The translations under genes and the position numbers were made by a program. The notes beneath the pieces were generated by a model that had not been told where the DNA came from, searched no databases, and was given only the letters and a program-made list of their open reading frames with translations. Below are positions 1 to 64,000 of a stretch of 64,000 nt of DNA, piece after piece. Positions within the stretch are counted from its first letter, which is position 1. Each line of letters starts with the position of its first letter. Source of the DNA: an uncultured Clostridia bacterium (GTDB lineage: Bacteria; Bacillota; Clostridia; Oscillospirales; JAAYOS01); NCBI GenBank assembly GCA_947630675.1, contig CANRIN010000003.1, positions 4,530 through 68,529 of the forward strand, given 5' to 3'.

Positions 1-114
1 AAGCTCGTCCTCGCCGGCACCGGAGCAATGCTCAGCCCCACCTCGACGATGCAGGGCGAGAGCGTGCCCGGCATCTGTCACGCGGTCGTGCTCAGCACAT
101 CGAAGGAGGGGTAA
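1..114 (+). CDS. spoVAD: Stage V sporulation protein AD, C-terminal fragment (start upstream of window)
   Basis: Frame 1 is open from the window edge (KLVLAGTGAMLSPTSTMQGESVPGICHAVVLSTSKEG, stop 112-114). It resembles the SpoVAD C-terminus and is followed 2 nt later by a spoVAE-like gene, the conserved spoVA order. Short fragment; family call is by recall only. Confidence 0.5.
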   Translation, partial: KLVLAGTGAMLSPTSTMQGESVPGICHAVVLSTSKEG

Positions 115-116
115 CG

Positions 117-482
117 GTGGAGATGCTGTGGGACTACGTCAAGGCGTTCCTCGTAGGCGGCGCGATATGCGCCATGAGTCAGATCCTTATCGACAAGACA
201 AAGCTCACACCCGCGCGCATCCTTACGATGTATGTTGTCGCGGGCTTTCTTCTCACCGTCGCAGGGCTGTACGGCCCGCTCGTGGACTGGGCGGGCGCGG
301 GCGCGGCGACGCCGATAAGCGGCTTCGGCTACGTCATCGCCAAGGGCACCGAGAAAGCGGTGAGCGAAAACGGGCTTCTCGGCGCGGTGACAGGCGGCTT
401 CACCGCCGCCGCCGGAGGCGTCGGTGCGGCGGTCGTGTTCTCGTTTATCGCGAGCCTCATCTCCCGCCCGAAGGAGAAATAA
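117..482 (+). CDS. spoVAE: Stage V sporulation protein AE (SpoVAEB-type small membrane protein)
   Basis: 121-aa hydrophobic ORF (MEMLWDYVKAFLVGGAICAMSQILIDKTKLTPARILT...) typical of the SpoVAE family. GGAGG lies ~7 nt upstream of GTG 117; ATG 123 is an alternative start. Confidence 0.75.
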   Translation: MEMLWDYVKAFLVGGAICAMSQILIDKTKLTPARILTMYVVAGFLLTVAGLYGPLVDWAGAGAATPISGFGYVIAKGTEKAVSENGLLGAVTGGFTAAAGGVGAAVVFSFIASLISRPKEK

Positions 483-484
483 AT

Positions 485-520
485 CGCAGTGGGGATACAA
501 AGTATCCCCGCTGCATTTTG
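485..520. terminator. Intrinsic terminator hairpin, usable on both strands
   Basis: gcagtggggatac-aaa-gtatccccgctgc followed by attttg on + and by a T-rich tract on -. It lies after the spoVAE stop and at the far end of repeat element 527-871. Confidence 0.6.
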
Positions 521-526
521 CTGCGA

Positions 527-871
527 AAGCCTCGCAGAGAATGCGCCCTTGAACTCATACCGCATCAGACCTCGGCGCTCCGCGCCGACGTCCCAACAAA
601 GCCTCGCAGAGTTTCGCCGCTTTGCGGCGAAATAAAGTCAAATACATTTTCGGCGGCGGCGTGTACGTCGCCGAAAATACTTTGCGCGGAGCGTGCGTCG
701 ATTTTCCGCCGAAGGCGGAAAACTCGGCGCGTAGCGCAGCGAAAGGCGCCGGCAGAGCATCGCTCTGTCCGGCGGCTTCACTTGAAATTGCGCCTGCGCA
801 ATTTCAAGTGAAAGTCTCGGCGCGAAAGGGTGCGCAGGGCAATTCATTGCCCGAGCACATTTCGCGCCGAC
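527..871 (+). repeat. Mosaic multi-hairpin intergenic repeat, type-I composite (core 598-871) plus extra modules (527-597)
   Basis: Core has the order H1 (agcctcgcagagtttcgccgc-tttg-cggcgaaa), H2 (ttttcggcg..cgccgaaaa), linker gcggagcgtgcgtcga, H3, H4, H5 (779-810), H6 and tail tttcgcgccgac. Near-identical architecture is found at 9885-10151, 46982-47248, 19556-19969 and inverted at 6335-6570. Confidence 0.9.
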
Positions 872-2146
872 TTACGGCGCTATGTCCTCCGCATTTGCGG
901 AGACGACGGTAAACGGTTCGCCGTCCACTAGTATCTCGAGCTCGGACACACCGTATCCGTTCGCCGAAAGAGTATGTGCGAGGGCGGCGAGCATCAGCCT
1001 CCCCGACTCCCCTGCGCTGTTTATGCTGTCGTCGAAACCGTCGGCAAAGTCTATCGTGCAGCGCGTCGAATTGCTCCGTATCCTCTCCACGCGGGTCTCG
1101 GGCGGGAGCGCGGAATCAAACCCCGCGCCGTCCAGCCCGCCCATCAGATACTCGACAAGCAGCCGGTCAAGGCCGTATGCCCCGCTCACGTCGAGCATGG
1201 CGCGCACCGGCTCCACATACAGTCCGTTGTTCGATGGCAGATAGACTGTAAACTCCGCGTATCCGGAAGAGCCGTACTCGCTCCGGCACTCTCCGAGCGA
1301 CGCCCCTCCGTACAGCGGCGCGCCCTCCTCGGCAAACAGCACCGTCTCGACGGACGAGCTCGCCGCAAGCGAGTTTACTATTGCCGCGAGCGCGAACATC
1401 TCGTCCGAGCGGCTGCCCTCGGTTATCTCTTCAAAGTCGTCCGAGAAGTCGAGAAGGCAGACGCTGTCGCTGCTGTCCACCTCAAGGAGCTCGAGCGTGT
1501 CCGGCAGGACCGGGCCGAGCCCGCTCTGTGTCGGTCCCTTTATCAGCTCCTCTATTACATACCGCTCGACCGACTCGCCCTCCGGCATGACTATGCCCCG
1601 CGTCTCCGCGGAAAGTCTTCCCGTAGAATCCGAGCGGAAGTAGAGCGTGAGCTCGCGTTCAAACGAGCCCTCCCCCGGGTTCTCGTATGCTATATCCGAG
1701 GCGGACAGGACGTCCTGCGTCCCCTCGGGATGCGGTCTTCCGTCCACGAGTATCCGCACGCTGCTCACGCGCGGGATCTCAAGCATCGTGAGTGCGGTGC
1801 AGCCCTCCGCCTCCGAAAGCTCGAAGCCGCTCATCCTGAGATATTCTTCGCTGAGGCGCACTATCGCGGTGCTTCCGGCATACTCCACGCCCTCGCACTC
1901 CACTCCCTCCGCGAACGGGCTCTCCAGGCCGCCGGCCACGGCGGAGTCGGGCGGGTCGATAAGCGCGCGCATGGCGGCGAACCCCGCGTCCTCACCCTCC
2001 GGGACGGGTGCTTCAACAGACTTCACTCCGCTGCCGGAGTCCTCCGGCGCGAGCAGCCACACCGACACGGTCTCGCCGGTATCGCAGCCCGCGGCGCACC
2101 CGATGATAAGCGCCGCCGCGAGCATCAGGGAAACAGCCCTTCTCAT
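872..2146 (-). CDS. GerM/GerMN-domain sporulation-germination lipoprotein
   Basis: 424-aa ORF with a lipoprotein signal peptide (MRRAVSLMLAAALIIGCAAGC). Two internal segments resemble GerMN domains. The start overlaps the upstream kinase stop in ATGA (2143-2146). Confidence 0.55.
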   Translation of the reverse strand: MRRAVSLMLAAALIIGCAAGCDTGETVSVWLLAPEDSGSGVKSVEAPVPEGEDAGFAAMRALIDPPDSAVAGGLESPFAEGVECEGVEYAGSTAIVRLSEEYLRMSGFELSEAEGCTALTMLEIPRVSSVRILVDGRPHPEGTQDVLSASDIAYENPGEGSFERELTLYFRSDSTGRLSAETRGIVMPEGESVERYVIEELIKGPTQSGLGPVLPDTLELLEVDSSDSVCLLDFSDDFEEITEGSRSDEMFALAAIVNSLAASSSVETVLFAEEGAPLYGGASLGECRSEYGSSGYAEFTVYLPSNNGLYVEPVRAMLDVSGAYGLDRLLVEYLMGGLDGAGFDSALPPETRVERIRSNSTRCTIDFADGFDDSINSAGESGRLMLAALAHTLSANGYGVSELEILVDGEPFTVVSANAEDIAP

Positions 2147-3540
2147 TTCTCCGTGTCCTCCCGTCTCTTCAGCGACGGGAACACGACCGTGAACCGCGTC
2201 CCGACATCCTGCTCGCTCTCCACCGTTATATTTCCCCCGTAGCGGCGCACCGCGTCGTAGACTATGGAAAGTCCGAGCCCGCTTCCGCCCGCGGCGCGGG
2301 AACGCGCCTTGTCCACACGGTAGAAGCGCTCGAACACCCTCGACACATCCTCGGCGGGTATGCCTATCCCGGTGTCCTGTATTATCAGAGTGACCTCGCC
2401 GTCCTTGTCATAGAGGTACACGCGCACCTCCCCCTCCGGGCGGTTGTACTTGATCGCGTTCTCGATAAGGTTGAAGACCACGCGGTAGGCGTAGTCCTCG
2501 CTTGCAAATATGTCGCAGCCGTCCTCCAGCTCGAGCTCTATCTTTATGCGCTGCTGTGCGGCGAGCGGTTCAAGCATCCGTCCCGCGCGCTCGACTGCCG
2601 CCGTAAGGTCGACCGTCTCTGCGGGGTCGGCGACGCCCGCGTCTATCCTCGTTATGTCAAGCATGCGCTCCGCGAGGCGGTCGAGCCGCTCGGTCTCCTC
2701 CGCTATATCCATGGCAAACTCGCGCATGGTGTCCGTCGGGACATCGTCGCTCTGCACCATGCTGTCGGCAAGGAGCTTTATCGAGGCGAGCGGCGTCTTC
2801 AGCTCGTGGGAGGCGTCGCTTACAAATCTGCGGCGCATATTCTCCACCGCCTCGAAGTGCCCGGAGAGCGCGTTCAGTTCCTTTGCGAGGTAGGTGAACT
2901 CGTCGTCCCCGCGTTCCTCGGCGCGGCAGCCGTAATCGCCGTCCCGGACCGTGCGCATCGTATCGAGCAGCTCGGATATCTTGCGGCCGAATATCCGCGA
3001 GATTATGACGCAGCCGCCGACTCCGACGACGAGCACCACGACCGACACGTTGCGGAAGTTCCGCCTCAGGTCCGCTATGAGCGCCGCGCGGGACATGTCG
3101 GTGTCGTAGACGCACACAGCGCCCGCCGGAACGCCGCCTATCATAATGGGGCAGCTCGCGACGCTCGTTATTGCGTCCCCGCCGTTCTCGGCGTAGAAGT
3201 AGTCGTTTCCCTCGAGCGCCGCCCGTGTCTCGCCGAGCAGTGCAAGCGAACCGACGAGGCTCTGCCCCTGCGTACTGTCGTAGAGCACCCTCATTCGATG
3301 GTCGGTGACGAGAACGCGGGTCTCCTCCGCGTCAAGCAGACTCATGACGTGCGCGGCAGTCTCCGGCGTGAGCTCGTCGACGCCGGACATGGTCGAGGAA
3401 TACAGCTCCGCTCGCGCGGACAGCGCGTCCTGCTTGCTCTGGAACACGAACTCTTCGCTTACCGACACCGGATAGTAGTTCAGAGCCGCGAGCACGGCAA
3501 TAACGATGGCGATGTATACCATCGCCATCTTGAGCTGCAT
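2143..3540 (-). CDS. Sensor histidine kinase (HAMP-HisKA-HATPase_c)
   Basis: 465 aa with an N-terminal TM, a second TM plus linker, H-box SHELKTPLASI, and N/G boxes (IENAIKYN, DTGIGI, GGSGLGLSIV). Confidence 0.9.
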   Translation of the reverse strand: MQLKMAMVYIAIVIAVLAALNYYPVSVSEEFVFQSKQDALSARAELYSSTMSGVDELTPETAAHVMSLLDAEETRVLVTDHRMRVLYDSTQGQSLVGSLALLGETRAALEGNDYFYAENGGDAITSVASCPIMIGGVPAGAVCVYDTDMSRAALIADLRRNFRNVSVVVLVVGVGGCVIISRIFGRKISELLDTMRTVRDGDYGCRAEERGDDEFTYLAKELNALSGHFEAVENMRRRFVSDASHELKTPLASIKLLADSMVQSDDVPTDTMREFAMDIAEETERLDRLAERMLDITRIDAGVADPAETVDLTAAVERAGRMLEPLAAQQRIKIELELEDGCDIFASEDYAYRVVFNLIENAIKYNRPEGEVRVYLYDKDGEVTLIIQDTGIGIPAEDVSRVFERFYRVDKARSRAAGGSGLGLSIVYDAVRRYGGNITVESEQDVGTRFTVVFPSLKRREDTEK

Positions 3541-3583
3541 ACCGAAGCGCGGACGCCTCCGCTCGCGCTTCTCCCCTTCTTCG

Positions 3584-4297
3584 CTACGGCTTGAAATAGT
3601 ATCCGACCCCCCACTTGCGGAGTATGTGCTCGGGGTTTGCCGGGTCGCGCTCGAGCTTCATCCGGAGCCGCCGTATATGCACGTCGACGGTGCGGATGTC
3701 GCCGGGATACTCGTATCCCCACACGACGTTCAGCAGATTCTCGCGGCTGTATACCCTGCCGGGATTTTTCATCATGAGCTCTATGAGGTCGTACTCCTTG
3801 GCGGTGAGCGGGACCTCCTCGTCCTCGAGGAATGCGTTGCGGGTATTCGGGTCGAGCGCTATGCGGCCCTGTACCACGCGTCCGCCGCTCTCCTCCGGCT
3901 CGGGCGGCGCGCTCTCCCGCGTCTGCGGTGCGGCGGCTCCGGCGGCGCGCCGCAGTATCGCGCGGACGCGCACCTTGACCTCCATGACGTTGAACGGCTT
4001 TGTGATATAGTCGTCCGCGCCGTACTCGAAGCCGATTATCTTGTCGGTATCCTCGCCGCGCGCTGTAAGCATGATTATCGGCACCTTGGATATCTCTCTT
4101 ATCTTCGCGCATGCCTCGAGCCCGTCCATGACGGGCATCATCAGGTCGAGCAGGATGAGGTCTATCCCCCCTGCCCTCACCGCTTCGACCGCGGCCGCGC
4201 CGTCGTAGGCACACTCGACCTCATAGCCGTCGTTTTCGAGGTTGAACTTCAGCCCCTTGACGATGGTCCTCTCGTCGTCCACTACCAGTATTTTCAC
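3584..4297 (-). CDS. OmpR/PhoB-family response regulator
   Basis: 237 aa with a receiver domain (MKILVVDDE..., LILLDLMMP, ITKPF) and a winged-helix trans_reg_C C-terminus (RTVDVHIRRLRMKLE). Confidence 0.9.
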   Translation of the reverse strand: MKILVVDDERTIVKGLKFNLENDGYEVECAYDGAAAVEAVRAGGIDLILLDLMMPVMDGLEACAKIREISKVPIIMLTARGEDTDKIIGFEYGADDYITKPFNVMEVKVRVRAILRRAAGAAAPQTRESAPPEPEESGGRVVQGRIALDPNTRNAFLEDEEVPLTAKEYDLIELMMKNPGRVYSRENLLNVVWGYEYPGDIRTVDVHIRRLRMKLERDPANPEHILRKWGVGYYFKP

Positions 4298-4366
4298 AGT
4301 TTCCCTCCCGATTCGGTCTGTATATCTTTTTCTCTGCTCCGCCGAAAATCGCAGGCTCCCGGCGGG

Positions 4367-4726
4367 CTATTCTCCCGTAGTTATGTATTCGCGTATGAAG
4401 GCGTACTTGCCTTCGCCTATTCCCTTCACCCGCATTATGTCCTCCGGCGACTCGAACGGTCCCTCGGTCTCGCGGCTCTCGATTATCGCCTCCGCAAGCG
4501 ACTCGCCTATGCCGTCGAGCCGCAGCAGCTCCGCCTTCGACGCCGTGTTTATATTCACCTTCATCTCCTCCGGGACCGGCGTGGAGCTCGCGGCGGCTCC
4601 GCTGCGCTCGCCCGTGACCTCATAGGTCCCGCCGGGGACGAGCCGGGTCACGAATATCACCGCCACGGCTATACAGAACACTGCGGCTGCCGCTATGATC
4701 GCCGCGAGCGTCCGTTTGCCGTTCAT
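4367..4726 (-). CDS. comEA: ComEA-family helix-hairpin-helix DNA-binding protein
   Basis: 119 aa with an N-terminal TM anchor, then tandem HhH motifs (INTASKAELLRLDGIGESLAEAII; RVKGIGEGKY). Confidence 0.75.
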   Translation of the reverse strand: MNGKRTLAAIIAAAAVFCIAVAVIFVTRLVPGGTYEVTGERSGAAASSTPVPEEMKVNINTASKAELLRLDGIGESLAEAIIESRETEGPFESPEDIMRVKGIGEGKYAFIREYITTGE

Positions 4727-4987
4727 ATCAAAACAACCCCTCCGAAACCCGAAATCTTAACCGAATATAAATTTAATAAGTTTTTTGTTTTTGATGGTGC
4801 TTTTTTTCGCGCCTTATGGTATACTTTAATAGATGAGTTATACTCTGCCGGCGAGACCGCCCATGCGGGCGGTAAAAACGATATCCCAAAGCGGTCTCCG
4901 AGCATTTTCACGCGCTCCGCGCCGCTCAGATTTGCGCCCTGCCCTCCGGACACATTACGATTATACACTATTTTGGGAGTATAGACA

Positions 4988-6331
4988 ATGACAAAGATGA
5001 AATTCTTCGCCTCTTTTCTGCTGTTTTGCCTTATACTGACGTTTGCCGCGCCGTTCGCCGCGGCTATTGACGACGTTCCGGAGATCTCCGCGAAGTCGGT
5101 CATAATCGCCGAGCCGGAGAGCGGCGAAGTGGTCTACGAAAAGAATGCGGACGACCGCGTGGACATAGCGTCGCTCACGAAGATAATGACAGCGCTCATC
5201 GTGCTCGAAGAGGCGGACATGGATTCGGTCGCGACAGTCAGCTACTCCGCGCTCGACGCGCTCGACCCGGACAGCTCTATAGCGGACCTCCGTCCCGGCG
5301 AGGAGATGCGTGTCGAGGATCTCCTGAAGTGCGTGCTCGTACAGTCCGCAAACGACGCCTGCAACGTCCTCGCGGAGCACCTGTACGGCAGCATCGATGC
5401 GTTCGTCGCGCGGATGAACGAGCGCGCCGGGGAGCTCGGCTGCACGAACACCCACTTCATGAACGCCCACGGCCTCACCGAAGACGGACATTATTCTTCC
5501 GCCCGCGACCTCTACAAAATAGCGCTCGAGGCGCTGAAGCATCCCGAATTCCTCGAGATATGCAACACCGCGCGCGTCGAGATACCTGCAACGAATATAC
5601 ACGAAGCACGGGTGTTCCTCTCCACAAACTACCTTATCTCCGCCCAGAAGATCCCGGACTACGTCTACTACTACGCAAAGGGGATCAAGACCGGACACAC
5701 ATCGGCGGCGGGCTACTGCCTGGCCTCCACGGCAGAGAACAACAACATCGTCTACCTCTGCGTCGTTCTCGGTTCGGAACGCGACCCCGAAACGAACCGC
5801 ATCGGCTCGTTTGACGACACCCGTGCACTCTATGAGTGGGCGTTCGACAACTTCAGCTATCAGCAGATGGTGACGAAGAGCACCGTCGTCGCGGAGATAC
5901 CGGTGTCGCTTTCAAGCGAGGTGGACTACGTCACCCTCGTCCCGGACGGCTCGATAGAGGCGCTGCTTCCGAACGACTTCAATCCCGACGACGTGAAGCT
6001 CGACCTTCACCTCGACTATGAGGACGGCATCGAGGCTCCCGTTGAGAAGGGACAGAAGCTCGGCACCGCGTCGGTGACGTGGAACGGCAAAAGCTACGGC
6101 GAGATAGATCTTGTCGCTCTCGGCAGCGCGAGCCTCGACAAGACGCTGCTCTTTATACAGAACGTGAAGGACTTCTTTGCACGTCCGTGGGTTCTGTGGA
6201 TAGTCATTGCGGCCGCCGCGCTGATAGTCTTCTACATAATCTTCCTTGTGGTGATAAACTCCAGGCGCCGCCGTCACCGCCGCTCGGCCTCAAACTACCG
6301 CGGCTCGAGCAGGAGGAGAAGAAGGTATTGA
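4988..6331 (+). CDS. Serine-type D-Ala-D-Ala carboxypeptidase (PBP5/DacB-like)
   Basis: 447 aa with a signal peptide, SxxK (SLTKIM), SxN (SAND) and KTG (KTGHT) motifs, a PBP5 C-terminal domain and a C-terminal TM anchor with an Arg-rich tail. Confidence 0.9.
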   Translation: MTKMKFFASFLLFCLILTFAAPFAAAIDDVPEISAKSVIIAEPESGEVVYEKNADDRVDIASLTKIMTALIVLEEADMDSVATVSYSALDALDPDSSIADLRPGEEMRVEDLLKCVLVQSANDACNVLAEHLYGSIDAFVARMNERAGELGCTNTHFMNAHGLTEDGHYSSARDLYKIALEALKHPEFLEICNTARVEIPATNIHEARVFLSTNYLISAQKIPDYVYYYAKGIKTGHTSAAGYCLASTAENNNIVYLCVVLGSERDPETNRIGSFDDTRALYEWAFDNFSYQQMVTKSTVVAEIPVSLSSEVDYVTLVPDGSIEALLPNDFNPDDVKLDLHLDYEDGIEAPVEKGQKLGTASVTWNGKSYGEIDLVALGSASLDKTLLFIQNVKDFFARPWVLWIVIAAAALIVFYIIFLVVINSRRRRHRRSASNYRGSSRRRRRY

Positions 6332-6334
6332 TAC

Positions 6335-6570
6335 TTTCGCGGGAAATCGCGTGAGCACGCTGTGCGTGCTCACTTACCAATTTCCCGCGAGGCCGCCGGA
6401 CAGAGCAGAGCTCTGCCGGCGGCAGGCGCTCCGCTACGCGCCGAGTTTTCCGCCTTCGGCGGAAAATCGACGCACGCTCCGCGAGAGGTATTTTCGGCGA
6501 CGTACACGCCGCCGCCGAAAATGATTTGACTCTATTTCGCCGCTCACGCGACGAAACTCTGCGAGGCTGC
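6335..6570 (-). repeat. Mosaic multi-hairpin repeat, type-I copy (inverted orientation)
   Basis: The reverse complement reads agcctcgcagagtttcgtcgc..., attttcggcggcggcgtgtacgtcgccgaaaat, gcggagcgtgcgtcga, ttttccgccgaaggcggaaaa, ccggcagagc..gctctgTccgg. Module order matches 598-871. It starts 4 nt after the dacB-like stop (6331). Confidence 0.9.
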
Positions 6571-6580
6571 TTCTTTCGCA

Positions 6581-6614
6581 AAAATCCGCCGCGCGTCTGC
6601 GCGGCGGATTTTTG
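6581..6614 (+). terminator. Intrinsic terminator of the dacB-like transcript
   Basis: aaatccgccgcgc-gtct-gcgcggcggattttt, an 11-bp GC stem plus T-run, downstream of the repeat element. Confidence 0.75.
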
Positions 6615-6634
6615 CGTGTCTTGACAGAAAAATC

Positions 6635-6663
6635 TTGCAAGCGTTTTCTTTTTGTGGTATACT
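6635..6663 (+). promoter_or_regulatory. Sigma-A-type promoter for the MATE gene
   Basis: TTGCAA (6635-6640), 17-nt spacer ending in TGG, TATACT (6658-6663). Confidence 0.45.
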
Positions 6664-6696
6664 TCGTTCAGACATTTTTCGGAAGGACGTCACAGA

Positions 6697-8091
6697 ATGA
6701 AAAATTCCAAAAACTCTCCCGCCCTTGACCTCACGCAGGGCGACCCGCTCCGCCAGCTTGTCTTCTTCGCGCTGCCTATGCTCGTGGGCGCGGTGTTCCA
6801 GCTAATGTACAACATGGTGGACACCGTCACGCTCGGCAAGTTCGTCAGCACGTCGGCACTCGCGTCGGTCGGCGCGACGAGCTCCACATACAGCCTCTTT
6901 ACGATGGTCGCAAACGCCGTCACCAACGCCGTGTCGATACTCGTTGCGCAGGCTTGGGGCGCGCGGAACATTCAAAAGATAAAGAAGACCGTCGCGCACT
7001 CGATATACCTCGCTCTCACGCTGAGCGCCGTGCTCGGCATTCTCGCGTTCTTCACGGCGCGGCCGCTCATGGAGCTGCTCAACACCCCGGCGGATATCAT
7101 CGACGGGTCGGTCACCTATATCCGGATAACCTGCGGACTCTGTGTGTCGGTGATGCTCTACAATGTCTCCTCGTCCATTCTCCGTTCGATAGGCGACAGC
7201 CGCACGCCGCTCTTCTTTCTCATACTTTGCAGCGTGCTGAATATCGCGCTTGACCTTCTGTTTGTGCTCGTACTCAACGCCGGCGTCGCCGGCGTCGCGT
7301 GGGCGACGGTGATATCGCAGGCGGTGTCGAGCGTGCTCTGCCTCGGATATATGTGGCTCCGCTACCCCGACCTCCGCGTCTCCCGCGCCGACTTCCGGCC
7401 GGACGGAAAGCTCCTCGGCTCCTTTGCCCGCATCTCGACGCCGATGCTGCTTCAGAGCCTTGCGCTGAGCGTCGGTATGCTCGTCATAACGCGCGTTATC
7501 AACTCGCTCGGCTCGGACACCGTCGCCTCCTTCACGATAGGCAGCAAGGTAGAACAGCTCGTCGTCGTTGCCTTCTCGCAGTTTGCATTCTCGTTTTCTG
7601 TCTACTCGGGCCAGAACTACGGCGCAAAGAAATACGACCGCATCGGCTACGGCCTGAAGCGCTCGGCCATACTGATACTCTGCATCGTCGCGGTCTCGAT
7701 GACGATAATGCTCGTGTTCGCACCGCCGCTCGCGAACATCTTTGTCGACGCGGACGAGAGTCCGCTCACGGTGAGCGGAGCAGTCGCCATGGTCCGCACT
7801 GAGGCGTGCTTCCTCCCGGCGCTGGGGATCATCTGGCTCTCATCCTCCTGCCTGCGCGGGATGGGCAAGGTCGCGCCCACCGTCGTCTCAAGCATGGTGG
7901 AGCTGATAAGCAAGATAGCGCTCTCGATAGTCCTCGCCCGCTTCTTCGGAGCGCGCGGAGTCTGGTTCGCGGCGCCGATAGGCTGGGTGCTCGGCATCGT
8001 CCCGAACGCGCTTTACTATTTCTTCAGCGGGTGGAAGCGCAAGGCGCTCGAGGCCGACGCGCGCGAAGCGGCGGCGCAGCCGGCAACGTGA
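6697..8091 (+). CDS. MATE family efflux transporter
   Basis: The ORF track starts at 6652. ATG 6697 (MKNSKNSPALDLTQGDPLRQLVFFALPMLVG...) is preceded by GGAAGGA at 6681-6687. ~12 predicted TM segments typical of MATE. Confidence 0.85.
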   Translation: MKNSKNSPALDLTQGDPLRQLVFFALPMLVGAVFQLMYNMVDTVTLGKFVSTSALASVGATSSTYSLFTMVANAVTNAVSILVAQAWGARNIQKIKKTVAHSIYLALTLSAVLGILAFFTARPLMELLNTPADIIDGSVTYIRITCGLCVSVMLYNVSSSILRSIGDSRTPLFFLILCSVLNIALDLLFVLVLNAGVAGVAWATVISQAVSSVLCLGYMWLRYPDLRVSRADFRPDGKLLGSFARISTPMLLQSLALSVGMLVITRVINSLGSDTVASFTIGSKVEQLVVVAFSQFAFSFSVYSGQNYGAKKYDRIGYGLKRSAILILCIVAVSMTIMLVFAPPLANIFVDADESPLTVSGAVAMVRTEACFLPALGIIWLSSSCLRGMGKVAPTVVSSMVELISKIALSIVLARFFGARGVWFAAPIGWVLGIVPNALYYFFSGWKRKALEADAREAAAQPAT

Positions 8092-8101
8092 TGACTGCGG
8101 T

Positions 8102-9283
8102 ATGAGCGTCGCCTATGACATAAACGTCCTGCGGAATATTGTTCTTGAGAGTCAGCACCTCCGCGTGAAGAGCACCGACAGTATAGAAAGTATCGTTTCG
8201 GACATCTGCGGCCTTCAGTACGACCCGAATCCCACCGTTCATCTGAATCAATACATGATGCTGTGGTGCAGAAAGAAGGATTTCTCTGCGGAACAGCTCG
8301 ATATCGCGGCTTACCAGGAATTTACGGTCATCGAAACGTGGGCCTTCAGGCGCAATATGTTCTTTGTGCCGAGGAGCGAATATTCGCTCTACCGGGAAGC
8401 GACAAAGGGCATCGTGAGATGGGGCGAATCCGACGAGGGCTGGCTTGCCGCGGGAGACAGTCCGGAGGTCCGTGCGGCGGAAGACGAGTTGAAGGAGCGC
8501 CTCGCCGCGTTCGGCGGACTTACGGCAAAAGAGATCTGGGATGCTCTGGGTCTGGCTTACGAATGGAACAAATATCGGAGAGAGCACGACCAAAGCTATA
8601 ACCTGCCCGTATTCCGCGCATTTTACAGGCTTGTACGCATAGGCGACCTCCTGACCTGCGGCAGAAGGCCGGGGACGTTCAGGGAGCCGGTCTACATCCT
8701 GAAGGAGAAGCTTGGGTTGCCCGACCCGTCCGGCGATCCTGTCGGCGAAAAACAGGCCGTGCGTCGTATCGTCGAGAAGCTCACGGCTTCGTTCGGCGTG
8801 ACCGACCCGGTCCACATCTCCCACATATCCGGATTCAGGACGGCGGACATAGCGCCGATATTCGAGGAGCTGACGGCCGAGGGTACGCTGTCGCGGCTGC
8901 CATATAAGATCGGCCGGAAGCAGTTCTACGTCCATACCGTAAAGGCGGCGGCCGCCGGCATCGCCGAGGACAGCCGAGAGATCCGCCTCATATCGCCGAT
9001 GGACGTCATCGTGCGGGACAAGGCGTGGCTCGAAGCTCTCTTCGACTACTCCTTCACCTTTGAGTATTTCAAGAAGAAGGGCATGAAGTGGCCGCTCTCC
9101 ATCCTCGCGGGCAACAGATTCGTCGGTTATCTGGACTGCCGGATGGATCGGAAAACCGGAAAGTTCATTGTCAAGGAAAGGAATATATTCGACCCCGCCT
9201 TTTCCGACAAGCAGGGCATCGACGCGGCCATACGAGATCTCGCCGCCTTCCACGGGGCCAAGGAGATCGTTGAAAAGGGGTAA
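8102..9283 (+). CDS. Winged-helix (HTH_42) AlkZ/YcaQ-like DNA glycosylase family protein
   Basis: 393 aa. The N-terminus (...VSDICGLQYDPNPTVHLNQYMMLWCR...) resembles the YcaQ/DUF1006 family and carries a Q-Y-D (Q-phi-D) motif like the YcaQ subgroup. Call is by recall of family features. Confidence 0.55.
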   Translation: MSVAYDINVLRNIVLESQHLRVKSTDSIESIVSDICGLQYDPNPTVHLNQYMMLWCRKKDFSAEQLDIAAYQEFTVIETWAFRRNMFFVPRSEYSLYREATKGIVRWGESDEGWLAAGDSPEVRAAEDELKERLAAFGGLTAKEIWDALGLAYEWNKYRREHDQSYNLPVFRAFYRLVRIGDLLTCGRRPGTFREPVYILKEKLGLPDPSGDPVGEKQAVRRIVEKLTASFGVTDPVHISHISGFRTADIAPIFEELTAEGTLSRLPYKIGRKQFYVHTVKAAAAGIAEDSREIRLISPMDVIVRDKAWLEALFDYSFTFEYFKKKGMKWPLSILAGNRFVGYLDCRMDRKTGKFIVKERNIFDPAFSDKQGIDAAIRDLAAFHGAKEIVEKG

Positions 9284-9356
9284 AACGGCCCTGACTCCGC
9301 CGCATTTGCCTTTAACTCCGGCAAGCGTGGATTTTGGATAGACCTGGAGGCAAAAC

Positions 9357-9794
9357 ATGGTATCATTGAGACACTTTAGCGATTCGGACGCCGCAGTCTT
9401 GTCGGAGCTCATGGGCATTGGCATATCCGAGGCCGCGGAGATGATCCGCGACTGGAACAGCCTCGAGTTTCATGGCAGTTATTTTGAAATGTTCGCCATA
9501 ACGAGCGGAGGCATCGTCGGCACCGTCTCTCTTTATCGGCTTTCGGACAGCGTCGTTTCGATGGGCCCCGAGGTCTTCCCGGTATTTCGGAGGCAGGGAT
9601 TTGCGAAGGAAGCCATGCTCCTTGCCATGGAGGCCGCCAAACGCAAAGGTTTTAAAATCGTGTCTCAGCAGATAAAGAGCGACAACGCCGCGAGCATTGC
9701 CCTGCACAAAAGTCTGGGCTTCGAGACCGACGGCTACGGTTACACAAACAAAAAGGGCAAGGAAGTTCTCATCTTCCTGAAGTCCCTGCTGTGA
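9357..9794 (+). CDS. GNAT family N-acetyltransferase
   Basis: 145 aa with a GNAT motif A region (RRQGFAKEAMLLAMEAAKRKGF) and GGAGG 8 nt upstream of the ATG. Confidence 0.8.
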   Translation: MVSLRHFSDSDAAVLSELMGIGISEAAEMIRDWNSLEFHGSYFEMFAITSGGIVGTVSLYRLSDSVVSMGPEVFPVFRRQGFAKEAMLLAMEAAKRKGFKIVSQQIKSDNAASIALHKSLGFETDGYGYTNKKGKEVLIFLKSLL

Positions 9795-9841
9795 CGTGTC
9801 TCACCGCAGGACCCCTACATTCCCTACCCTCAAAAGCACCA

Positions 9842-9882
9842 AAAGGACGATACGGCTCCGCCGTATCGTCCTTTTATCTTTT
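9842..9882. terminator. Intrinsic terminator hairpin (bidirectional form)
   Basis: aaaggacgatacgg-ctcc-gccgtatcgtccttt followed by tatctttt on + and ttttgg on -. Confidence 0.65.
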
Positions 9883-9884
9883 AT

Positions 9885-10151
9885 CAGTCTCGCAGAGTTT
9901 CGCGCCTTTGGCGCGAAATAAAGTCAAATTTGTTTTTTCCGACGGCGTGTACGTCGGAAAAAACTCTTTGCGCGGAGCGTGCGTCGAAGACGGCAACGCC
10001 GTCGAGGCGCGAAGCGGAGCGCACGCTGTCGGTAGGGCTTCGCCCTATCCGACAGCTTCACTTGAAATTGCGCAGGCGCAATTTCAAGTGAAAGTCTCGG
10101 CGCGAAAGGGTGCGCAGGGCAATTTATTGCCCGAGCACATTTCGCGCCGAC
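9885..10151 (+). repeat. Mosaic multi-hairpin repeat, type-I copy
   Basis: Same H1-H6 order as 598-871. H5, H6 and the tail are almost identical; H2, H3 and H4 stems are replaced by different but still self-complementary sequences. It ends 4 nt from the stop codon at 10156-10158. Confidence 0.9.
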
Positions 10152-10155
10152 TTCT

Positions 10156-11514
10156 CTAGTTCCTCTGGCTGTGTATCGGCGCGGGGATGCGTCCCCCGCG
10201 CGCGACGAAGCGCTCGCTCGAGCCGCTGTGGACCGGCATCACCGGCGCGCTGCCGAAGAGCCCGCCGTAGCTCACCTCGTCCCCGACTGTCTTACCGGCG
10301 GCAGGTATTATGCGCACGGCGGTGGTTTTGTTGTTTATGACGCCTATCGAGATCTCGTCCGCTATGATGGCGGATATCGTCGACGCCGGAGTGTCCCCGG
10401 GCACGGCGAACATATCGAGGCCGACCGAGCAGACGGCGGTCATCGCTTCAAGCTTGTCGAGCGTGAGCGCGCCCGAGCGGGCAGCGGTTATCATCCCCGC
10501 GTCCTCGCTCACCGGGATGAACGCCCCGCTGAGACCGCCGACGTGGTTCGAGGCCATGACGCCGCCCTTCTTCACCGCGTCATTGAGGAGCGCGAGCGCC
10601 GCCGTCGTGCCGTGCGTGCCGACCGTCTCGAGACCCATCGACTCGAGAACGTCCGCGACGCTGTCGCCCACCGCCGGCGTCGGCGCGAGCGAGAGGTCGA
10701 CTATGCCGAACTCCGCGCCGAGACGTCTGCTCGCCTCCGCCGCGACGAGCTGCCCCATGCGGGTTATCTTGAATGCGGTGCGCTTTATCGTCTCGGCAAG
10801 CTCGGTAAACGAGCAGTCGCCCGCGCGCTTCACCGCCGCCGCGACGACGCCCGGCCCGCTGACGCCGACGTTTATCGCGCACTCCGCCTCGCCCACGCCG
10901 TGGAACGCGCCCGCCATGAACGGGTTGTCCTCCGGGGCGTTGGCAAACACCACTATCTTCGAGCAGGCGACGCTCTCGCGGTCGGCCGTGAGCTCGCTTG
11001 CGCGCTTTATTATCTCGCCGCAGAGCGCCACGGCGTCCATGTTTATCCCGGCTCGCGTCGTCGCGACGTTTATCGAGGCGCAGACGCAGTCGGTCTCGGT
11101 AAGCGCCTCCGGTATCGAACGTATCAGCCGTCGGTCGCCCTTCGTGAAGCCCTTATGTACGAGCGCCGAGTAGCCGCCGACGTAGTTTACGCCGATGGTC
11201 TTCGCCGCGCGCTCGAGCGTGTGCGCGAACGCGCCGACGTAGTCGGTCTCGACCGCGTCGCATAGCAGTGACACCGGCGTCACCGAAATGCGCTTGTTGA
11301 CTATCGGGATGCCGTACTCCCGCTCGATGCTCTCCGCCGTCGGGACGAGCCGTTCGGCGGAGCGGCAAATCTTGTCGTATATCCTCTGCGTCGCGCGGAC
11401 GATGCTGTCCGATATGCAGTCGCGCAGGGAGATGCCCATGGTCACGGTGCGGATGTCGAGGTGTTCCTCCTCGATCATCTTTATCGTCTCAAGAATATCA
11501 AACGTATTAAGCAT
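10156..11514 (-). CDS. UPF0210 (DUF711, PFL-like) family protein
   Basis: 452 aa; [33 protein letters not shown]... is the characteristic UPF0210 N-terminus. It is paired with the upstream small ACT protein as in other Firmicutes. Confidence 0.8.
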
Positions 11515-11544
11515 TATCTGTTCTCCAAGCCGCGCAGGTCCGCG

Positions 11545-11814
11545 TTATATCTTGTGCATCGAGGTGAAAATGTCCTCGTGCATGACGTGTATCTTCACCC
11601 CAAGCTCCTCGCCGCGCCGCTCGAGCATACGGGCAAGCTCGTCAAACGTGACGTCGCAGCCGGAGAAGTCGACGAGCATGACCATCGCGAAGAGCTCCTG
11701 AAGGATGCTCTGCGAGATGTCCATGACGTTCACGCCGTGCTTTGACAGGAGGCCGGTGACCTCCGCTATGATGCCGACGGTGTCCTTACCGACGACGGTT
11801 ATGACTGCGCGCAT
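11545..11814 (-). CDS. ACT domain-containing protein (UPF0237)
   Basis: MRAVITVVGKDTVGIIAEVTGLLSKHGVNVMDISQ... The start is chosen at ATG 11814 (GAGGG 6 nt upstream) rather than the track start at 11826. Confidence 0.8.
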   Translation of the reverse strand: MRAVITVVGKDTVGIIAEVTGLLSKHGVNVMDISQSILQELFAMVMLVDFSGCDVTFDELARMLERRGEELGVKIHVMHEDIFTSMHKI

Positions 11815-11942
11815 ATTTTCCCTCATCTCCCGGCGCCGTTCGTGCGCCGAATTTGATTTCGCGGCGGCAGGCCGCCCTCATCATTGTAACCCATCGCGGC
11901 GGATTTCGCAACAGAAAGTTCTCGCCCTCGCGCGGAGATCGG

Positions 11943-11971
11943 TTGACAAACTTCCGGCTATGTGGTATTAT
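11943..11971 (+). promoter_or_regulatory. Sigma-A-type promoter for the S51 peptidase gene
   Basis: TTGACA (11943-11948), 17-nt spacer ending in TGG, TATTAT (11966-11971). Confidence 0.55.
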
Positions 11972-12042
11972 CTTATCCACTTACCCGAAAAGCGCCGCAT
12001 CGAGCGGCGCCGCGTCGGAATAATAGGAAGGAGGACGTCTGC

Positions 12043-12708
12043 ATGGCGGTCTATGTTCAAACCAGCATGTTCAACCACTCTTTGATACCTCCGGCGATAG
12101 CCGGGGTGCTCCGCGCCGCCGCCGCAGATGCGCGGTCGCGGTCGGGCAAGCTCGAGCTTGCGTTTGTTGCAAGCGAGTTTGAGCAGAGTCCCGAGCGGAC
12201 CGACCGTTACTTCGACCTCTTCCGCTCGATGCTCGAGGATACGGGGCTGCGCTTCGACCGTGCCCGCGTCGTCGACGGACGTATGAGCCCCTCCGAGGCG
12301 CAGGACGCCGTCCGCTCCGCCGAGGTCGTGTGGCTCAGCGGAGGTTGGACGCCCACCCAATGGGGCTACTTTGAGAAGTACGGCCTTGTGGAACCTCTGA
12401 AGGCTCACACCGGCCTCATGATAGGCATGAGCGCCGGTTCGATAAACATGGCGGAGACTGCGGCCTCCACCGAGACGCTTGACGGAAGCACGTCCCTTCT
12501 CGTCTACCCCGCTCTCGGGCTCGTCTCCACGACGGTCGAGCCGCATTTCGACCCGGAGAACATCGCGCCGGGGCTTCTGGAGTTCTCGCGCGGGCACGTC
12601 CTCTACGGGCTCTGCGACGAGGCCGCCATCGTCTGCAAGGACGGCGAGGTCATGTTCTTCGGCGACGTCTACTGCGTCGAAAACGGCGTCTGCACGAAGA
12701 TTTCGTAA
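12043..12708 (+). CDS. Peptidase S51 (dipeptidase E-like) family protein
   Basis: ATG 12043 is preceded by GGAAGGAGG. It has a GMSAGS nucleophile-elbow motif and an overall PepE-like layout. The track start at 11962 is judged upstream read-through. Confidence 0.65.
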   Translation: MAVYVQTSMFNHSLIPPAIAGVLRAAAADARSRSGKLELAFVASEFEQSPERTDRYFDLFRSMLEDTGLRFDRARVVDGRMSPSEAQDAVRSAEVVWLSGGWTPTQWGYFEKYGLVEPLKAHTGLMIGMSAGSINMAETAASTETLDGSTSLLVYPALGLVSTTVEPHFDPENIAPGLLEFSRGHVLYGLCDEAAIVCKDGEVMFFGDVYCVENGVCTKIS

Positions 12709-12740
12709 GCTTGCAGTAACTTCGCACCTTGGAGGCAGAT

Positions 12741-13274
12741 ATGGAGCTCTGGGACCTCTATGACAGCGAGCGGCGCCCGCTCGGGAAAACCGCAGTGCGC
12801 GGGGAACCTATCCCCGAGGGCGCGCGGCATATTGTAGTAAACATCTGCGTCTTCAACACGCGCGGCGAGATACTGATACAGCGCCGCCATCCCGAAAAGA
12901 TCGGCTTCCCGCACTTCTGGGACCTCTCGGCGGGCGGAAGCGCCCTCGCGGGAGAGACCTCTGCGGAAGCCGCCGAGCGTGAGCTTTTCGAGGAGCTGGG
13001 GCTTCGCGCGAGCTTCTCGGGGCGGGCTCCGGTCCTCACGATGACAAGCGCCGACTGCTTTTACGACATATTCTTTGCCGATATCGACGTCGAACCGGGT
13101 GAGCTTATTCTTCAGGCCGAGGAGGTCGTCGACGCGAGGTGGGCGGCGCTTCCAGAAATACTTTCCATGACAGACCGCGGTGAATTCATCCCTTACCGCA
13201 GGCCGCTTCTCGAGCTGCTTTTTGAGGCGCACCGCAGCAGCGGCGGCGTCCGCTTCTCCGGTGAGGGGCTGTGA
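12741..13274 (+). CDS. NUDIX hydrolase
   Basis: Nudix box GGSALAGETSAEAAERELFEELGL. GGAGG lies 5 nt upstream of ATG 12741. Confidence 0.85.
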   Translation: MELWDLYDSERRPLGKTAVRGEPIPEGARHIVVNICVFNTRGEILIQRRHPEKIGFPHFWDLSAGGSALAGETSAEAAERELFEELGLRASFSGRAPVLTMTSADCFYDIFFADIDVEPGELILQAEEVVDARWAALPEILSMTDRGEFIPYRRPLLELLFEAHRSSGGVRFSGEGL

Positions 13275-13308
13275 ACGGCGCACAATGGATCAAAGATCGG
13301 AGTACGGA

Positions 13309-13857
13309 ATGAAAACACTCATATTCAACGGTTCTCCGCACGGTGACGGGGATACAATGGCGCTCGTGAAAAAGGCCGTCGAGGGTCTTCAGGGCGAGCA
13401 CCGCATCGTCGACACTTACGACGGCGGCATCTCGCCCTGTGTCGACTGCCGGTACTGCAAGACCCACGACGGCTGCGCCATAGACGACGGGATGCAGGAA
13501 GTCTATGAGTATATCGAGGCGTGCGACAACATCCTCATCGCCTCCCCGATATACTTCTCCGAGCTCACCGGGCGGCTGCTCGACGTCGGGAGCAGGCTCC
13601 AGCGCTACTTTTGCGCGCGCTTCTTCCGCCATGAGACGCCGATACCGAAGCCCAAGAGGGGCGCGGTCATACTTGTAGGCGGCGGGGACGGGAGCGCGGA
13701 GAAGGCGTTCTCCACCGCACGCACGCTCCTGCATCAGATGAACTGCCGCGACATCCACCCTCTCGTGCTCAGTCACAACACCGACAAGGTTCCGGCGAGC
13801 GAGGACGCCGAGGCGCTGCGCGGCGCGGAAAGCGTCGCGCGATTCTTCAACCGATAA
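13309..13857 (+). CDS. Flavodoxin-like fold NAD(P)H-dependent FMN reductase / iron-sulfur flavoprotein
   Basis: MKTLIFNGSPHGDGDTMALV... (NADPH-dependent FMN reductase N-terminus) plus a compact Cys cluster CVDCRYCKTHDGC typical of Isf-type proteins. ATG 13285 is an alternative start. Confidence 0.7.
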   Translation: MKTLIFNGSPHGDGDTMALVKKAVEGLQGEHRIVDTYDGGISPCVDCRYCKTHDGCAIDDGMQEVYEYIEACDNILIASPIYFSELTGRLLDVGSRLQRYFCARFFRHETPIPKPKRGAVILVGGGDGSAEKAFSTARTLLHQMNCRDIHPLVLSHNTDKVPASEDAEALRGAESVARFFNR

Positions 13858-13870
13858 CGCAAAGACAAGC

Positions 13871-13907
13871 AAAATCGGAGCTTCGCAAAATGCGAAGCTC
13901 CGATTTT
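13871..13907. terminator. Bidirectional intrinsic terminator
   Basis: aaaatcggagcttcgc-aaaat-gcgaagctccgatttt, between convergent genes. Confidence 0.75.
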
Positions 13908-13918
13908 CTTCATACACT

Positions 13919-15184
13919 TCAGCGGCGGTCGGCGGATGCAAGCGCGGACTTCTTCTCCGCGCGTGCGGAGAGGATGTAGAGCGGTATCGCCGCGAGCTGC
14001 GCCGCGACAGACACCGCCACCATCGCGGGGATGCTTATGTCGTACAGCACGCCGAGCAGCCAGCTCCCGAGGAACCAGAACGCCCCGAACGAGCACTCAA
14101 AGATGCCGTACCCGGTGGCGCGGGAGTCCTTCGGCACCATGCGCGTGACGGCGGCCTTGAGTATCGACTCCTGCGCGCCCATCCCGACGCCCCAGAGGGC
14201 TATGCCGACAAGCACCGTCGGTGCCGAGTGCACCGCGAACACGAGCACCGCGAACGGCGCTGATATAACCGTCGAGAGCACCAGTGCCTTTGCTCCCTTC
14301 CTGTCGTAGAGCATTCCGAAGAACAGCGCCGCGACAGCGTCCACGAGCATCGCACCGGCGTAGAGCAGCGGCAGATTCCCGCTCGAGACGAGCGACCCGG
14401 TCTCCGCCAGCCCTTCCGCGAGTCCGGCGTAGGTGTTCGAGACGTGCATTATGATTATCGAATAGTCGATGAATCCGAACGCGAACAGGCTTATCCCCGC
14501 TATGTAGAGGACAAATTCCTTCTTCATTTTGAACGGGATGTACTCCTTCGGCGTCGGCTCGAAGTTCTCGGGGTTCGGGAACCTGCGGCGCGTGACGAGG
14601 AGCAGAATGAGCGTTATCGCGCCGGGTATCGCAAGCACCGCAAAGCAGGTCGAGTACACCGTAAACGTCGTCCCGTCGGTCTTGAAGAGCATGACGAGGT
14701 AGAGCAGCACCGGGCCGAGGAACGCGCCTATCTGATCGAGCGCCTCCTGTATGCCGAAGCTCTTTCCGACGCCCTCCTGCGACGCGGCAAACGACATTAT
14801 CGTGTCCTTTGCGGGTTTCTTTATCGCCTTGCCCATCCGCTGTATGACGAGCAGCAGACACGCGAAAATCCATCCGTGCTCCCCCACGAGCGCGAGCGCC
14901 GGGACCGCGAGGACATCCAGCACATAGCCCGCTATCGTCATCGTCCAGTAGCGCTTCGTCCTGTCGGTGAGCTTTCCGAAAACGTAGCGCATCGAGTAGC
15001 CTATGAGCTCGCCCAGTCCGGATATGAAGCCTATCGTTCCCGCCGACGCGCCGAGGAGCGACATATACGCCCCGCGTATGCTCGACGCGCCCTCGTGCGT
15101 CATATCCGAAAACAGACTCACTATCCCGAAAAGAAGTATGAATATCATCGCCTGGGACAGGCGCTTCCCTTTTTTCCCGCTCAT
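13919..15184 (-). CDS. MFS transporter
   Basis: ~12 TM segments. The start is chosen at MSGKKGKRLSQAM (ATG 15184), overlapping the marR stop by 4 nt. Confidence 0.8.
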   Translation of the reverse strand: MSGKKGKRLSQAMIFILLFGIVSLFSDMTHEGASSIRGAYMSLLGASAGTIGFISGLGELIGYSMRYVFGKLTDRTKRYWTMTIAGYVLDVLAVPALALVGEHGWIFACLLLVIQRMGKAIKKPAKDTIMSFAASQEGVGKSFGIQEALDQIGAFLGPVLLYLVMLFKTDGTTFTVYSTCFAVLAIPGAITLILLLVTRRRFPNPENFEPTPKEYIPFKMKKEFVLYIAGISLFAFGFIDYSIIIMHVSNTYAGLAEGLAETGSLVSSGNLPLLYAGAMLVDAVAALFFGMLYDRKGAKALVLSTVISAPFAVLVFAVHSAPTVLVGIALWGVGMGAQESILKAAVTRMVPKDSRATGYGIFECSFGAFWFLGSWLLGVLYDISIPAMVAVSVAAQLAAIPLYILSARAEKKSALASADRR

Positions 15185-15684
15185 TCCGTTTCTCCTTTCT
15201 TCAGCCGCTCCGCAACCTCCGTGAAGCCGCCGCGGCTCTCCTCCTTGCACCGCCGGTACAGCGTGTCGAGCAGGTGCGTGAACTGCTCCCGCTCGCTCTC
15301 GTCCAGTCCCTCAAGGAGCCACGAATAGAACTCAGCCTCGATGTGCGCCTTCGAGGTCTTTAGCCGTTCCGCCGCCTCGGTGGGATAGAGCCGGTGGCTC
15401 CGCCCGTCGGACGGGTCGTCGCGCCGGGTGACATATCCCTTCGCCTCGAGGCTGCGCGTCTGCCGCGCGACAAGCCCCTTGTCTATGCCGAGCTCCCGGC
15501 ATATCTCCGCCTGTGTGATGCCGGGGGACTTCCGGACGGCGTGCAGCACGTCGAGCTCGCCGGAGCCTATCCCGTCCGCGCGGAGCGTCCTCACGGTGAA
15601 CTTCTCGACCTCGCGCGCAATCTTCGTTATCTCGCGGTATGTGATGTCCAAACGACTGTCTCCTTTCAATCGTTGACTTGTCAA
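15181..15684 (-). CDS. MarR family transcriptional regulator
   Basis: 167 aa with a winged-HTH core (GITQAEICRELGIDKGLVARQTRSLEAKGYVTRRDDPSDGRSHRLYPT). Confidence 0.85.
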   Translation of the reverse strand: MTSQRLKGDSRLDITYREITKIAREVEKFTVRTLRADGIGSGELDVLHAVRKSPGITQAEICRELGIDKGLVARQTRSLEAKGYVTRRDDPSDGRSHRLYPTEAAERLKTSKAHIEAEFYSWLLEGLDESEREQFTHLLDTLYRRCKEESRGGFTEVAERLKKGETE

Positions 15685-15747
15685 CTATCAGGATAGATGA
15701 TACATCAACTATTTCCGTTTGTCAATGTTTTTGTAGAAATCGGTGCA

Positions 15748-15776
15748 CAAAAAAGGAAGGCACTCTGTACCTTCCC
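15748..15776 (-). terminator. Intrinsic terminator after the acetyltransferase gene
   Basis: The minus strand reads ggaagg-tacagagtg-ccttcc followed by ttttttgtg. Confidence 0.5.
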
Positions 15777-15794
15777 GGTTTTCGAAACGCGGCG

Positions 15795-16370
15795 TCATCT
15801 GCCCGCGCCCTGCTGCTCAATGTACTTCTTCACGACGGCGGGGACTCCGGCGGCGAGGCAGTTATCCGGCAGGTCGCGCGTGACGACGCTCCCCGCCGCG
15901 ATGACGCATCCGCTTCCTATCGTCACGCCCTGGAGGACGGACACGTTCGCGCCGAACCAGCAGTTGTCGCCTATTCGTATCGGCAGAGCCCGCTCCAGTC
16001 CCTTGTTTCTCGTCGCGTAGTCCATCGGATGGCTCGCGGTGTAGAAGCCGCAGAACGGTCCGATGAAGACGTTCTTCCCTATCTCGATGATGTTGCCGTC
16101 CATGAAGTAGCAGCCGTGGTTGACGAAGGTCCCCTCGCCGAACCGTGTGTGCGTGCCGTAGTCAAAGTAGACCGGCGCGAGGACGGTGAGCCCATCCGGT
16201 ATGTCAGTACCGAGCAGTGCCTTCAGCGCGGAAAGCTGCTCCGCGCTCCCCGGCCTCGACGCGTTGAAGTCGAAGCAGAGTAATTCGGCCTTCGCGCGTT
16301 CCGCGAGAAGGCCCGCGTCAAAGTTTGCGTCGTGCCACTCGCCCGCAAGCATCTTTTCCTTTTCGGTCAT
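15795..16370 (-). CDS. Sugar (maltose/galactoside) O-acetyltransferase, hexapeptide-repeat family
   Basis: 191 aa with an N-terminal Mac domain (MTEKEKMLAGEWHDANFD...) and left-handed beta-helix hexapeptide repeats (IGDNCWFGANVSVLQGVTIGSGCVIAAGSVV). Confidence 0.85.
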   Translation of the reverse strand: MTEKEKMLAGEWHDANFDAGLLAERAKAELLCFDFNASRPGSAEQLSALKALLGTDIPDGLTVLAPVYFDYGTHTRFGEGTFVNHGCYFMDGNIIEIGKNVFIGPFCGFYTASHPMDYATRNKGLERALPIRIGDNCWFGANVSVLQGVTIGSGCVIAAGSVVTRDLPDNCLAAGVPAVVKKYIEQQGAGR

Positions 16371-16415
16371 ATAATCACGCTCCGAATGTCATATTTGTGT
16401 GCCAAAATCGCGCCG

Positions 16416-17771
16416 TCACTCCGCGCCGTCGTGCGGGTACTTGTGGATGTTCCGATAGTAGGCGGGGATAAGTATGCACACCGCGCCCGCCCATGCGACG
16501 ACCTCCGCAAAGTATATGCCGGTCTCGCCGAGGGCGAGCGGGAGGAAGAGCGCCACCGAGACGCGCATCGCGAGCTCCGCCATGCCGCTCAGCATCGGCA
16601 TGAACGTGTCCCCCATGCCCTGATTTGCCGAGCGGTAGATGTGGAGCATGTAGAGTATCGGCAGCCCCACCGCCATGAAGCGGAGGTATGTATTTCCTAC
16701 GCGTATCGCCTCGCGCACGACCTCCGGGTCCGGGTCGGAGACGAACAGACCTATGAGCTTCGAGCCGAAGAGGAACATCGCCGCGCCGATGAAGACCGCC
16801 ACGCCGAAGCCTATCCGCGCCGCCGTGCGCAGGCCGCGCCGTATCCTGTCGTACTTCCCCGCGCCGAGGTTCTGCCCGGAGTAGGTCGCCATCGAGTAGC
16901 CGAAGCTCGTCGCGGCGAGCTCGAGCAGCCCGTAGAGCTTGTTCGTCGCGGTGAAGCCGGCGACAAAGACGTAGCCGAAGCCGTTGACGACGTACTGCAC
17001 GGCAAGCCCGCCCGCGCCGATTATGCCGTTCTGGAACGCCATCGGCGAGCCGAGGCGCATTATCTCGCGCACGACCGGCTTCGAGAACCGCCAGTCCTCC
17101 TTCTTCATCGCGAGCGTAGGCACACGGAAGACGCAGACGGCGCAGTATACGCAGCTGAACACTTGCCCTAATACCGTCGCTATCCCCGCACCGAGTATCC
17201 CCCAGTGGAACACCGGCACGAAGAGCAGGTCGAGCACCACGTTCATGACGCTCGCTATTATCATCGCGATGAGCGGGTTGCGGCTGTCTCCGAGGGCACG
17301 GAGTATCGAACTCATGACGTTGTAGCCCGCCATGACGATTATCCCGCCGAACATAACCGAGAGGTACTGCACCGCGCCCGCAAAGCTCTCCTCCGGCGTC
17401 TTCAGCAGGCGGAGCACGGGACGCATCGCGGCGAGGCTCACAGCGGTGACGACGGCGGAGATGATAATGGTCATGATTATCGACTGCGTCACAGACTTCC
17501 GCAGCCCCTCGCCGTCCTCCGCGCCGAAGCGCTGCGCCGTGAGTATCGTGAATCCCTGCGTGAAGCCCATCATCATGCCGAGGACGAGCCAGTTTAGCCA
17601 GTCCGCCGCGCCGACGGAAGCCAGCGCCTCGAGACCGATGCACTTGCCGACGACCGCCGCGTCCACCATAGTATACAGCTGCTGACAGATGCTCCCGAGC
17701 ATCAGCGGGACGGCAAAGCCCGTGAGGAGCCGCGCCGGGCTCCCGGATGTCATATCGCGCGTGTGTGCCAT
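16416..17771 (-). CDS. MATE family efflux transporter
   Basis: The start is chosen at MAHTRDMTSGSPARLLTGFAVPLMLGS (ATG 17771, GGAGG upstream). The 85 codons upstream in the track ORF are not MATE-like. Confidence 0.85.
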   Translation of the reverse strand: MAHTRDMTSGSPARLLTGFAVPLMLGSICQQLYTMVDAAVVGKCIGLEALASVGAADWLNWLVLGMMMGFTQGFTILTAQRFGAEDGEGLRKSVTQSIIMTIIISAVVTAVSLAAMRPVLRLLKTPEESFAGAVQYLSVMFGGIIVMAGYNVMSSILRALGDSRNPLIAMIIASVMNVVLDLLFVPVFHWGILGAGIATVLGQVFSCVYCAVCVFRVPTLAMKKEDWRFSKPVVREIMRLGSPMAFQNGIIGAGGLAVQYVVNGFGYVFVAGFTATNKLYGLLELAATSFGYSMATYSGQNLGAGKYDRIRRGLRTAARIGFGVAVFIGAAMFLFGSKLIGLFVSDPDPEVVREAIRVGNTYLRFMAVGLPILYMLHIYRSANQGMGDTFMPMLSGMAELAMRVSVALFLPLALGETGIYFAEVVAWAGAVCILIPAYYRNIHKYPHDGAE

Positions 17772-17808
17772 ATAGTCCTCCGAAAAATAGGTGTTTCTGC
17801 CACAGGTC

Positions 17809-17837
17809 AATATAGCACATATCGGCGCTTCGGTCAA
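17809..17837 (-). promoter_or_regulatory. Sigma-A-type promoter for the second MATE gene
   Basis: The minus strand reads TTGACC (17837-17832), 17-nt spacer, TATATT (17814-17809). Confidence 0.5.
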
Positions 17838-18096
17838 TAACGCTGTGATATAAAAATGAACCGTCCGTATAGGCGCGAGGGCGGTATCTCGCGGAGCTTG
17901 CCTGCCGCCGGCGGGGACGAGCGGGAGTGCTCCGCAAAGCAGTCGAAGTGTTTTCCGCTCGATACGGGTGGAAATTTCGTAGAAAATTCCATTTACCGCC
18001 TTGACGAACGGTAGCTTTCTTCGCATTTGAATGGTATAATGCTAATCGTAGGGCGGGCGACTGTTCGACAAATCAGGATTTGTGGAGGGAGTCATA

Positions 18097-18879
18097 ATGA
18101 AACAATATATCGTGGACGCATTTACGGGCAAGCCGTTTGCGGGCAATCCGGCAGCTGTCTGTGTAATGGAAAGCTGGCCCTCCGATGGATCCATGATGAA
18201 GCTGGCGATGGAAAACAATCTGTCGGAGACGGCTTTTATTGTGAAGGAAGAACAGAGCTATCATTTGCGCTGGTTTACACCGGCAACGGAGGTTGAGCTG
18301 TGCGGTCATGCGACGCTGGCATCATCGTTTGTGATCCTCAACTTCTATGAGCCGGACAGCAGTGAAGTAAAATTCAACACGCTCAGCGGCGAGCTGAAGA
18401 TTAAACGCAAGGGAAATCTGTATGAAATGGACTTTCCAACCTACGAGTTGAAGGAAATCCCGGTCACGGATGCGATGGAAGAGGCATTTGGGGTGCGTCC
18501 GGTCAAAGCGGTGCTCGGGCTTGATCTGGTCTGTATTTTTGATTCCGAAGATACCGTCAGAAATATGGTTCCCGACCAGAAGCTTCTGACCGGCCTTGCG
18601 GGTCGGATCCAGAATGCCACGGCACACGGCACGGAGACCGATTGTGTGTCCCGCAGCTTCTGTCCGAAGCTGGGCATTGCGGAAGATCCTGTTTGCGGTT
18701 CGGCGCATTGTCAGATCGCCGCATTCTGGGCCGAACAGCTGCACAAGAAGGAAATCAGTGCTTATCAGGCGTCAAAGCGCGGCGGCTGCCTGCATTGCAG
18801 AATGGAAGGAAACGACCGCATCACCATCAGCGGAGAAGCTGCCTTGGCAGCGGTTTCCGAAATCGTTGCTGAGCTGTAA
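18097..18879 (+). CDS. PhzF family isomerase
   Basis: MKQYIVDAFTGKPFAGNPAAVCV... and ...ELCGHATLAS... are typical PhzF-family segments. GGAGGG lies upstream of ATG 18097. Confidence 0.85.
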   Translation: MKQYIVDAFTGKPFAGNPAAVCVMESWPSDGSMMKLAMENNLSETAFIVKEEQSYHLRWFTPATEVELCGHATLASSFVILNFYEPDSSEVKFNTLSGELKIKRKGNLYEMDFPTYELKEIPVTDAMEEAFGVRPVKAVLGLDLVCIFDSEDTVRNMVPDQKLLTGLAGRIQNATAHGTETDCVSRSFCPKLGIAEDPVCGSAHCQIAAFWAEQLHKKEISAYQASKRGGCLHCRMEGNDRITISGEAALAAVSEIVAEL

Positions 18880-18972
18880 ATCCCAGTTTGCCCGGACGCT
18901 GCAAAGCCCTTTAGAACTAAGGGCGCACTTCCATACATAAAAGAAATCGAAATTCGAGGAGAATTTGTCTCA

Positions 18973-19503
18973 ATGGCAGAAGAACATAAAATCAGGATCG
19001 ATAAGACCCTTGCAGGTAAGATTTTGGATATCGGAGGCGGCGGCGAGGGCATTATCAGCCGGGTTTATCGGCAGCAGGTTACGGCCATTGATAACCTGCA
19101 AGAGGAGCTTGACGAGGCTCCGGACATTTGCACGAAACTATTGATGGATGCGACAGCACTTTCTTTTGACGAGTGTACATTCGACCACGCAACAGCCTTT
19201 TATTCTCTGATGTATATGTCCCGGGAAGAACAAAAGAAAGCGATCGGGGAAGTATACCGGGTTTTGAAGCAGGGCGGCACCTTCCATATCTGGGACACTG
19301 TGATTTCAAGTGCATACCCCGTTCCTTTTGATGTAAGCCTTGAAGTCGATGCCGCCGGGGATATCGTACACACCACCTACGGCATTGTGAAAAGAGATAC
19401 GCAGAATATGGAGCTGTTTGTCGAAATGTGCCGGGAAGCGGGTTTTGTGCTTTCGGAAAAGTCGAGTCGTAACTCTCAATTCTATCTGCGATTTTTCAAA
19501 TGA
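18973..19503 (+). CDS. Class I SAM-dependent methyltransferase
   Basis: 176 aa with SAM motif I ILDIGGGGEG and a post-I acidic residue. Confidence 0.75.
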   Translation: MAEEHKIRIDKTLAGKILDIGGGGEGIISRVYRQQVTAIDNLQEELDEAPDICTKLLMDATALSFDECTFDHATAFYSLMYMSREEQKKAIGEVYRVLKQGGTFHIWDTVISSAYPVPFDVSLEVDAAGDIVHTTYGIVKRDTQNMELFVEMCREAGFVLSEKSSRNSQFYLRFFK

Positions 19504-19555
19504 GTTTGGCAGGTTTGAATTTATCGCCCCACCAACAAAAATTGAATACCACAAA

Positions 19556-19969
19556 AAGCCTCGCAGAGTTTCGCCGCCTGTCATAGACGGGCGGCGAAAT
19601 AAATTTCAATCTCGTTTTTCCGGCGTCAATGCGCCCACCGATTCATTGCGCACCGCAACTTTCTACAGGGCGCATCAGACCTCGGCGCTTCGCGCCGAGG
19701 TCCCAACTGTATACGCACCGTAGGGCGTCGGAAAAAACTCCCTGCACGGAGCGTGCATCGAACGGGCGCAGCTCGTTTCCGCGCTTGTTCGCGCGGTTGA
19801 AGTTGGCGGCTTCGCCGCCAACTTCGCGCAGGGCAATTTATTTGCCCGAGCACGTTTAATCGGAAGGGTTCCCACGCGGTCACTGACCGCGTGGGAATTG
19901 CGAAAGGGTGCGCAGGGCAATTCATTGCCCGAGCACATTTCGCGCCGACGCGGCGCGATTCGCCGCGAC
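19556..19969 (+). repeat. Mosaic multi-hairpin repeat, expanded type-I copy with nested modules
   Basis: Starts with H1 (agcctcgcagagtttcgccgcc...). The H2 arms (tttttccggc / cgtcggaaaaaa) are ~105 nt apart and enclose other modules (gacctcggcgc-ttc-gcgccgaggtc, also present at 569-593). It ends with the H6 tail ...gagcacatttcgcgccgac plus gcggcgcgattcgccgcgac, 3 nt from the stop at 19973. Confidence 0.85.
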
Positions 19970-19972
19970 AGC

Positions 19973-20770
19973 TTACACGGCAGCTCCATGCTTCCTGCGG
20001 CGTATGAGACCCATGACGAGGAGCGCGAGCCCTCCCACGGCAAATATCACGCCGAGGACAAGGAAGACCGTGCCGGTGGCGCCGGACACCTCCGCGTCGT
20101 TATTCGTGACGACGCCGTACCAGATACCGATGAGTCCGACGATGACGGCGGTCAGTCCGCCGAAGGTGAAGCCGAAGGTCGGGCTCATATCCGCGCCGTT
20201 CAGGTAGCGGCGCATCGGCTTGTTGAGCAGGCAGAGGACGACGAGCGCGAGCACCGTGCAGGGGATCATGTAGATGCCGTTGTATATGAGCGAGTAGAAC
20301 CACGGGCTGCTCATCTTGAGGCCGCAGTATATCTCCGGCATGTACTCCGCCCAGACGGTCGCGCCGACGACGTAGTGAACGGCGTAACGCGCGAGGCAGC
20401 CCACGAGCGAACCCCAGAAGATGCCGCCCGACTTGCCGTGGCCGAGGCCCGCAAGGCCGACCGCCGTGAACGCGACGAGGTAGTCGCCGAGGACGCTCTG
20501 CCAGCCTATCGCAAAGCCGCCGTTGAACATGAGCTGAATGAGGCCGTACACAAATGACGCGATGAGGCCCTCCGGCACGCCCCAGCGTACCGCATAGAAG
20601 CAGAGCGGGAGCATCGCGAGAGTTATCGAGCCGCCCTGCGGCATCTCCCAGAGCTTGAGGAAGTCAAGCCCGGTAGCGAGCGCCACCATGAGCGCGCCCT
20701 CGCAGAGCGCGAGGATGGTGGTCCTTAGTCTCCTGCCGCCCGCAGGAGCCGTGCTGTTCTTTGCAGACAT
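19973..20770 (-). CDS. thiT: Energy-coupled (ECF S-component) thiamine transporter ThiT, with C-terminal extension
   Basis: The start is MSAKNS (ATG 20770, GGAGG upstream). The core ...LWEMPQGGSITLAMLPLCFYAVRWGVPEGL... is ThiT-like. A TPP riboswitch lies directly upstream. Confidence 0.8.
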   Translation of the reverse strand: MSAKNSTAPAGGRRLRTTILALCEGALMVALATGLDFLKLWEMPQGGSITLAMLPLCFYAVRWGVPEGLIASFVYGLIQLMFNGGFAIGWQSVLGDYLVAFTAVGLAGLGHGKSGGIFWGSLVGCLARYAVHYVVGATVWAEYMPEIYCGLKMSSPWFYSLIYNGIYMIPCTVLALVVLCLLNKPMRRYLNGADMSPTFGFTFGGLTAVIVGLIGIWYGVVTNNDAEVSGATGTVFLVLGVIFAVGGLALLVMGLIRRRKHGAAV

Positions 20771-20782
20771 ATTTCTGCCTCC

Positions 20783-20830
20783 CAAAATAAAATGTACCGC
20801 AAGCGAACCCGATGAGGTGCATGCGGTACA
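20783..20830 (-). terminator. Riboswitch expression-platform terminator
   Basis: The minus strand reads gtaccgca-tgcacctcatcgggttcgct-tgcggtac followed by attttatttt, between the TPP aptamer and the thiT RBS. Confidence 0.7.
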
Positions 20831-20859
20831 CTGTCCTTCCGTATAGATCAATGTATGAT

Positions 20860-20960
20860 AAGCACTTCCCTACGCCGGCATTACCCGGATCAGGTCAAAG
20901 GGACCCGCGCCTGCGTTTTGACGCGATCACAGCCGGGGATGGCCCCCAGCGCCCCTGCGC
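20860..20960 (-). promoter_or_regulatory. TPP (THI-box) riboswitch aptamer
   Basis: The minus strand reads GGGGCGC..GGCUGUGAUCGCG....GGGUCCCUUUGACCUGAUCCGGGUAAUGCCGGCGUAGGGAAG. This matches the conserved THI element (CUGAGA-like box, ACCUGAUCyGGnUAAUrCCrGCGnAGGGAA). Confidence 0.85.
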
Positions 20961-21009
20961 ATATTCGCTTGTCGGAGCTCCCGGACGGGGCTCCGTTTAC
21001 GGTCAAGTT

Positions 21010-21930
21010 CTATTTTACATTGTTTTCGAGCTTTGTCAACACCTTTTTGAAATAGTCCGGCAGCTCTGTGGTAAAATGCAGTCTCTCCCCGCTTCTCGGG
21101 TGGGTGAACTCGAGCTCGCGCGCGTGCAGGCACTGTCCGCCGACGGCGAGCTCGTCCCGCCCGCCGTAGAGCGGGTCGCCCGCGACGGGGTGTCCGATGT
21201 GCGCCATGTGGACGCGTATCTGGTGCGTCCTGCCGGTCTCGAGCACGCAGCGGACGTGCGTCCAGCCGCCGTAGCGCGTGAGCACCTGCCAGTGCGTGAC
21301 GGCCTCTCGTCCTTCCGGCACGACCGCCATCCGCTTCCGCTCGCGCGGGTCGCGCGCTATCGGCGCGTCTATGGTGCCGCTGTCCTCCCGGAAGCCCCCG
21401 CGCACGACCGCCTCGTAAGTGCGGCGCGCAGTGTGCTCCTTTATCTGCTCCGCAAGGGACAGGTGCGCGAAGTCGTTCTTTGCCACGACGATGAGGCCGG
21501 ACGTGTCCTTGTCTATCCGGTGGACTATCCCCGGCCGCAGCTCGCCGTTTATGCCGGAGAGCGAATCGCCCATCCGCGCCATCAGCGCGTTGACGAGCGT
21601 GTCGTTCTCGTGCCCCGCGGAGGGGTGGACGACGAGACCGCGCGGCTTGTTTATGACGGCGAGGTCGGAGTCCTCGTACACTATGTCGAGCTCCATTTCG
21701 AGCGGCAGAAGCCCCGTCTCCTTAGGCTCGGGCGGCGTGTAGATGTATCGCTCCCCCGCCTCCGCGCGGAGGTTCTTCTTTGGCGGGACACCGCGCGCGT
21801 CGGTGACGAGCCCCTCCTCTATTGCCTTCTGCGCGGCGGAGCGCGTGAGACCCGCCTTCGCCGCCAAAAACACGTCGAGGCGGACGCCGGCGTCCGCCTC
21901 GGATACGGTAAATTCAATCGGCTCCGGCAT
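21010..21930 (-). CDS. rluD: RluA-family 23S rRNA pseudouridine synthase (RluD-like)
   Basis: 306 aa with an N-terminal S4 domain and the catalytic motif HRIDKDTSGL. Confidence 0.9.
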   Translation of the reverse strand: MPEPIEFTVSEADAGVRLDVFLAAKAGLTRSAAQKAIEEGLVTDARGVPPKKNLRAEAGERYIYTPPEPKETGLLPLEMELDIVYEDSDLAVINKPRGLVVHPSAGHENDTLVNALMARMGDSLSGINGELRPGIVHRIDKDTSGLIVVAKNDFAHLSLAEQIKEHTARRTYEAVVRGGFREDSGTIDAPIARDPRERKRMAVVPEGREAVTHWQVLTRYGGWTHVRCVLETGRTHQIRVHMAHIGHPVAGDPLYGGRDELAVGGQCLHARELEFTHPRSGERLHFTTELPDYFKKVLTKLENNVK

Positions 21931-22441
21931 CTTTCGCCTCCGTCGCTTTCTTTGCCGCAGTGCGCTTTCTGTCCTCGATGATAAAGAATATCAGGAACGC
22001 GGCGACGCCGAAGACTATCGCTATGTCCGCGACGTTGCACACGAAGTCGGGCAGCAGCGGTATCTTCGATATCCACGGGAAGTAGAGCATGTCGGTGACA
22101 AGTCCGCTCGCCGCACGGTCGACAAGGTTCCCGACGGCGCCGCCGAGGACAAACGCAAGGCACACCCTCTCCTTTGCGGAGAAGTTCTTGGTAAAGAACG
22201 CCGCCCATATAACGACAAGCGACATCACGACGCTCACCGCAACGAGCAGCCACCTCGCTCCGCCGAGTATCCCGAGCGACGCGCCGTCGTTCATGTGGAG
22301 CTGCACCTGCAAAAATCCGGGTATCAGCGTGAGCACCCCGCCATCGAGGTGCTCACGCGCCAGATATTTTATCAACTGGTCTATGACGACGACCGCCGCC
22401 GCTATCGCCGTAAGGACGGCGTTCAGCTTCGAGCGCTTCAT
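21914..22441 (-). CDS. lspA: Signal peptidase II (lipoprotein signal peptidase)
   Basis: 175 aa, 4 TM, with conserved LspA segments (GGAVGNLVDR, FNVADIAI-like CNVADIAIV). The start overlaps the ileS stop. Confidence 0.9.
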   Translation of the reverse strand: MKRSKLNAVLTAIAAAVVVIDQLIKYLAREHLDGGVLTLIPGFLQVQLHMNDGASLGILGGARWLLVAVSVVMSLVVIWAAFFTKNFSAKERVCLAFVLGGAVGNLVDRAASGLVTDMLYFPWISKIPLLPDFVCNVADIAIVFGVAAFLIFFIIEDRKRTAAKKATEAKDAGAD

Positions 22442-25191
22442 CAGAGCTTCTTCACCACAGCCGCGCAGCGCGGGCAGAGTCCGGGATGCTCGTGGTCATG
22501 GCCGACACCGACGTCGAACGCCCAGCAGCGCTCGCACTTCTCGCCGTCGGCATGCGCGACCTCGATAAGCTCCGCGCCCTCCTTCGCCTCGACCTGCGAG
22601 ACGATGAGCGCGACCTTCAGATCCTCCGCGTTCGCGCGGATGAACTCCAGCTCCTCGCCCTCGGCGGAGAAGATGACCTTCGCCTCGAGCGGCTTGCCTA
22701 TCTCGCCCGCGCCGCGAGCCTTCTCGAGCTCGACGTTTGCCTTGTCGCGGAGGGCGATTATCTTCTCCCAGCGCGCCGACTCCGCCTCGGTGGGCAGATA
22801 CTCGGCGGGCACGCCCTTCATCTCATTGAGCACGACATGGCGCGCATCGTCCTCCTCGCGGTGCGGGAGCTGCTGCCAAATCTCGTCCGCCGAGAACGCG
22901 AGTATCGGCGCTATGAGCCGCGTGAGACGGTCGAGGATATACCACATGGCGGTCTGCGCCGAACGGCGCGCGACGCCGTCCTTGTCCTCGCAGTAGAGGC
23001 GGTCCTTTATCACGTCGAGGTAGAAGCTCGACAGCTCGACGACGCAGAAGTCGTACACGGCATGGTAGACTATGTGGTACTCATAGCCCTCGTAGCCGCG
23101 GATGGCACGGTCAAGGAGCTTCGAGAGCTCGCCCATGGCCCAGCGGTCGAGCGGAAGCATCTCCTCCGGCGAGACCGGGTGGTTCGGGTTGAAGCCGCCG
23201 AGGTTGCCGAGGATATACCTCGCGGTGTTGCGTATCTTCATGTACGCCTGCGAGAGCTGCTTCAAAATAGCGTCGCTCACGCGGACGTCCTGCTTGTAGT
23301 CGGAGGACGCGACCCACAGGCGGAGCATATCCGCACCGTAGACCTTTATCACTTCCTCGGGGGCGATGCCGTTGCCGAGAGACTTGTGCATGGCGCGTCC
23401 CTCGCCGTCCACCGTCCAGCCGTGGGTTATGACCTGCTTATACGGGCTCTTTCCGGTGACCGCCATCGAGATGAGCAGCGACGACTGGAACCATCCGCGG
23501 TACTGGTCGTTGCCCTCCTGATAGAGGTCGGCGGGCCACTGCTCCGCGTTGTTCCTGCGGAGCGAGGCGATGTGAGTGGAGCCGGAGTCGAACCAACCGT
23601 CGAGAGTGTCGGTCTCCTTGCGGAAGTGGCGCTTTCCGCAGTGCGGGCAGACAAATCCTTCCGGAAGAAGCTCCTCCGCGTCCTTCTCGTACCAGACGTT
23701 AGAGCCGTACTCCCCGAAGAGCTCGCTCGTGCGCGCTATAGTCTCGGGCGTGCAGACGGGCTCGCCGCAGTCCTCGCAGTAGAACACGGGTATCGGCAGT
23801 CCCCAGTGGCGCTGACGGGAGATGCACCAGTCGTCGCGCTCGGAGACCATGTTCGAGATGCGCTCCTCGCCCCAGACGGGCAGCCACTTTATCTTCTTTA
23901 TCTCCGCGAGGGTCTCGTCGCGGAAGTCGCCCACCGAGCAGAACCACTGCGGCGTCGCGCGGAAGATTATCGGGTGCTTGCAGCGCCAGCAGTGCGGGTA
24001 GCTGTGTATCATCTCCTCGGAGGCGAAGAGGTAGCCGGTCTCACGCAGATGCTCGACTATCGCGGTGTTCGACTTCTCGTAGTACATACCCGCGAACATG
24101 CCCGCTTCCTCGGTCTGGTATCCCCTGTCGTCTACCGGGACGAGCATCGGGAGATTATACTTCCTGCCCGTGAGGTAGTCGTCCGCGCCGAAGCCCGGCG
24201 CGGTGTGGACGCAGCCGGTGCCGCTGTCGGTCGTGACGTAGTCCGCGAGCACGACGGCACTCGTGCGGTCGAGGAACGGATGCTGCGCCGTCATACCCTC
24301 GAAGTCCGAGCCGACGAAGCGCTGCACTATCTTATAGTCGGTGACGCCGCCCTGCTTCATCGTCCTTTCGAGCAGGGCTTCTGCAAGGATGTAGCGCTCG
24401 CCCGAGCCGGTCTCGGCTATGACGTAGTCCGCCTGCGGCGCGAGGGCTATCGCGACGTTGCCGGGGAGCGTCCACGGCGTCGTCGTCCAGATGATGAACC
24501 ATGTGTTCGAGATGTCGCCGAGCTTTCCGAGGTCGTCCGCAACCTTGAAGCGGACGTAGATGGAGGTGCAGGGCATGTCCTGATATTCTATCTCAGCCTC
24601 TGCAAGCGCGGTCTCGTCATTCGGGCACCAGTAGACCGGCTTCATGCCGCGGTAGATGTAGCCCTTGCGGAACATCTCGCCGAATATCTTCACTTCCTCC
24701 GCCTCGAAAGCCTTGTCCATGGTGAGGTAAGGATGGTCCCAGTCGCCGAGCACGCCGAGGCGCTTGAACTGCTCGCGCTGGCGGGATACGAAGTCCATTG
24801 CAAACTCACGGCAGGCGTCCCGGAACTCAGGTATGCTCATCGCCTTGCGGTTGAGCTTGTTCTGCTTTATTATCGCGCTCTCTATCGGCATGCCGTGGTT
24901 GTCCCAGCCGGGGGTGAAGGGAGTGTAGTGACCGCTCATCGCCTTGTAGCGTATGACGAAGTCCTTGAGGACCTTGTTCATCGCGGTGCCGATGTGGATG
25001 CTGCCGTTCGAGAAGGGGGGTCCGTCGTGCAGGATGAACTGCGGCTTTCCCTCGTTCTTTTTCAGCATCTCCTCATAGACGCGGTCCTCGTACAACTTCT
25101 CGAGCATTCCCGGCTCGCGCTGGGCGAGGTTTGCCCGCATCGGAAAATCCGTCTTTGGCAGATTGATGGTGGAATTGTAGTCGTTTGCCAT
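22441..25191 (-). CDS. ileS: Isoleucine--tRNA ligase
   Basis: The start is MANDYNSTINLPKTDFPMRANL (ATG 25191, AGAGAGGAAG upstream). It has a HIGH-type motif (GSIHIGTAMNK), a KMSKS-type motif (MHKSLGN) and a C-terminal Zn-finger (CERCW...CPRC). Confidence 0.95.
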   Translation of the reverse strand: MANDYNSTINLPKTDFPMRANLAQREPGMLEKLYEDRVYEEMLKKNEGKPQFILHDGPPFSNGSIHIGTAMNKVLKDFVIRYKAMSGHYTPFTPGWDNHGMPIESAIIKQNKLNRKAMSIPEFRDACREFAMDFVSRQREQFKRLGVLGDWDHPYLTMDKAFEAEEVKIFGEMFRKGYIYRGMKPVYWCPNDETALAEAEIEYQDMPCTSIYVRFKVADDLGKLGDISNTWFIIWTTTPWTLPGNVAIALAPQADYVIAETGSGERYILAEALLERTMKQGGVTDYKIVQRFVGSDFEGMTAQHPFLDRTSAVVLADYVTTDSGTGCVHTAPGFGADDYLTGRKYNLPMLVPVDDRGYQTEEAGMFAGMYYEKSNTAIVEHLRETGYLFASEEMIHSYPHCWRCKHPIIFRATPQWFCSVGDFRDETLAEIKKIKWLPVWGEERISNMVSERDDWCISRQRHWGLPIPVFYCEDCGEPVCTPETIARTSELFGEYGSNVWYEKDAEELLPEGFVCPHCGKRHFRKETDTLDGWFDSGSTHIASLRRNNAEQWPADLYQEGNDQYRGWFQSSLLISMAVTGKSPYKQVITHGWTVDGEGRAMHKSLGNGIAPEEVIKVYGADMLRLWVASSDYKQDVRVSDAILKQLSQAYMKIRNTARYILGNLGGFNPNHPVSPEEMLPLDRWAMGELSKLLDRAIRGYEGYEYHIVYHAVYDFCVVELSSFYLDVIKDRLYCEDKDGVARRSAQTAMWYILDRLTRLIAPILAFSADEIWQQLPHREEDDARHVVLNEMKGVPAEYLPTEAESARWEKIIALRDKANVELEKARGAGEIGKPLEAKVIFSAEGEELEFIRANAEDLKVALIVSQVEAKEGAELIEVAHADGEKCERCWAFDVGVGHDHEHPGLCPRCAAVVKKL

Positions 25192-25210
25192 TTTATTTCT
25201 TCCTCTCTTA

Positions 25211-25245
25211 AAACAAAGCAAGGGTCGTGCGGCGCACGACCCTCA
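25211..25245 (-). terminator. Terminator-like hairpin between divIVA and ileS
   Basis: The minus strand reads gagggtcgtgcg-ccgc-acgaccctt followed by gctttgtttt. It ends ~10 nt before the ileS RBS. Confidence 0.6.
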
Positions 25246-25272
25246 CGTTTTTTCCTTACATGGATCGGAGCA

Positions 25273-26181
25273 TCATTCGCCGTTCTTTCGATCGCCGCCG
25301 AACAGTTTTTGCAGTTCGTCCTCTTCCTGCTCACCGCTCATGTCGCCTATCTCCACGGTCTCTCCGCCCATGTCGACACGGCGTACCGCGTCGAAACGCT
25401 TTGTGGGCTGATCGTCCTTTATGGGCAGACGCTTTGTCGGCTCGTTCATCGAACCGTCGTTTTTCTCCTCAGCGGCTGTCGCGGCGGCTCCGGCGGCGTC
25501 TTCCTCCGCGTGCCGCCCGGTAATTCGCTCCTCCTCCGGACTTTCCTGCACGGCGGGGTTCGACGGAACGGCGGTCTCGCTCCACGCGGCGACCGTCTCC
25601 GGCTCCTCATGCTCCTTCTTTGCGGGCGCGGGCGACATCTCCATCAGCCTGCGCAGGACTTCCAGCTGTCTGCGGTTCAGCGCCGCCGCCTCAGCGGCAA
25701 ACCGCCGCGACTCGGCGCGCGCCTCCTCGAGGCGCTTCTGCTCCCGCTCTATCTTTCCGCAGATGTCTCCGAGCTTCTCCTCCGCCTCGGCGTGCGCCTT
25801 CGCTACTGCGTGTTCGCTCTCGGCGCGGGCGCTCTCGCTGAGCTGCTCGGCCTCTCTTCTGGCCTTCTCCTTTACGTCGGAGGCGTACCTGTCCGCCTCC
25901 GCGCGGGTCGCGGCGGAATACTTCTCCGCCTCGCTTTTCATTTCCTCCGCCGTGCGCTTTGCGGCGGCGAGAGTGAGGCGCATCTCCTCGTCGACCGAGC
26001 GATACTCCTCCACCTTCTCCGCAAGCGTCTTCAGTTTGCTCTTTAAAACGGCAGTATCCTTGAACAGGTTCTCATAGTCGGCGAAGAGCTCGTCCAAAAA
26101 CGAGTCCACCTCGCCCATGTCGTATCCTCCGAACACTGCCTTTGAAAATTTCTTCTCCTGTATCTCCTGCGGAGTCAGCAT
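25273..26181 (-). CDS. divIVA: DivIVA-domain cell division protein
   Basis: The start is MLTPQEIQEKKFSKAVFGGYDMGEVDSFLDEL (ATG 26181, GGAGG upstream), followed by a long coiled-coil and an acidic low-complexity tail. Confidence 0.9.
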   Translation of the reverse strand: MLTPQEIQEKKFSKAVFGGYDMGEVDSFLDELFADYENLFKDTAVLKSKLKTLAEKVEEYRSVDEEMRLTLAAAKRTAEEMKSEAEKYSAATRAEADRYASDVKEKARREAEQLSESARAESEHAVAKAHAEAEEKLGDICGKIEREQKRLEEARAESRRFAAEAAALNRRQLEVLRRLMEMSPAPAKKEHEEPETVAAWSETAVPSNPAVQESPEEERITGRHAEEDAAGAAATAAEEKNDGSMNEPTKRLPIKDDQPTKRFDAVRRVDMGGETVEIGDMSGEQEEDELQKLFGGDRKNGE

Positions 26182-26230
26182 AGCTCCCGCCTCCTTCTCT
26201 CGTTTTTCTTTGCCGGGCTTTTTCCGAAGC

Positions 26231-26704
26231 TCAGAAGTACAGCCCGCTGTTCTCGAGCTCGTCGATAAGGTCGCCGAGTATCTCGACATTGAACGGGGTG
26301 ATGAGATATGTCGCGTTCGCTATCTGCTTTATCTTTCCGTCATTTGCGTATGCAACGCCGCTGAGGAAGTCAAGAAGCCTCCGCGAGACTTCCTTCTGGG
26401 TGTTCTCGAGATTGAGGACGACCGTATGCTTCTCTCTCAGATGGTCGGCAACGTCGCCCGCTACGTCAAAGCGGTCCGGGTGGAAAACGACGACCGAAAG
26501 CTGAGTGGTCGCATGGATGTTTACTACCTTATCGCGCTGCTCGCCGAAGCTCGGCTCCGAAGAGACCGGGCGCGCGACGCTGCGGCTGCGGGGCGGCAGC
26601 TCGTCGTCTGTCTTTTTGCCCTCGTCAACGTCGTTCTCGTCCTCGTAGTCGTAGTCCTCCGCGTAGGGTCGGGCGATCTCCTTCAGCTTATCGAAAAGTC
26701 CCAT
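26231..26704 (-). CDS. sepF: Cell division protein SepF
   Basis: 157 aa with an acidic linker, then the SepF core (VVFHPDRFDVAGDVADHLREKHTVVLNLENT...ITPFNVEI). Confidence 0.9.
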   Translation of the reverse strand: MGLFDKLKEIARPYAEDYDYEDENDVDEGKKTDDELPPRSRSVARPVSSEPSFGEQRDKVVNIHATTQLSVVVFHPDRFDVAGDVADHLREKHTVVLNLENTQKEVSRRLLDFLSGVAYANDGKIKQIANATYLITPFNVEILGDLIDELENSGLYF

Positions 26705-26785
26705 TTTATCTATTCCTCCTCGCGGCTGCCCGCAGATTTTCCATTCCCCGTACGGCCGACCGCTCGGGGCACGCCGTACAGATAT

Positions 26786-26814
26786 ATTATCGTATTTTTT
26801 TACTTGATTGTCAA
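26786..26814 (-). promoter_or_regulatory. Sigma-A-type promoter upstream of sepF
   Basis: The minus strand reads TTGACA (26814-26809), 17-nt spacer, GATAAT (26791-26786). Confidence 0.5.
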
Positions 26815-26890
26815 CAAATAGTTTGGTGCATAAGAAAATATTTCTCGTATTTCCGGCGCTGCGGCGGCATATCCCGTCGAGAAAAGCCGC

Positions 26891-28117
26891 TCACTCTATG
26901 ACCTTGCCGTCGTAGAGGTGCTTGGACTGCACGATTATCTCGTCTCCGGGGCGTATCGAGCCGGCGCTGGAGGCGTCATAGTCCACGATGTAATAGTTCT
27001 CGGTCTCGTAGGCCGTAGAGATGTCAATTTTTACGAAGTTCGTCTGCATTGCCACGAGCGTGTACACCCCGGCGTTCCCTTCCTCGTCCACGCGGACGGC
27101 GGCCTTCGGCACGCGCACGCCCTCGTACTCGCGCAGGACAAGCTCCGCCTGTTCGCGGCGGAGACCTATCACCGGCGTGATGTCGGTGGCACAGGAGAAC
27201 ACGACGGCGCACTCGCCGTCCTGCGGCTCGCCTATCTGGTACACGCGGACGCGCACCTCCCCGGTGAAGTCGCCGTCAAAGCGCATGGTCACCCAGCTGC
27301 CCTCGGTGAGCTGCTTTGCGTCCTGCTCCTTCATCGCACTGACAAACCGCCAGCCGAAGCTTGTCACAAGCCTGCCGCAGCTGCCTTCGCCGCTGACACC
27401 GGCGGTCTCGAGCGCGTGGATGTCGGCGGGCGTCATGTCGAGTACCGAGTCAAAGGTGAGCATGTCTTCATACCCGTCCGCCGAGGAGGAGAAGTATCCG
27501 CTCCTGTCCGCATAGACCGATATTTCCGACCCGCTCAGGTTCGCCTCGAGCCGGCTCCGCTCGTCTTTCAGGTCCTCAAGCGCTTCCTCGAGCATGTCCT
27601 CGCCATAGCGCCCGGAGGAGTAGTCGCGGCGCAGTATGAGCGTTCCGAGCTCGCCGGCGTCCTCGGCGGCGTCATCAAACGCGCCGACCGACACTCTATA
27701 TGCGAGGTCGGATATCCTGCTTTCCAGCTCCTCGTTGATGCGGTTGATGTCGCCCACGCCGCTCTCGCCCTTGGCAGTCTCGAGCTCGGCTATTCTTGCG
27801 TCCAGCTCGTCTATGCGCTCTCTTGCCCGTCTGCCCTCCACACTCGTGTAGCTGACTATGAGGCTCGCACCTTCAGAGACCTTCTCGCCCTCGTTCCGCA
27901 CGGCAAGCGTCGCGCCGCTCGAAGCGGCATAGAGCCGCTTTTCGCTGCGCGCGAACCACCCGTCTATCGCGACGGTGTCCTCCGCCGTGGCGAGGACCGC
28001 TTCGGCGGTTTCGAGCGGGTTTGACAGCGCGCTGATTATGTACACCGTCATGTATGCCACGACGGCGAGCACTATCACCGCGCTGATTATTTTAGTTGCA
28101 AGCTCGGCTTTCCGCAA
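26891..28117 (-). CDS. HlyD/membrane-fusion-like membrane protein
   Basis: 408 aa with one N-terminal TM, a central coiled-coil (RRARERIDELDARIAELETAK...) and a beta-rich C-terminus. The start is 3 nt from the hfq stop. The family call is weak. Confidence 0.4.
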   Translation of the reverse strand: MRKAELATKIISAVIVLAVVAYMTVYIISALSNPLETAEAVLATAEDTVAIDGWFARSEKRLYAASSGATLAVRNEGEKVSEGASLIVSYTSVEGRRARERIDELDARIAELETAKGESGVGDINRINEELESRISDLAYRVSVGAFDDAAEDAGELGTLILRRDYSSGRYGEDMLEEALEDLKDERSRLEANLSGSEISVYADRSGYFSSSADGYEDMLTFDSVLDMTPADIHALETAGVSGEGSCGRLVTSFGWRFVSAMKEQDAKQLTEGSWVTMRFDGDFTGEVRVRVYQIGEPQDGECAVVFSCATDITPVIGLRREQAELVLREYEGVRVPKAAVRVDEEGNAGVYTLVAMQTNFVKIDISTAYETENYYIVDYDASSAGSIRPGDEIIVQSKHLYDGKVIE

Positions 28118-28119
28118 TC

Positions 28120-28362
28120 TTACTCTCCGTCCTCCTCATCGGCTGCGCCGGCGAAGTTTATCGGCGAGGCCGGTATCATCGTGGATATGGCGTGCTTGTA
28201 GACGACCTGCTGCTTGCCGTCCGAGTCGACAACGACGACAAAGCTGTCAAAGCACACGACCCTGCCCTTCATCTGTACCCCGTTCATCAGGAAGATGGTG
28301 AGCGGGATGCGCTGGATGCGCGCCTGGTTCAAGAAATAATCCTGTGTGTTCTGCTTCTTCAT
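28120..28362 (-). CDS. hfq: RNA chaperone Hfq
   Basis: 80 aa with Sm1/Sm2 motifs ([39 protein letters not shown]...VYKHAISTM). Confidence 0.95.
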
Positions 28363-28415
28363 ACGGGTTTTCCTTTCTCTAATACATTGCTGTATTTGTG
28401 CTCGTCTGTTCGAGG

Positions 28416-29369
28416 CTATTTTTCGCGGCGCTCTACGCCGCTATTATACAGAAAATCCTCCGCAAACGCCGTCGAACGGCGTACTATCGAAGTGAACTCC
28501 TCCTCGTCGCGGTAGAACCACTTCACCGCCCGGTCGCGGCGGAACCACGTGAGTTGCCTCTTCGCATAGCGGCGCGTCGCGCGCTTCAGCCGTTCGACGC
28601 ACTCGGGATATTCTTCCGGACGGTCTAGCGCGGGCAGCAGCTCCTTGTAGCCTATCGCCTGGAGCGCGGTCGCCGCGCCCTCGCACTTCAGCCGCGCCGC
28701 TTCGTCCAAAAGTCCCGCGCGAAGCATTTCGTCCACGCGCAGGTCTATCCTGCGGTACAGCTCCGCCCGCTCGCGGAAGTCAAGACCGATCTTCAGCGCC
28801 TCGAAGCGGGGCGGCGAAGTCTTGGACGCCGCATCGTGCTCGGAGATGCTCCCGCCCGAAAACGACACCTCGAGCGCGCGGACGATACGCTTCAAATCGT
28901 TGGGATGTATGCGTTCCGCCGCCTTCGGGTCTCTCGCGCGAAGCAGCCTGTGCAGTCGCTCGGAGCCGTATTTTGTCCCCAAATCATTGAGTCTTTTTCG
29001 TATTATATCACAATTTTCCGCCGTTGAAAAGCCCCGTCCGAGAATTAATGAATCCATGTAAAGGCCGGTGCCTCCGGCAACTATCGCGGTGCGGCCGCGC
29101 GAGAGTATTCCTTCTATCGCCTCAGTCGCCTCCGCGACGTAGCGCGCGGCGGAGTAGCTCTCGCCCGCGTCGCACACGTCTATCATGTGGTGCGGCACGC
29201 CGCGCATCTCCTCCCGCGTCGGCTTTGCCGTGCCGATGTCGAGGCCGCGGTATATCTGCATCGAGTCGCACCCGACGACCTCTCCGCCGAGCGCCAGCGC
29301 CAGCTCGACCGCAAGCGCCGTCTTTCCGGACGCGGTCGGTCCGAGCACGCATATTATCTTCTCCGGCAT
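28416..29369 (-). CDS. miaA: tRNA dimethylallyltransferase
   Basis: 317 aa with a P-loop (GPTASGKT) and conserved MiaA segments ([22 protein letters not shown]). Confidence 0.95.
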
Positions 29370-31414
29370 CAGACTCTCCTGTTTATCCGCCGCTCGAGCT
29401 CGGCGCGGCCGAGCACCGCCGCGACGGGGCGCCCGTGCGGGCAGAACTTCACGTCTCTATAACCCATGACGTGCCGGACGAGCTCGCGCCGCTCGGCGTC
29501 GGAGGTCACGGCGCCCGCCTTCATCGCCGCCTTGCAGGATATGAGCCGGAGCAGCTCTTCCCTCTGTTCGAGCATGTCCACTTTCCGGTGAGCCGCGAGG
29601 TCGTCCGCTATCTGTTCCAGCGTTCCCTGCGCGTCGTCGCGTTCGAGCTCGCCGGGCAGGGCGCGGACGGCGAAGCTCTCGCCGCCGATGTGCTCCATCT
29701 CAAATCCGAGGCCGCGTATGAGCCCGATGTTTTCGTTTATCGTCTCCGTCTCCTCGCGCGAAAACGTGAGTGCGAGCGGCGAGATGAGATACTGCACCAT
29801 CGGCTTCTCCCCCGCCGCTACCAGGCGGTCGAATATCATTCTTTCGTGGGCGGCGTGCTTGTCTATAAATACAAGCTCCTCCGCGTCCTCCACGAGTATA
29901 TACGTGCCGAACACCTCTCCGAGTATCCGCCACTCGGGTATGGCCGGCTCCTCGGCGGCGTGCACCGGCGGTGTCTGCACAGTACGCGGCGGATCTGTCG
30001 CGACGTTCCTCGCGTTCTCCTTCTCTGCCGCCTCCGTCTCCGTGCGTCTCTCATGCGGGAACGCGGGCGCGTCTTCCGCGCGCTCCGGCGCGGCTGTGCT
30101 TTCGGCCTCGGACGGAGCTTCCCCGGGTCCCTCCACCGTGACAGGGCGGATAAGGTGTACCTCGCCCGCGCCGAAGCTGAATCCCCGGTCATTCTCTCCG
30201 TGCCTCGGACGCGGCGGTTCGGGACGCGGTGCTGCGACATCCTCCGCGCGTGCGCTCTCGCCAACGCTCCGCGCGGGAGCGCTTTCGCGCTTCTCCGGTG
30301 CGCGGACGGCGGCGCTGCCGTGCGCCGTTCGGACAAATCCCGTTCCAAGGCCGAAGGTCTGCTGTTCGCCCGGAGTGTCCGCGTCGAACTTCAGCGCCGC
30401 ACGGGAGCCTATCTGCGAGCAGACGTCGCCCTCGTCTATCGCGGCGCGGACGGCGGTGTAGACCGCGCCGAACACCTCGCGCTCAAATGCGAACTTCACT
30501 TCGCTCTTTGCCGGGTGGACGTTCACGTCCACCGCCGCCGGGTTCAGCTCGATGTATATGACGCACGCGGGAAAGCGTCCCTGCACCATGCTGTTCCTGT
30601 AGCCCTGCTCGAGGGCGGCGGAGAGCAGGCGCGAGGATATCGGTCTTCCGTTGACGAAAAACTCCTGCTTTGTGCGGTTGCCGCGTCCAAACGCGGGCTT
30701 TGAGATAAATCCCGAGACCGTGACGCCGTCCTGGCTGTTCTTGACGGGCATAAGTCCCGCGGCAAACGTCGAGCCGAGCACGTCGTAGACAGCGGCGGCG
30801 GGGTCGCCCGTGCCGCGCGTCTGGAACTCGGTCTCTCCTTCGCGTATGAAGCGGAACGCTATGTCCGGGTGCGCAAGCGCGGCGGACGAGACCACCGCCG
30901 CCACTCTCGACGCCTCGCTCATGTCCCGCTTCAGGAACTTCATCCGCGCCGGGGTGTTGTAGAAAAGCTCCTCGACGATGATGCTCGTCCCCTCGGGGCA
31001 TCCTGCGCTCTCGACGGGGCCTCCCGCGCCTCCCGCTATGCGGTACTCCGCGCCCTCCGCCGCGCCGCGTGTGCGGGTGAGCAGCCGCACCTTCGCAACG
31101 GCGGCTATCGACGCCAATGCCTCGCCGCGAAAGCCCATCGTCTCTATCTTCTCGAGGTCCCGTGCTTCGCGCACCTTCGAGGTCGCGTGGCGCAGGAACG
31201 CGGTCGGGATGTCCTCGGGAAATATGCCGTCTCCGTCGTCGGTGACACGGATGTACTGAAGTCCGCCGCGACGTATCTCGACCGCGACGCGCTTCGCCCC
31301 CGCGTCCACCGAGTTCTCCACAAGCTCCTTGACCACCGACGCGGGTCTCTCGACCACCTCGCCCGCGGCTATCAGATCCGCTATATGCGGCTCCAGCTCA
31401 TGTATGCGTCCCAT
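29369..31414 (-). CDS. mutL: DNA mismatch repair protein MutL
   Basis: 681 aa with a GHKL ATPase N-terminus (IAAGEVVERPASVVKELVENSVDAG), a low-complexity linker and a MutL C-terminal dimerisation domain. Confidence 0.95.
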   Translation of the reverse strand: MGRIHELEPHIADLIAAGEVVERPASVVKELVENSVDAGAKRVAVEIRRGGLQYIRVTDDGDGIFPEDIPTAFLRHATSKVREARDLEKIETMGFRGEALASIAAVAKVRLLTRTRGAAEGAEYRIAGGAGGPVESAGCPEGTSIIVEELFYNTPARMKFLKRDMSEASRVAAVVSSAALAHPDIAFRFIREGETEFQTRGTGDPAAAVYDVLGSTFAAGLMPVKNSQDGVTVSGFISKPAFGRGNRTKQEFFVNGRPISSRLLSAALEQGYRNSMVQGRFPACVIYIELNPAAVDVNVHPAKSEVKFAFEREVFGAVYTAVRAAIDEGDVCSQIGSRAALKFDADTPGEQQTFGLGTGFVRTAHGSAAVRAPEKRESAPARSVGESARAEDVAAPRPEPPRPRHGENDRGFSFGAGEVHLIRPVTVEGPGEAPSEAESTAAPERAEDAPAFPHERRTETEAAEKENARNVATDPPRTVQTPPVHAAEEPAIPEWRILGEVFGTYILVEDAEELVFIDKHAAHERMIFDRLVAAGEKPMVQYLISPLALTFSREETETINENIGLIRGLGFEMEHIGGESFAVRALPGELERDDAQGTLEQIADDLAAHRKVDMLEQREELLRLISCKAAMKAGAVTSDAERRELVRHVMGYRDVKFCPHGRPVAAVLGRAELERRINRRV

Positions 31415-31446
31415 AAATCACGCTCCTCTGCGGCGGCGTGCGCCGC

Positions 31447-34056
31447 CTATTCGGTCTCCTTTGCCCGCGAGACGAACTCCGCGAGCTTCTGCCACGCCTC
31501 GTAGGGGGAGAGCGCGTTCGGGTCTATCCTCGCGAGCTCTCCGGAGAGGGCGGACGCCGAGACGCTGCCGAGCGACATCTGCCCGTCGTCCTCTCCGCGC
31601 GCCCGTGCGGAGACGGGCTCCTCCCTCGCGCCGCTCTCGAGCGAGCCGAGGATCTTCCGGGCCCGCGCGATAAGCTCGTCCGGAAGCCCCGCGAGCTTTG
31701 CCACCTCCACGCCGTAGCTGTCGTCCGCTCCTCCGCGAACTATCTTGCGGAGGAAAATTATACCGTCGCCGCGCTTCTTGACGGCGATGTTGTAGTTCTT
31801 CACGCCCTCAAGCTCGTCCTCCATGACGGTGAGCTCGTGGTAGTGCGTTGCAAACATCGTCTTTGCTCCTATCCGTGTGCGGTCGGCGACCCACTCGAGC
31901 ACCGCGCGGGCTATCGCCATTCCGTCGAAGGTGGAGGTCCCGCGCCCTATCTCGTCAAGAATGAGCAGACTCCGCCTCGTAGCGTTTTTCAGTATCTCCG
32001 CCACCTCGCTCATCTCGACCATGAAGGTCGAGCGCCCGCTTGCGAGGTCGTCCGACGCGCCGATACGTGTGAACACGCGGTCGACAATGCCTATCTGCGC
32101 CTCGCGCGCCGGAACGAAGCTGCCGGCCTGCGCCATTATGACTATCAGCGCCGCCTGGCGCATGTACGTGCTCTTGCCCGCCATATTGGGTCCCGTGATT
32201 ATCGCGACGGTGTTCGCGCCGCAGTCGAGCTCGAGGTCGTTCGGCACGAACAGTCCGCCGTCGAGCATCTTTTCGACGACAGGGTGACGCCCGTCCCGAA
32301 TGACGAGTCTCTCTCCCATGTCGACCGTTGGGCGGCAGTAGTTCTCCGACTGTGCGGCTGCGGCGAAGCTCGCGAGCGCGTCCGCAGACGCGACGGCGTG
32401 CGCCGTCTCCTGCACTCTCTCTGCCGCGAGCGCTATCCTGTCCCGGAGCTCGCAGAAAAGCTCGTACTCGAGCGCGGAGACGCGCTCGGAGGCAGTGAGT
32501 ATCTCGCTCTCGAGGTTTTTCAGCTCCTCGGTTATGTAGCGCTCGCGGTCGACGAGCGTCTGCTTGCGTATGTAGTCCTCCGGTACCTTCTCTGCCCCGG
32601 AGCGCCTGACCTCTATGTAGTAGCCGAATACCTTGTTATAGCCTATCTTCAGCGTGCGGATGCCGGTCCGCTCGCGCTCGCGCTCCTCTATGGCAAGCGT
32701 CTCTCCGCGTCCGCCCTGGCATATCCGGCGCAGGCGCGCGACCTCCGGCGAGAACTCGTCGCGTATGAGTCCACCGTCCCGAAGGGCAAGGGGCGGCTCG
32801 TCCACAAGCGTTGCCTCGATGTCGGATATGATGTCCTCGAGCGGGTCTACCCTCTCGGAGAGCTCGCGCAGGAGCGGACTTTCCGTCTTTGAAAGCATCT
32901 CCCTCACCGGCGCGAGGTGGCGCGCAGAGTCCGCGAGCGCGCGGAGCTCCCGCGCGCCGACCGTCCCGGCGCTTATCCGCGTCATGACGCGCTCGAGGTC
33001 GCAGATGCTTTTAAGCTCCTCCGCGAGCGCGTCCCGAAGCGGCGTGGCCGTGACGAGCTCGCCCACGGCCTCGTGGCGGCGGGTTATCCGCGCGACGTCC
33101 ACAAGCGGCCGCTCGAGCCACGAGCGCAGGAGCCGCGCGCCCATCGCGGTCTTTGTTCTGTCGAGGACGTGCAGGAGGCTCCCGTGCTTCTCGCCCGTCC
33201 GCATAGACGCCGTGAGCTCGAGGTTCCGCCGAGCGGTCTGGTCGAGCTCCATGAAGCTCCTCGAACGGTAGCACTCGAGGTGGCGGATGTGCGACGCTGT
33301 GCTCTTCTGCGTGAGGTAGATGTAATGGAGGAGCGAGCCGACCGCCTCCGGCGCGGGAGTGTTCTCTATCGTACCTGCTCCCTCGCCGAACTTCTCGCGG
33401 CAGGCGCGCTCTGCGGCGTCCTTGTCCGCCTGCGAGACGGTGACGAGCGCCCGGTCAAAGCGCTCTATCCAGCGCTTCACCCTCGGAAGCTCCTCGTCGT
33501 CCCGAAGTATCAGCTCGCGCGGGTCGTAGCGGGAGATCTCATTCTGGACCGATATGCCGAGCTCGTCAAGTGAGTCGGACGAAACCGACGTGGCATAGAA
33601 CTCGCCCGTCGAGAAGTCGCAGAATGCGAGCCCCGCCGTACACTTGGCCCTGTTGACCGCGACCGAGCCGATGAAGTTGTTCCTCGCGTCGTCAAGAGCT
33701 CCCGCCATCGTCGCGGTACCGGGCGTGACCGTCCTCAGCACCTCGCGCTCGACAAGACCCTTCGCGAGCTTCGGGTCCTCCATCTGTTCGCATATCGCGA
33801 CCTTGTAGCCCTTGGTTATGAGGCGTGCTATGTATCCGTCCACCGAGTGCGCCGGAACGCCGCACATCGGCACCTGCAGCTCCTTCGGCGCGTTCCTGTC
33901 GCGCGTGGTGAGCATGAGGTCGAGTTCCTTTGCCGCGGTCTTTGCGTCCTCGTCGAACATCTCGTAGAAGTCGCCGAGCCGGAAGAACAGGAGGCTGTCC
34001 GGGTACTGCGCCTTCATCGCGGCGTACTGCTTCATCATCGGGGTATCTATCGGCAT
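31447..34056 (-). CDS. mutS: DNA mismatch repair protein MutS
   Basis: 869 aa; TPMMKQY...FFRLGDFYEMF mismatch-binding N-terminus, Walker A GPNMAGKST, DEIGRGTST. Confidence 0.97.
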   Translation of the reverse strand: MPIDTPMMKQYAAMKAQYPDSLLFFRLGDFYEMFDEDAKTAAKELDLMLTTRDRNAPKELQVPMCGVPAHSVDGYIARLITKGYKVAICEQMEDPKLAKGLVEREVLRTVTPGTATMAGALDDARNNFIGSVAVNRAKCTAGLAFCDFSTGEFYATSVSSDSLDELGISVQNEISRYDPRELILRDDEELPRVKRWIERFDRALVTVSQADKDAAERACREKFGEGAGTIENTPAPEAVGSLLHYIYLTQKSTASHIRHLECYRSRSFMELDQTARRNLELTASMRTGEKHGSLLHVLDRTKTAMGARLLRSWLERPLVDVARITRRHEAVGELVTATPLRDALAEELKSICDLERVMTRISAGTVGARELRALADSARHLAPVREMLSKTESPLLRELSERVDPLEDIISDIEATLVDEPPLALRDGGLIRDEFSPEVARLRRICQGGRGETLAIEERERERTGIRTLKIGYNKVFGYYIEVRRSGAEKVPEDYIRKQTLVDRERYITEELKNLESEILTASERVSALEYELFCELRDRIALAAERVQETAHAVASADALASFAAAAQSENYCRPTVDMGERLVIRDGRHPVVEKMLDGGLFVPNDLELDCGANTVAIITGPNMAGKSTYMRQAALIVIMAQAGSFVPAREAQIGIVDRVFTRIGASDDLASGRSTFMVEMSEVAEILKNATRRSLLILDEIGRGTSTFDGMAIARAVLEWVADRTRIGAKTMFATHYHELTVMEDELEGVKNYNIAVKKRGDGIIFLRKIVRGGADDSYGVEVAKLAGLPDELIARARKILGSLESGAREEPVSARARGEDDGQMSLGSVSASALSGELARIDPNALSPYEAWQKLAEFVSRAKETE

Positions 34057-34074
34057 ACCGTCACCTCCCTCCGT

Positions 34075-35460
34075 TTACGCGAGCTCGGCCATGAGCGAGA
34101 AGGTGCTTACGCCCGTCACCTTCACCTCGCGCCACTCGCCTATAAGCTCCGGGGAACCCTTGAGGCTGACGAGCCGCCCGTCCTGCGTGCGGGCGGTGAG
34201 GTTGAGTTCGCCCGTGCGGCTCTCGCCGTCTATGTGTACGCGCATCGTCCTTCCGACGAGCGGCGCGCGATCCTCGAGCGTGATCGAGTCCTGAAGGGCG
34301 TTCAGTCTGCGGAACCGCTCGACCTTCTCCGCGTGAGTCACGGGGTCGGGCATCTCTGCGGCGGGCGTACCGGAGCGCTTGGAGTAGATGAACGTAAAGA
34401 GCGAGTCATACCGGACGCGGCGCACGAGGTCGAGCGTCCGCTCGAAGTCCTCCTCGCTCTCGTCCGGGAACCCGATTATGATGTCGCTTGTGAATATCAC
34501 GCCGGGTATCTTCTCCCGCGCGTAGTCAATGAGCGAAATATAGTGCTCCGCCGTGTAGCGGCGGTTCATGCGGCGGAGTATCTCATCCGAGCCGGACTGC
34601 ACCGGCAGGTGTATGTGCCGCTCCACCTTCGGGTGGGAGGCTATGACGTCTATCAGCTCATGCGAGCAGTCCTTGGGGTGGCTCGTCATGAATCGGAGCA
34701 CGAAGTCGCCTTCGAGCTCGGCGCAGGCGGCAAGCAGCTCCGCAAAGCTCTTCCCGCCGCCGGAGTAGCTGTTGACGTTCTGCCCGAGGAGCATGATGTC
34801 GTGGCAGCCGCTCTCCGAGAGTTCCTTCACCTCCCGTATGACGTCCTCGGGAAGGCGGCTCCGCTCCCGTCCCCGCACATACGGGACGATGCAGTAGGAG
34901 CAGAAGTTGTTGCAGCCGTACATTATCGAGACGTGCGCCTTGTACGGCGACGTCCTCACGACCGGCAGCTCTTCCGCAATCCGGCTGTCCGGCTCGCTGT
35001 CCTCGATTATCCGCCCTCCGTCCTCGTATAGGCGGAGCAGCGTCTCCGGCAGGCGCCAGAAGGAAGTGGTGTCGAGCAACGCGTCGACATGGCGGTAGCT
35101 CCGCCTCACCTTCTCGCGCACGGTCTCCTCGCCCGCCATGCAGCCGGCGAGGATTATCTTCATGTTCGGATTTTCCTTCTTCGTGTGGGTCATGTGGCCG
35201 AGGTTGCCGAAGACCCGCTGCTCGGCGTGCTCGCGCACGGCGCAGGAGTTTATCACGACGACGTCGGCGTGCTCGTCCGAGACGAGCATGTACCCCATGT
35301 CGCGGAGCATTCCGCGCATCCGCTCGCTGTCCGCCTCGTTCTGCTGGCAGCCGTAGGTGTCGACCCACGCGGTCTCGCCCGCGTGGACGGCGCGGACGCG
35401 CTCCGCGCACTCGCGCTGGTATTCAAGTTCCTTTTCGCTTACAAACGTTTTTCTTTCCAC
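34075..35460 (-). CDS. miaB: tRNA-i6A37 methylthiotransferase MiaB
   Basis: 461 aa with a UPF0004 N-domain (YGCQQNEADSE), a radical-SAM CNNFCSYC motif and a C-terminal TRAM domain. It occupies the conserved position upstream of mutS. Confidence 0.9.
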   Translation of the reverse strand: MERKTFVSEKELEYQRECAERVRAVHAGETAWVDTYGCQQNEADSERMRGMLRDMGYMLVSDEHADVVVINSCAVREHAEQRVFGNLGHMTHTKKENPNMKIILAGCMAGEETVREKVRRSYRHVDALLDTTSFWRLPETLLRLYEDGGRIIEDSEPDSRIAEELPVVRTSPYKAHVSIMYGCNNFCSYCIVPYVRGRERSRLPEDVIREVKELSESGCHDIMLLGQNVNSYSGGGKSFAELLAACAELEGDFVLRFMTSHPKDCSHELIDVIASHPKVERHIHLPVQSGSDEILRRMNRRYTAEHYISLIDYAREKIPGVIFTSDIIIGFPDESEEDFERTLDLVRRVRYDSLFTFIYSKRSGTPAAEMPDPVTHAEKVERFRRLNALQDSITLEDRAPLVGRTMRVHIDGESRTGELNLTARTQDGRLVSLKGSPELIGEWREVKVTGVSTFSLMAELA

Positions 35461-35480
35461 TTCAGTTCACCCAGACAAAG

Positions 35481-36740
35481 TTACTTCTCGAGCTTGAGGC
35501 CGAGCAGCGCCCGGCGCAGCATATCGAGCGCCGTAGTCGCGGCGTTCGAGCGGACGCGTTCGCGCCCTCCGGCGCGCCCGAAGGTGCACTCGCGCACCAC
35601 CTCGATGTCTTTTCCCGCGGCGGCGATGTACACGAGCCCCATCGGCTTCGACTCGCTCTCGGACGGTCCCGCGACGCCGGTGAGCGCGACGGCGAAATCC
35701 GCCCCCGTTCTCTCCCGCGCGCCGCGCGCCATCTCCGCCGCGGTCTCGCGCGAGACGGCGCCGAACTTTTCAAGCGTCTCCTCCTTCACGCCGAGGAGCC
35801 GCGTCTTCATCTCGTTTGAGTAGCAGACGGCGCCGCCGAGGTACACCCTGCTCGCGCCGGGCACGGAGGTTATCCGTTCGCCAACGAGGCCGCCGGTGCA
35901 GCTCTCCGCCGTCGCTATCGTCTTGCCCTGCTCGGCAAACAGCTCGACGACGCGCGCCTCGAGGCTCTCGGCGTCGACGCCGTAGACCACGTCTCCGAGC
36001 CGGCTGCACATGTCCTGAACGACCGGCTCGGTCATGGCATAGGCCTCCTCCTTCGTCGCGGCCTTCGCCGTCACGCGGAGCAGGCACTCCCCGACCTTGG
36101 CGTAGGGAGCGACGGTCGGGTTTGTCATCTTCTCTATTATCGGGCGGAGCATCGCTTCCATCGGCGCTTCTCCGAGGCCGACGACGCGTATCGTGCGGCT
36201 GACGAGACACGCGTCGCTCTTCGACGCGAGCCACGGCATGGCGCACTCGCGCCACATCGGGAAGCACTCGCTCGGCGGGCCGGGGAGCATTATGACGCTC
36301 TTTCCGTCCTCCGTGTCGAACGCGACGCCCGGCGCGGTCCCCCACTCGTTTGTGAATACGGTGCATCCCTCCGGCAGCATCGCTTGCGAGTAGTTGTTCT
36401 CGGTGAGCTTTATCCCGCGGCGGCTGAAGTAGGTCTCTAGCCGCTTCACCGTCTCCTCGTGGCGGACGAGCCGCCGCCCGTAGCACTGCGAAACTGTCTC
36501 CTTCGTAATATCGTCGTATGTAGGCCCGAGACCGCCGGTGGTGATAAGCAGGTCGGCCCGGCTCTTCGCGAGCTCGACCGAGCGGCGTATCCGCTCGGGG
36601 TTGTCACCCACGACCGTCGTATAGTACAGGTTTATCCCGAGCTCGCTGAGACCCTCGCTTATGACCTGTGCGTCGGTATTTATTATGTCGCCGAGCAGCA
36701 GCTCGGTGCCTATCGAAAGTATTTCCGCAGTTATTGACAT
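35481..36740 (-). CDS. cinA: Competence/damage-inducible protein CinA (MoCF-binding + NMN amidohydrolase domains)
   Basis: 419 aa; MSITAEILSIGTELLLGDIINTDAQ... N-terminus and a CinA C-terminal domain (ESCTGGL). Confidence 0.9.
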   Translation of the reverse strand: MSITAEILSIGTELLLGDIINTDAQVISEGLSELGINLYYTTVVGDNPERIRRSVELAKSRADLLITTGGLGPTYDDITKETVSQCYGRRLVRHEETVKRLETYFSRRGIKLTENNYSQAMLPEGCTVFTNEWGTAPGVAFDTEDGKSVIMLPGPPSECFPMWRECAMPWLASKSDACLVSRTIRVVGLGEAPMEAMLRPIIEKMTNPTVAPYAKVGECLLRVTAKAATKEEAYAMTEPVVQDMCSRLGDVVYGVDAESLEARVVELFAEQGKTIATAESCTGGLVGERITSVPGASRVYLGGAVCYSNEMKTRLLGVKEETLEKFGAVSRETAAEMARGARERTGADFAVALTGVAGPSESESKPMGLVYIAAAGKDIEVVRECTFGRAGGRERVRSNAATTALDMLRRALLGLKLEK

Positions 36741-36753
36741 TTCGGTCTCCTCC

Positions 36754-37923
36754 TCAGCGCGATATTCTTATCTCCTCGACGTTCTCTACGGCTGTCCGCT
36801 CGAGCTCCGCAAGCTCCGCCGGCGCTTCCGCCTCCTCGACAAGCTCCAGCTTCGGGCGGGTGCGCGGATGCTTCGGAGTGAAAACCGTGCAGCAGTCCTC
36901 GTAGGGAAGTATCGAGGTGTCGTAGGTCCCGATCCGGCGCGACACCTTCACTATCTCTTCCTTGTCCATGCCTATCAGCGGCCGGAAGACCGGCATACCG
37001 ACGACCGACTCTGTGACGCCCATCGCAAGCGTCGTCTGGCTCGCGACCTGCCCGAGGCTCTCGCCGGTGATAAGGGCGGAGCAGGCGTTTTTCCTTGCTA
37101 TCGCCTCGGCTATGCGCATCATCGAGCGGCGCATTATCAGCGTGAAGTATTCCTCGGGGCAGCAGTCCCGTATCTTCTCCTGTATCGCCGTGAACGGAAC
37201 GACGTGCACCGTCATGTAACCGGTGTGGCGGACGAGTATTTTCGCGAGGTCGAGCACCTTCTGCTTTGCGCGCTCGCTCGTGTAGGGGTAGCTGAAGAAG
37301 TGGACGGCTTCGAGCCCGAGGCCGCGCCGCGCCATCATCCACGCCGCGACCGGGCTGTCTATACCGCCGGAGAGCAGCACGGCGGCGCGGCCGGCCGTCC
37401 CCTGTGGAAGTCCGCCCGCGCCGGGGACGGGGTCGGTATGTACATAAGCCGAGAGGTCGCGCACCTCGACGTAGACCGTCCTGTCCGGCTCGTAGACATC
37501 CACCCGCAGATGCGGGAACGCCTCGAGCACGGCGGCGCCGACGAGGCTGCTTATCTCCGGCGACTTCAGCGGGAAGCGCTTGTCCGAGCGCTTGCTTTCC
37601 ACCTTGAAGGTCTTCGCCGCCGAGAGCTCCGGCGCGAGCCGTTCACACGCGGCGCGGCATATCGCGTCTATATCCTTCTCACACGCATAGGCGCGGGAGA
37701 GCGAGACTATGCCGAACACCTTCCCCACCGTATCGAACGCCGCGGCGCAGTCGCAGGTCTCCTCCTCCGGCTCCACGTATACAGTGGACTGTATGGCGTA
37801 GACGTTGAACCTGCCGAGCGGACGCAGCCGCGCGCGTATGACGCGCAGCATCTTCGACTCAAACTGCCGGCGGTTGCCGCCCTTAAGGACGACCTCGCCC
37901 ATCTTTGCGAGTATCATTTCCAT
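36754..37923 (-). CDS. thiI: tRNA 4-thiouridine(8) synthase ThiI
   Basis: 389 aa with a THUMP domain and a PP-loop SGGIDSPVAAW. Confidence 0.92.
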   Translation of the reverse strand: MEMILAKMGEVVLKGGNRRQFESKMLRVIRARLRPLGRFNVYAIQSTVYVEPEEETCDCAAAFDTVGKVFGIVSLSRAYACEKDIDAICRAACERLAPELSAAKTFKVESKRSDKRFPLKSPEISSLVGAAVLEAFPHLRVDVYEPDRTVYVEVRDLSAYVHTDPVPGAGGLPQGTAGRAAVLLSGGIDSPVAAWMMARRGLGLEAVHFFSYPYTSERAKQKVLDLAKILVRHTGYMTVHVVPFTAIQEKIRDCCPEEYFTLIMRRSMMRIAEAIARKNACSALITGESLGQVASQTTLAMGVTESVVGMPVFRPLIGMDKEEIVKVSRRIGTYDTSILPYEDCCTVFTPKHPRTRPKLELVEEAEAPAELAELERTAVENVEEIRISR

Positions 37924-37950
37924 ATCCTTATACCTGCTTTACATAGTACT

Positions 37951-39183
37951 TCAGTCCACGGGAGACGTGCGGACGTCACCGTAGAAGTTTATCGGCATGT
38001 CGCCTACGCTTATCGTGCGGACGATGAAATTCCCGTCCGAAATATACTCGAGTATCTCCGGCAGAGCCTCCGCCGTAGTCGCGGTGTCGTGCATGAGTAT
38101 CACGACCGTCGAGTCCGCCTCGTCAAGGCCGCGTATGACCGTTCTCGCGAGCGCCGAGGCGGAGGGCTGCTCGTAGTCGAGGGCGTCCACCGTCCAGTCC
38201 CAGTAGCGGTAGCCCGCGCCTATCACGGCGTCCCGCATCTCATCCGTGACCTCGCTGTAGCTTGAGCCGTAGGGAAAGCGGAATATCCGCGTGCGCACCT
38301 GCGCCACGGCGTCGAGCGCGCCGGCGGCGCGTTCGATCTCATCCCGCAGCGCCTCGCCCGAGGAGTACATCTCGCTCCCGACATGGCTCCACGCATGCAG
38401 GCCGACAGCGTGTCCTCCGCCCACCATTCTCCGCACGGTGTCCCGCTCCTGCTCTATCTCGCTGCCGAGCAGGAAGAAGGTCGCCTTCATGCCGTAGTCG
38501 TCGAGGGTGTCGAGTATGGACGCGGTGTTCCGGTTAGGCCCGTCGTCAAAGGTGATGTAGACTACCTTCGGCTCGGGCGGCGGAGAGGTATCCTCCGGCG
38601 GCACGCTGCTCGGCGCGGCGGACGTCTGCGGTTCGCCCGAGGGCTCCGCGCTTGGCCGCGAGATGTGACCGAGATACAGCGCCACGAGCTCCGGCTGATA
38701 CTGCGCAAGGAAGCTGTCCGCGCCCAGGTCGGACGAGGACACGATGCGCACCGTCTCGAGCGGGTGGCTTCGGAGCACCTGGAGCTCGAGACCGAACTTT
38801 TCGCACACGAACGAGAGCGGCACGCAGATAGTCCCCGCGCCGTTTGTCACGAGGCGTATCTGGTACTGCTGCTCGCGGTCGTAGGCGGTCTGCGCGAGCG
38901 AGTCAAAGGTTATCATGTAGTCGCGGTTGTACAGCGTCAGCCTGTACATCTCGCTGTTGTAGCTGTAAAACACCCCAAGCGAGCGGTCGGCAAATATCTC
39001 GTAGGGAGCGTATACCTCGCCGTCCGCCATCACCGGCATCATCGCCGTGTCGAGCGGCTGCACGGAGTCGTTGAGCACGGTGAAGAACTCCTCCCCATCG
39101 GAGGCGGAGGAAGCAAACGCGGCAAGCGAAAGCACGAGCGCCGAAACGGCGAGGAACAGCGCAAGAAGCCGCATCCTCTTCAT
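37951..39183 (-). CDS. Secreted polysaccharide deacetylase (NodB domain) with N-terminal copper-amine-oxidase-like stalk domain
   Basis: The start is MKRMRLLALFLAVSALVLSLAAFASSA (ATG 39183, GGAGGG upstream). NodB motifs TFDDGP and HAWSH are present. Confidence 0.85.
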   Translation of the reverse strand: MKRMRLLALFLAVSALVLSLAAFASSASDGEEFFTVLNDSVQPLDTAMMPVMADGEVYAPYEIFADRSLGVFYSYNSEMYRLTLYNRDYMITFDSLAQTAYDREQQYQIRLVTNGAGTICVPLSFVCEKFGLELQVLRSHPLETVRIVSSSDLGADSFLAQYQPELVALYLGHISRPSAEPSGEPQTSAAPSSVPPEDTSPPPEPKVVYITFDDGPNRNTASILDTLDDYGMKATFFLLGSEIEQERDTVRRMVGGGHAVGLHAWSHVGSEMYSSGEALRDEIERAAGALDAVAQVRTRIFRFPYGSSYSEVTDEMRDAVIGAGYRYWDWTVDALDYEQPSASALARTVIRGLDEADSTVVILMHDTATTAEALPEILEYISDGNFIVRTISVGDMPINFYGDVRTSPVD

Positions 39184-39408
39184 CCTTCGCCCTCCTTTCC
39201 CGCCGCGCGTCCGTATCGCGCCGGTCACAATTTCACATATATATTGTACCACAAAGCACGTTGATGTTCAACTACCGCTAGTCTCGCCCCGAAAATAAAT
39301 TTAATGCCTTGTGCGGGCCGGCAAAAAATGCTATACTGAGAAAAAAGCTTTCGGAGTGATTTTTTTGACGTGTTTTATCCGCCGCGCACCGCAGGCGGGT
39401 GCGGGTGT

Positions 39409-40170
39409 ATGAAGGACTTTCGTGAAAGCGCCGCTTCGCGCGCCTCGGGCGATGAGGAGCGGCTGCTTGCCCGGCGGCTCTGCGACCTTTCGGAGCGCGC
39501 GGCGAGAAGCGGCGTTCTCGTCTCGACGGGTTTCCTCTCGCCCTCCGAGCAGGAGTTCTGCCGCATCGTGTCGCCGCTTCTTCCCTGCGAGCCGGTCTTT
39601 GACGGAGGATTTGAGGGTGCGGAGCGCGCCGTCGTCTGCCTCGGCGAATACGGCGAGCGTCCCATAGCCGCGCTCCGCCTCGAGCACAAAACGCCGCTCT
39701 CCCACCGCGACATTCTCGGCTCGGTGCTCGGGCTCGGGCTCGAGAGAAGCGTCGTCGGCGACATAGTCGCGGGCGAGACCGAAAGCCGGCTCGTAGTGCT
39801 CCGCGCAAACCTCTCCTTCCTTCTCTCGCAGTTCGACCGCGCGGGGAGGACGCCGCTTACCGTCTCCGAGCTTTCGCTTGAGGACTTCGCTCCGCCGGAG
39901 AGACGAACCGAGCGGAGCGTCGTGAGTCTCGCGTCGCCGCGGCTCGACGCGCTCGTCGCCGCCGCGTGGGGCCTCTCGCGGGAGGAGGCGCAGACGCAGC
40001 TCACGCGCGGGCTCGTGCAGCTCAACCACCGGCCGACCCTCGACCACTCCAAGCAGATCCGCGAAGGAGACACCGTGAGCCTCCGCGGGCGCGGCAAGCT
40101 CACCGTCGGCAGCACGCTCGGCGAAAGCCGCCGCGGCCGGCTCAGGATAGAAATAGAAAAGTACGTCTAG
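39409..40170 (+). CDS. ylmH: YlmH-like RNA-binding S4-domain protein
   Basis: MKDFRES... with a C-terminal S4 domain (RLDALVAAAWGLSREEAQTQLTRGLVQLNHRP...GDTVSLRGRGKL). Confidence 0.7.
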   Translation: MKDFRESAASRASGDEERLLARRLCDLSERAARSGVLVSTGFLSPSEQEFCRIVSPLLPCEPVFDGGFEGAERAVVCLGEYGERPIAALRLEHKTPLSHRDILGSVLGLGLERSVVGDIVAGETESRLVVLRANLSFLLSQFDRAGRTPLTVSELSLEDFAPPERRTERSVVSLASPRLDALVAAAWGLSREEAQTQLTRGLVQLNHRPTLDHSKQIREGDTVSLRGRGKLTVGSTLGESRRGRLRIEIEKYV

Positions 40171-40212
40171 CGCGGGACTTTTGCCGCGCGGAAAACACGA
40201 AAGGAGCGTATT

Positions 40213-40863
40213 ATGGAACTCTGCAGGTACATCGACCATACTCTGCTTCGGGCGGACGCCGTCCCGGAGGAGATAGAGCGGCTCTGCCGCGAAGCCGTGG
40301 AGCACCGCTTCGCCTCGGTGTGCGTGAACGGGAAGTACGTCCCGCTCGCCGCTCGCCTCACGACGGGGACGGACGTGGGCGTCGCGTGCGTGGTGGGCTT
40401 CCCGCTCGGCGCGATGGCGTCCGAGGCGAAGGCGTTCGAGGCGGCGACGGCCGTGCGCGACGGCGCAAGCGAAATAGACATGGTGATAGACATCGGCGCG
40501 GCGAAGGCGGGCGACTTTGCCGCCGTTGAGCAGGACGTCCGCGCCGTCGTGCGTGCGGCGGACGGGCGCACAGTCAAGGCGATAATCGAGACCTGCCTTC
40601 TCACCGACGACGAGAAGCGCGCCGCCTGCCGTGCGGCGGTCGCGGGAGGCGCGGCGTTTGTCAAGACGTCTACCGGCTTCTCGAAGGGCGGCGCGACGGC
40701 GGAGGACGTCCGTCTCATGCGCGAGGCCGTAGGGCCCGACATAGGCGTCAAGGCAAGCGGCGGCGTCCGCACGAGAGAGGCGGCGGAGGCGATGATAGCC
40801 GCCGGCGCAACGAGGATAGGTACCTCAAGCGGCGCAAAAATATGCGAGCAGGCTAATATGTGA
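40213..40863 (+). CDS. deoC: Deoxyribose-phosphate aldolase
   Basis: 216 aa; [18 protein letters not shown] and VKASGGVRT (Schiff-base Lys region). Confidence 0.95.
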
Positions 40864-40882
40864 GTAAACCGATTTTCGGATA

Positions 40883-40922
40883 AAAAAACAGCCGGGGAAA
40901 CCAATCCCCGGCTGTTTTTTTG
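40883..40922. terminator. Bidirectional intrinsic terminator
   Basis: aaaaaaacagccgggga-aaccaa-tccccggctgttttttt, between convergent deoC and the Cys-rich gene. Confidence 0.85.
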
Positions 40923-40941
40923 TTTGCCGCGACCGCTTCGG

Positions 40942-41520
40942 TCAGCCTTCGATCCCTATTTTAAGTCCGCAGGTCTCGCAGACCGGGAGTCCCGTATCTT
41001 CGTCGGTGATCCAGCTGTGGAAATTCGAGTGGTTCGGGCAAACAAGGTCTTCACCCCTAGGCGTCTTTACGGCGTACTTGCCGCAGGCCGAACACTCCGG
41101 ATATCCGTTCCTGAAGTCGGTAAACCATGTGTGACCGGTGTACGGCTCCGGGCACTCCGCGCTCTCATCGTCAAGAACATAGAGCATTCCGCACCTGCCG
41201 CATTTTATGTTTCCGGTGGTATAGTCGGTTCCCCAGCTATGGTAATACTCATGGCGGCTCAGCTCCTGCGCGCCGTAGACCTTGCCGTGCGAGTAGCACA
41301 TCGGCTGTTCATATGATATTTCTACATAGCACACCTTGGGATCTCCGCTGACATTGCTTGTCACGGTATACCTGTCGTACCACAGCGGAGCGCCGCACGC
41401 CGGGCAGTATGCGGGTGTGCGTTCTATCGAGCCGCGTTCGTCGTTCATGGCATACGCCGTAGATACTATGCCCGCCAGCATAACGGCGGCAACCATAAGA
41501 GCCAATATTCTCCTTTTCAC
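40942..41520 (-). CDS. Hypothetical exported Cys/His-rich repeat protein
   Basis: 192 aa with a GTG start and AGAGGGAGAG RBS. It has a signal peptide (MKRRILALMVAAVMLAGIVSTAYA), four CxxCG motifs and three H-[ST]-W-x-T-D repeats. No family was recognised. Confidence 0.6.
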   Translation of the reverse strand: MKRRILALMVAAVMLAGIVSTAYAMNDERGSIERTPAYCPACGAPLWYDRYTVTSNVSGDPKVCYVEISYEQPMCYSHGKVYGAQELSRHEYYHSWGTDYTTGNIKCGRCGMLYVLDDESAECPEPYTGHTWFTDFRNGYPECSACGKYAVKTPRGEDLVCPNHSNFHSWITDEDTGLPVCETCGLKIGIEG

Positions 41521-41653
41521 CGTTCTCTCCCTCTTTTCACTATCCGCTCATCCATTCGACCGTATATGTTAGAACCAAGTGTGCCCATAGTAATCCACTC
41601 CCTTCCCTCTGAATAATCGGCAAAAACATCAACACATATTCCTATGTGAATGT

Positions 41654-41682
41654 ATCATACCATGCAATATGCTCCGTGTCAA
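41654..41682 (-). promoter_or_regulatory. Strong sigma-A-type promoter for the Cys-rich exported protein gene
   Basis: The minus strand reads TTGACA (41682-41677), 17-nt spacer ending in TGG, TATGAT (41659-41654). Confidence 0.6.
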
Positions 41683-41703
41683 CGGCATTTTGAAGAATTT
41701 TTC

Positions 41704-41745
41704 AAATGAAAACCCCGCGCGGCGTCAATAGCGCGCACGGGGTTT
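41704..41745 (-). terminator. Probable dnaJ operon terminator
   Basis: The minus strand reads ccccgtgcgcgc-tattgac-gccgcgcgggg followed by ttttcattt, ~190 nt downstream of the dnaJ stop. Confidence 0.5.
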
Positions 41746-41933
41746 ACGTTTTATTCATAAAGCTCTAAGGAATCTCTGAATAAATCGGCGAGAGCGGGTC
41801 GTGAGATATTTTGCGTTACAGCAAGGCGCGATTTTGCAGGAATACTTGCCGTATTTCAAGAAAGCACAACGATGCTGCGGCGCAAAAGAGCCGCGAGACG
41901 CCGAAGACGCATTTGTTCAGAGGTTCCTTAATA

Positions 41934-43073
41934 CTATTTCTTGAACTTGTCGAAGAAACGCTTGCGCTTCTCGGACTGCTTGTCGCCGAGCGTTCCGTCG
42001 AACTCGCGCAGCAGCTCCTTCTGGCGCGCGGTGAGGTTTCTCGGCGTCTCGACGACGATGTGGACGAACTCATCTCCGCGGACGCTCGAGTTCACCCTCG
42101 GTATGCCCTTTCCGCGCAGGCGGTACACCGAGCCGGTCTGCGTCCCCTCCGGCATGGTGTACTTCACCTTGCCGTCTATCGTCGGGACTTCGAGCTCCGC
42201 GCCGAGAGCGGCCTGGGCGAAGGACACCGGCATTTCGATATGTACCGACGTCCCCTCGCGCTCGAACACGGGATGAGGACGGACCGACACATCGACTAGC
42301 AGGTCGCCGGACGGGCCTCCGTTCTCTCCCGCGTGTCCTTCGCCGCGCACGGCGAAGGTCTGTCCGTCGTCTATACCGGCCGGGACCTTCACCTTTATCG
42401 TGCGCTTTGCGCGCTTCACGCCGCTGCCGCCGCAGGACGTGCAGGGCGAGGCTATCTTCTTGCCGCGCCCGCCGCACTCGGGGCAGGTGTCGCTCATGGT
42501 GACCGTGCCGAGCGGCGTGCGCCGGGTGGTGCGAACCTGACCCGTACCGCCGCAGCGCGGACATGTGTCCGCGTGCGTGCCGGGGGCGGCTCCGGTGCCG
42601 CCGCAGGTCTCGCAGTTCTCGACGCGCCCTATCTCTATCGTCTTTTCGCAGCCGAAGGCGGCCTCCTCGAAGCTTATCTCCATGCGGATACGCACGTTCT
42701 CGCCCTTCGAGGGACCGGTGCGGCGCGAGGCGGCTCCGCCGCCCATCCCGCCGAAGAAGCTCTCGAATATCGAGCCGATGTCCCCGAAACCTCCGAAGCC
42801 GCCGAAGTCTCCTCCGCCGTAAGCGTTCGGGTTGAAGTTTGGGTCGACGCCCGCGTGGCCGTAATTGTCGTAGAGCTCGCGCTTTTTGCTGTCGCTCAGG
42901 ACCTCGTAGGCCTCGTTGACCTCTTTGAACTTCTCCTCGGCCTCCTTGTTGCCGGGGTTCACGTCCGGGTGGTACTTCCGCGCCATATTGCGATAGGCGC
43001 GCTTTATCTCTTCCTCGCTTGCGCCCTTGCTTATGCCGAGCACCTCGTAATAATCGCGTTTCTGTTCCGCCAT
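41934..43073 (-). CDS. dnaJ: Molecular chaperone DnaJ
   Basis: J-domain HPD (KYHPDVN), a G/F-rich region and four CxxCxGxG repeats ([32 protein letters not shown]). Confidence 0.97.
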
Positions 43074-43154
43074 TTTCTCACGCCCTCACGGAAAGCATGC
43101 GGACGGAGACCCGTCCGCATGGTATTCCTGTCAATAGTGTTTTCGCCGGGGGAA

Positions 43155-45011
43155 TTACTTGTTCTCGCCGCCGTCCTTCTCGTCGTCATCGACGACGCGG
43201 TAGTCGGCGTCGTAGACGTTCGAATCGGAGCCGCCCTGCGCGCCGCCGTTCGGCTGACCGTTCTCGCCGCCGTTCGGCGCGGCCTGCTGATAGAGCTTTT
43301 CGCTCACGGCGTAGAACTCCTTGGTGAGCGCCTCGCTCTTCTCCTTTATCGCGGCGTAATCCTCGCCCTTCAGGGCTTCCTTCAGCGCGTCGCACGCGGT
43401 CTGGACCTTCGTCTTGTCGTCGGCGGAGAGCTTATCGCCGAGCTCGCCGAGGGTCTTCTCGGTCTGGTAGACGAGCTGATCCGCGCTGTTGCGGGTCTCC
43501 GCGTTCTCGCGGCGCTGCTTGTCCTCGCTCGCGTACTGCTCGCTCTCGCGGACAGCCTTCTCGATGTCCTCCTTCGACATGTTGGTGGAGCTCGTGATGG
43601 TTATATGCTGCTCGCGGCCGGTGCCGAGATCCTTTGCCGAGACGTTGACGATACCGTTCGCGTCGATGTCGAACGTGACCTCTATCTGCGGCACTCCGCG
43701 CGGAGCGGGAGCTATGCCGTCGAGGTGGAAGCGGCCGAGGGTCTTGTTGTACTGCGCCATCTCGCGCTCGCCCTGAAGGACGTGTACCTCGACCGAGGTC
43801 TGTCCGTCGGCGGCGGTGGAGAACACCTGGCTCTTCTTTGTCGGTATCGTGGTGTTGCGCTCTATGAGGCGGGTGAAGACTCCGCCCATAGTCTCAAGGC
43901 CGAGGGAAAGCGGCGTTACGTCGAGCAGGAGCAGTCCCTTGACGTCTCCTCCGAGGACGCCCGCCTGTATCGCCGCGCCGACGGCGACGCACTCGTCCGG
44001 GTTGATGCCCTTGAACGGCTCGCGGCCGGTGAACTTCTTGACGGCCTCCTGGACGGCGGGGATACGCGTCGAGCCGCCGACGAGCAGCACCTTCGCGATG
44101 TCGGAGGGCTTGAGACCGGAGTCGCTCATGGCCTGACGCATCGGCCCGAGGGTCGCTTCGACGAGGTCTGCCGTGAGCTCGTTGAACTTCGCGCGGGTGA
44201 GGGTGACGTCGAGGTGCTTCGGGCCGTTGACGTCCGCCGTGATGTACGGCAGATTTATCGAGGAGCTCGTCACCTGCGAAAGCTCGATCTTGGCCTTCTC
44301 GGCGGCCTCCTTGAGGCGCTGCATGGTGATATTGTCGCGGGAGAGGTCGATACCCTCCTTCGCCTTGAACTCGCTGACGAGGTAGTCCATGATGCGCTTG
44401 TCGAAGTCGTCGCCGCCGAGGCGGTTGTTGCCCGCTGTCGCGAGGACCTCGAGGACGCCGTCGCCTATCTCGAGTATCGAGACGTCGAACGTGCCGCCGC
44501 CGAAGTCGTAGACCATGATCTTCTGCTCGTTCTCCTTATCGAGGCCGTAGGCGAGCGCCGCCGCCGTCGGCTCGTTGATTATGCGCTTGACCTCGAGGCC
44601 GGCGATCTTGCCGGCGTCCTTGGTGGCCTGACGCTGCGCGTCGGTGAAGTATGCCGGAACGGTTATGACCGCCTCGGTGACCGGGCCGCCGAGGTAGCTC
44701 TCCGCGTCGGTCTTGAGCTTCGTGAGCACCATCGCGCTTATCTCCTGCGGGGTGTACTGCTTGTCGCCTATTGTAACGCGGTAGTTGCTGCCCATCTCGC
44801 GCTTTATCGAGGAGACGGTGCGGTCCGGGTTTGTGATGGCCTGACGCTTTGCGACGGTGCCGACCATGCGCTCGCCGTCCTTCGAGAACGCAACGACCGA
44901 CGGGGTCGTCCTGTCGCCCTCGGCGTTCGCGATAACGACCGGCTCGCCGCCCTCGATGACTGCCACGCACGAGTTCGTGGTGCCGAGATCTATGCCTATA
45001 ATCTTGCTCAT
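43155..45011 (-). CDS. dnaK: Molecular chaperone DnaK (Hsp70)
   Basis: The start is [18 protein letters not shown] (ATG 45011). The Hsp70 signatures DLGGGTFD-like ([10 protein letters not shown]) and [11 protein letters not shown] are present. Confidence 0.97.
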
Positions 45012-45065
45012 TATATTGTCCTCCTGTTCGTTATTGTCGGTTTTGATGCCTGTGTATTCAAAAAA

Positions 45066-45146
45066 CGTTGCCGTTTTGCTTCCGTGATATAATAGCCGCT
45101 TTGCTCCCGCCCTTCGTGCGGAACCGCAAAACATGGCACATTATAG
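45066..45146 (-). repeat. Hairpin repeat module inside the grpE-dnaK spacer
   Basis: gctcccgcccttcgtgcggaaccgcaaaacatggcacattatag is the inverted copy of the module repeated at 60300-60345 and 60409-60454. Confidence 0.8.
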
Positions 45147-45151
45147 GTCGC

Positions 45152-45736
45152 TCAGTTTGCGACCTTCACGACGGCGTGGCGTATGACGCGCCCGCCGGTC
45201 TCGAAGCCCTTCTGGAAGGTCTCCGCGACCACGCTCTCGCCGAGAGTCTCGTCGTCGACGTGCATGACCGCGTTGTGGCGCTCCGGGTCGAACGGCGTTC
45301 CCGGCGCGCTCTCTATCTCGGTGACACCGAGCGCCGCGAGGCTCGCGTCGAACTGCTGGAGCGTCATTTCCACGCCCTTCTTGAACGCCTCGTCCGACGT
45401 CTCCTGTGCCGCCGCGCGCGCGAGGTTGTCATAGACCGGAAGCAGCGCCTCTATCGTCGACGCCTTCACCGAGCCGAAGAGCTGCTCACGCTCGCGCTGC
45501 GTGCGCTTCCGGTAGTTGTCGTACTCGGCGGCAAGGCGCATATACGAGTCCTGAAGCTCCGCGAGCTTCTTTTCCGCCTCGCTCTGCTCGGGTGCGGAGC
45601 CCTGCGCATCCTTTGCTTCGGGCGCTGCCGTCTCCTCCGTCTTTGCCTCGGACTCGGGCTTTTCCTTATCCGCGGCGGAGGCCTTTGCGTTTTCCTTCGC
45701 TTCGTCCTGCTCCGGGTTTTTCTTTTTCTTTGTCAC
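45152..45736 (-). CDS. grpE: Nucleotide exchange factor GrpE
   Basis: 194 aa with an acidic N-terminus, a coiled-coil (YMRLAAEYDNYRKRTQRE) and a GrpE beta-domain C-terminus. Confidence 0.95.
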   Translation of the reverse strand: MTKKKKNPEQDEAKENAKASAADKEKPESEAKTEETAAPEAKDAQGSAPEQSEAEKKLAELQDSYMRLAAEYDNYRKRTQREREQLFGSVKASTIEALLPVYDNLARAAAQETSDEAFKKGVEMTLQQFDASLAALGVTEIESAPGTPFDPERHNAVMHVDDETLGESVVAETFQKGFETGGRVIRHAVVKVAN

Positions 45737-46791
45737 TTACTGTCACTTCCATCCTTATTATCTTCGCCGCTTTCCGCGGCGGGACCTCCGAGCGCCCGCA
45801 TGAAGTACCCGAGCCGAGATGCGACCTTTGCGTAGTCCATCCGCGTCGGCCCGACGACGCCAATGACGCCGCGCAGCCCATCTCCGAGGTCGTAGCTCGC
45901 GGTCACGACGCTCGAGTCGCTCAGCTCCTCCACGAGGTTCTCCTTGCCGATGATTATTTTTATCCTGCCGTTCTCCTCCGGCGCGGGCAGCATATCCTGC
46001 GCCGATCGGTCGGACAGGTAGGTGATGAGCCGGTGCGCACGCTCCGGCTCGCGGAAGTCAGGCAGCGAAAGCATCTTCGCCGCGCCGTCCACCGTGAGCT
46101 CGCGGCGCACGAGGCTCTCCGCGCTCCCGCGCAGGAAGTCTATGACGACCGCGCAAAATTCCGGCGGCGCGCCGCTCTCGCGCGCTATCTCGAATACCGC
46201 CACGGCGGATATCGCGCTTGCCTCCGAGCCCGTGAACTTTCTGTTCACCGAATCCGCGAGCCGGTGCAGTGTTTCGTCCTCAACGCCGGCGGGACGCCCC
46301 ACCGTGGAGTTTTTGACTTCGTTTGCGCTGAACACCGCGACGAGCACGCAGCTGCTCCGGTCGAGGGTGATTATCTCGAGCTTCTTCAGCTTCGCGTCCT
46401 CGCTGCGGAGGGTGCCGGCATACGCCGCGTAGCTCGTGAAATAGCTCACGATAGCCGCCGCCTCGCTTATCAGCCGGTCAAGCTCGCGGACGCGGCTCTT
46501 TACGAGCTTATCCATCCGCTCGCGCTCCGCCTTTGAGAGTGCGGACACCGCCATCAGCTCGTCGACATACATTCTGTATCCCTTATGGGACGGGACCCGG
46601 CCGGCGGAGGTGTGCGGCTGCTCGAGAAATCCGAGGCTTTCGAGCTCGCTCATCTCGTTCCTGAGCGTGGCCGGGGAGAGTTTGATGCCGAGCTGCTCCG
46701 CAAGCGTCTTTGACCCGACCGGCTCGCCGGTTTTGATGTAGTTGTCAACGACCGCCTTCAGTATTATTTTCTTTCTGTCTCCCAGCGCCAT
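45733..46791 (-). CDS. hrcA: Heat-inducible transcription repressor HrcA
   Basis: 352 aa; an N-terminal wHTH (RKKIILKAVVDNYIKTGEPVGSKTLAE). The stop overlaps the grpE start by 4 nt, and a CIRCE operator lies upstream. Confidence 0.95.
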   Translation of the reverse strand: MALGDRKKIILKAVVDNYIKTGEPVGSKTLAEQLGIKLSPATLRNEMSELESLGFLEQPHTSAGRVPSHKGYRMYVDELMAVSALSKAERERMDKLVKSRVRELDRLISEAAAIVSYFTSYAAYAGTLRSEDAKLKKLEIITLDRSSCVLVAVFSANEVKNSTVGRPAGVEDETLHRLADSVNRKFTGSEASAISAVAVFEIARESGAPPEFCAVVIDFLRGSAESLVRRELTVDGAAKMLSLPDFREPERAHRLITYLSDRSAQDMLPAPEENGRIKIIIGKENLVEELSDSSVVTASYDLGDGLRGVIGVVGPTRMDYAKVASRLGYFMRALGGPAAESGEDNKDGSDSK

Positions 46792-46803
46792 AATTTCACC
46801 CCG

Positions 46804-46830
46804 TTAGCACTCTAGTCCCCCGAGTGCTAA
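46804..46830. promoter_or_regulatory. CIRCE operator (HrcA binding site)
   Basis: TTAGCACTC-tagtccccc-GAGTGCTAA, a perfect match to the CIRCE consensus TTAGCACTC-N9-GAGTGCTAA, 13 nt upstream of the hrcA start. Confidence 0.97.
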
Positions 46831-46834
46831 AATT

Positions 46835-46863
46835 ATTTTAGCGCCGCTTCCGCAAATTGTCAA
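46835..46863 (-). promoter_or_regulatory. Sigma-A-type promoter of the hrcA-grpE-dnaK-dnaJ operon
   Basis: The minus strand reads TTGACA (46863-46858), 17-nt spacer, TAAAAT (46840-46835), immediately followed by CIRCE. Confidence 0.7.
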
Positions 46864-46981
46864 GCCCTTTTCTCTGAACATTTTGTGAACAACCCGCATC
46901 TCCGCAAAATCTCGCGGAAAAGTATTGACATTCTTTACCGCATTCTCCCTTCTATGCAGCCTGCGGTTACACCGCGCTACT

Positions 46982-47248
46982 AAGCCTCGCAGAGTTTCGC
47001 CGCTTCAACGGCGAAATAAATTCAAATCATTTTCGGCGGCGGCGTGTACGTCGCCGAAAATACCTCTCGCGGAGCGTGCGTCGAAGACGGCGAAGCCGTC
47101 GAGGCGCGTAGCGGAGCGCTTGCTGTCGGCAAGGCTACGCCTTGTCCGACAGCTTCACTCGGAATTGCGCCTGCGCAATTCCGAGTGAACTTCTCGCGGC
47201 GAATTGGTAAGGGCGCGGATCACATCCGAGCCCGCGATTCGCCGCGAC
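46982..47248 (+). repeat. Mosaic multi-hairpin repeat, type-I copy overlapping the 3' end of the symporter CDS
   Basis: Same H1-H5 order as 598-871. The H5 stem is changed compensatorily (cactcggaattgcgc/gcgcaattccgagtg, 47156-47187). The outer tail stem is tcgcggcgaat/attcgccgcga. Confidence 0.9.
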
Positions 47249-48576
47249 AACAGAAATATGGCGGCGCTTACCGTCGTCCCCGCAAGCGTCCCGCCGTAGC
47301 CGCCCACGGGTGACAGCATACCCACCGCGAGCGCCGCCGCGCCGCCGCATATCCCCGCCGCGAGGAACACGCCCTTCCCCGCGCGCACTCCGAGGAGCGC
47401 CGCCGCCATGGGCACGAGCATGACCGGCGCCCACGCGGAGTAGGCCAAAACGAGCAGCGAGAATACGTCCGCCGAGCGGAGCGCGAGCGCCATTCCTACG
47501 GCGCCCACGGCAGCGGCGGTGAGGCGCATCACTAGGAGCATCCTCCGCCCGTCCGGCTCGCGGCGCGAGAGCGGACGGATGATGTCGCCCATTGCCGTCG
47601 ACGCTGACGCTAAAAGCCCGTCCGCCGAGCTCATGACTATGGCGAGCATCGCCGCCGTCACCACGCCCTTCACCCCCGCAGGGAGGGCGGCGAGCACCAT
47701 CTGCGGCATCGCCGAGGACGGCTCGACCCCCGGCATCGACACGCGCGCCGCGAGCCCGACAAAGCCGGTGAGCATAAATACCGGCACCGACACAAGCCCG
47801 CTCAGTACCGTCGCGCGGGAGATGGTCCTTCTGTCCCGCCCGACAAGCACTCTCTGAAGGTATGTCGGGCTCAGCGCCTCGCCGACAAGCATCGTGAGAA
47901 AGAGCGCCGCCGTCGGCGCGGCGCCGTGCGCGAACGGGCGGAGGAACCCTTCCGGCAGGGACGCAAAGACGTGCTCCGCCCCGCCCGCGTACCTTACCGC
48001 GCCCGCGGCGAGGAGCGGTATCCCCACCGCGAGCAGGCAGAACTCTGCGACCTCCGCCGTGAGTATCGCGCCCATACCGCCCATGACCGAGTACGCTATG
48101 ACTATCGAAAAGCCGATAAGCACCCCCGACGTATAACTCACGCCGAGCAGCGCTGAGAAGATGTTCCCTATCGCCGCGACCTGCGCCGCAATGAGGCCCG
48201 CCGAGAGCAGGACGGAGCACACTCCCGCCATCACCTGCGCCGCGCGCCCGTACGCCGCGCCGACTATCTCCCCCGGCGACTGCGCTCCTTTCGGTATCCT
48301 TGCGCGCGGCAGCAGCACGCCGCCTATCAGTATCTGCGAGAGCGAGAAGCCGCACAGGCCTATTATGTTCGCTATCCCGCCGGAGTAACACTCCGCCGCG
48401 TTCCCTGTGGAAAATCCTCCTCCGATGAACGCCGCCGACAGCGACGCGAACACGACAAAGAGCCCCCGCTTCTTTCCCCCCGTCGCAAAGTCTCCCGCAC
48501 TCTTCACGCGCCGCGCTCCGACCGCTCCGCTGAGGAGCAGGAAGATAAGGAACGCCGCCACTATCAAAATATCCAC
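47155..48576 (-). CDS. Sodium:solute symporter (SSS) family transporter
   Basis: 473 aa with ~13 TM and an SSS-like N-terminus (MDILIVAAFLIFLLLSGAVGARRVKSAGDFATGGKK...). The last ~31 codons are encoded by the repeat element. Confidence 0.8.
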   Translation of the reverse strand: MDILIVAAFLIFLLLSGAVGARRVKSAGDFATGGKKRGLFVVFASLSAAFIGGGFSTGNAAECYSGGIANIIGLCGFSLSQILIGGVLLPRARIPKGAQSPGEIVGAAYGRAAQVMAGVCSVLLSAGLIAAQVAAIGNIFSALLGVSYTSGVLIGFSIVIAYSVMGGMGAILTAEVAEFCLLAVGIPLLAAGAVRYAGGAEHVFASLPEGFLRPFAHGAAPTAALFLTMLVGEALSPTYLQRVLVGRDRRTISRATVLSGLVSVPVFMLTGFVGLAARVSMPGVEPSSAMPQMVLAALPAGVKGVVTAAMLAIVMSSADGLLASASTAMGDIIRPLSRREPDGRRMLLVMRLTAAAVGAVGMALALRSADVFSLLVLAYSAWAPVMLVPMAAALLGVRAGKGVFLAAGICGGAAALAVGMLSPVGGYGGTLAGTTVSAAIFLLSRRIAGSDVIRALTNSPREVHSELRRRNSE

Positions 48577-48715
48577 GCAGCCGCCTCTCCTTTCCCAAAA
48601 ATATCCGTCCGCCGGGAAGCGCCGTTCCGCGCCGTATGCGCAGGGACTCTCCCGGCGGCAAAAAGTTCGCCGGAAATATATATTCGGCCCGTCCGCGCTC
48701 TATCACGCAAAAGCC

Positions 48716-48745
48716 TTGACACGGCGCCGGGACGCGTGATACAAT
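48716..48745 (+). promoter_or_regulatory. Sigma-A-type promoter of the T-box leader
   Basis: TTGACA (48716-48721), 18-nt spacer ending in TGA, TACAAT (48740-48745). Confidence 0.65.
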
Positions 48746-48749
48746 ATCG

Positions 48750-49047
48750 GCGTAAAGGCGATGACCGGGAACAAGTAGGCTCGCGGCGACCCTAAAGAGA
48801 GCAGCCGGACGGTGAGAGGCGCAGGGAACGGGCGAAGTCCGAATACATCCCGCAGCAGCGCGCGGGAAAGCGTGAGCGAGTAGTGCGCGACGGGACGCCG
48901 CCCGTTACAGCGGCAGGGTATCCGCGTCCTCCTGTGTGGCGCGCGCACCCGCAGAGGCCCGCGCCGTGAGGCTCGGGCGAACAGAGGTGGTACCACGGGA
49001 ATATCCCGTCCTCCGTTATTTTGTGGGGGGACGGGTTTTTTAGCGCC
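48750..49047 (+). promoter_or_regulatory. T-box riboswitch leader, probable Tyr (UAC) specifier
   Basis: Elements seen: Stem I S-turn AGUA (48774-48777), AG bulge AAAGAGAG (48794-48801), distal loop GGUGAGAG (48811-48818) and specifier loop GAA-UAC-A (48841-48847). Also a Stem II AGUAG, F-box CCGUUA (48902-48907), T-box AGAGGUGGUACCAC (48983-48996), and terminator cccgtcc...ggacggg plus T6 (49005-49041). Confidence 0.85.
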
Positions 49048-49072
49048 CTCCCCCGAAAAAGGAGTGTTCTTT

Positions 49073-49552
49073 ATGTCGGAAAGCAGTATCAGGGTACGTC
49101 CGATGGAACGGAGCGACTTTGACGCCCTCCGCCCCATCATGAGCGAGCTCCACGCCGTCCACTCGTCGGCGCGGCCGGACTACTATCTCCCCGAGGACAA
49201 TCCCCTCACTCCGGAGATATTCGACTTCTGGTTCGGCGAGGACATGCACCCGCTCGTCGCGGAGCTCGACGGCGAGGTGGTCGGCTACGTCACGCCGGAG
49301 CTTCAGCGAAGGGTCGGCAATTACGTCCGGCCGATGCTGCGGCTGCACATCCACGACGTCGCGGTCGCGGAGAAGGTGAGGCGGCACGGCGTAGGCCGCG
49401 CGCTCTTCCGTGAGGCAGAGCGGCTCGGACGGAGCCTCGGGGCGAGCCGCATACAGCTCTCGGTCTGGGCGTTCAACACCGCCGCGCGCGAGTTCTATGC
49501 TTCGCTCGGCTTTGAGGTACGCACGCTGAACCTCGATTTGGTTCTTGAGTGA
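49073..49552 (+). CDS. GNAT family N-acetyltransferase (T-box controlled)
   Basis: 159 aa from ATG 49073 (GGAG 9 nt upstream) with GNAT motif A (VAVAEKVRRHGVGRALFREAERLGRSLG). Confidence 0.8.
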   Translation: MSESSIRVRPMERSDFDALRPIMSELHAVHSSARPDYYLPEDNPLTPEIFDFWFGEDMHPLVAELDGEVVGYVTPELQRRVGNYVRPMLRLHIHDVAVAEKVRRHGVGRALFREAERLGRSLGASRIQLSVWAFNTAAREFYASLGFEVRTLNLDLVLE

Positions 49553-49561
49553 AGGTCAGGT

Positions 49562-49601
49562 AAAAAGATACCCGTCTCCGAATGGAGACGGGTATCTTTT
49601 T
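49562..49601. terminator. Bidirectional intrinsic terminator
   Basis: aaaaagatacccgtctcc-gaa-tggagacgggtatcttttt, between convergent GNAT and ANT genes. Confidence 0.85.
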
Positions 49602-49624
49602 ACCTGTTTTTTGCGCCCTTTGCC

Positions 49625-50383
49625 TCATTGCGCGTCCCTTATCCGGTCCAACATATAGGCTGCGAATTTGGCGGCGAGCCCGTCGCTTCGCTCGAAGGCC
49701 GCATCGGACGAATACGCGTTCAGCGCGGATGCGATCAGGCCGCGATATTCTCCGGGGAGATTTGCAAGCCCCCATTCTCCGCCCTCCCGCTTCGACAGGA
49801 TCAGGTCCTCCTGCCCGTAAGCCAGCACCCTGCACAGGTTCAGGATAACATAGACCGGGTTCTCGCTCACCGCGTCCTCCGCGTCCGCCACGTCGTCCCA
49901 AATGCTGTCAAGGTAATACTCTCTCTTTACCGGCTCGAAAACCTCCGAGATCTCTTTCCCGTAGAGGCGTCTGCCCCTTTGGAGCGTTATCGTTATGTGG
50001 GCCGCGAGGTCTTTGTCGACGCCCTTCATCTTTTCGATATAGTCTGTCGGATTAGCCCTGTACCAATCGAGGTGGGCCACGGAAAAATGCAGTTCAAAGG
50101 GCGTGGGATAGACGAACGGCCTGCACACGGCCCGTCTGACGATGCTCATTTCTATCCCCTTGGGCGGCGCTTTGTCATTCAGACCGACCACCATGTCCAT
50201 GTACCGCAGCTTCACGTCGTCGGAAAGCTCCCTCTCCGACACCACCAGCAGATCGATGTCGCTTTTCTTCTCGTTGAAGCACCCCATCGCCGCGGAGCCG
50301 TGGAGATACACCCCCACGAGATCGTCCCCCAGAATGTCACGGCTCTCACGAACGAAGGCTTCTGTTATCTCGTCTACAGTCAT
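49625..50383 (-). CDS. Aminoglycoside nucleotidyltransferase-like protein (AadA/ANT(9)-type NTase + DUF4111)
   Basis: 252 aa with an NTase motif (GVYLHGSAAMGCFNEKKSDIDLLVV) and a C-terminal helical domain as in streptomycin/spectinomycin adenylyltransferases. Confidence 0.6.
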   Translation of the reverse strand: MTVDEITEAFVRESRDILGDDLVGVYLHGSAAMGCFNEKKSDIDLLVVSERELSDDVKLRYMDMVVGLNDKAPPKGIEMSIVRRAVCRPFVYPTPFELHFSVAHLDWYRANPTDYIEKMKGVDKDLAAHITITLQRGRRLYGKEISEVFEPVKREYYLDSIWDDVADAEDAVSENPVYVILNLCRVLAYGQEDLILSKREGGEWGLANLPGEYRGLIASALNAYSSDAAFERSDGLAAKFAAYMLDRIRDAQ

Positions 50384-50518
50384 CTATTGGCCTTTCTTTT
50401 TAAAGAGAATATTGTTTATGCCCCGTTTCCGAGAGGAGACGGGGCTTTTTATCACCGTAAAAGTTTTGTAATGTATTCGGCGCGGCAAGCCCTTCTGCCG
50501 GACGGCTCCGCCGTCCTT

Positions 50519-51058
50519 TCACCGGCTGACCGAGATGACGCACCTCTCTCCGCCGGTCTTGATGCTCTCGAGGAGCGAAACCTTCACCGTGTCGCCAAAC
50601 AGCTCACGGAACATTCCCTCGGCGTTTCCGAGGGTGCAGAGGCACCATGTCCCCGACACCTGTTTCGGGACACGCTTGACACAGGAGCAATAGCACTGAG
50701 GGTAGCAGAAGCGCAGCTCGCGCTCGGATATGTATTCAAGCGACGCAAAGGTCTCGCTCCGGTCAAAAAGCTCGGCGAACTCCCGGACGCTCTCCGCGCG
50801 GTTCAGATATTTTCTCATCTTCTCCGCGTTCGACCTTCCGTCGTTGCAGTGGCAGTCCCGGCGGATAGCCTCGATCCTTTCCCCGTCGAAGCGTTCCTCA
50901 AGGAAGCGGCACGCCTCCTTCGTCCACTCGAACTTTTTCAGATAGTCCGCGCTTTTGGAGAGAGGGTGCAGCCGCTCGAACTCCTCCGCCGTGTCCTCTC
51001 CGGCGTGCAGCCGGAGGCTTTCGACGAGCCGAAGCGAATGTGCGTTGTCGTTTTTCAC
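50519..51058 (-). CDS. Hypothetical Cys-rich protein
   Basis: 179 aa with clustered Cys (RRDCHCNDG, CYPQCYCSCV, WCLCTLG). The start overlaps the upstream HTH gene stop by 4 nt. No family was recognised with confidence. Confidence 0.55.
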   Translation of the reverse strand: MKNDNAHSLRLVESLRLHAGEDTAEEFERLHPLSKSADYLKKFEWTKEACRFLEERFDGERIEAIRRDCHCNDGRSNAEKMRKYLNRAESVREFAELFDRSETFASLEYISERELRFCYPQCYCSCVKRVPKQVSGTWCLCTLGNAEGMFRELFGDTVKVSLLESIKTGGERCVISVSR

Positions 51059-51519
51059 GGACGCTTCCCGCCTTTCCAGTGCGCAAGCTGTGGGAGCTGC
51101 GCTTCAAAAAACGCTCTTGCCTGTTCCGGCGGCCAGTTCTCATTTGACATGTGCCCGACGAGAAAATCCGTAAGCTCCTCGATGCTTTTGTATACGAACT
51201 CTCCGTCCGCGTAGCACCACCGGCAGTAGTCCTCGTTGAACTCTCCGTCCGGCTCGCGGCTTATCTGTCCGTCGTCCGTGAGCGTCATCCCGCAGCACTG
51301 GCAGACGAGCCTTCTCGGCGAACCGAGAAGGGTGTTGACCGAGACGTCAAAGAGCTTTGAGAGCAGCTTCAGCGTCTCGACGTTCGGGAGCGTGTCACCG
51401 TTTTCCCAACGGCTGACCGCCTGCCTCGTAACGAAGATCTTTTCGGCAAGCTCCTGCTGTGACAGTCCCGCTTTGGTTCGAAGATAGTATATGACATCTT
51501 TTGTTTCCGAATTTCCCAT
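51055..51519 (-). CDS. XRE-family HTH transcriptional regulator with C-terminal zinc-ribbon-like domain
   Basis: The start is MGNSETKDVIYYLRTKAGLSQQELAEKIFVTRQAVSRWENG (ATG 51519). The C-terminus has CQCCG...CRWC. Confidence 0.75.
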   Translation of the reverse strand: MGNSETKDVIYYLRTKAGLSQQELAEKIFVTRQAVSRWENGDTLPNVETLKLLSKLFDVSVNTLLGSPRRLVCQCCGMTLTDDGQISREPDGEFNEDYCRWCYADGEFVYKSIEELTDFLVGHMSNENWPPEQARAFFEAQLPQLAHWKGGKRP

Positions 51520-51583
51520 ATCCGTCACCCCGAGACCATCATAGCATCTTTCCCGCGCGGGAGCAAGCAACCGTCTGTTGCCT

Positions 51584-51715
51584 CGTCTGTCAAAAAAGTT
51601 CTGACAAACTTTTTTGACAGATTTTCGCGCGAACCGGCGCGGGATGCCGCCTGCGGCGGCGAAACTCTGCGAGGCTTTTGGGCGGGCTGGCAGTCGTCTG
51701 CTGCCTTCCCGCCGC
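51584..51715. repeat. Hairpin repeat modules (34-nt palindrome + inverted H1 module + GC hairpin)
   Basis: ctgtcaaaaaagtt-ctgaca-aacttttttgacag (51587-51620), then gccgcctgcggcggcgaaactctgcgaggct (inverted H1), then gggcgggctggcag...ctgccttcccgcc. Confidence 0.85.
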
Positions 51716-51720
51716 GAAAT

Positions 51721-52464
51721 TTACCAGTTGAAGCTGTACTTATACGTCCGCCCGTCCCTGTCCCGTCGGAGCGCGCCGAGACCCGTAAGTATCCGGAGCG
51801 CGGCCTGCGCCGTGCTCCGGTCGACGTGCGCGGAGCGTGCGAAGTCCGCGGACCCGAACCCGTCCTCTAGGGACTCCGGCAGGAGACGGACATAGTCCTC
51901 CGGCCGCTCAAGGACGATCTGCTCCGCGATGGCTGTGGGGATGCGGTCGACGCGCTTTCCGCGTATCCTCCGGCCGTTCTTCCCGTAGCCGGTAAACTCG
52001 CGGTACTCGTCGAGGTCCACCATCAGCAGATGCACGCGGAGGTTCGGGTCGTCGAGAAATTCCTCTATCCAGCGGAGCTCGCCGAATATCTCGCAGGGGT
52101 ATCCCCTGCGAGGGGAAGGCTTCGGTTCCTCGACGGCGCCGGTCTTGGCGTCCACCCAGCAGAGGCGCCTCCTTCGGGCTATGGGATGCACTATCGTCAC
52201 CGGCGTCACCGGAAGAAACTCCCGGAGCTTTTCCCGTAGCGGGTAGAAGCCGCCGGTCTGTATCTCGATAACGCCGTCCTCGCCGAAGATGTCGGCGATG
52301 TACCGCCCGAGGCGCACCTCGCGGCTCCCCTCGAACGGCTCGTAACAGCGCTTCAGGACGGCGTGCAGCGTCCTCTCCGAGAGAACGCCGACGCCCTCGT
52401 CAAGCTGCCTTCCGTGCAGCACCTCGTCGAGAGCCACACGGAAGGTCCGCTCGTCTATCGGCAT
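51721..52464 (-). CDS. Hypothetical protein (possible PD-(D/E)xK nuclease fold + C-terminal winged helix)
   Basis: 247 aa; the start is 3 nt after the phosphoglucomutase stop. The motif IADIF..DGVIEIQTG resembles a D...ExQ/K nuclease core. The C-terminus FARSAHVDRSTAQAALRILTGLGALRRDRDGRTYKY looks wHTH-like. Both are inference only. Confidence 0.5.
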   Translation of the reverse strand: MPIDERTFRVALDEVLHGRQLDEGVGVLSERTLHAVLKRCYEPFEGSREVRLGRYIADIFGEDGVIEIQTGGFYPLREKLREFLPVTPVTIVHPIARRRRLCWVDAKTGAVEEPKPSPRRGYPCEIFGELRWIEEFLDDPNLRVHLLMVDLDEYREFTGYGKNGRRIRGKRVDRIPTAIAEQIVLERPEDYVRLLPESLEDGFGSADFARSAHVDRSTAQAALRILTGLGALRRDRDGRTYKYSFNW

Positions 52465-52467
52465 TTC

Positions 52468-54171
52468 TCAGAGCGAGGAGGCAAACGCCGCGAGGGTGTC
52501 GCGCACCTGCTCCGCCTCCGCCATGTCCGTGCCGCGTGCGAGGACGTAGAACTTTATCTTCGGTTCGGTGCCGCTCGGACGGGCAAGCAGCTTGCTGCCT
52601 CCCTCGAACTCGTAGCTGAGCACGTCCGACCCGGAGAGCTCTGTCTTTTCGGTGCTGCCGTCCGCGTAGCTCTTTACTCCGGTGATGTAGTCTATCGAGC
52701 TTGCGACCTTCATCGGCATCTCAACCTCGCCGGAACGCAGGCGCGCCATGAGCGCCTTTATCTTCTCCGCGCCGTCAAGGCCGGGCATGACGACGTTTAT
52801 CGTCTTCTCGCTGAACGCGCCGTACTTCGCGTAGAGCGCCTCGAGCGCGTCGACAAGCGTCTCGCCGCGCTCGGCGTAGTATGCGGCCATCTCGGCTATG
52901 AGCAGCGTCGCGGTGACGGCGTCCTTATCGCGGCAGTAGCCGCCGATGAGGTAGCCTATCGACTCCTCGAAGGAGAATATCGAGTGCTCGCCCTCCGCTT
53001 CCTTCTCGTTTATCTTCTCGGCTATGAACTTGAATCCGGTGAAGGTCTCATAGAGGTTCACGCCGTTCATGTCGCATATCGTCTTTGCCATGTCGGTGGA
53101 AACTATCGTCTTCACGGCAAACGGCTTTTCCGGCAGCGTGCCCATGCGGCGGCGCGCGGTGATGATGTAGTCGAGCAGCAGCGCGCCGGTCTGGTTGCCG
53201 GAGAGGACGCGGTACTCGCCCGACTTGTCCCGTGCCACCGCCGCGACGCGGTCGGCGTCCGGGTCGGTGCCGATGATGAGCGAAACGCCGTGCTCCTTCG
53301 CCACCTCGAGCGCGCACGCAAAGCCCTCCGCGTTCTCGGGGTTCGGGCTCGCGACGGTCGGGAAGCGCCCGTCCGGGATCATCTGGCTCTCAACGCATAC
53401 GACGCTTTTGAAGCCGGCGCGGCGGAGCACCTCCGGCACGAGCTTATATCCCGCGCCGTGGAACGGCGTGTAGACAAACGAGAGCTTATCCCCCATGCGC
53501 TGCACCGGGCCGAGGTCTATCGTCTCGCCGAAGGCGCAGGCGAGGAACGCCTCGTCGGTCTCGGTGCCGAGTATCTTTATCATGCCGGAGGCGACCGCTC
53601 CGTCAAAGTCGCAGAGCTTCGCGCCGGTGAAGATGTCTATCTTTGCGACGGCGCGCTCGACGGCGCCCGCGTGCTCGGGCGGAAGCTGAGCGCCGTCCTC
53701 CCAGTACGCCTTGTAGCCGTTGTACTCGCTCGGGTTGTGGGAGGCGGTGATGTTTATGCCGGCGATGCAGCCGTAGCGGCGCACCGCAAACGACAGCTCC
53801 GGCGTGGGCCGGAGGTCGTCAAAGAGCAGGACCTTCACGCCGTTCGCGGCGAGGACACGCGCCGCCTCGGTCGCGAACAGCCGGGAATTTATGCGGCTGT
53901 CGTGCGCTATCGCGACGCCGCGCTCCGCTCCGCCCGCGCTTATTGCGAGCTCGGCCATGGCCTGCGTCACCTGCCGCACGACGTAGACGTTCATGCGGTT
54001 GAGGCCCACGGCCATGGTGCCGCGCAGGCCGGCGGTCCCGAAGGCGAGCGGAGCATAGAACCTGCTCTCTATCTCCTTCTCGTCGGACGCGATGCTCCGA
54101 AGCTCCTCCCTTTCCTCCTCGGAAAGCTGTGGCGCTTCAAGCCACCTCTTATACTCTTCCATGTAGCCCAT
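52468..54171 (-). CDS. Phosphoglucomutase/phosphomannomutase (alpha-D-phosphohexomutase)
   Basis: 567 aa with the active-site loop TASHNP, metal-binding GTDPDADR and sugar-binding EESIGY. Confidence 0.92.
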   Translation of the reverse strand: MGYMEEYKRWLEAPQLSEEEREELRSIASDEKEIESRFYAPLAFGTAGLRGTMAVGLNRMNVYVVRQVTQAMAELAISAGGAERGVAIAHDSRINSRLFATEAARVLAANGVKVLLFDDLRPTPELSFAVRRYGCIAGINITASHNPSEYNGYKAYWEDGAQLPPEHAGAVERAVAKIDIFTGAKLCDFDGAVASGMIKILGTETDEAFLACAFGETIDLGPVQRMGDKLSFVYTPFHGAGYKLVPEVLRRAGFKSVVCVESQMIPDGRFPTVASPNPENAEGFACALEVAKEHGVSLIIGTDPDADRVAAVARDKSGEYRVLSGNQTGALLLDYIITARRRMGTLPEKPFAVKTIVSTDMAKTICDMNGVNLYETFTGFKFIAEKINEKEAEGEHSIFSFEESIGYLIGGYCRDKDAVTATLLIAEMAAYYAERGETLVDALEALYAKYGAFSEKTINVVMPGLDGAEKIKALMARLRSGEVEMPMKVASSIDYITGVKSYADGSTEKTELSGSDVLSYEFEGGSKLLARPSGTEPKIKFYVLARGTDMAEAEQVRDTLAAFASSL

Positions 54172-54190
54172 ACAATTTTCCTCCTAAATT

Positions 54191-54944
54191 CGTCTGTCAA
54201 AAAAGTTCTGACGAACTTTTTTGACAGAGTTTTTTCACTTCGCTGCGCTTCCCCAAACGGCGTTTCACGCCGCTTGGGGAACCCTTTGATTGAAATGCTC
54301 GCCGGAAATGAATTCCGGCTCCGCGATGTTGCCTTTGGCAACATCAACCGCGCGAACTGGCGCGGAGCGGCGTTTCACGCCGCTTGGGGACCCCTTTGAT
54401 TGAAATGCTCGCCGGAAATGAATTCCGGCTCCGCGATGTTGCCTTTGGCAACATCAACCGCTGCGAACAGCGAAAGCGCAAACCAATTCTTTATCCGACA
54501 TTCTACTGCTTTCGCCCGCAATATTTGCTTTGCAAATATTGCCCGACATTGAGCGAATTGTAGGGCGGAGCGGCGTTTCACGCCGCTTGGGGACCCCTTT
54601 GATTGAAATGCTCGCTCCCGAACACGAGGGCGCCGACATATTCCTCATCGGAGCACATTCAGCCCTCGTGAGCTTTACCCGCTTCGCGGGCAAAGCCGAA
54701 CCTTGATTGTGGTGTGGCTCCGCGATGTTGCCTATGGCAACATCAACCGCGCGAACAGCGAAAGCGCAAACCTGTTCTTCATCCGACATTCTACTGCTTT
54801 CGCCCGCAATATTCACTTCGCGAATATTGCCCGACCTCGAGCACGTTCTAGTGCGGAAAGCACCCGTTGCATTTTACTTGAAATACTCCGAAAAAACGAA
54901 TCTAACTCTATTTCGCGCCTGCAGGCGCGAAACTCTGCGAGGCT
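54191..54944. repeat. Large array of hairpin repeat modules, including a 110-bp tandem duplication
   Basis: Modules in order: the 34-nt palindrome at 54194-54227 and ccccaaacggcg-tttca-cgccgcttgggg at 54251-54279. The unit starting cggcgtttcacgccgcttgggga occurs at 54258, 54368 and 54571. gatgttgcc-N4-ggcaacatc occurs at 54325, 54435 and 54724. An ~85-nt module is at 54463-54547 and 54751-54835, and an inverted H1 module at 54911-54944. Confidence 0.9.
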
Positions 54945-54992
54945 CCTGTAAGCAATGATGTCCGGGACATTTTGCCTCTGTGATCAGTGTCA

Positions 54993-57209
54993 TCAGTGCT
55001 CGTAGCCCTTTCGCGTCACCTGAACGACGCCCTGGATGTTCCCAAGCTTTGTCATTATCGTCTTCAGCTCGTTCGTGTCCGCTATCTGCACGACGAGGTT
55101 CACCGCATCGTACCCGTCGCCGAGGACGCGCGCGTTTATCGAAACGACCGTGACCTTCAGCGCTGTGAGCGCCGTCATGACGTCCACAAGGAGATTGGCG
55201 CGGTCGCGAGCGGACAGCTCGAGCCCCGTCACATAGCGCTCGTCCGGCGCCTGTTCCCAGTAGACCTTCACCATCCTGCCTGCCTCGCGCGAGAGGCTTT
55301 CCGCGTTCCGGCAGTCGCTGCGGTGGACCGACACACCGTATCCTCGCGTCACGAAGCCTATGATGTCGTCTCCCGGCACCGGCGTACAGCAGCGCGCGAA
55401 CTTGACAAGGCAGTTGTCCACTCCCTCGACGACGACGCCGTTCTCGCTGCGCTTTGTGACCTTCTTATTCGGCAGCACCGGACTCTCCGGCACGCCCGCC
55501 GCAGGCTGCTCCGCTGCCTTCTCGCCGAGCTTGCCCATACGCGTGAGCTCATCCTTCACGCGGTTTATCGCGCGCATGACGGTGATGCCGCCGTAGCCTA
55601 TCGCCGCGTACATCTCGTCAAGGGAGTTGAAGCTCATTCGCCGGAGTATCTGCGGCAGTACGTCGTCCGAGAGCAGCGAGAGGTCTATCTCGAGCCGCTT
55701 CATGTGCTCCTCGAAGCGGGCGCGTCCTTCGGCGATGTTCTCCTCGCGCGCCATCTTCTTGAACCACTGGCGTATCTTGTTGCGTGCCTCGCTCGTCTTT
55801 GCGAGCTCGAGCCAACCCCGGCTCGGCCCGCGCGCGACCTTGCTTGTCAGCACCTCGACGATGTCGCCGCTCTTCAGCTCGTAGTCGTATCCGACTATCC
55901 TGCCGTTCACCTTCGCGCCGGTCATGCGGTTTCCGACGGCGGAGTGTATAGAGTACGCGAAGTCTATCGGCGTCGCGCCGGCGGGGAGACTTATGACGTC
56001 CCCCTTCGGCGTAAAGACGAACACCTCGTCTGCGAACATGTCTATCTTGAGCATGCTCAGGAACTCGTCCGAGTCGGTGTCCTCCTGTGTCTCGAGGAGG
56101 TTTCGGACCCACTCGAGCTTCTCGTCGAAGTTCTCCTTCGACTCGGTGACGCCGTCCTTGTACTTCCAGTGCGCGGCTATGCCGTACTCGGCGGTGTGGT
56201 GCATCTCCCAGGTGCGTATCTGCACCTCGAAGGGTATGCCCTCCCGCCCAATGACCGTCGTGTGCAGCGACTGGTACATATTCGGCTTCGGCGTGGAGAT
56301 GTAGTCCTTAAAGCGTCCGGGCATCGGCTTATACAGGTCATGGACTATGCCGAGGACGTTGTAGCAGTCGACGACCTCGTCCACGATTATCCGTATGGCG
56401 TAGAGGTCGTATATCTCGTCAAGCGACTTGTTCTGATTGTACATCTTGCGGTAGACGGAGTAGACGTGCTTTATCCTGCCGTGTATCTCCGCCTTTATCC
56501 CGTTTTCGTCGAGACGCGCCTGTATCACCGAGGTGACGTGCTCGAGGAAGTCGTTGTAGTGGCTCTCCCTGTCGGTTATGACGTCCACTATCTCCTTGTA
56601 GCCTATCGGGTCAAGGCACCGGAGCGCTATATCCTCAAGCTCCCACTTCACGCGTGACATGCCGAGGCGGTGAGCAAGCGGCGCGTATATCTCCATCGTC
56701 TCGAGCGCCTTCTCGCGGCGCTTCGGCTCGCTCCATGCCTCCGCAGTTCTCATATTGTGCAGACGGTCGCAGATTTTTATCAGTATCACGCGGATGTCCT
56801 TCGCCATGGCGAGGAACATCTTGCGGAGGTTTTCCATCTGCTCGTCTTCCTTGTAGGTGTACTGCACGCGCGTCAGCTTAGTGACGCCGTCCACGAGCAA
56901 CGCGACGTCCTCGCCGAATTCTCCCGCTACGTCCGCGTAGGTCATGGACGTGTCCTCTATGACGTCGTGCAGGAGCGCCGCCTCGATGCTCCGCGCGTCC
57001 AGACCGACCTCAAAGGCTATCTCCGCCACCGCTTCCGGGTGCATGATATACGGGTCGCCCGAACGGCGGAGCTGTCCGTCGTGCGCGGCGCGCGCGACCT
57101 CGTAAGCGCGGCGGATGTCCGCCGCCGCGTCCGGGTGCACCTTTCCGCACTTCGCCATGAACTCCTCAAATCTGGCGTTCACATCCTCTACCGTCATCGG
57201 TTTACTCAT
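54993..57209 (-). CDS. relA: Bifunctional (p)ppGpp synthetase/hydrolase (RelA/SpoT homologue)
   Basis: 738 aa with an HD hydrolase (HDVIEDT), a RelA_SpoT synthetase domain, and TGS and C-terminal ACT domains. Confidence 0.95.
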   Translation of the reverse strand: MSKPMTVEDVNARFEEFMAKCGKVHPDAAADIRRAYEVARAAHDGQLRRSGDPYIMHPEAVAEIAFEVGLDARSIEAALLHDVIEDTSMTYADVAGEFGEDVALLVDGVTKLTRVQYTYKEDEQMENLRKMFLAMAKDIRVILIKICDRLHNMRTAEAWSEPKRREKALETMEIYAPLAHRLGMSRVKWELEDIALRCLDPIGYKEIVDVITDRESHYNDFLEHVTSVIQARLDENGIKAEIHGRIKHVYSVYRKMYNQNKSLDEIYDLYAIRIIVDEVVDCYNVLGIVHDLYKPMPGRFKDYISTPKPNMYQSLHTTVIGREGIPFEVQIRTWEMHHTAEYGIAAHWKYKDGVTESKENFDEKLEWVRNLLETQEDTDSDEFLSMLKIDMFADEVFVFTPKGDVISLPAGATPIDFAYSIHSAVGNRMTGAKVNGRIVGYDYELKSGDIVEVLTSKVARGPSRGWLELAKTSEARNKIRQWFKKMAREENIAEGRARFEEHMKRLEIDLSLLSDDVLPQILRRMSFNSLDEMYAAIGYGGITVMRAINRVKDELTRMGKLGEKAAEQPAAGVPESPVLPNKKVTKRSENGVVVEGVDNCLVKFARCCTPVPGDDIIGFVTRGYGVSVHRSDCRNAESLSREAGRMVKVYWEQAPDERYVTGLELSARDRANLLVDVMTALTALKVTVVSINARVLGDGYDAVNLVVQIADTNELKTIMTKLGNIQGVVQVTRKGYEH

Positions 57210-59301
57210 TGGCTTTTCCCTCCTCCCCGCTTTTCATCAGCTTTCTGAGGCGCATTATTACCGGCGCCGTGTTGAGGTCCGTGGGCTTTCTCTCCCCCAT
57301 ACGGACGGTCGCCATCTCCCCGTCGCGCTTATACTCGAGGCGTTCCTTTTCCGCAAGCGCCTTGAGGCAGACGAGAAGCTGTCCGTAACCTATATCCACA
57401 TGCTCCGCGCTGCGTATCCGGCGGCAGAGCGAGCTTACCCTCGCCCGCGTAGCGCCGTCCTCTCCGGCGCTCGTGCGGAGGTAGCGGAGCACCGCCACCA
57501 CCTCGCGAACCTCCGGCATGAGCCGCGCCGCCTCGCTCGGCGCAAGCTCCGCCCCGGCTCTCAGGAGCCGGTAGAGCTCGAACTCTCGGACATATCTGCC
57601 GTACTCGTCCGGCGGCATACGAAGCGACTCCAGAATGAGCCGCACCTCCCCGCCGTCCGCTATCGAGACCGGGTCGACGCACACGAGCGCATCGCCCGAG
57701 TCGCCGTCCCCGACGTCGCCCCGGAGCGCGTCGCGGCCGAAGCAGAGCGTGTGGAAGCTCCTTCCGCCGGCGGTTATCCTCATCCTTGCGCCGCGCCCTT
57801 CCCGCATCGGCATGACCTCTCCGATCTCCACATTCTTCAGTATGAAGACCGGCATGGGGTTTGCCGCCCCGAACGGGCCGAGCTCCGCTAGCCCGCGCAC
57901 GAGCTCCGGTTCGAGCTCGTGCGGAAGTATCTCCGCATCCACGTCTATGTGCGCGGAGACGAGCGCCGGCGCGGTCTCGCCGACTATCTCCGCAAACAGC
58001 GGTATGTTCTCCTCCCTTATGGTGAAGCCGACCGCGAATTCATGCCCACCCCAATTCTCAAAGAGGTAGGGCGCGCGCTTCATTATCTCGAGTATGTTGA
58101 TGCCGTAAAAGCTCCGTCCCGAGCCGCGCCCCACTCCGTCCTCGAGGCATATCAGGAACACCGGCCGCGCAAACGCCTCCGCAAGGCGGCTCGCGACGAT
58201 GCCGACTATTCCCTGGTGCCACCCGTCGCTCGCGAGCACGAGCGCCCTGCCGGGACGGTCCCCGGCGCTCTCCTCGTTCAGCATGGCCTCCGCCTTGGCA
58301 TATATCTCCTCAAGCATATCGTTTTCGAGCTTCTGGCGCTCGCGGTTGAGCTCGCAGAGCTTCGCCGCAAGCTCTCCCGCGCGGCGGACGTCGTCCGTCA
58401 TCAGCAGCTCGACCGCATCCTCCGCGCTGCCCATCCGTCCCGCGGCGTTGAGGCGGGGCGCTATCGAGAAGCCTATCGCGCTCTCGTCGAGCTGTCTCTG
58501 TTCCCCGAAGGTCTCCTCCGTCAGGGCGCGAAGCCCCGGTCTTCTTGAGTCGGAAAGTCTTTGCAGTCCATGGTATGTCAGCGTCGCATTGACGCCGACC
58601 ATCGGCACTACGTCCGCCACGGTCCCTATCGCCGCAAGGTCGCCCACCGCGTCCATAAGCTCCGAGAGGCGATCGCGCCCCTCGAACGCGAGCATCAGCA
58701 TGAACGCCACTCCCACGCCGGCAAGCGGCTTGAACGGATACGCGCAGCCCTGTCTCAGCGGGTCCACCACGGCGGCTGCTCTCGGAAGCCGGCCGGGGCA
58801 CTCGTGGTGGTCGGTGACGATGAAATCGACGCCGAGCGACTTCGCGTACTCCACCTCATCGTGCGCGGTGATACCCAGATCTACCGTTATCACAAGCGTG
58901 ACACCGCCGCGCGCGAGCTCCTCTATGTGCTGGCGCGAAACGCCGTAGCCGTCGTCCAGCCTTGTGGGGATGCACACCCTGACGTCGAGCCCCGCCTTCC
59001 GCAGACGCTCGCAGACGAGGCATGCGGCGGTTATGCCGTCCACGTCGTAGTCACCGTAGACGGCGCACTTCTCGCCCTTCTCCACAGCCGCATGCAGGCG
59101 CGCCGCCGCCTTCTTCATTCCCTTCATCAGCATCGGGTCGGGTATGCTCTCAAGCTCCCTTGACAGCACAGCTCTCACCGCCTCCGGCGAACGGACCTTT
59201 CGCGCCGAAAGAACGCGCGCGGCAAGGAGCGGCACGCCGCTCTTCACAAGCTCGCGTTCCGCGCCCGGATCGTTTTGTCTGAAGATCCACCGCCTTGTCA
59301 T
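57202..59301 (-). CDS. recJ: Single-stranded-DNA-specific exonuclease RecJ
   Basis: 699 aa with DHH motifs (YGDYDVDGIT, VTDHHE) and a DHHA1 domain. It overlaps the relA start by 8 nt. Confidence 0.93.
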   Translation of the reverse strand: MTRRWIFRQNDPGAERELVKSGVPLLAARVLSARKVRSPEAVRAVLSRELESIPDPMLMKGMKKAAARLHAAVEKGEKCAVYGDYDVDGITAACLVCERLRKAGLDVRVCIPTRLDDGYGVSRQHIEELARGGVTLVITVDLGITAHDEVEYAKSLGVDFIVTDHHECPGRLPRAAAVVDPLRQGCAYPFKPLAGVGVAFMLMLAFEGRDRLSELMDAVGDLAAIGTVADVVPMVGVNATLTYHGLQRLSDSRRPGLRALTEETFGEQRQLDESAIGFSIAPRLNAAGRMGSAEDAVELLMTDDVRRAGELAAKLCELNRERQKLENDMLEEIYAKAEAMLNEESAGDRPGRALVLASDGWHQGIVGIVASRLAEAFARPVFLICLEDGVGRGSGRSFYGINILEIMKRAPYLFENWGGHEFAVGFTIREENIPLFAEIVGETAPALVSAHIDVDAEILPHELEPELVRGLAELGPFGAANPMPVFILKNVEIGEVMPMREGRGARMRITAGGRSFHTLCFGRDALRGDVGDGDSGDALVCVDPVSIADGGEVRLILESLRMPPDEYGRYVREFELYRLLRAGAELAPSEAARLMPEVREVVAVLRYLRTSAGEDGATRARVSSLCRRIRSAEHVDIGYGQLLVCLKALAEKERLEYKRDGEMATVRMGERKPTDLNTAPVIMRLRKLMKSGEEGKANE

Positions 59302-59327
59302 GATGCTGTTCTCCCGGCCTCCTTATT

Positions 59328-60164
59328 TCAGGATGGCTGCTTCGTCCTGAGTTCTATCACCGGCAGATGCGGACGGTTGAAGAGCCGCCGCGTCCAACCG
59401 GTGTTCCCGAGCCCCCTGCTTGTCACGAGATCCATCCCGTCTATATCGTAGTGCCCGCTCGTATGCTTGGGCAGTATCTTCATCGAAGGACCGACCAGCC
59501 CGTCGGTAAACGGAAGGCGGATGAGCCCTCCGTGCGCGTGCCCCGCGAGCATTATGTCGGTTCCGAGCGCGCTCGCCTCCTCCGCCCGGCTGTACCGGTG
59601 GTTGAGCATCAGCAGGAAGTCCGGCTCCCGCTGCTTTGCAAGCCGCACCGCCTCGTCCATCGTTATCATATCCGCGCGGCCGTTCGGGTCGTCCACGCCG
59701 AGGAGGGTTATTTTGTCGCCGTTCCGTTCGAGCTCGACCGCCTCGTTTTGCAGCACCGTCACCCCGGCGCGCTCCAGCTCCGCCGCCACCGGAGGAAATC
59801 CCTCCTTGTACTCGTGGTTGCCCGGAACAAAGTAGCACGGCGCTATATCCGCGAGCTTCCGCGCCGTGGCGTAGACCATGCCGACGTCGCGCGAGGTCGT
59901 GTCCACAAAATCCCCGGTGATGGCGATGATGTCCGGCTCTTCCGCCCGGATCATCTTGGCGAGCTCCTCGTTGTCCTCGCCGAACATGGCGCCGTGAAGG
60001 TCGGAGATGTGCACTATCCTGAACCCGTCAAAGCCCTCGGGGAGGTTTTCGCGCTCTACCGTTATTTCCTCGATCTCTATTATGCGGTTTGAGCGGTACA
60101 GCTCCACAAAGAGCAGCACCGTTACCACGCCGACCAGACCAAGTACCACATGTTTCCTGCGCAT
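59328..60164 (-). CDS. Calcineurin-like metallophosphoesterase (YkuE-like), membrane-anchored
   Basis: 278 aa with an N-terminal TM and the motifs HISDLHG, GDFVD, GNHE and GHAHGG. Confidence 0.85.
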   Translation of the reverse strand: MRRKHVVLGLVGVVTVLLFVELYRSNRIIEIEEITVERENLPEGFDGFRIVHISDLHGAMFGEDNEELAKMIRAEEPDIIAITGDFVDTTSRDVGMVYATARKLADIAPCYFVPGNHEYKEGFPPVAAELERAGVTVLQNEAVELERNGDKITLLGVDDPNGRADMITMDEAVRLAKQREPDFLLMLNHRYSRAEEASALGTDIMLAGHAHGGLIRLPFTDGLVGPSMKILPKHTSGHYDIDGMDLVTSRGLGNTGWTRRLFNRPHLPVIELRTKQPS

Positions 60165-60274
60165 ATCTCACCTGTCAACGCCCGAGTCCCGCCGCGCGGA
60201 CGGCTTCCCGGGCAAGATAAATTTTCGGAAAAGCTTCGGGCCAAGCGACCCGATGAAACAAACTAATAAGGACT

Positions 60275-60498
60275 TATAGCATATCGCGAAGCGATTGCTA
60301 TAATGTGCCATGTTTTGCGGTTCCGCCCGAAGGGCGGGAGCAAAACGGCATTGAATCAAATATAATAGCCGCTCTGCGGCTATTATAGCATATCGCGAAG
60401 CGATTGCTATAATGTGCCATGTTTTGCGGTTCCGCCCAAGGGGCGGGAGCAAAACGGCATTGAATCAATTTAATAGCCGCTCTGCGGCTATTATAGCA
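60275..60498. repeat. Tandem ~109-bp repeat (2 units + start of a third) built of three hairpins
   Basis: The unit starts at 60275, 60384 and 60492. Each contains tatagcatatcgc-gaa-gcgattgctata, gccatgttttgcggttccgccc-gaag-ggcgggagcaaaacggc and aatagccgc-tct-gcggctatt. Confidence 0.9.
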
Positions 60499-60617
60499 CA
60501 CTCGAACCTTTCCCGCAACTACAAAACCGCCCGAAGGGATTTTCGCGGGACCTACGGGCTTTGACAAGCGGCAAAGAGCGGAGGACGGTGCCCTCCGCTC
60601 TTCTTGCTCTGTTCGGA

Positions 60618-61250
60618 TCATTCTTCGCGGGTCTCACTGCACAGCAGGGCAGCAGTCAGCTCCGTGATGCTCCGGCATATAATGTCCGGCGGGTGCGGCA
60701 GTAATCCGGCATTCCCGAGGCCGCCGTATCCCTGCCTCACCCAAACGGTCCGCATTCCGAGCGCCTGCGCCGGCGCTATGTCGTTATCCGGACGGTCCCC
60801 GACCATCACCGCTTCCCGCGCGTCACATCCGGCAAGCGCGAGCGCGCGCCGAAATATCTCCGGGTCCGGCTTTGCCGCTCCGATGTCTCCGGAGCCTGCC
60901 GAGACGTCAAAAAAACTTCCTATGCCAAAGCTTTCAAGCCGTTCCGAAAGCCCCGGATGCTGGTTTGCTATGACTCCGAGGCGGTACCTCTCGGCCATGC
61001 GTGCAAGCATCTCTTTCACTCCGGGGTACAGCCGCTCCAGTTCCGGCCTCCACTTAGCCTTGGCGAGGCCGAGGCGTTTCCGCGCGAGATCGTATCCGTC
61101 CAGGTTTTGCGCGCAGAAGCTGCGGTATAGAGCGTCAAATTCTTCCGCCGTTATAGCGGAGCCGCGGACGGTATCCGCTATCCTTGCCGCCTCGCACTCG
61201 CTCTCATCGACAAGCGTGGAGCCGATATCGAAGAACACCCATTCTATCAT
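60618..61250 (-). CDS. HAD superfamily hydrolase
   Basis: The start is chosen at MIEWVFFDIGSTLVDE (ATG 61250), which avoids overlap with the upstream gene. Motif IV is MVGDRPDNDI. Confidence 0.8.
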   Translation of the reverse strand: MIEWVFFDIGSTLVDESECEAARIADTVRGSAITAEEFDALYRSFCAQNLDGYDLARKRLGLAKAKWRPELERLYPGVKEMLARMAERYRLGVIANQHPGLSERLESFGIGSFFDVSAGSGDIGAAKPDPEIFRRALALAGCDAREAVMVGDRPDNDIAPAQALGMRTVWVRQGYGGLGNAGLLPHPPDIICRSITELTAALLCSETREE

Positions 61251-61263
61251 CTTCTGCGGCTTT

Positions 61264-61725
61264 TCAAAGCACCGCGGTCTCCGAAGCGGCGAGCCGCTCA
61301 AGAATTATGTCGCGCACTATCTTGAGAAACTGTCCGTTTGCCGGGCGGCTCCTGAAGTTCATGAAATACCTGGCGTACTTTCCGCCCCGGCCGTTTTCCC
61401 ACGTGCACTCGATGGTGAATCTGATAGTCTTTTCGACGTTTGCCGCAGTCGTGCCGAAGCGCTTCGCTATCTCGGGATAGATGCGCTTAGTCATGTCGCC
61501 ACGCTCTATCGTTCCGCGCTGAAGCGCCGCCTGGATATAGGCGAAGCCTCTCTCGTACTCCGGCACACCGATCTCACGGAGGATATCTCTTATCACGACG
61601 GATATGCCCGGATCGGAGCAGATATTGTCATCATCGAGCAGAGGTATACCCGCAGACTGTAGAACGTTCTTTGCCAAAACATAATCGTTTTCACGGAAAT
61701 ACAAATACTTTCCCAACTTGAGCAC
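61264..61725 (-). CDS. Spo0A C-terminal (DNA-binding) domain-containing protein lacking a receiver domain
   Basis: 153 aa. GVPEYERGFAYIQAALQ...MTKRIYPEIAKRFGTTAANVEKTIRFTIECTW resembles the Spo0A_C HTH region (..[28 protein letters not shown]). There is no ATG start; GTG 61725 or TTG 61716 are candidates. Confidence 0.65.
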   Translation of the reverse strand: MLKLGKYLYFRENDYVLAKNVLQSAGIPLLDDDNICSDPGISVVIRDILREIGVPEYERGFAYIQAALQRGTIERGDMTKRIYPEIAKRFGTTAANVEKTIRFTIECTWENGRGGKYARYFMNFRSRPANGQFLKIVRDIILERLAASETAVL

Positions 61726-62050
61726 ATCCTTTCAGGAAATTTATGTCTAAATTTAAGCACATTGGGAAAAATTTTGCAATAGGAAAACGCGTAAATATAT
61801 CGACTTTTTTTGACTATTTTTCAAATCATTTCAAGATTAGCAGAAAATGTAAGTAATCTGGCGGAAAAAGCCGCTAAAATATTACATCTCAATTTTGACG
61901 CTTTTTGAGACAAATCCCGCAGCTCGTATCAAATTTGCTAATATTTGCCATGAAAATGGGAATTTCAGGAAAAGTAACGTGCTATATCGTTCCGCAAGAT
62001 GAGCGACTCCGGCTTTTCGTGCTGCTGTGGGGCAAGGGGAAAGTCCCGGT

Positions 62051-62815
62051 TCAGATTTGAATTTGAAAATTCTCGAACTCGAACAACCCGTTTCCCTGTT
62101 TGAGCTTGCCGCTTCTCTCAATTTGTGTAAACCCGGCCTCAATTTCGTCTATCAGGGAAACAGGGATGTTTAACTGATGGTGGCCGGGTAAAATCTTCGT
62201 GATTTTATATTTGTTCACACGTTTTACCGAATTATAGAAAAGCTGAGGGTCGGTCGTCGGATAAAAGGCGTAAAGGCAGCCCTTGTAAATCAAATCCCCG
62301 GAAAACAGGTATTCCCTCTCCGGCTCATAGAAGCAGCAGTGTCCGGGGGAGTGCCCCGGTGTGTGAACGGCCTGAAGCTTCCGATTTCCCAAATCCAGCC
62401 AGTCACCGTCCCTCAAAACTCTCTGCGGCATACCCTGAAAAATCCGATAGGCATCAACATCAAACTCTGCCGGAAAATCGCACGAGAACCTTGTTAAATT
62501 ATTTTTGACAACTTGCAGGGGAATCGGGAATTTAACGGAAAGCCAGTCTTGCTCCAGTTCATGCACGGCTATATTATCAAAGTACTGGTGCCCGCCGATA
62601 TGATCCCAGTGAACATGGGTAGTAACTGCCATAACCGGCAGGTCCGTCAGACTGTCCACGATTTTCCTGATATCGGCAACACCCAAACCCGTATCGATCA
62701 GAAGCGCTTTTTTCTGCCCGCACAACAGATAACAATGCGTTTCTTCCCAGTGCTTGTATTCACTTATCGCAAATGTCTGTGCATCTATTTTCTCAACGGT
62801 AAACCAGTCATTCAT
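62051..62815 (-). CDS. MBL-fold metallo-hydrolase
   Basis: 254 aa with HxHxDH (THVHWDHIGG) plus downstream His/Asp ligands (HTPGHSPGH). The gene is visibly AT-richer than its surroundings. Confidence 0.85.
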   Translation of the reverse strand: MNDWFTVEKIDAQTFAISEYKHWEETHCYLLCGQKKALLIDTGLGVADIRKIVDSLTDLPVMAVTTHVHWDHIGGHQYFDNIAVHELEQDWLSVKFPIPLQVVKNNLTRFSCDFPAEFDVDAYRIFQGMPQRVLRDGDWLDLGNRKLQAVHTPGHSPGHCCFYEPEREYLFSGDLIYKGCLYAFYPTTDPQLFYNSVKRVNKYKITKILPGHHQLNIPVSLIDEIEAGFTQIERSGKLKQGNGLFEFENFQIQI

Positions 62816-62992
62816 ATATCTTTTTCCTCATTAAGTACCAATTTGTCGAACGCCGCTATTTTATCACACCCGGAAACGAGATTCAAGATCCCATCAGCTC
62901 CGCGGGCAAAACTCACGAGGGTAGAATATACTCCGATGCGGAATGTCTCAGCTCCCTCGTACTCCGCTATGTTCGAATAGGAGCTGCACAAG

Positions 62993-63333
62993 GTCGGGCA
63001 ATATTCGCGGAGCGAATATTGCAAGCGAGGGCGGTAGAATGTCGGATGAATAATTGGTGCGTGCCCTCGCGCTCCGCGCCTGTTCGCGCGGTGAAGTCAG
63101 CGGCAAGGCTGCTGACTTCGCGCAGGGGCGATTCATTCGCCCCGAGCATTTTGATTGGAAGGGGCCCCCAACGGTTCCGTAGAAACCGTTTTGCAAAAGC
63201 GGCCAGAGGCCGCTCCGCGCCTGTTCGCGCGGTTGAAGTTGCTTGCCACAGGCAAGCAACTTCGCGGAGCCCCGATTTATTCGGGGCGAGCATTTTAATA
63301 TAAGGGCAGAGCGCCGCTGTCGCGGCGCGGAGT
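62993..63333. repeat. Array of hairpin repeat modules
   Basis: An inverted copy of the 85-nt module of 54463-54547 lies at 62993-63091. It is followed by two ~142-nt units (from ~63071 and ~63213) of the form ctccgcgcctgttcgcgcgg-tgaagt[stem]-[stem]acttcgcg-[gggg..att(c/t)att..cccc]-gagcatttt. The same unit type is at 19783-19862. Confidence 0.85.
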
Positions 63334-63338
63334 CCAAA

Positions 63339-63366
63339 ACAAAAAGCAGCCGTTCGGCTGCTTTTT
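63339..63366 (-). terminator. Intrinsic terminator at the end of the tRNA/5S cluster
   Basis: aaaaagcagcc-gttc-ggctgcttttt, directly downstream (minus strand) of the last tRNA. Confidence 0.8.
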
Positions 63367-63370
63367 GTTT

Positions 63371-63447
63371 TGGTGGACCTTCAGGGACTCGAACCCCGGA
63401 CCGGCCGGTTATGAGCCGGCTGCTCTAACCAACTGAGCTAAAGGTCC
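63371..63447 (-). tRNA. tRNA with CAU anticodon (elongator Met or lysidine-modified Ile2)
   Basis: The reverse complement GGACCUUUAGCUCAGUUGGUUAGAGCAGCCGGCUCAUAACCGGCCGGUCCGGGGUUCGAGUCCCUGAAGGUCCACCA folds as a cloverleaf. G1:C72 means it is not an initiator. C4 and C5 in the acceptor stem are reminiscent of tRNA-Ile2. CCA is encoded. Confidence 0.9.
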
Positions 63448-63490
63448 ATATTTGACGATACCGCTACGACTTCGTAGCGGTATCGTCGAG

Positions 63491-63566
63491 TGGCTCCCCC
63501 TGTTGGACTCGAACCAACGACCCTGCGGTTAACAGCCGCATGCTCTACCAACTGAGCTAAGGAGGA
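63491..63566 (-). tRNA. tRNA-Asn (GUU)
   Basis: The reverse complement is UCCUCCUUAGCUCAGUUGGUAGAGCAUGCGGCUGUUAACCGCAGGGUCGUUGGUUCGAGUCCAACAGGGGGAGCCA, with anticodon loop CUGUUAA. Confidence 0.93.
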
Positions 63567-63572
63567 ATGTAT

Positions 63573-63687
<115 letters not shown>

Positions 63688-63815
63688 TACATTTACTTCC
63701 CTCAAGGGAAGTAAGTAGCGAAGAACGTCGTCTTCGTTCCTTACCGCCCTTGCAGTAAAGTCGTTATTCACTTTTCAATCTTGCCTCGGCTCCGCCTGCC
63801 TCAGCGCTTAAAAGT

Positions 63816-63890
63816 TGGTGACCCGTGCGGGAATCGAACCCACGTTTGCGGCGTGAGAGGCCGCCGTCTTAGCCGCTTGACCAACGGGCC
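63816..63890 (-). tRNA. tRNA-Glu (CUC)
   Basis: The reverse complement is GGCCCGUUGGUCAAGCGGCUAAGACGGCGGCCUCUCACGCCGCAAACGUGGGUUCGAUUCCCGCACGGGUCACCA. It has the typical Firmicute tRNA-Glu scaffold and anticodon loop CUCUCAC. Confidence 0.9.
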
Positions 63891-63978
63891 GTTTTCACTC
63901 CTGTCCTCGTTCCTCCAAGGACTTAGAACAACCAACCGTACCACGGTTGACTGTTCTCAACCCTTTCGAGTCTCTTTC

Positions 63979-64000
63979 TGGTGCACCTTCAGGGATTCGA
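63979..64000 (-). tRNA. 3' end of a further tRNA (truncated by window edge)
   Basis: The reverse complement UCGAAUCCCUGAAGGUGCACCA is T-arm 3' half, acceptor 3' strand and CCA. Identity cannot be determined. Confidence 0.6.

Follow-up and report, generated by a model that had tools for sequence, protein, structure and literature searches.

Intergenic regions of the 64-kb stretch of DNA analyzed here (hereafter the window) carry recurrent arrays of hairpins joined by conserved linkers, and the locus raises the question of whether these arrays serve the genes they adjoin, act as RNAs, or are repeats that spread on their own account. The first-pass annotation read them as a structured 3′-UTR element of the REP/BIME type or a structured RNA. 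We think it probable that they belong to an undescribed family of small, non-autonomous, MITE-like DNA repeats that, in Oscillospiraceae, colonize the 3′ ends of genes and intrinsic terminators.

Copies of the element in the window

All five copies reported previously lie within 1-3 nt of where they had been placed, and the stem variants quoted for H2, H3, H4, H5 and the outer tail are each present as written. Their number was underestimated: the covariance model that had been proposed as a check was built and searched, and it finds seven core copies, accompanied by one fragment. The pattern CTCGCAGAGTTTCG-N9-24-CGAAATA occurs six times in the window, against 0.00 occurrences expected from shuffles. 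Element size ranges from 90 to 750 nt across copies, which are as follows.

528-597, + strand: partial 5′ motif (AGCCTCGCAGAG, 528-539), then truncated module X (540-597); weak model match at 520-561
600-870, + strand: copy 1 (5′ motif 600-616, H1 611-633, H2 646-678, H3 691-737, H4 with bulged T 747-774, H5 777-812, H6 817-870)
6337-6568, - strand: copy 5, inverted and without H5 (H6 6337-6390, H4 6394-6421, H1 6534-6557)
9886-10150, + strand: copy 2 (H1 9897-9919, H2 9932-9964, H3 9977-10022, H4 10025-10056, H5 10057-10092, H6 10097-10150)
19557-19968, + strand: copy 3, expanded (H6 remnant 19909-19948, tail stem 19950-19968)
46983-47247, + strand: copy 4 (H1 46994-47017, H2 47029-47061, H4 47122-47153, H5 47154-47189, H6 47194-47247)
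51586-51676, - strand: mini copy with 5′ motif, short H1, a small hairpin and H4t (model match 51606-51684)
54193-54944, - strand: giant composite copy (5′ motif and H1 54909-54944, H4t 54193-54228; model match 54840-54952)

The 3′ terminal hairpin H4t (TCTGTCAAAAAAGTT...AACTTTTTTGACAGA; 51586-51621 in the mini copy) is found in the window just in the mini and the giant composite copies. The five copies reported first are without a 3′ terminal repeat and keep at most a 5′ remnant, as at the 5′ end of copy 2, CAGTCT|CGCAGAG (CAGTCT at 9885-9890). The interior of the giant composite copy is made of tandem family-2 modules. Copy 3 is a family member, as had been stated, but its extra length consists of two nested foreign repeats: module X (19628-19707), lodged in the H2 loop, and a family-2 module (19780-19904). 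Beside copy 1, a 12-13 nt sequence, AAGCCTCGCAGAG, is duplicated, one on each side of module X at 528-597. The window copies are degenerate composites of a common core, lineage-specific H4-H6 and insertions of two other small repeat families.

Hairpin fold, covariation and module exchange

The predicted fold of copy 1 has a free energy of -162 kcal/mol (z = -10.2 compared with shuffles) on the AGCCTCGCAGAG strand, versus -143.7 on the other strand. Among 12 copies of the window lineage, 98.6% of cells pair, the corresponding figures being 87.0% for shuffles and 34-49% for slid controls, and both sides have changed in 25 of the 56 pairs. In H1 and H2, 96.4% of cells are paired (77.3% in shuffles), and cells changed on both sides number 340 against about 100 in shuffles. 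Since the stems covary, a coding reading is excluded. The bulged T described in the 3′ arm of H4 is present in 11 of the 12 lineage copies.

Covariation accounts for the compensatory stem changes of the first-pass annotation only partly. Copy 4 is retained at the orthologous site in locus L110, where the H1 and H2 variants differ and H6 contains a 125-nt insertion, so that the two copies are distinguished by whole-module swaps and a nested insertion. Part of the change between copies is due to the exchange of discrete module variants and not to point-by-point co-evolution.

The fold also shows a strand preference. Isolated G.T pairs outnumber A.C pairs on the AGCCTCGCAGAG strand by 78 to 15, or by 63 to 15 when unique hairpins are counted (about 4-5 to 1), and two U.G pairs are conserved in H3. 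The AGCCTCGCAGAG strand is the better-folding one in 88 of 106 copies, and it is usually antisense to the adjoining gene. From the wobble bias together with better folding on the antisense strand, it follows that selection of the hairpin fold within the adjoining gene's mRNA is not supported. A count of GNA triloops, used to discriminate between DNA and RNA, was uninformative (32 versus 21).

Gene context, polarity and terminators

Stop codons at 872, 10156 and 19973, and at 6331 for the inverted copy, are 1-5 nt from the H6 end, which bears out the fixed polarity described earlier. They belong, respectively, to a GerM-like gene (872-2146, - strand; stop codon 1 nt past the end of copy 1), a DUF711 gene beside copy 2, a thiamine transporter gene beside copy 3, and a D-Ala-D-Ala carboxypeptidase gene, between whose stop and a terminator copy 5 is situated. 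A symporter ORF (47155-48576, - strand) reads into copy 4 and has its stop within H5. The giant composite copy is downstream of relA (54993-57209, - strand), while the mini copy is in sense orientation with tandem genes on both sides. Copy orientation in the window tracks the adjoining gene. Polarity set by the replication strand was rejected, with four copies on the + and three on the - strand in one replichore-like stretch of uniform GC skew.

The three terminators reported at the far ends of copies were all recovered, two by terminator scoring and one on reading the sequence:

486-514, + strand: intrinsic terminator for the spoVAEB-like gene, which is convergent; immediately 5′ of the X fragment and copy 1 (scored)
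6582-6612, both strands: bidirectional terminator-like hairpin, 10-14 nt past the 5′ motif of copy 5 (read from sequence; scoring covered just 6595-6609)
9841-9875, both strands: bidirectional intrinsic terminator, directly 5′ of copy 2 (scored)

With a stop codon on one side and a terminator on the other, the copies are probably transcribed in antisense by the neighboring gene. As an example, the terminator at 9841-9875 would stop the DUF711 transcript after its antisense passage through copy 2. In such transcripts the copies would be at most additional 3′ hairpins.

The same context was observed in loci fetched from other contigs, in which genes were called by a third-position GC (GC3) heuristic. 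The 67 scorable loci comprise 29 convergent, 27 tandem antisense, 8 tandem sense and 3 divergent arrangements, and gene 3′ ends host 64 of the 67 copies. Of 101 genes on the 3′ side, 87 are convergent. A host hairpin ends no more than 40 nt from the 5′ motif in 63 of 115 copies, most often at a distance of 14 nt. All 54 GC3-supported genes of the window are housekeeping genes according to Pfam, and no functional class is common to the genes that flank the element.

This positional preference is an argument for an element maintained by the host at gene 3′ ends in the manner of REP/BIME, for protection of upstream mRNA from 3′ exonucleases, for aid or backup to termination between convergent or tandem genes, or for binding of a nucleoid or topology protein, with spread through occasional duplication being secondary. 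Three window copies precisely occupy the interval from a stop codon to a canonical terminator and should be 3′ UTR, their hairpins are very stable, and the 3′ hairpin of ancestral-type copies resembles a bidirectional intrinsic terminator (A-run, short GC stem, T-run). REP/BIME and SPRITE repeats provide precedents (for REP/BIME, PMC2817692; for SPRITE, PMC3049150). Nevertheless, we consider this rather unlikely, as close orthologues do without the element: DUF711 genes whose proteins are 98%, 88% and 86% identical continue from the stop codon directly into a plain terminator or the next gene. In addition, the wobble/mismatch asymmetry favors the strand absent from the adjoining gene's mRNA, an invariant 5′ motif and six different hairpins in order are not explained by exonuclease protection, and the flanking genes have no function in common. 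On account of these orthologues, a conserved 3′-UTR element belonging to particular genes is not sustained.

Distribution beyond the window

At least 113 loci carry the exact pattern of 5′ motif and H1. They are distributed over dozens of Oscillospiraceae MAGs and also occur in three species in culture (Papillibacter cinnamivorans, Flintibacter faecis and Hominicoprocola fusiformis). A plasmid collection gave no match to the element, a phage collection gave partial matches to three unannotated fecal "Bacteriophage sp." contigs, and one of 2.9 million viral contigs in IMG/VR carries it. This near-absence argues that the element is neither phage- nor plasmid-borne.

The comparison with Rfam suggested by the first-pass annotation left the element unmatched: at gathering thresholds, Rfam 15 detects just 5S rRNA, tRNAs and a TPP riboswitch in the whole window, and a permissive scan of 480-900 yields sub-threshold chance matches alone. 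A literature survey on the motif sequence, on Oscillospiraceae repeats and on MITEs at terminators found no description of the family.

Element ends, flanking duplications and signs of mobility

Ancestral-type ends were recognized at 12 loci in other genomes, as imperfect inverted repeats of about 18 nt, CAGyyTGTCAAAAAAGCC ... GSyTTyTTyGACAryCTG. At these loci, a locus-specific terminator hairpin of 23-33 nt is duplicated, and its two copies, exact or near-exact, abut the element ends precisely. Relatives of the window copies thus carry both the terminal inverted repeats and the flanking duplications that had been named as marks of a known MITE, although the element itself does not correspond to a known one. 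None of the window copies has a flanking duplication. The five copies reported first are tied to the relatives bearing these features solely through a common core of about 130 nt.

One of these sites adjoins an H+-PPase gene. A contig from an independent sample (L119) has the site filled as in L068, with identical hairpin copies. Among contigs encoding an identical H+-PPase protein, two (L124, L125) have a single hairpin and four others (L121, L122, L123, L126) a related element with variable modules. These empty and filled alleles, which belong to a species other than that of the window, also differ over about 45 nt adjoining the site, and a clean empty site, with one hairpin and the same flanks, was recovered for none of the duplication-bearing loci. 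Among more distant relatives, H+-PPase loci of 97-98% identity differ in downstream synteny, and in PNPase loci of 94-95% identity queG starts 16 nt after pnp. A search for a database record of the window's own DUF711 protein found none.

Known transposases do not typically leave a duplication as long as 23-33 nt and of variable length. The window and the fetched loci yielded neither an autonomous partner nor a transposase bearing these terminal repeats. Eleven same-strand ORFs downstream of the 5′ motif include none that is transposase-like by translation, and look ordinary metabolic. Pfam detects no transposase, integrase or RAYT among the 54 window genes. A tblastn search of the window and about 0.9 Mb of fetched loci for a Y1 transposase gave no match, in what was a weak test with an approximate query. 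In Flintibacter, a second small repeat with the same terminal repeat was observed; a terminal repeat common to two repeats hints at a common enzyme.

Proposed origin of the composite

The family is apparently mobile, and we infer that its units have been mobilized in trans. The ancestral unit, of about 200 nt, would have consisted of the 5′ terminal repeat given above, the invariant single-stranded motif TCGCAGAG, H1, H2, a long H3 interrupted by an internal loop and, at the 3′ end, a terminator-like hairpin, the 3′ arm of which would be the second terminal repeat. Insertion may take place at the base of a host hairpin, by a putative enzyme acting in trans that would cut on both sides of the extruded hairpin, in a staggered or structure-specific way. 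In the lineage present in the window, modules H4-H6 presumably replaced the original 3′ end and the terminal repeats decayed, while module variants would have been traded between copies and two further repeat families inserted into or beside the element. It is because of this 3′ replacement, decay, module exchange and foreign repeat insertion that a six-hairpin composite would be seen today. The fold, residing on the strand opposite to the host mRNA, may be kept for the element's own propagation, as single-stranded DNA or RNA, and the host mRNA is probably not the reason for its conservation.

An internal single-strand fold strongly conserved across a whole bacterial family, together with its strand-specific wobble bias, exceeds what a purely selfish MITE would need and allows for a function as RNA or as single-stranded DNA. 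Carried further, the core (5′ motif and H1-H3) could be the cis-acting single-stranded DNA or RNA part of an undescribed integration system that recognizes terminator hairpins, an extension that we regard as doubtful. Such a system would cut or join at both flanks of an extruded hairpin, thereby duplicating it in full (23-33 nt), and its structure-guided targeting would be distinct from DDE, HUH, serine and tyrosine transposition. One structure-reading mechanism would then account for duplications of hairpin size, a wobble bias that depends on the strand, a fixed polarity and conservation from one genus to another.

The same strand bias can be read as the mark of a multicopy structured RNA with the sequence of the AGCCTCGCAGAG strand, with the 5′ motif as a seed or protein site, H1-H3 as a scaffold and the 3′ hairpin as terminator, dispersed like a retro- or transposon-borne sRNA gene. 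The excess of G.T over A.C, the conserved U.G pairs and better folding of that strand in the large majority of copies agree with it, as does a layout like that of bacterial sRNAs, in which an invariant single-stranded 5′ motif is combined with covarying hairpins and the 3′ hairpin, with its T-run, resembles a terminator. Convergent copies could be transcribed from a same-strand gene upstream, and no terminator intervenes at 19503-19557, upstream of copy 3. We nonetheless judge it improbable. On reading the boundary sequences, no convincing -10/-35 was seen inside or just 5′ of the element, and the roughly 18 nt between the duplication-defined 5′ boundary and TCGCAGAG hold no -10-like hexamer. 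In 27 of 67 contexts a divergently oriented gene begins on the 5′ side, hairpins or terminators are usually upstream of the element, no Rfam family corresponds to it, and at least 100 near-identical sRNA genes per genome would be unusual. Furthermore, folding of single-stranded DNA fits the G.T bias equally well.

Relation to known repeat families

The MITE-like interpretation that we prefer agrees with the element being small, non-coding, multicopy and insertion-polymorphic. With MITEs such as Correia, ERIC and QMITE (PMC10969869, PMC2229807) it shares a length of 100-300 nt, the lack of an ORF, intergenic location, stable predicted transcript structure and presence/absence polymorphism; terminal inverted repeats and direct repeats at the flanks are seen in its relatives. 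MITEs are typically AT-rich, and an example has direct repeats of 7-9 bp (PMC10969869), whereas the duplication in relatives of our element is 23-33 nt long, variable and equal to a GC-rich host terminator hairpin. The element differs also in internal hairpins that covary across a bacterial family, in the loss of terminal repeats from the window copies, and in having no known cognate IS: a related autonomous IS with the same ends was found neither in the window nor among the 11 ORFs.

Pneumococcal BOX, RUP and SPRITE repeats are likewise small non-coding multicopy sequences with stable stem-loops, enriched downstream of CDSs and between convergent genes. BOX has the structure boxA-boxB(n)-boxC with a strain-variable number of modules, SPRITE resembles a Rho-independent terminator, the families cluster and insert into one another, and their insertions sometimes change CDS ends (all PMC3049150). 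Enrichment at 3′ ends and between convergent genes, stem-loops, modules, mutual insertion and altered CDS ends are seen here as well. The element occurs in a different phylogenetic group, the Oscillospiraceae (about 60% GC), and in the homology test against Rfam it matches no curated family. Its core is conserved over many genera, its stems covary heavily and its wobble pairs favor one strand. The regions flanking pneumococcal insertions gave no clear evidence (PMC3049150), while flanking duplications in relatives of our element cover the whole terminator hairpin.

With regard to REP/BIME, the type named in the first-pass annotation, the resemblance is that of an interspersed extragenic hairpin mosaic with conserved linkers and polarity, in high copy number (seven in 64 kb), at gene 3′ ends or within operons, where single-strand folding matters. 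The assignment does not extend to the unit itself. A BIME is one REP palindrome of 20-40 nt repeated in alternating orientation, while the element comprises six different hairpins in fixed order and polarity, with no alternating single unit seen, and has relatives with terminal inverted repeats and flanking duplications.

The strict REP/RAYT version, in which a domesticated IS200-like Y1 (HUH) transposase, present once per genome, reads, disperses and maintains single-stranded hairpins, seems very improbable to us. A cognate RAYT gene usually has REPs on its flanks. HUH enzymes (IS608/RAYT) read a linear motif adjoining a hairpin, and a conserved linear motif beside H1, whose stem sequence varies freely, has the form of such a site; strand-specific single-strand folding and extragenic, high-copy spread are also in agreement. 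HUH/Y1 transposition, however, proceeds without terminal inverted repeats or flanking duplications, the unit is an ordered array of 200-270 nt and not a short alternating palindrome, and neither the weak tblastn test for Y1 (window and fetched loci) nor Pfam (window) revealed the enzyme.

Class C group II introns and elements of the IS110/IS1111 family land beside terminators, REPs and attC sites. In these elements, as presumably in ours, a host stem-loop sets the insertion point and orientation is hairpin-specific. They are not known to duplicate the hairpin, and they carry their own enzyme gene. A group II intron is a six-domain ribozyme of about 400 nt or more, in which domain V is catalytic and the boundaries read GUGYG...AY; a class C intron was rejected here, since the unit of about 200-270 nt is far too small, its ends misfit and Rfam detects no intron domains. 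Integron attC sites were rejected because reading of the copies disclosed no RYYYAAC...GTTRRRY R''/L''-L'/R' boxes, a cassette array because the flanks are core housekeeping genes in mixed orientation and the window has no integrase, and CRISPR and coding-sequence readings on anatomy.

Implications for Oscillospiraceae genomes

Oscillospiraceae are abundant gut bacteria, mostly known through metagenome bins, and the repeat family occupies many of their terminators. If the flanking repeats are true target-site duplications, repetition of whole hairpins would suggest that transposition or integration is guided by the secondary structure of DNA at terminators. The covarying strand-specific fold, the covariance model and the cultured carriers together offer a tractable handle for tracing the enzyme or the RNA function involved.

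The family probably fragments assemblies, and it lengthens or shortens gene calls, as illustrated by the symporter ORF that runs into copy 4. In several DUF711 homologues, the called protein exceeds the usual 452 residues by 60-145. At one locus, the element coincides with a synteny break.

Copies of the element and their genomic setting

The five copies of the composite element listed in the first-pass annotation were borne out at their positions by reading of the sequence and by a repeat finder. Their number is larger than listed, since a covariance model built on the initial ~120 nt recovered seven copies in the window, together with a weak fragment.

Copies of the element in the window (position, strand, description, source)
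600-870, plus, copy 1; sequence reading, repeat finder
9886-10150, plus, copy 2; sequence reading, repeat finder
19557-19968, plus, copy 3, expanded; sequence reading, repeat finder
46983-47247, plus, copy 4; sequence reading, repeat finder
6337-6568, minus, copy 5; sequence reading, repeat finder
51586-51676, minus, mini version of ~90 nt, previously unlisted; covariance model
54193-54944, minus, composite copy of ~750 nt, previously unlisted; covariance model
520-561, weak fragment of the element; covariance model

Six matches to the diagnostic pattern CTCGCAGAGTTTCG-N9-24-CGAAATA were counted in the window, against 0.00 expected. The window belongs to the core chromosome of a Clostridia member (~62% GC). 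The 54 window genes that have support from third-position GC are all housekeeping genes (including hrcA-grpE-dnaK-dnaJ, mutS-mutL-miaA-hfq, ileS, relA, recJ and sporulation genes), and none of the 54 encodes a transposase, integrase, RAYT or TnpB. Rfam matches in the window are only a 5S rRNA, three tRNAs and one TPP riboswitch; no Rfam family corresponds to the element, and no description of it was found in the searchable literature.

An exact-pattern scan covering one genome per species gave at least 113 loci. Among the matches listed are dozens of Oscillospiraceae MAGs from human, chicken, rabbit and ruminant gut, and the cultured Papillibacter cinnamivorans, Flintibacter faecis and Hominicoprocola fusiformis. 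The pattern was present in only one viral contig, and a plasmid collection contained no carrier. In most lineages H2 is followed on its 3' side by a long hairpin, whose internal loop is conserved, and then by a terminator-like hairpin, while modules H4-H6 are confined to the window's own lineage (rabbit-gut "Lapin" bins and relatives).

Conservation of the fold

Copy 1 has a folding energy of -162 kcal/mol (z = -10.2 relative to dinucleotide shuffles), and all previously quoted stem variants are present in the sequence. The proposed compensatory changes held when tested. In a lineage alignment of 12 copies (four compact window copies and eight from the closest genomes), standard pairs occupy 98.6% of cells, compared with 87.0% in shuffles and 34-49% with slid partners; both sides are changed in 25 of 56 pairs, and H4 retains its bulged T in 11 of the 12 copies. 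Covariation of H1/H2 is heavy across 94 copies elsewhere, with 96.4% of cells paired (77.3% in shuffles), 340 cells changed on both sides (~100 in shuffles), and compensatory changes in 15 of 21 pairs, the remaining six being held constant by the search pattern. Some of the "compensatory change" among window copies reflects an exchange of discrete module variants, as is shown by the orthologous copy in L110, a contig of a ~90% identical genome, whose H1 and H2 variants differ. These variants must nevertheless have originated under selection for pairing.

Orientation with regard to neighbouring genes

The element is multicopy, non-coding and strongly covarying, with fixed polarity at gene ends. 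At four window copies a stop codon lies 1-5 nt from the H6 end, in agreement with the first-pass annotation, and at copy 4 (46983) the sodium:solute symporter ORF enters the element and ends inside H5. Terminators had been noted at three loci. Two were found by a consensus scan, while the third was scored only partly and its full hairpin was read from the sequence.

Terminators next to window copies
486-514, recovered by consensus scan
9841-9875, both strands, recovered by consensus scan
6582-6612, full hairpin read from sequence; consensus scan scores only 6595-6609

All three loci share the order gene stop, element in antisense, canonical terminator, and therefore the neighbour's transcript should cross the element in antisense before terminating.

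Gene orientation in other loci was assigned by a third-position GC (GC3) heuristic, which reproduces the window's genes. By this heuristic the 3'-side gene is convergent in 87 of 101 loci, and the 5'-side gene is unbiased (58 to 44). Where both neighbours could be scored (67 loci), the element lies between convergent genes in 29, between tandem genes in antisense in 27 and in sense in 8, and between divergent genes in 3, so the polarity noted in the window is general. Every window copy is oriented according to its neighbouring gene; replication direction was rejected as the source of polarity, as four copies are on the plus and three on the minus strand under uniform GC skew.

Two regulatory sequences were observed near window copies. 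A perfect CIRCE operator, TTAGCACTC-N9-GAGTGCTAA, is located at 46804-46830 upstream of hrcA-grpE-dnaK-dnaJ, with the hrcA promoter region between it and copy 4. A TPP riboswitch (20850-20965, minus) precedes a ThiT/YuaJ-type thiamine transporter whose 3' end bears copy 3.

The folded strand

With G.T and A.C penalized equally by the hairpin finder, isolated mismatches within stems of 108 copies comprise 78 G.T and 15 A.C (63 and 15 in unique hairpins). Of 106 copies, 88 fold better as the AGCCTCGCAGAG strand than as its complement (-162 versus -143.7 kcal/mol in copy 1). The outer stem of H3 retains two U.G pairs in 10-12 of the 12 copies of the lineage alignment. We infer that the G.T bias opposes the mutational skew that the GC skew of the window would predict. 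Together, these features indicate that selection maintains the structure on a single strand, one that in most cases runs antisense to the gene at the adjoining 3' end. The earlier reading as a structured 3'-UTR RNA of that gene is therefore unsupported. The folded species could be RNA from read-through of the other side, or single-stranded DNA during propagation of the element; loop-type statistics on this choice were uninformative. A multicopy structured RNA transcribed from the motif strand would accommodate the strand bias, and is improbable: no promoter was evident by eye inside the 5' boundary set by flanking duplications.

Evidence for present or past mobility

In 12 loci of other genomes, two copies of a locus-specific terminator hairpin (23-33 nt) bracket the element. 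Each duplication takes in the stem-loop and 2-4 nt to its left and right, and directly adjoins the ends of the element, which form an imperfect ~18-nt inverted repeat, CAGyyTGTCAAAAAAGCC ... GSyTTyTTyGACAryCTG. In an independent sample (L119) one such filled site recurs, and its hairpin copies are identical. At locus L026 (Ca. Scatomorpha merdavium) the duplicated hairpins have reverse-complemented loops, AGCCCAGTGGCC versus GGCCACTGGGCC, a pattern that would fit inversion of the loop, template switching inside the palindrome or a cruciform intermediate during insertion.

Insertion is polymorphic. Among contigs encoding an identical H+-PPase protein, two (L124, L125) show one hairpin in a spacer of 56 nt, and four (L121, L122, L123, L126) a related element whose module content differs between samples. 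The DUF711 gene next to copy 2 has orthologues of 98, 88 and 86% protein identity in which a plain terminator or the next gene comes after the stop, without any element. Synteny with the 98% relative (L114-L116) breaks exactly on the element side (window 10150-10160) and is kept on the ACT/S51/NUDIX/FMN_red/MFS side; the repeats may mark breakpoints of rearrangement or favour their formation. The C-terminal ~30 residues of the symporter (window 47155-47270) are element-encoded and wholly different in L110. Several DUF711 homologues in the protein database are annotated with 60-145 residues more than the usual 452, which element-encoded tails may explain.

These observations are best explained, with reasonable though not high confidence, by a non-autonomous element mobilized in trans. 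Its target would be the base of terminator hairpins, perhaps extruded as cruciforms; cuts on both sides of the hairpin, followed by repair, would produce the duplication. Copies in the window's lineage would be decayed, recombined derivatives, now mostly passive 3' hairpin arrays, and the one-strand fold would serve the element's own propagation. A host-selected function like that of REP/BIME is unlikely, though less so than the structured RNA. The first-pass suggestion of a REP/BIME type stands in that the element works partly alike; it lacks the defining feature of BIMEs, one palindromic unit in alternating orientation. A strict REP/RAYT system is very improbable, and no RAYT was found in what was a weak test.

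Closest in behaviour and architecture are BOX/SPRITE-type repeats and MITEs. Unusual in comparison with known families are the hairpin-sized flanking duplication of variable length, the conservation of a covarying multi-hairpin core throughout a bacterial family, and a wobble bias specific to the strand that is antisense to neighbouring genes. An integration system guided by structure and recognizing terminators can be proposed only tentatively.

Nested and neighbouring repeats

Two further small repeat families, module X and family 2, are interleaved with the element in the window.

Nested repeats
19628-19707, module X inside the H2 loop of copy 3
540-597, truncated module X preceding copy 1, between two copies of AAGCCTCGCAGAG (12-13 nt duplication)
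19780-19904, family 2 inserted in copy 3
54252-54860, tandem family-2 units filling the 54193-54944 copy
62978-63300, further family-2 occurrence
L110 3900-4660, family 2

Module X, a separate repeat of about 80-100 nt (AATGCGCCC...GGGCGCATCAGACCTCGGCGCTTCGCGCCGAGGTCCCAAC), recurs in the H2 loop just past GGCGTGTAC in six loci of other genomes (L008, L025, L075, L101, L103, L111). In several genomes it is bounded by TGTAC/GTAC on both sides, and it looks like a site-specific nested MITE. Family 2 is a ~110-125-nt unit, CGCGCGGTTGAAGTTG-hairpin-...GAGCAyTT...GGAAGGG-hairpin, with three hairpins and linkers ...GTTGAAGTTG..., ...GAGCAyTT... and ...GGAAGGG..., found in tandem arrays or as single insertions. 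One such unit accounts for the 125-nt insertion in H6 that the L110 copy has and the orthologous window copy lacks. This nesting parallels that described for pneumococcal BOX, RUP and SPRITE (PMC3049150; PMC10969869). Directly beside a family-2 array, at the window end, are the 5S rRNA gene and tRNA-Met, tRNA-Asn and tRNA-Glu (63371-63890, minus).

A different small structured repeat, …CTGTCATTGCGAGGAGGCC…GCTCCTCGGAATGACAG…, is present in L092, a Flintibacter faecis locus (reverse strand, ~1690-1850 in reverse-complement coordinates). It has the element's terminal sequence (GACTGTCAAAAAAGCC / GGGTTTATTGACACGCTGA) and directly follows the T-run of a terminator, where 5 nt (TAATT) may have been duplicated. 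This suggests that several repeat families are served by one mobilizing enzyme. Another repeat, at 60274-60468 (two 109-nt tandem units) with an inverted partial copy at 45095-45146, has no Rfam match. It comprises an extended -10-like TGCTATAAT followed by the GC-rich hairpin GCGGTTCCGCCCGAAGGGCGGGAGCAAAACGGC, and could be a promoter and leader, a small RNA unit or another repeat family.
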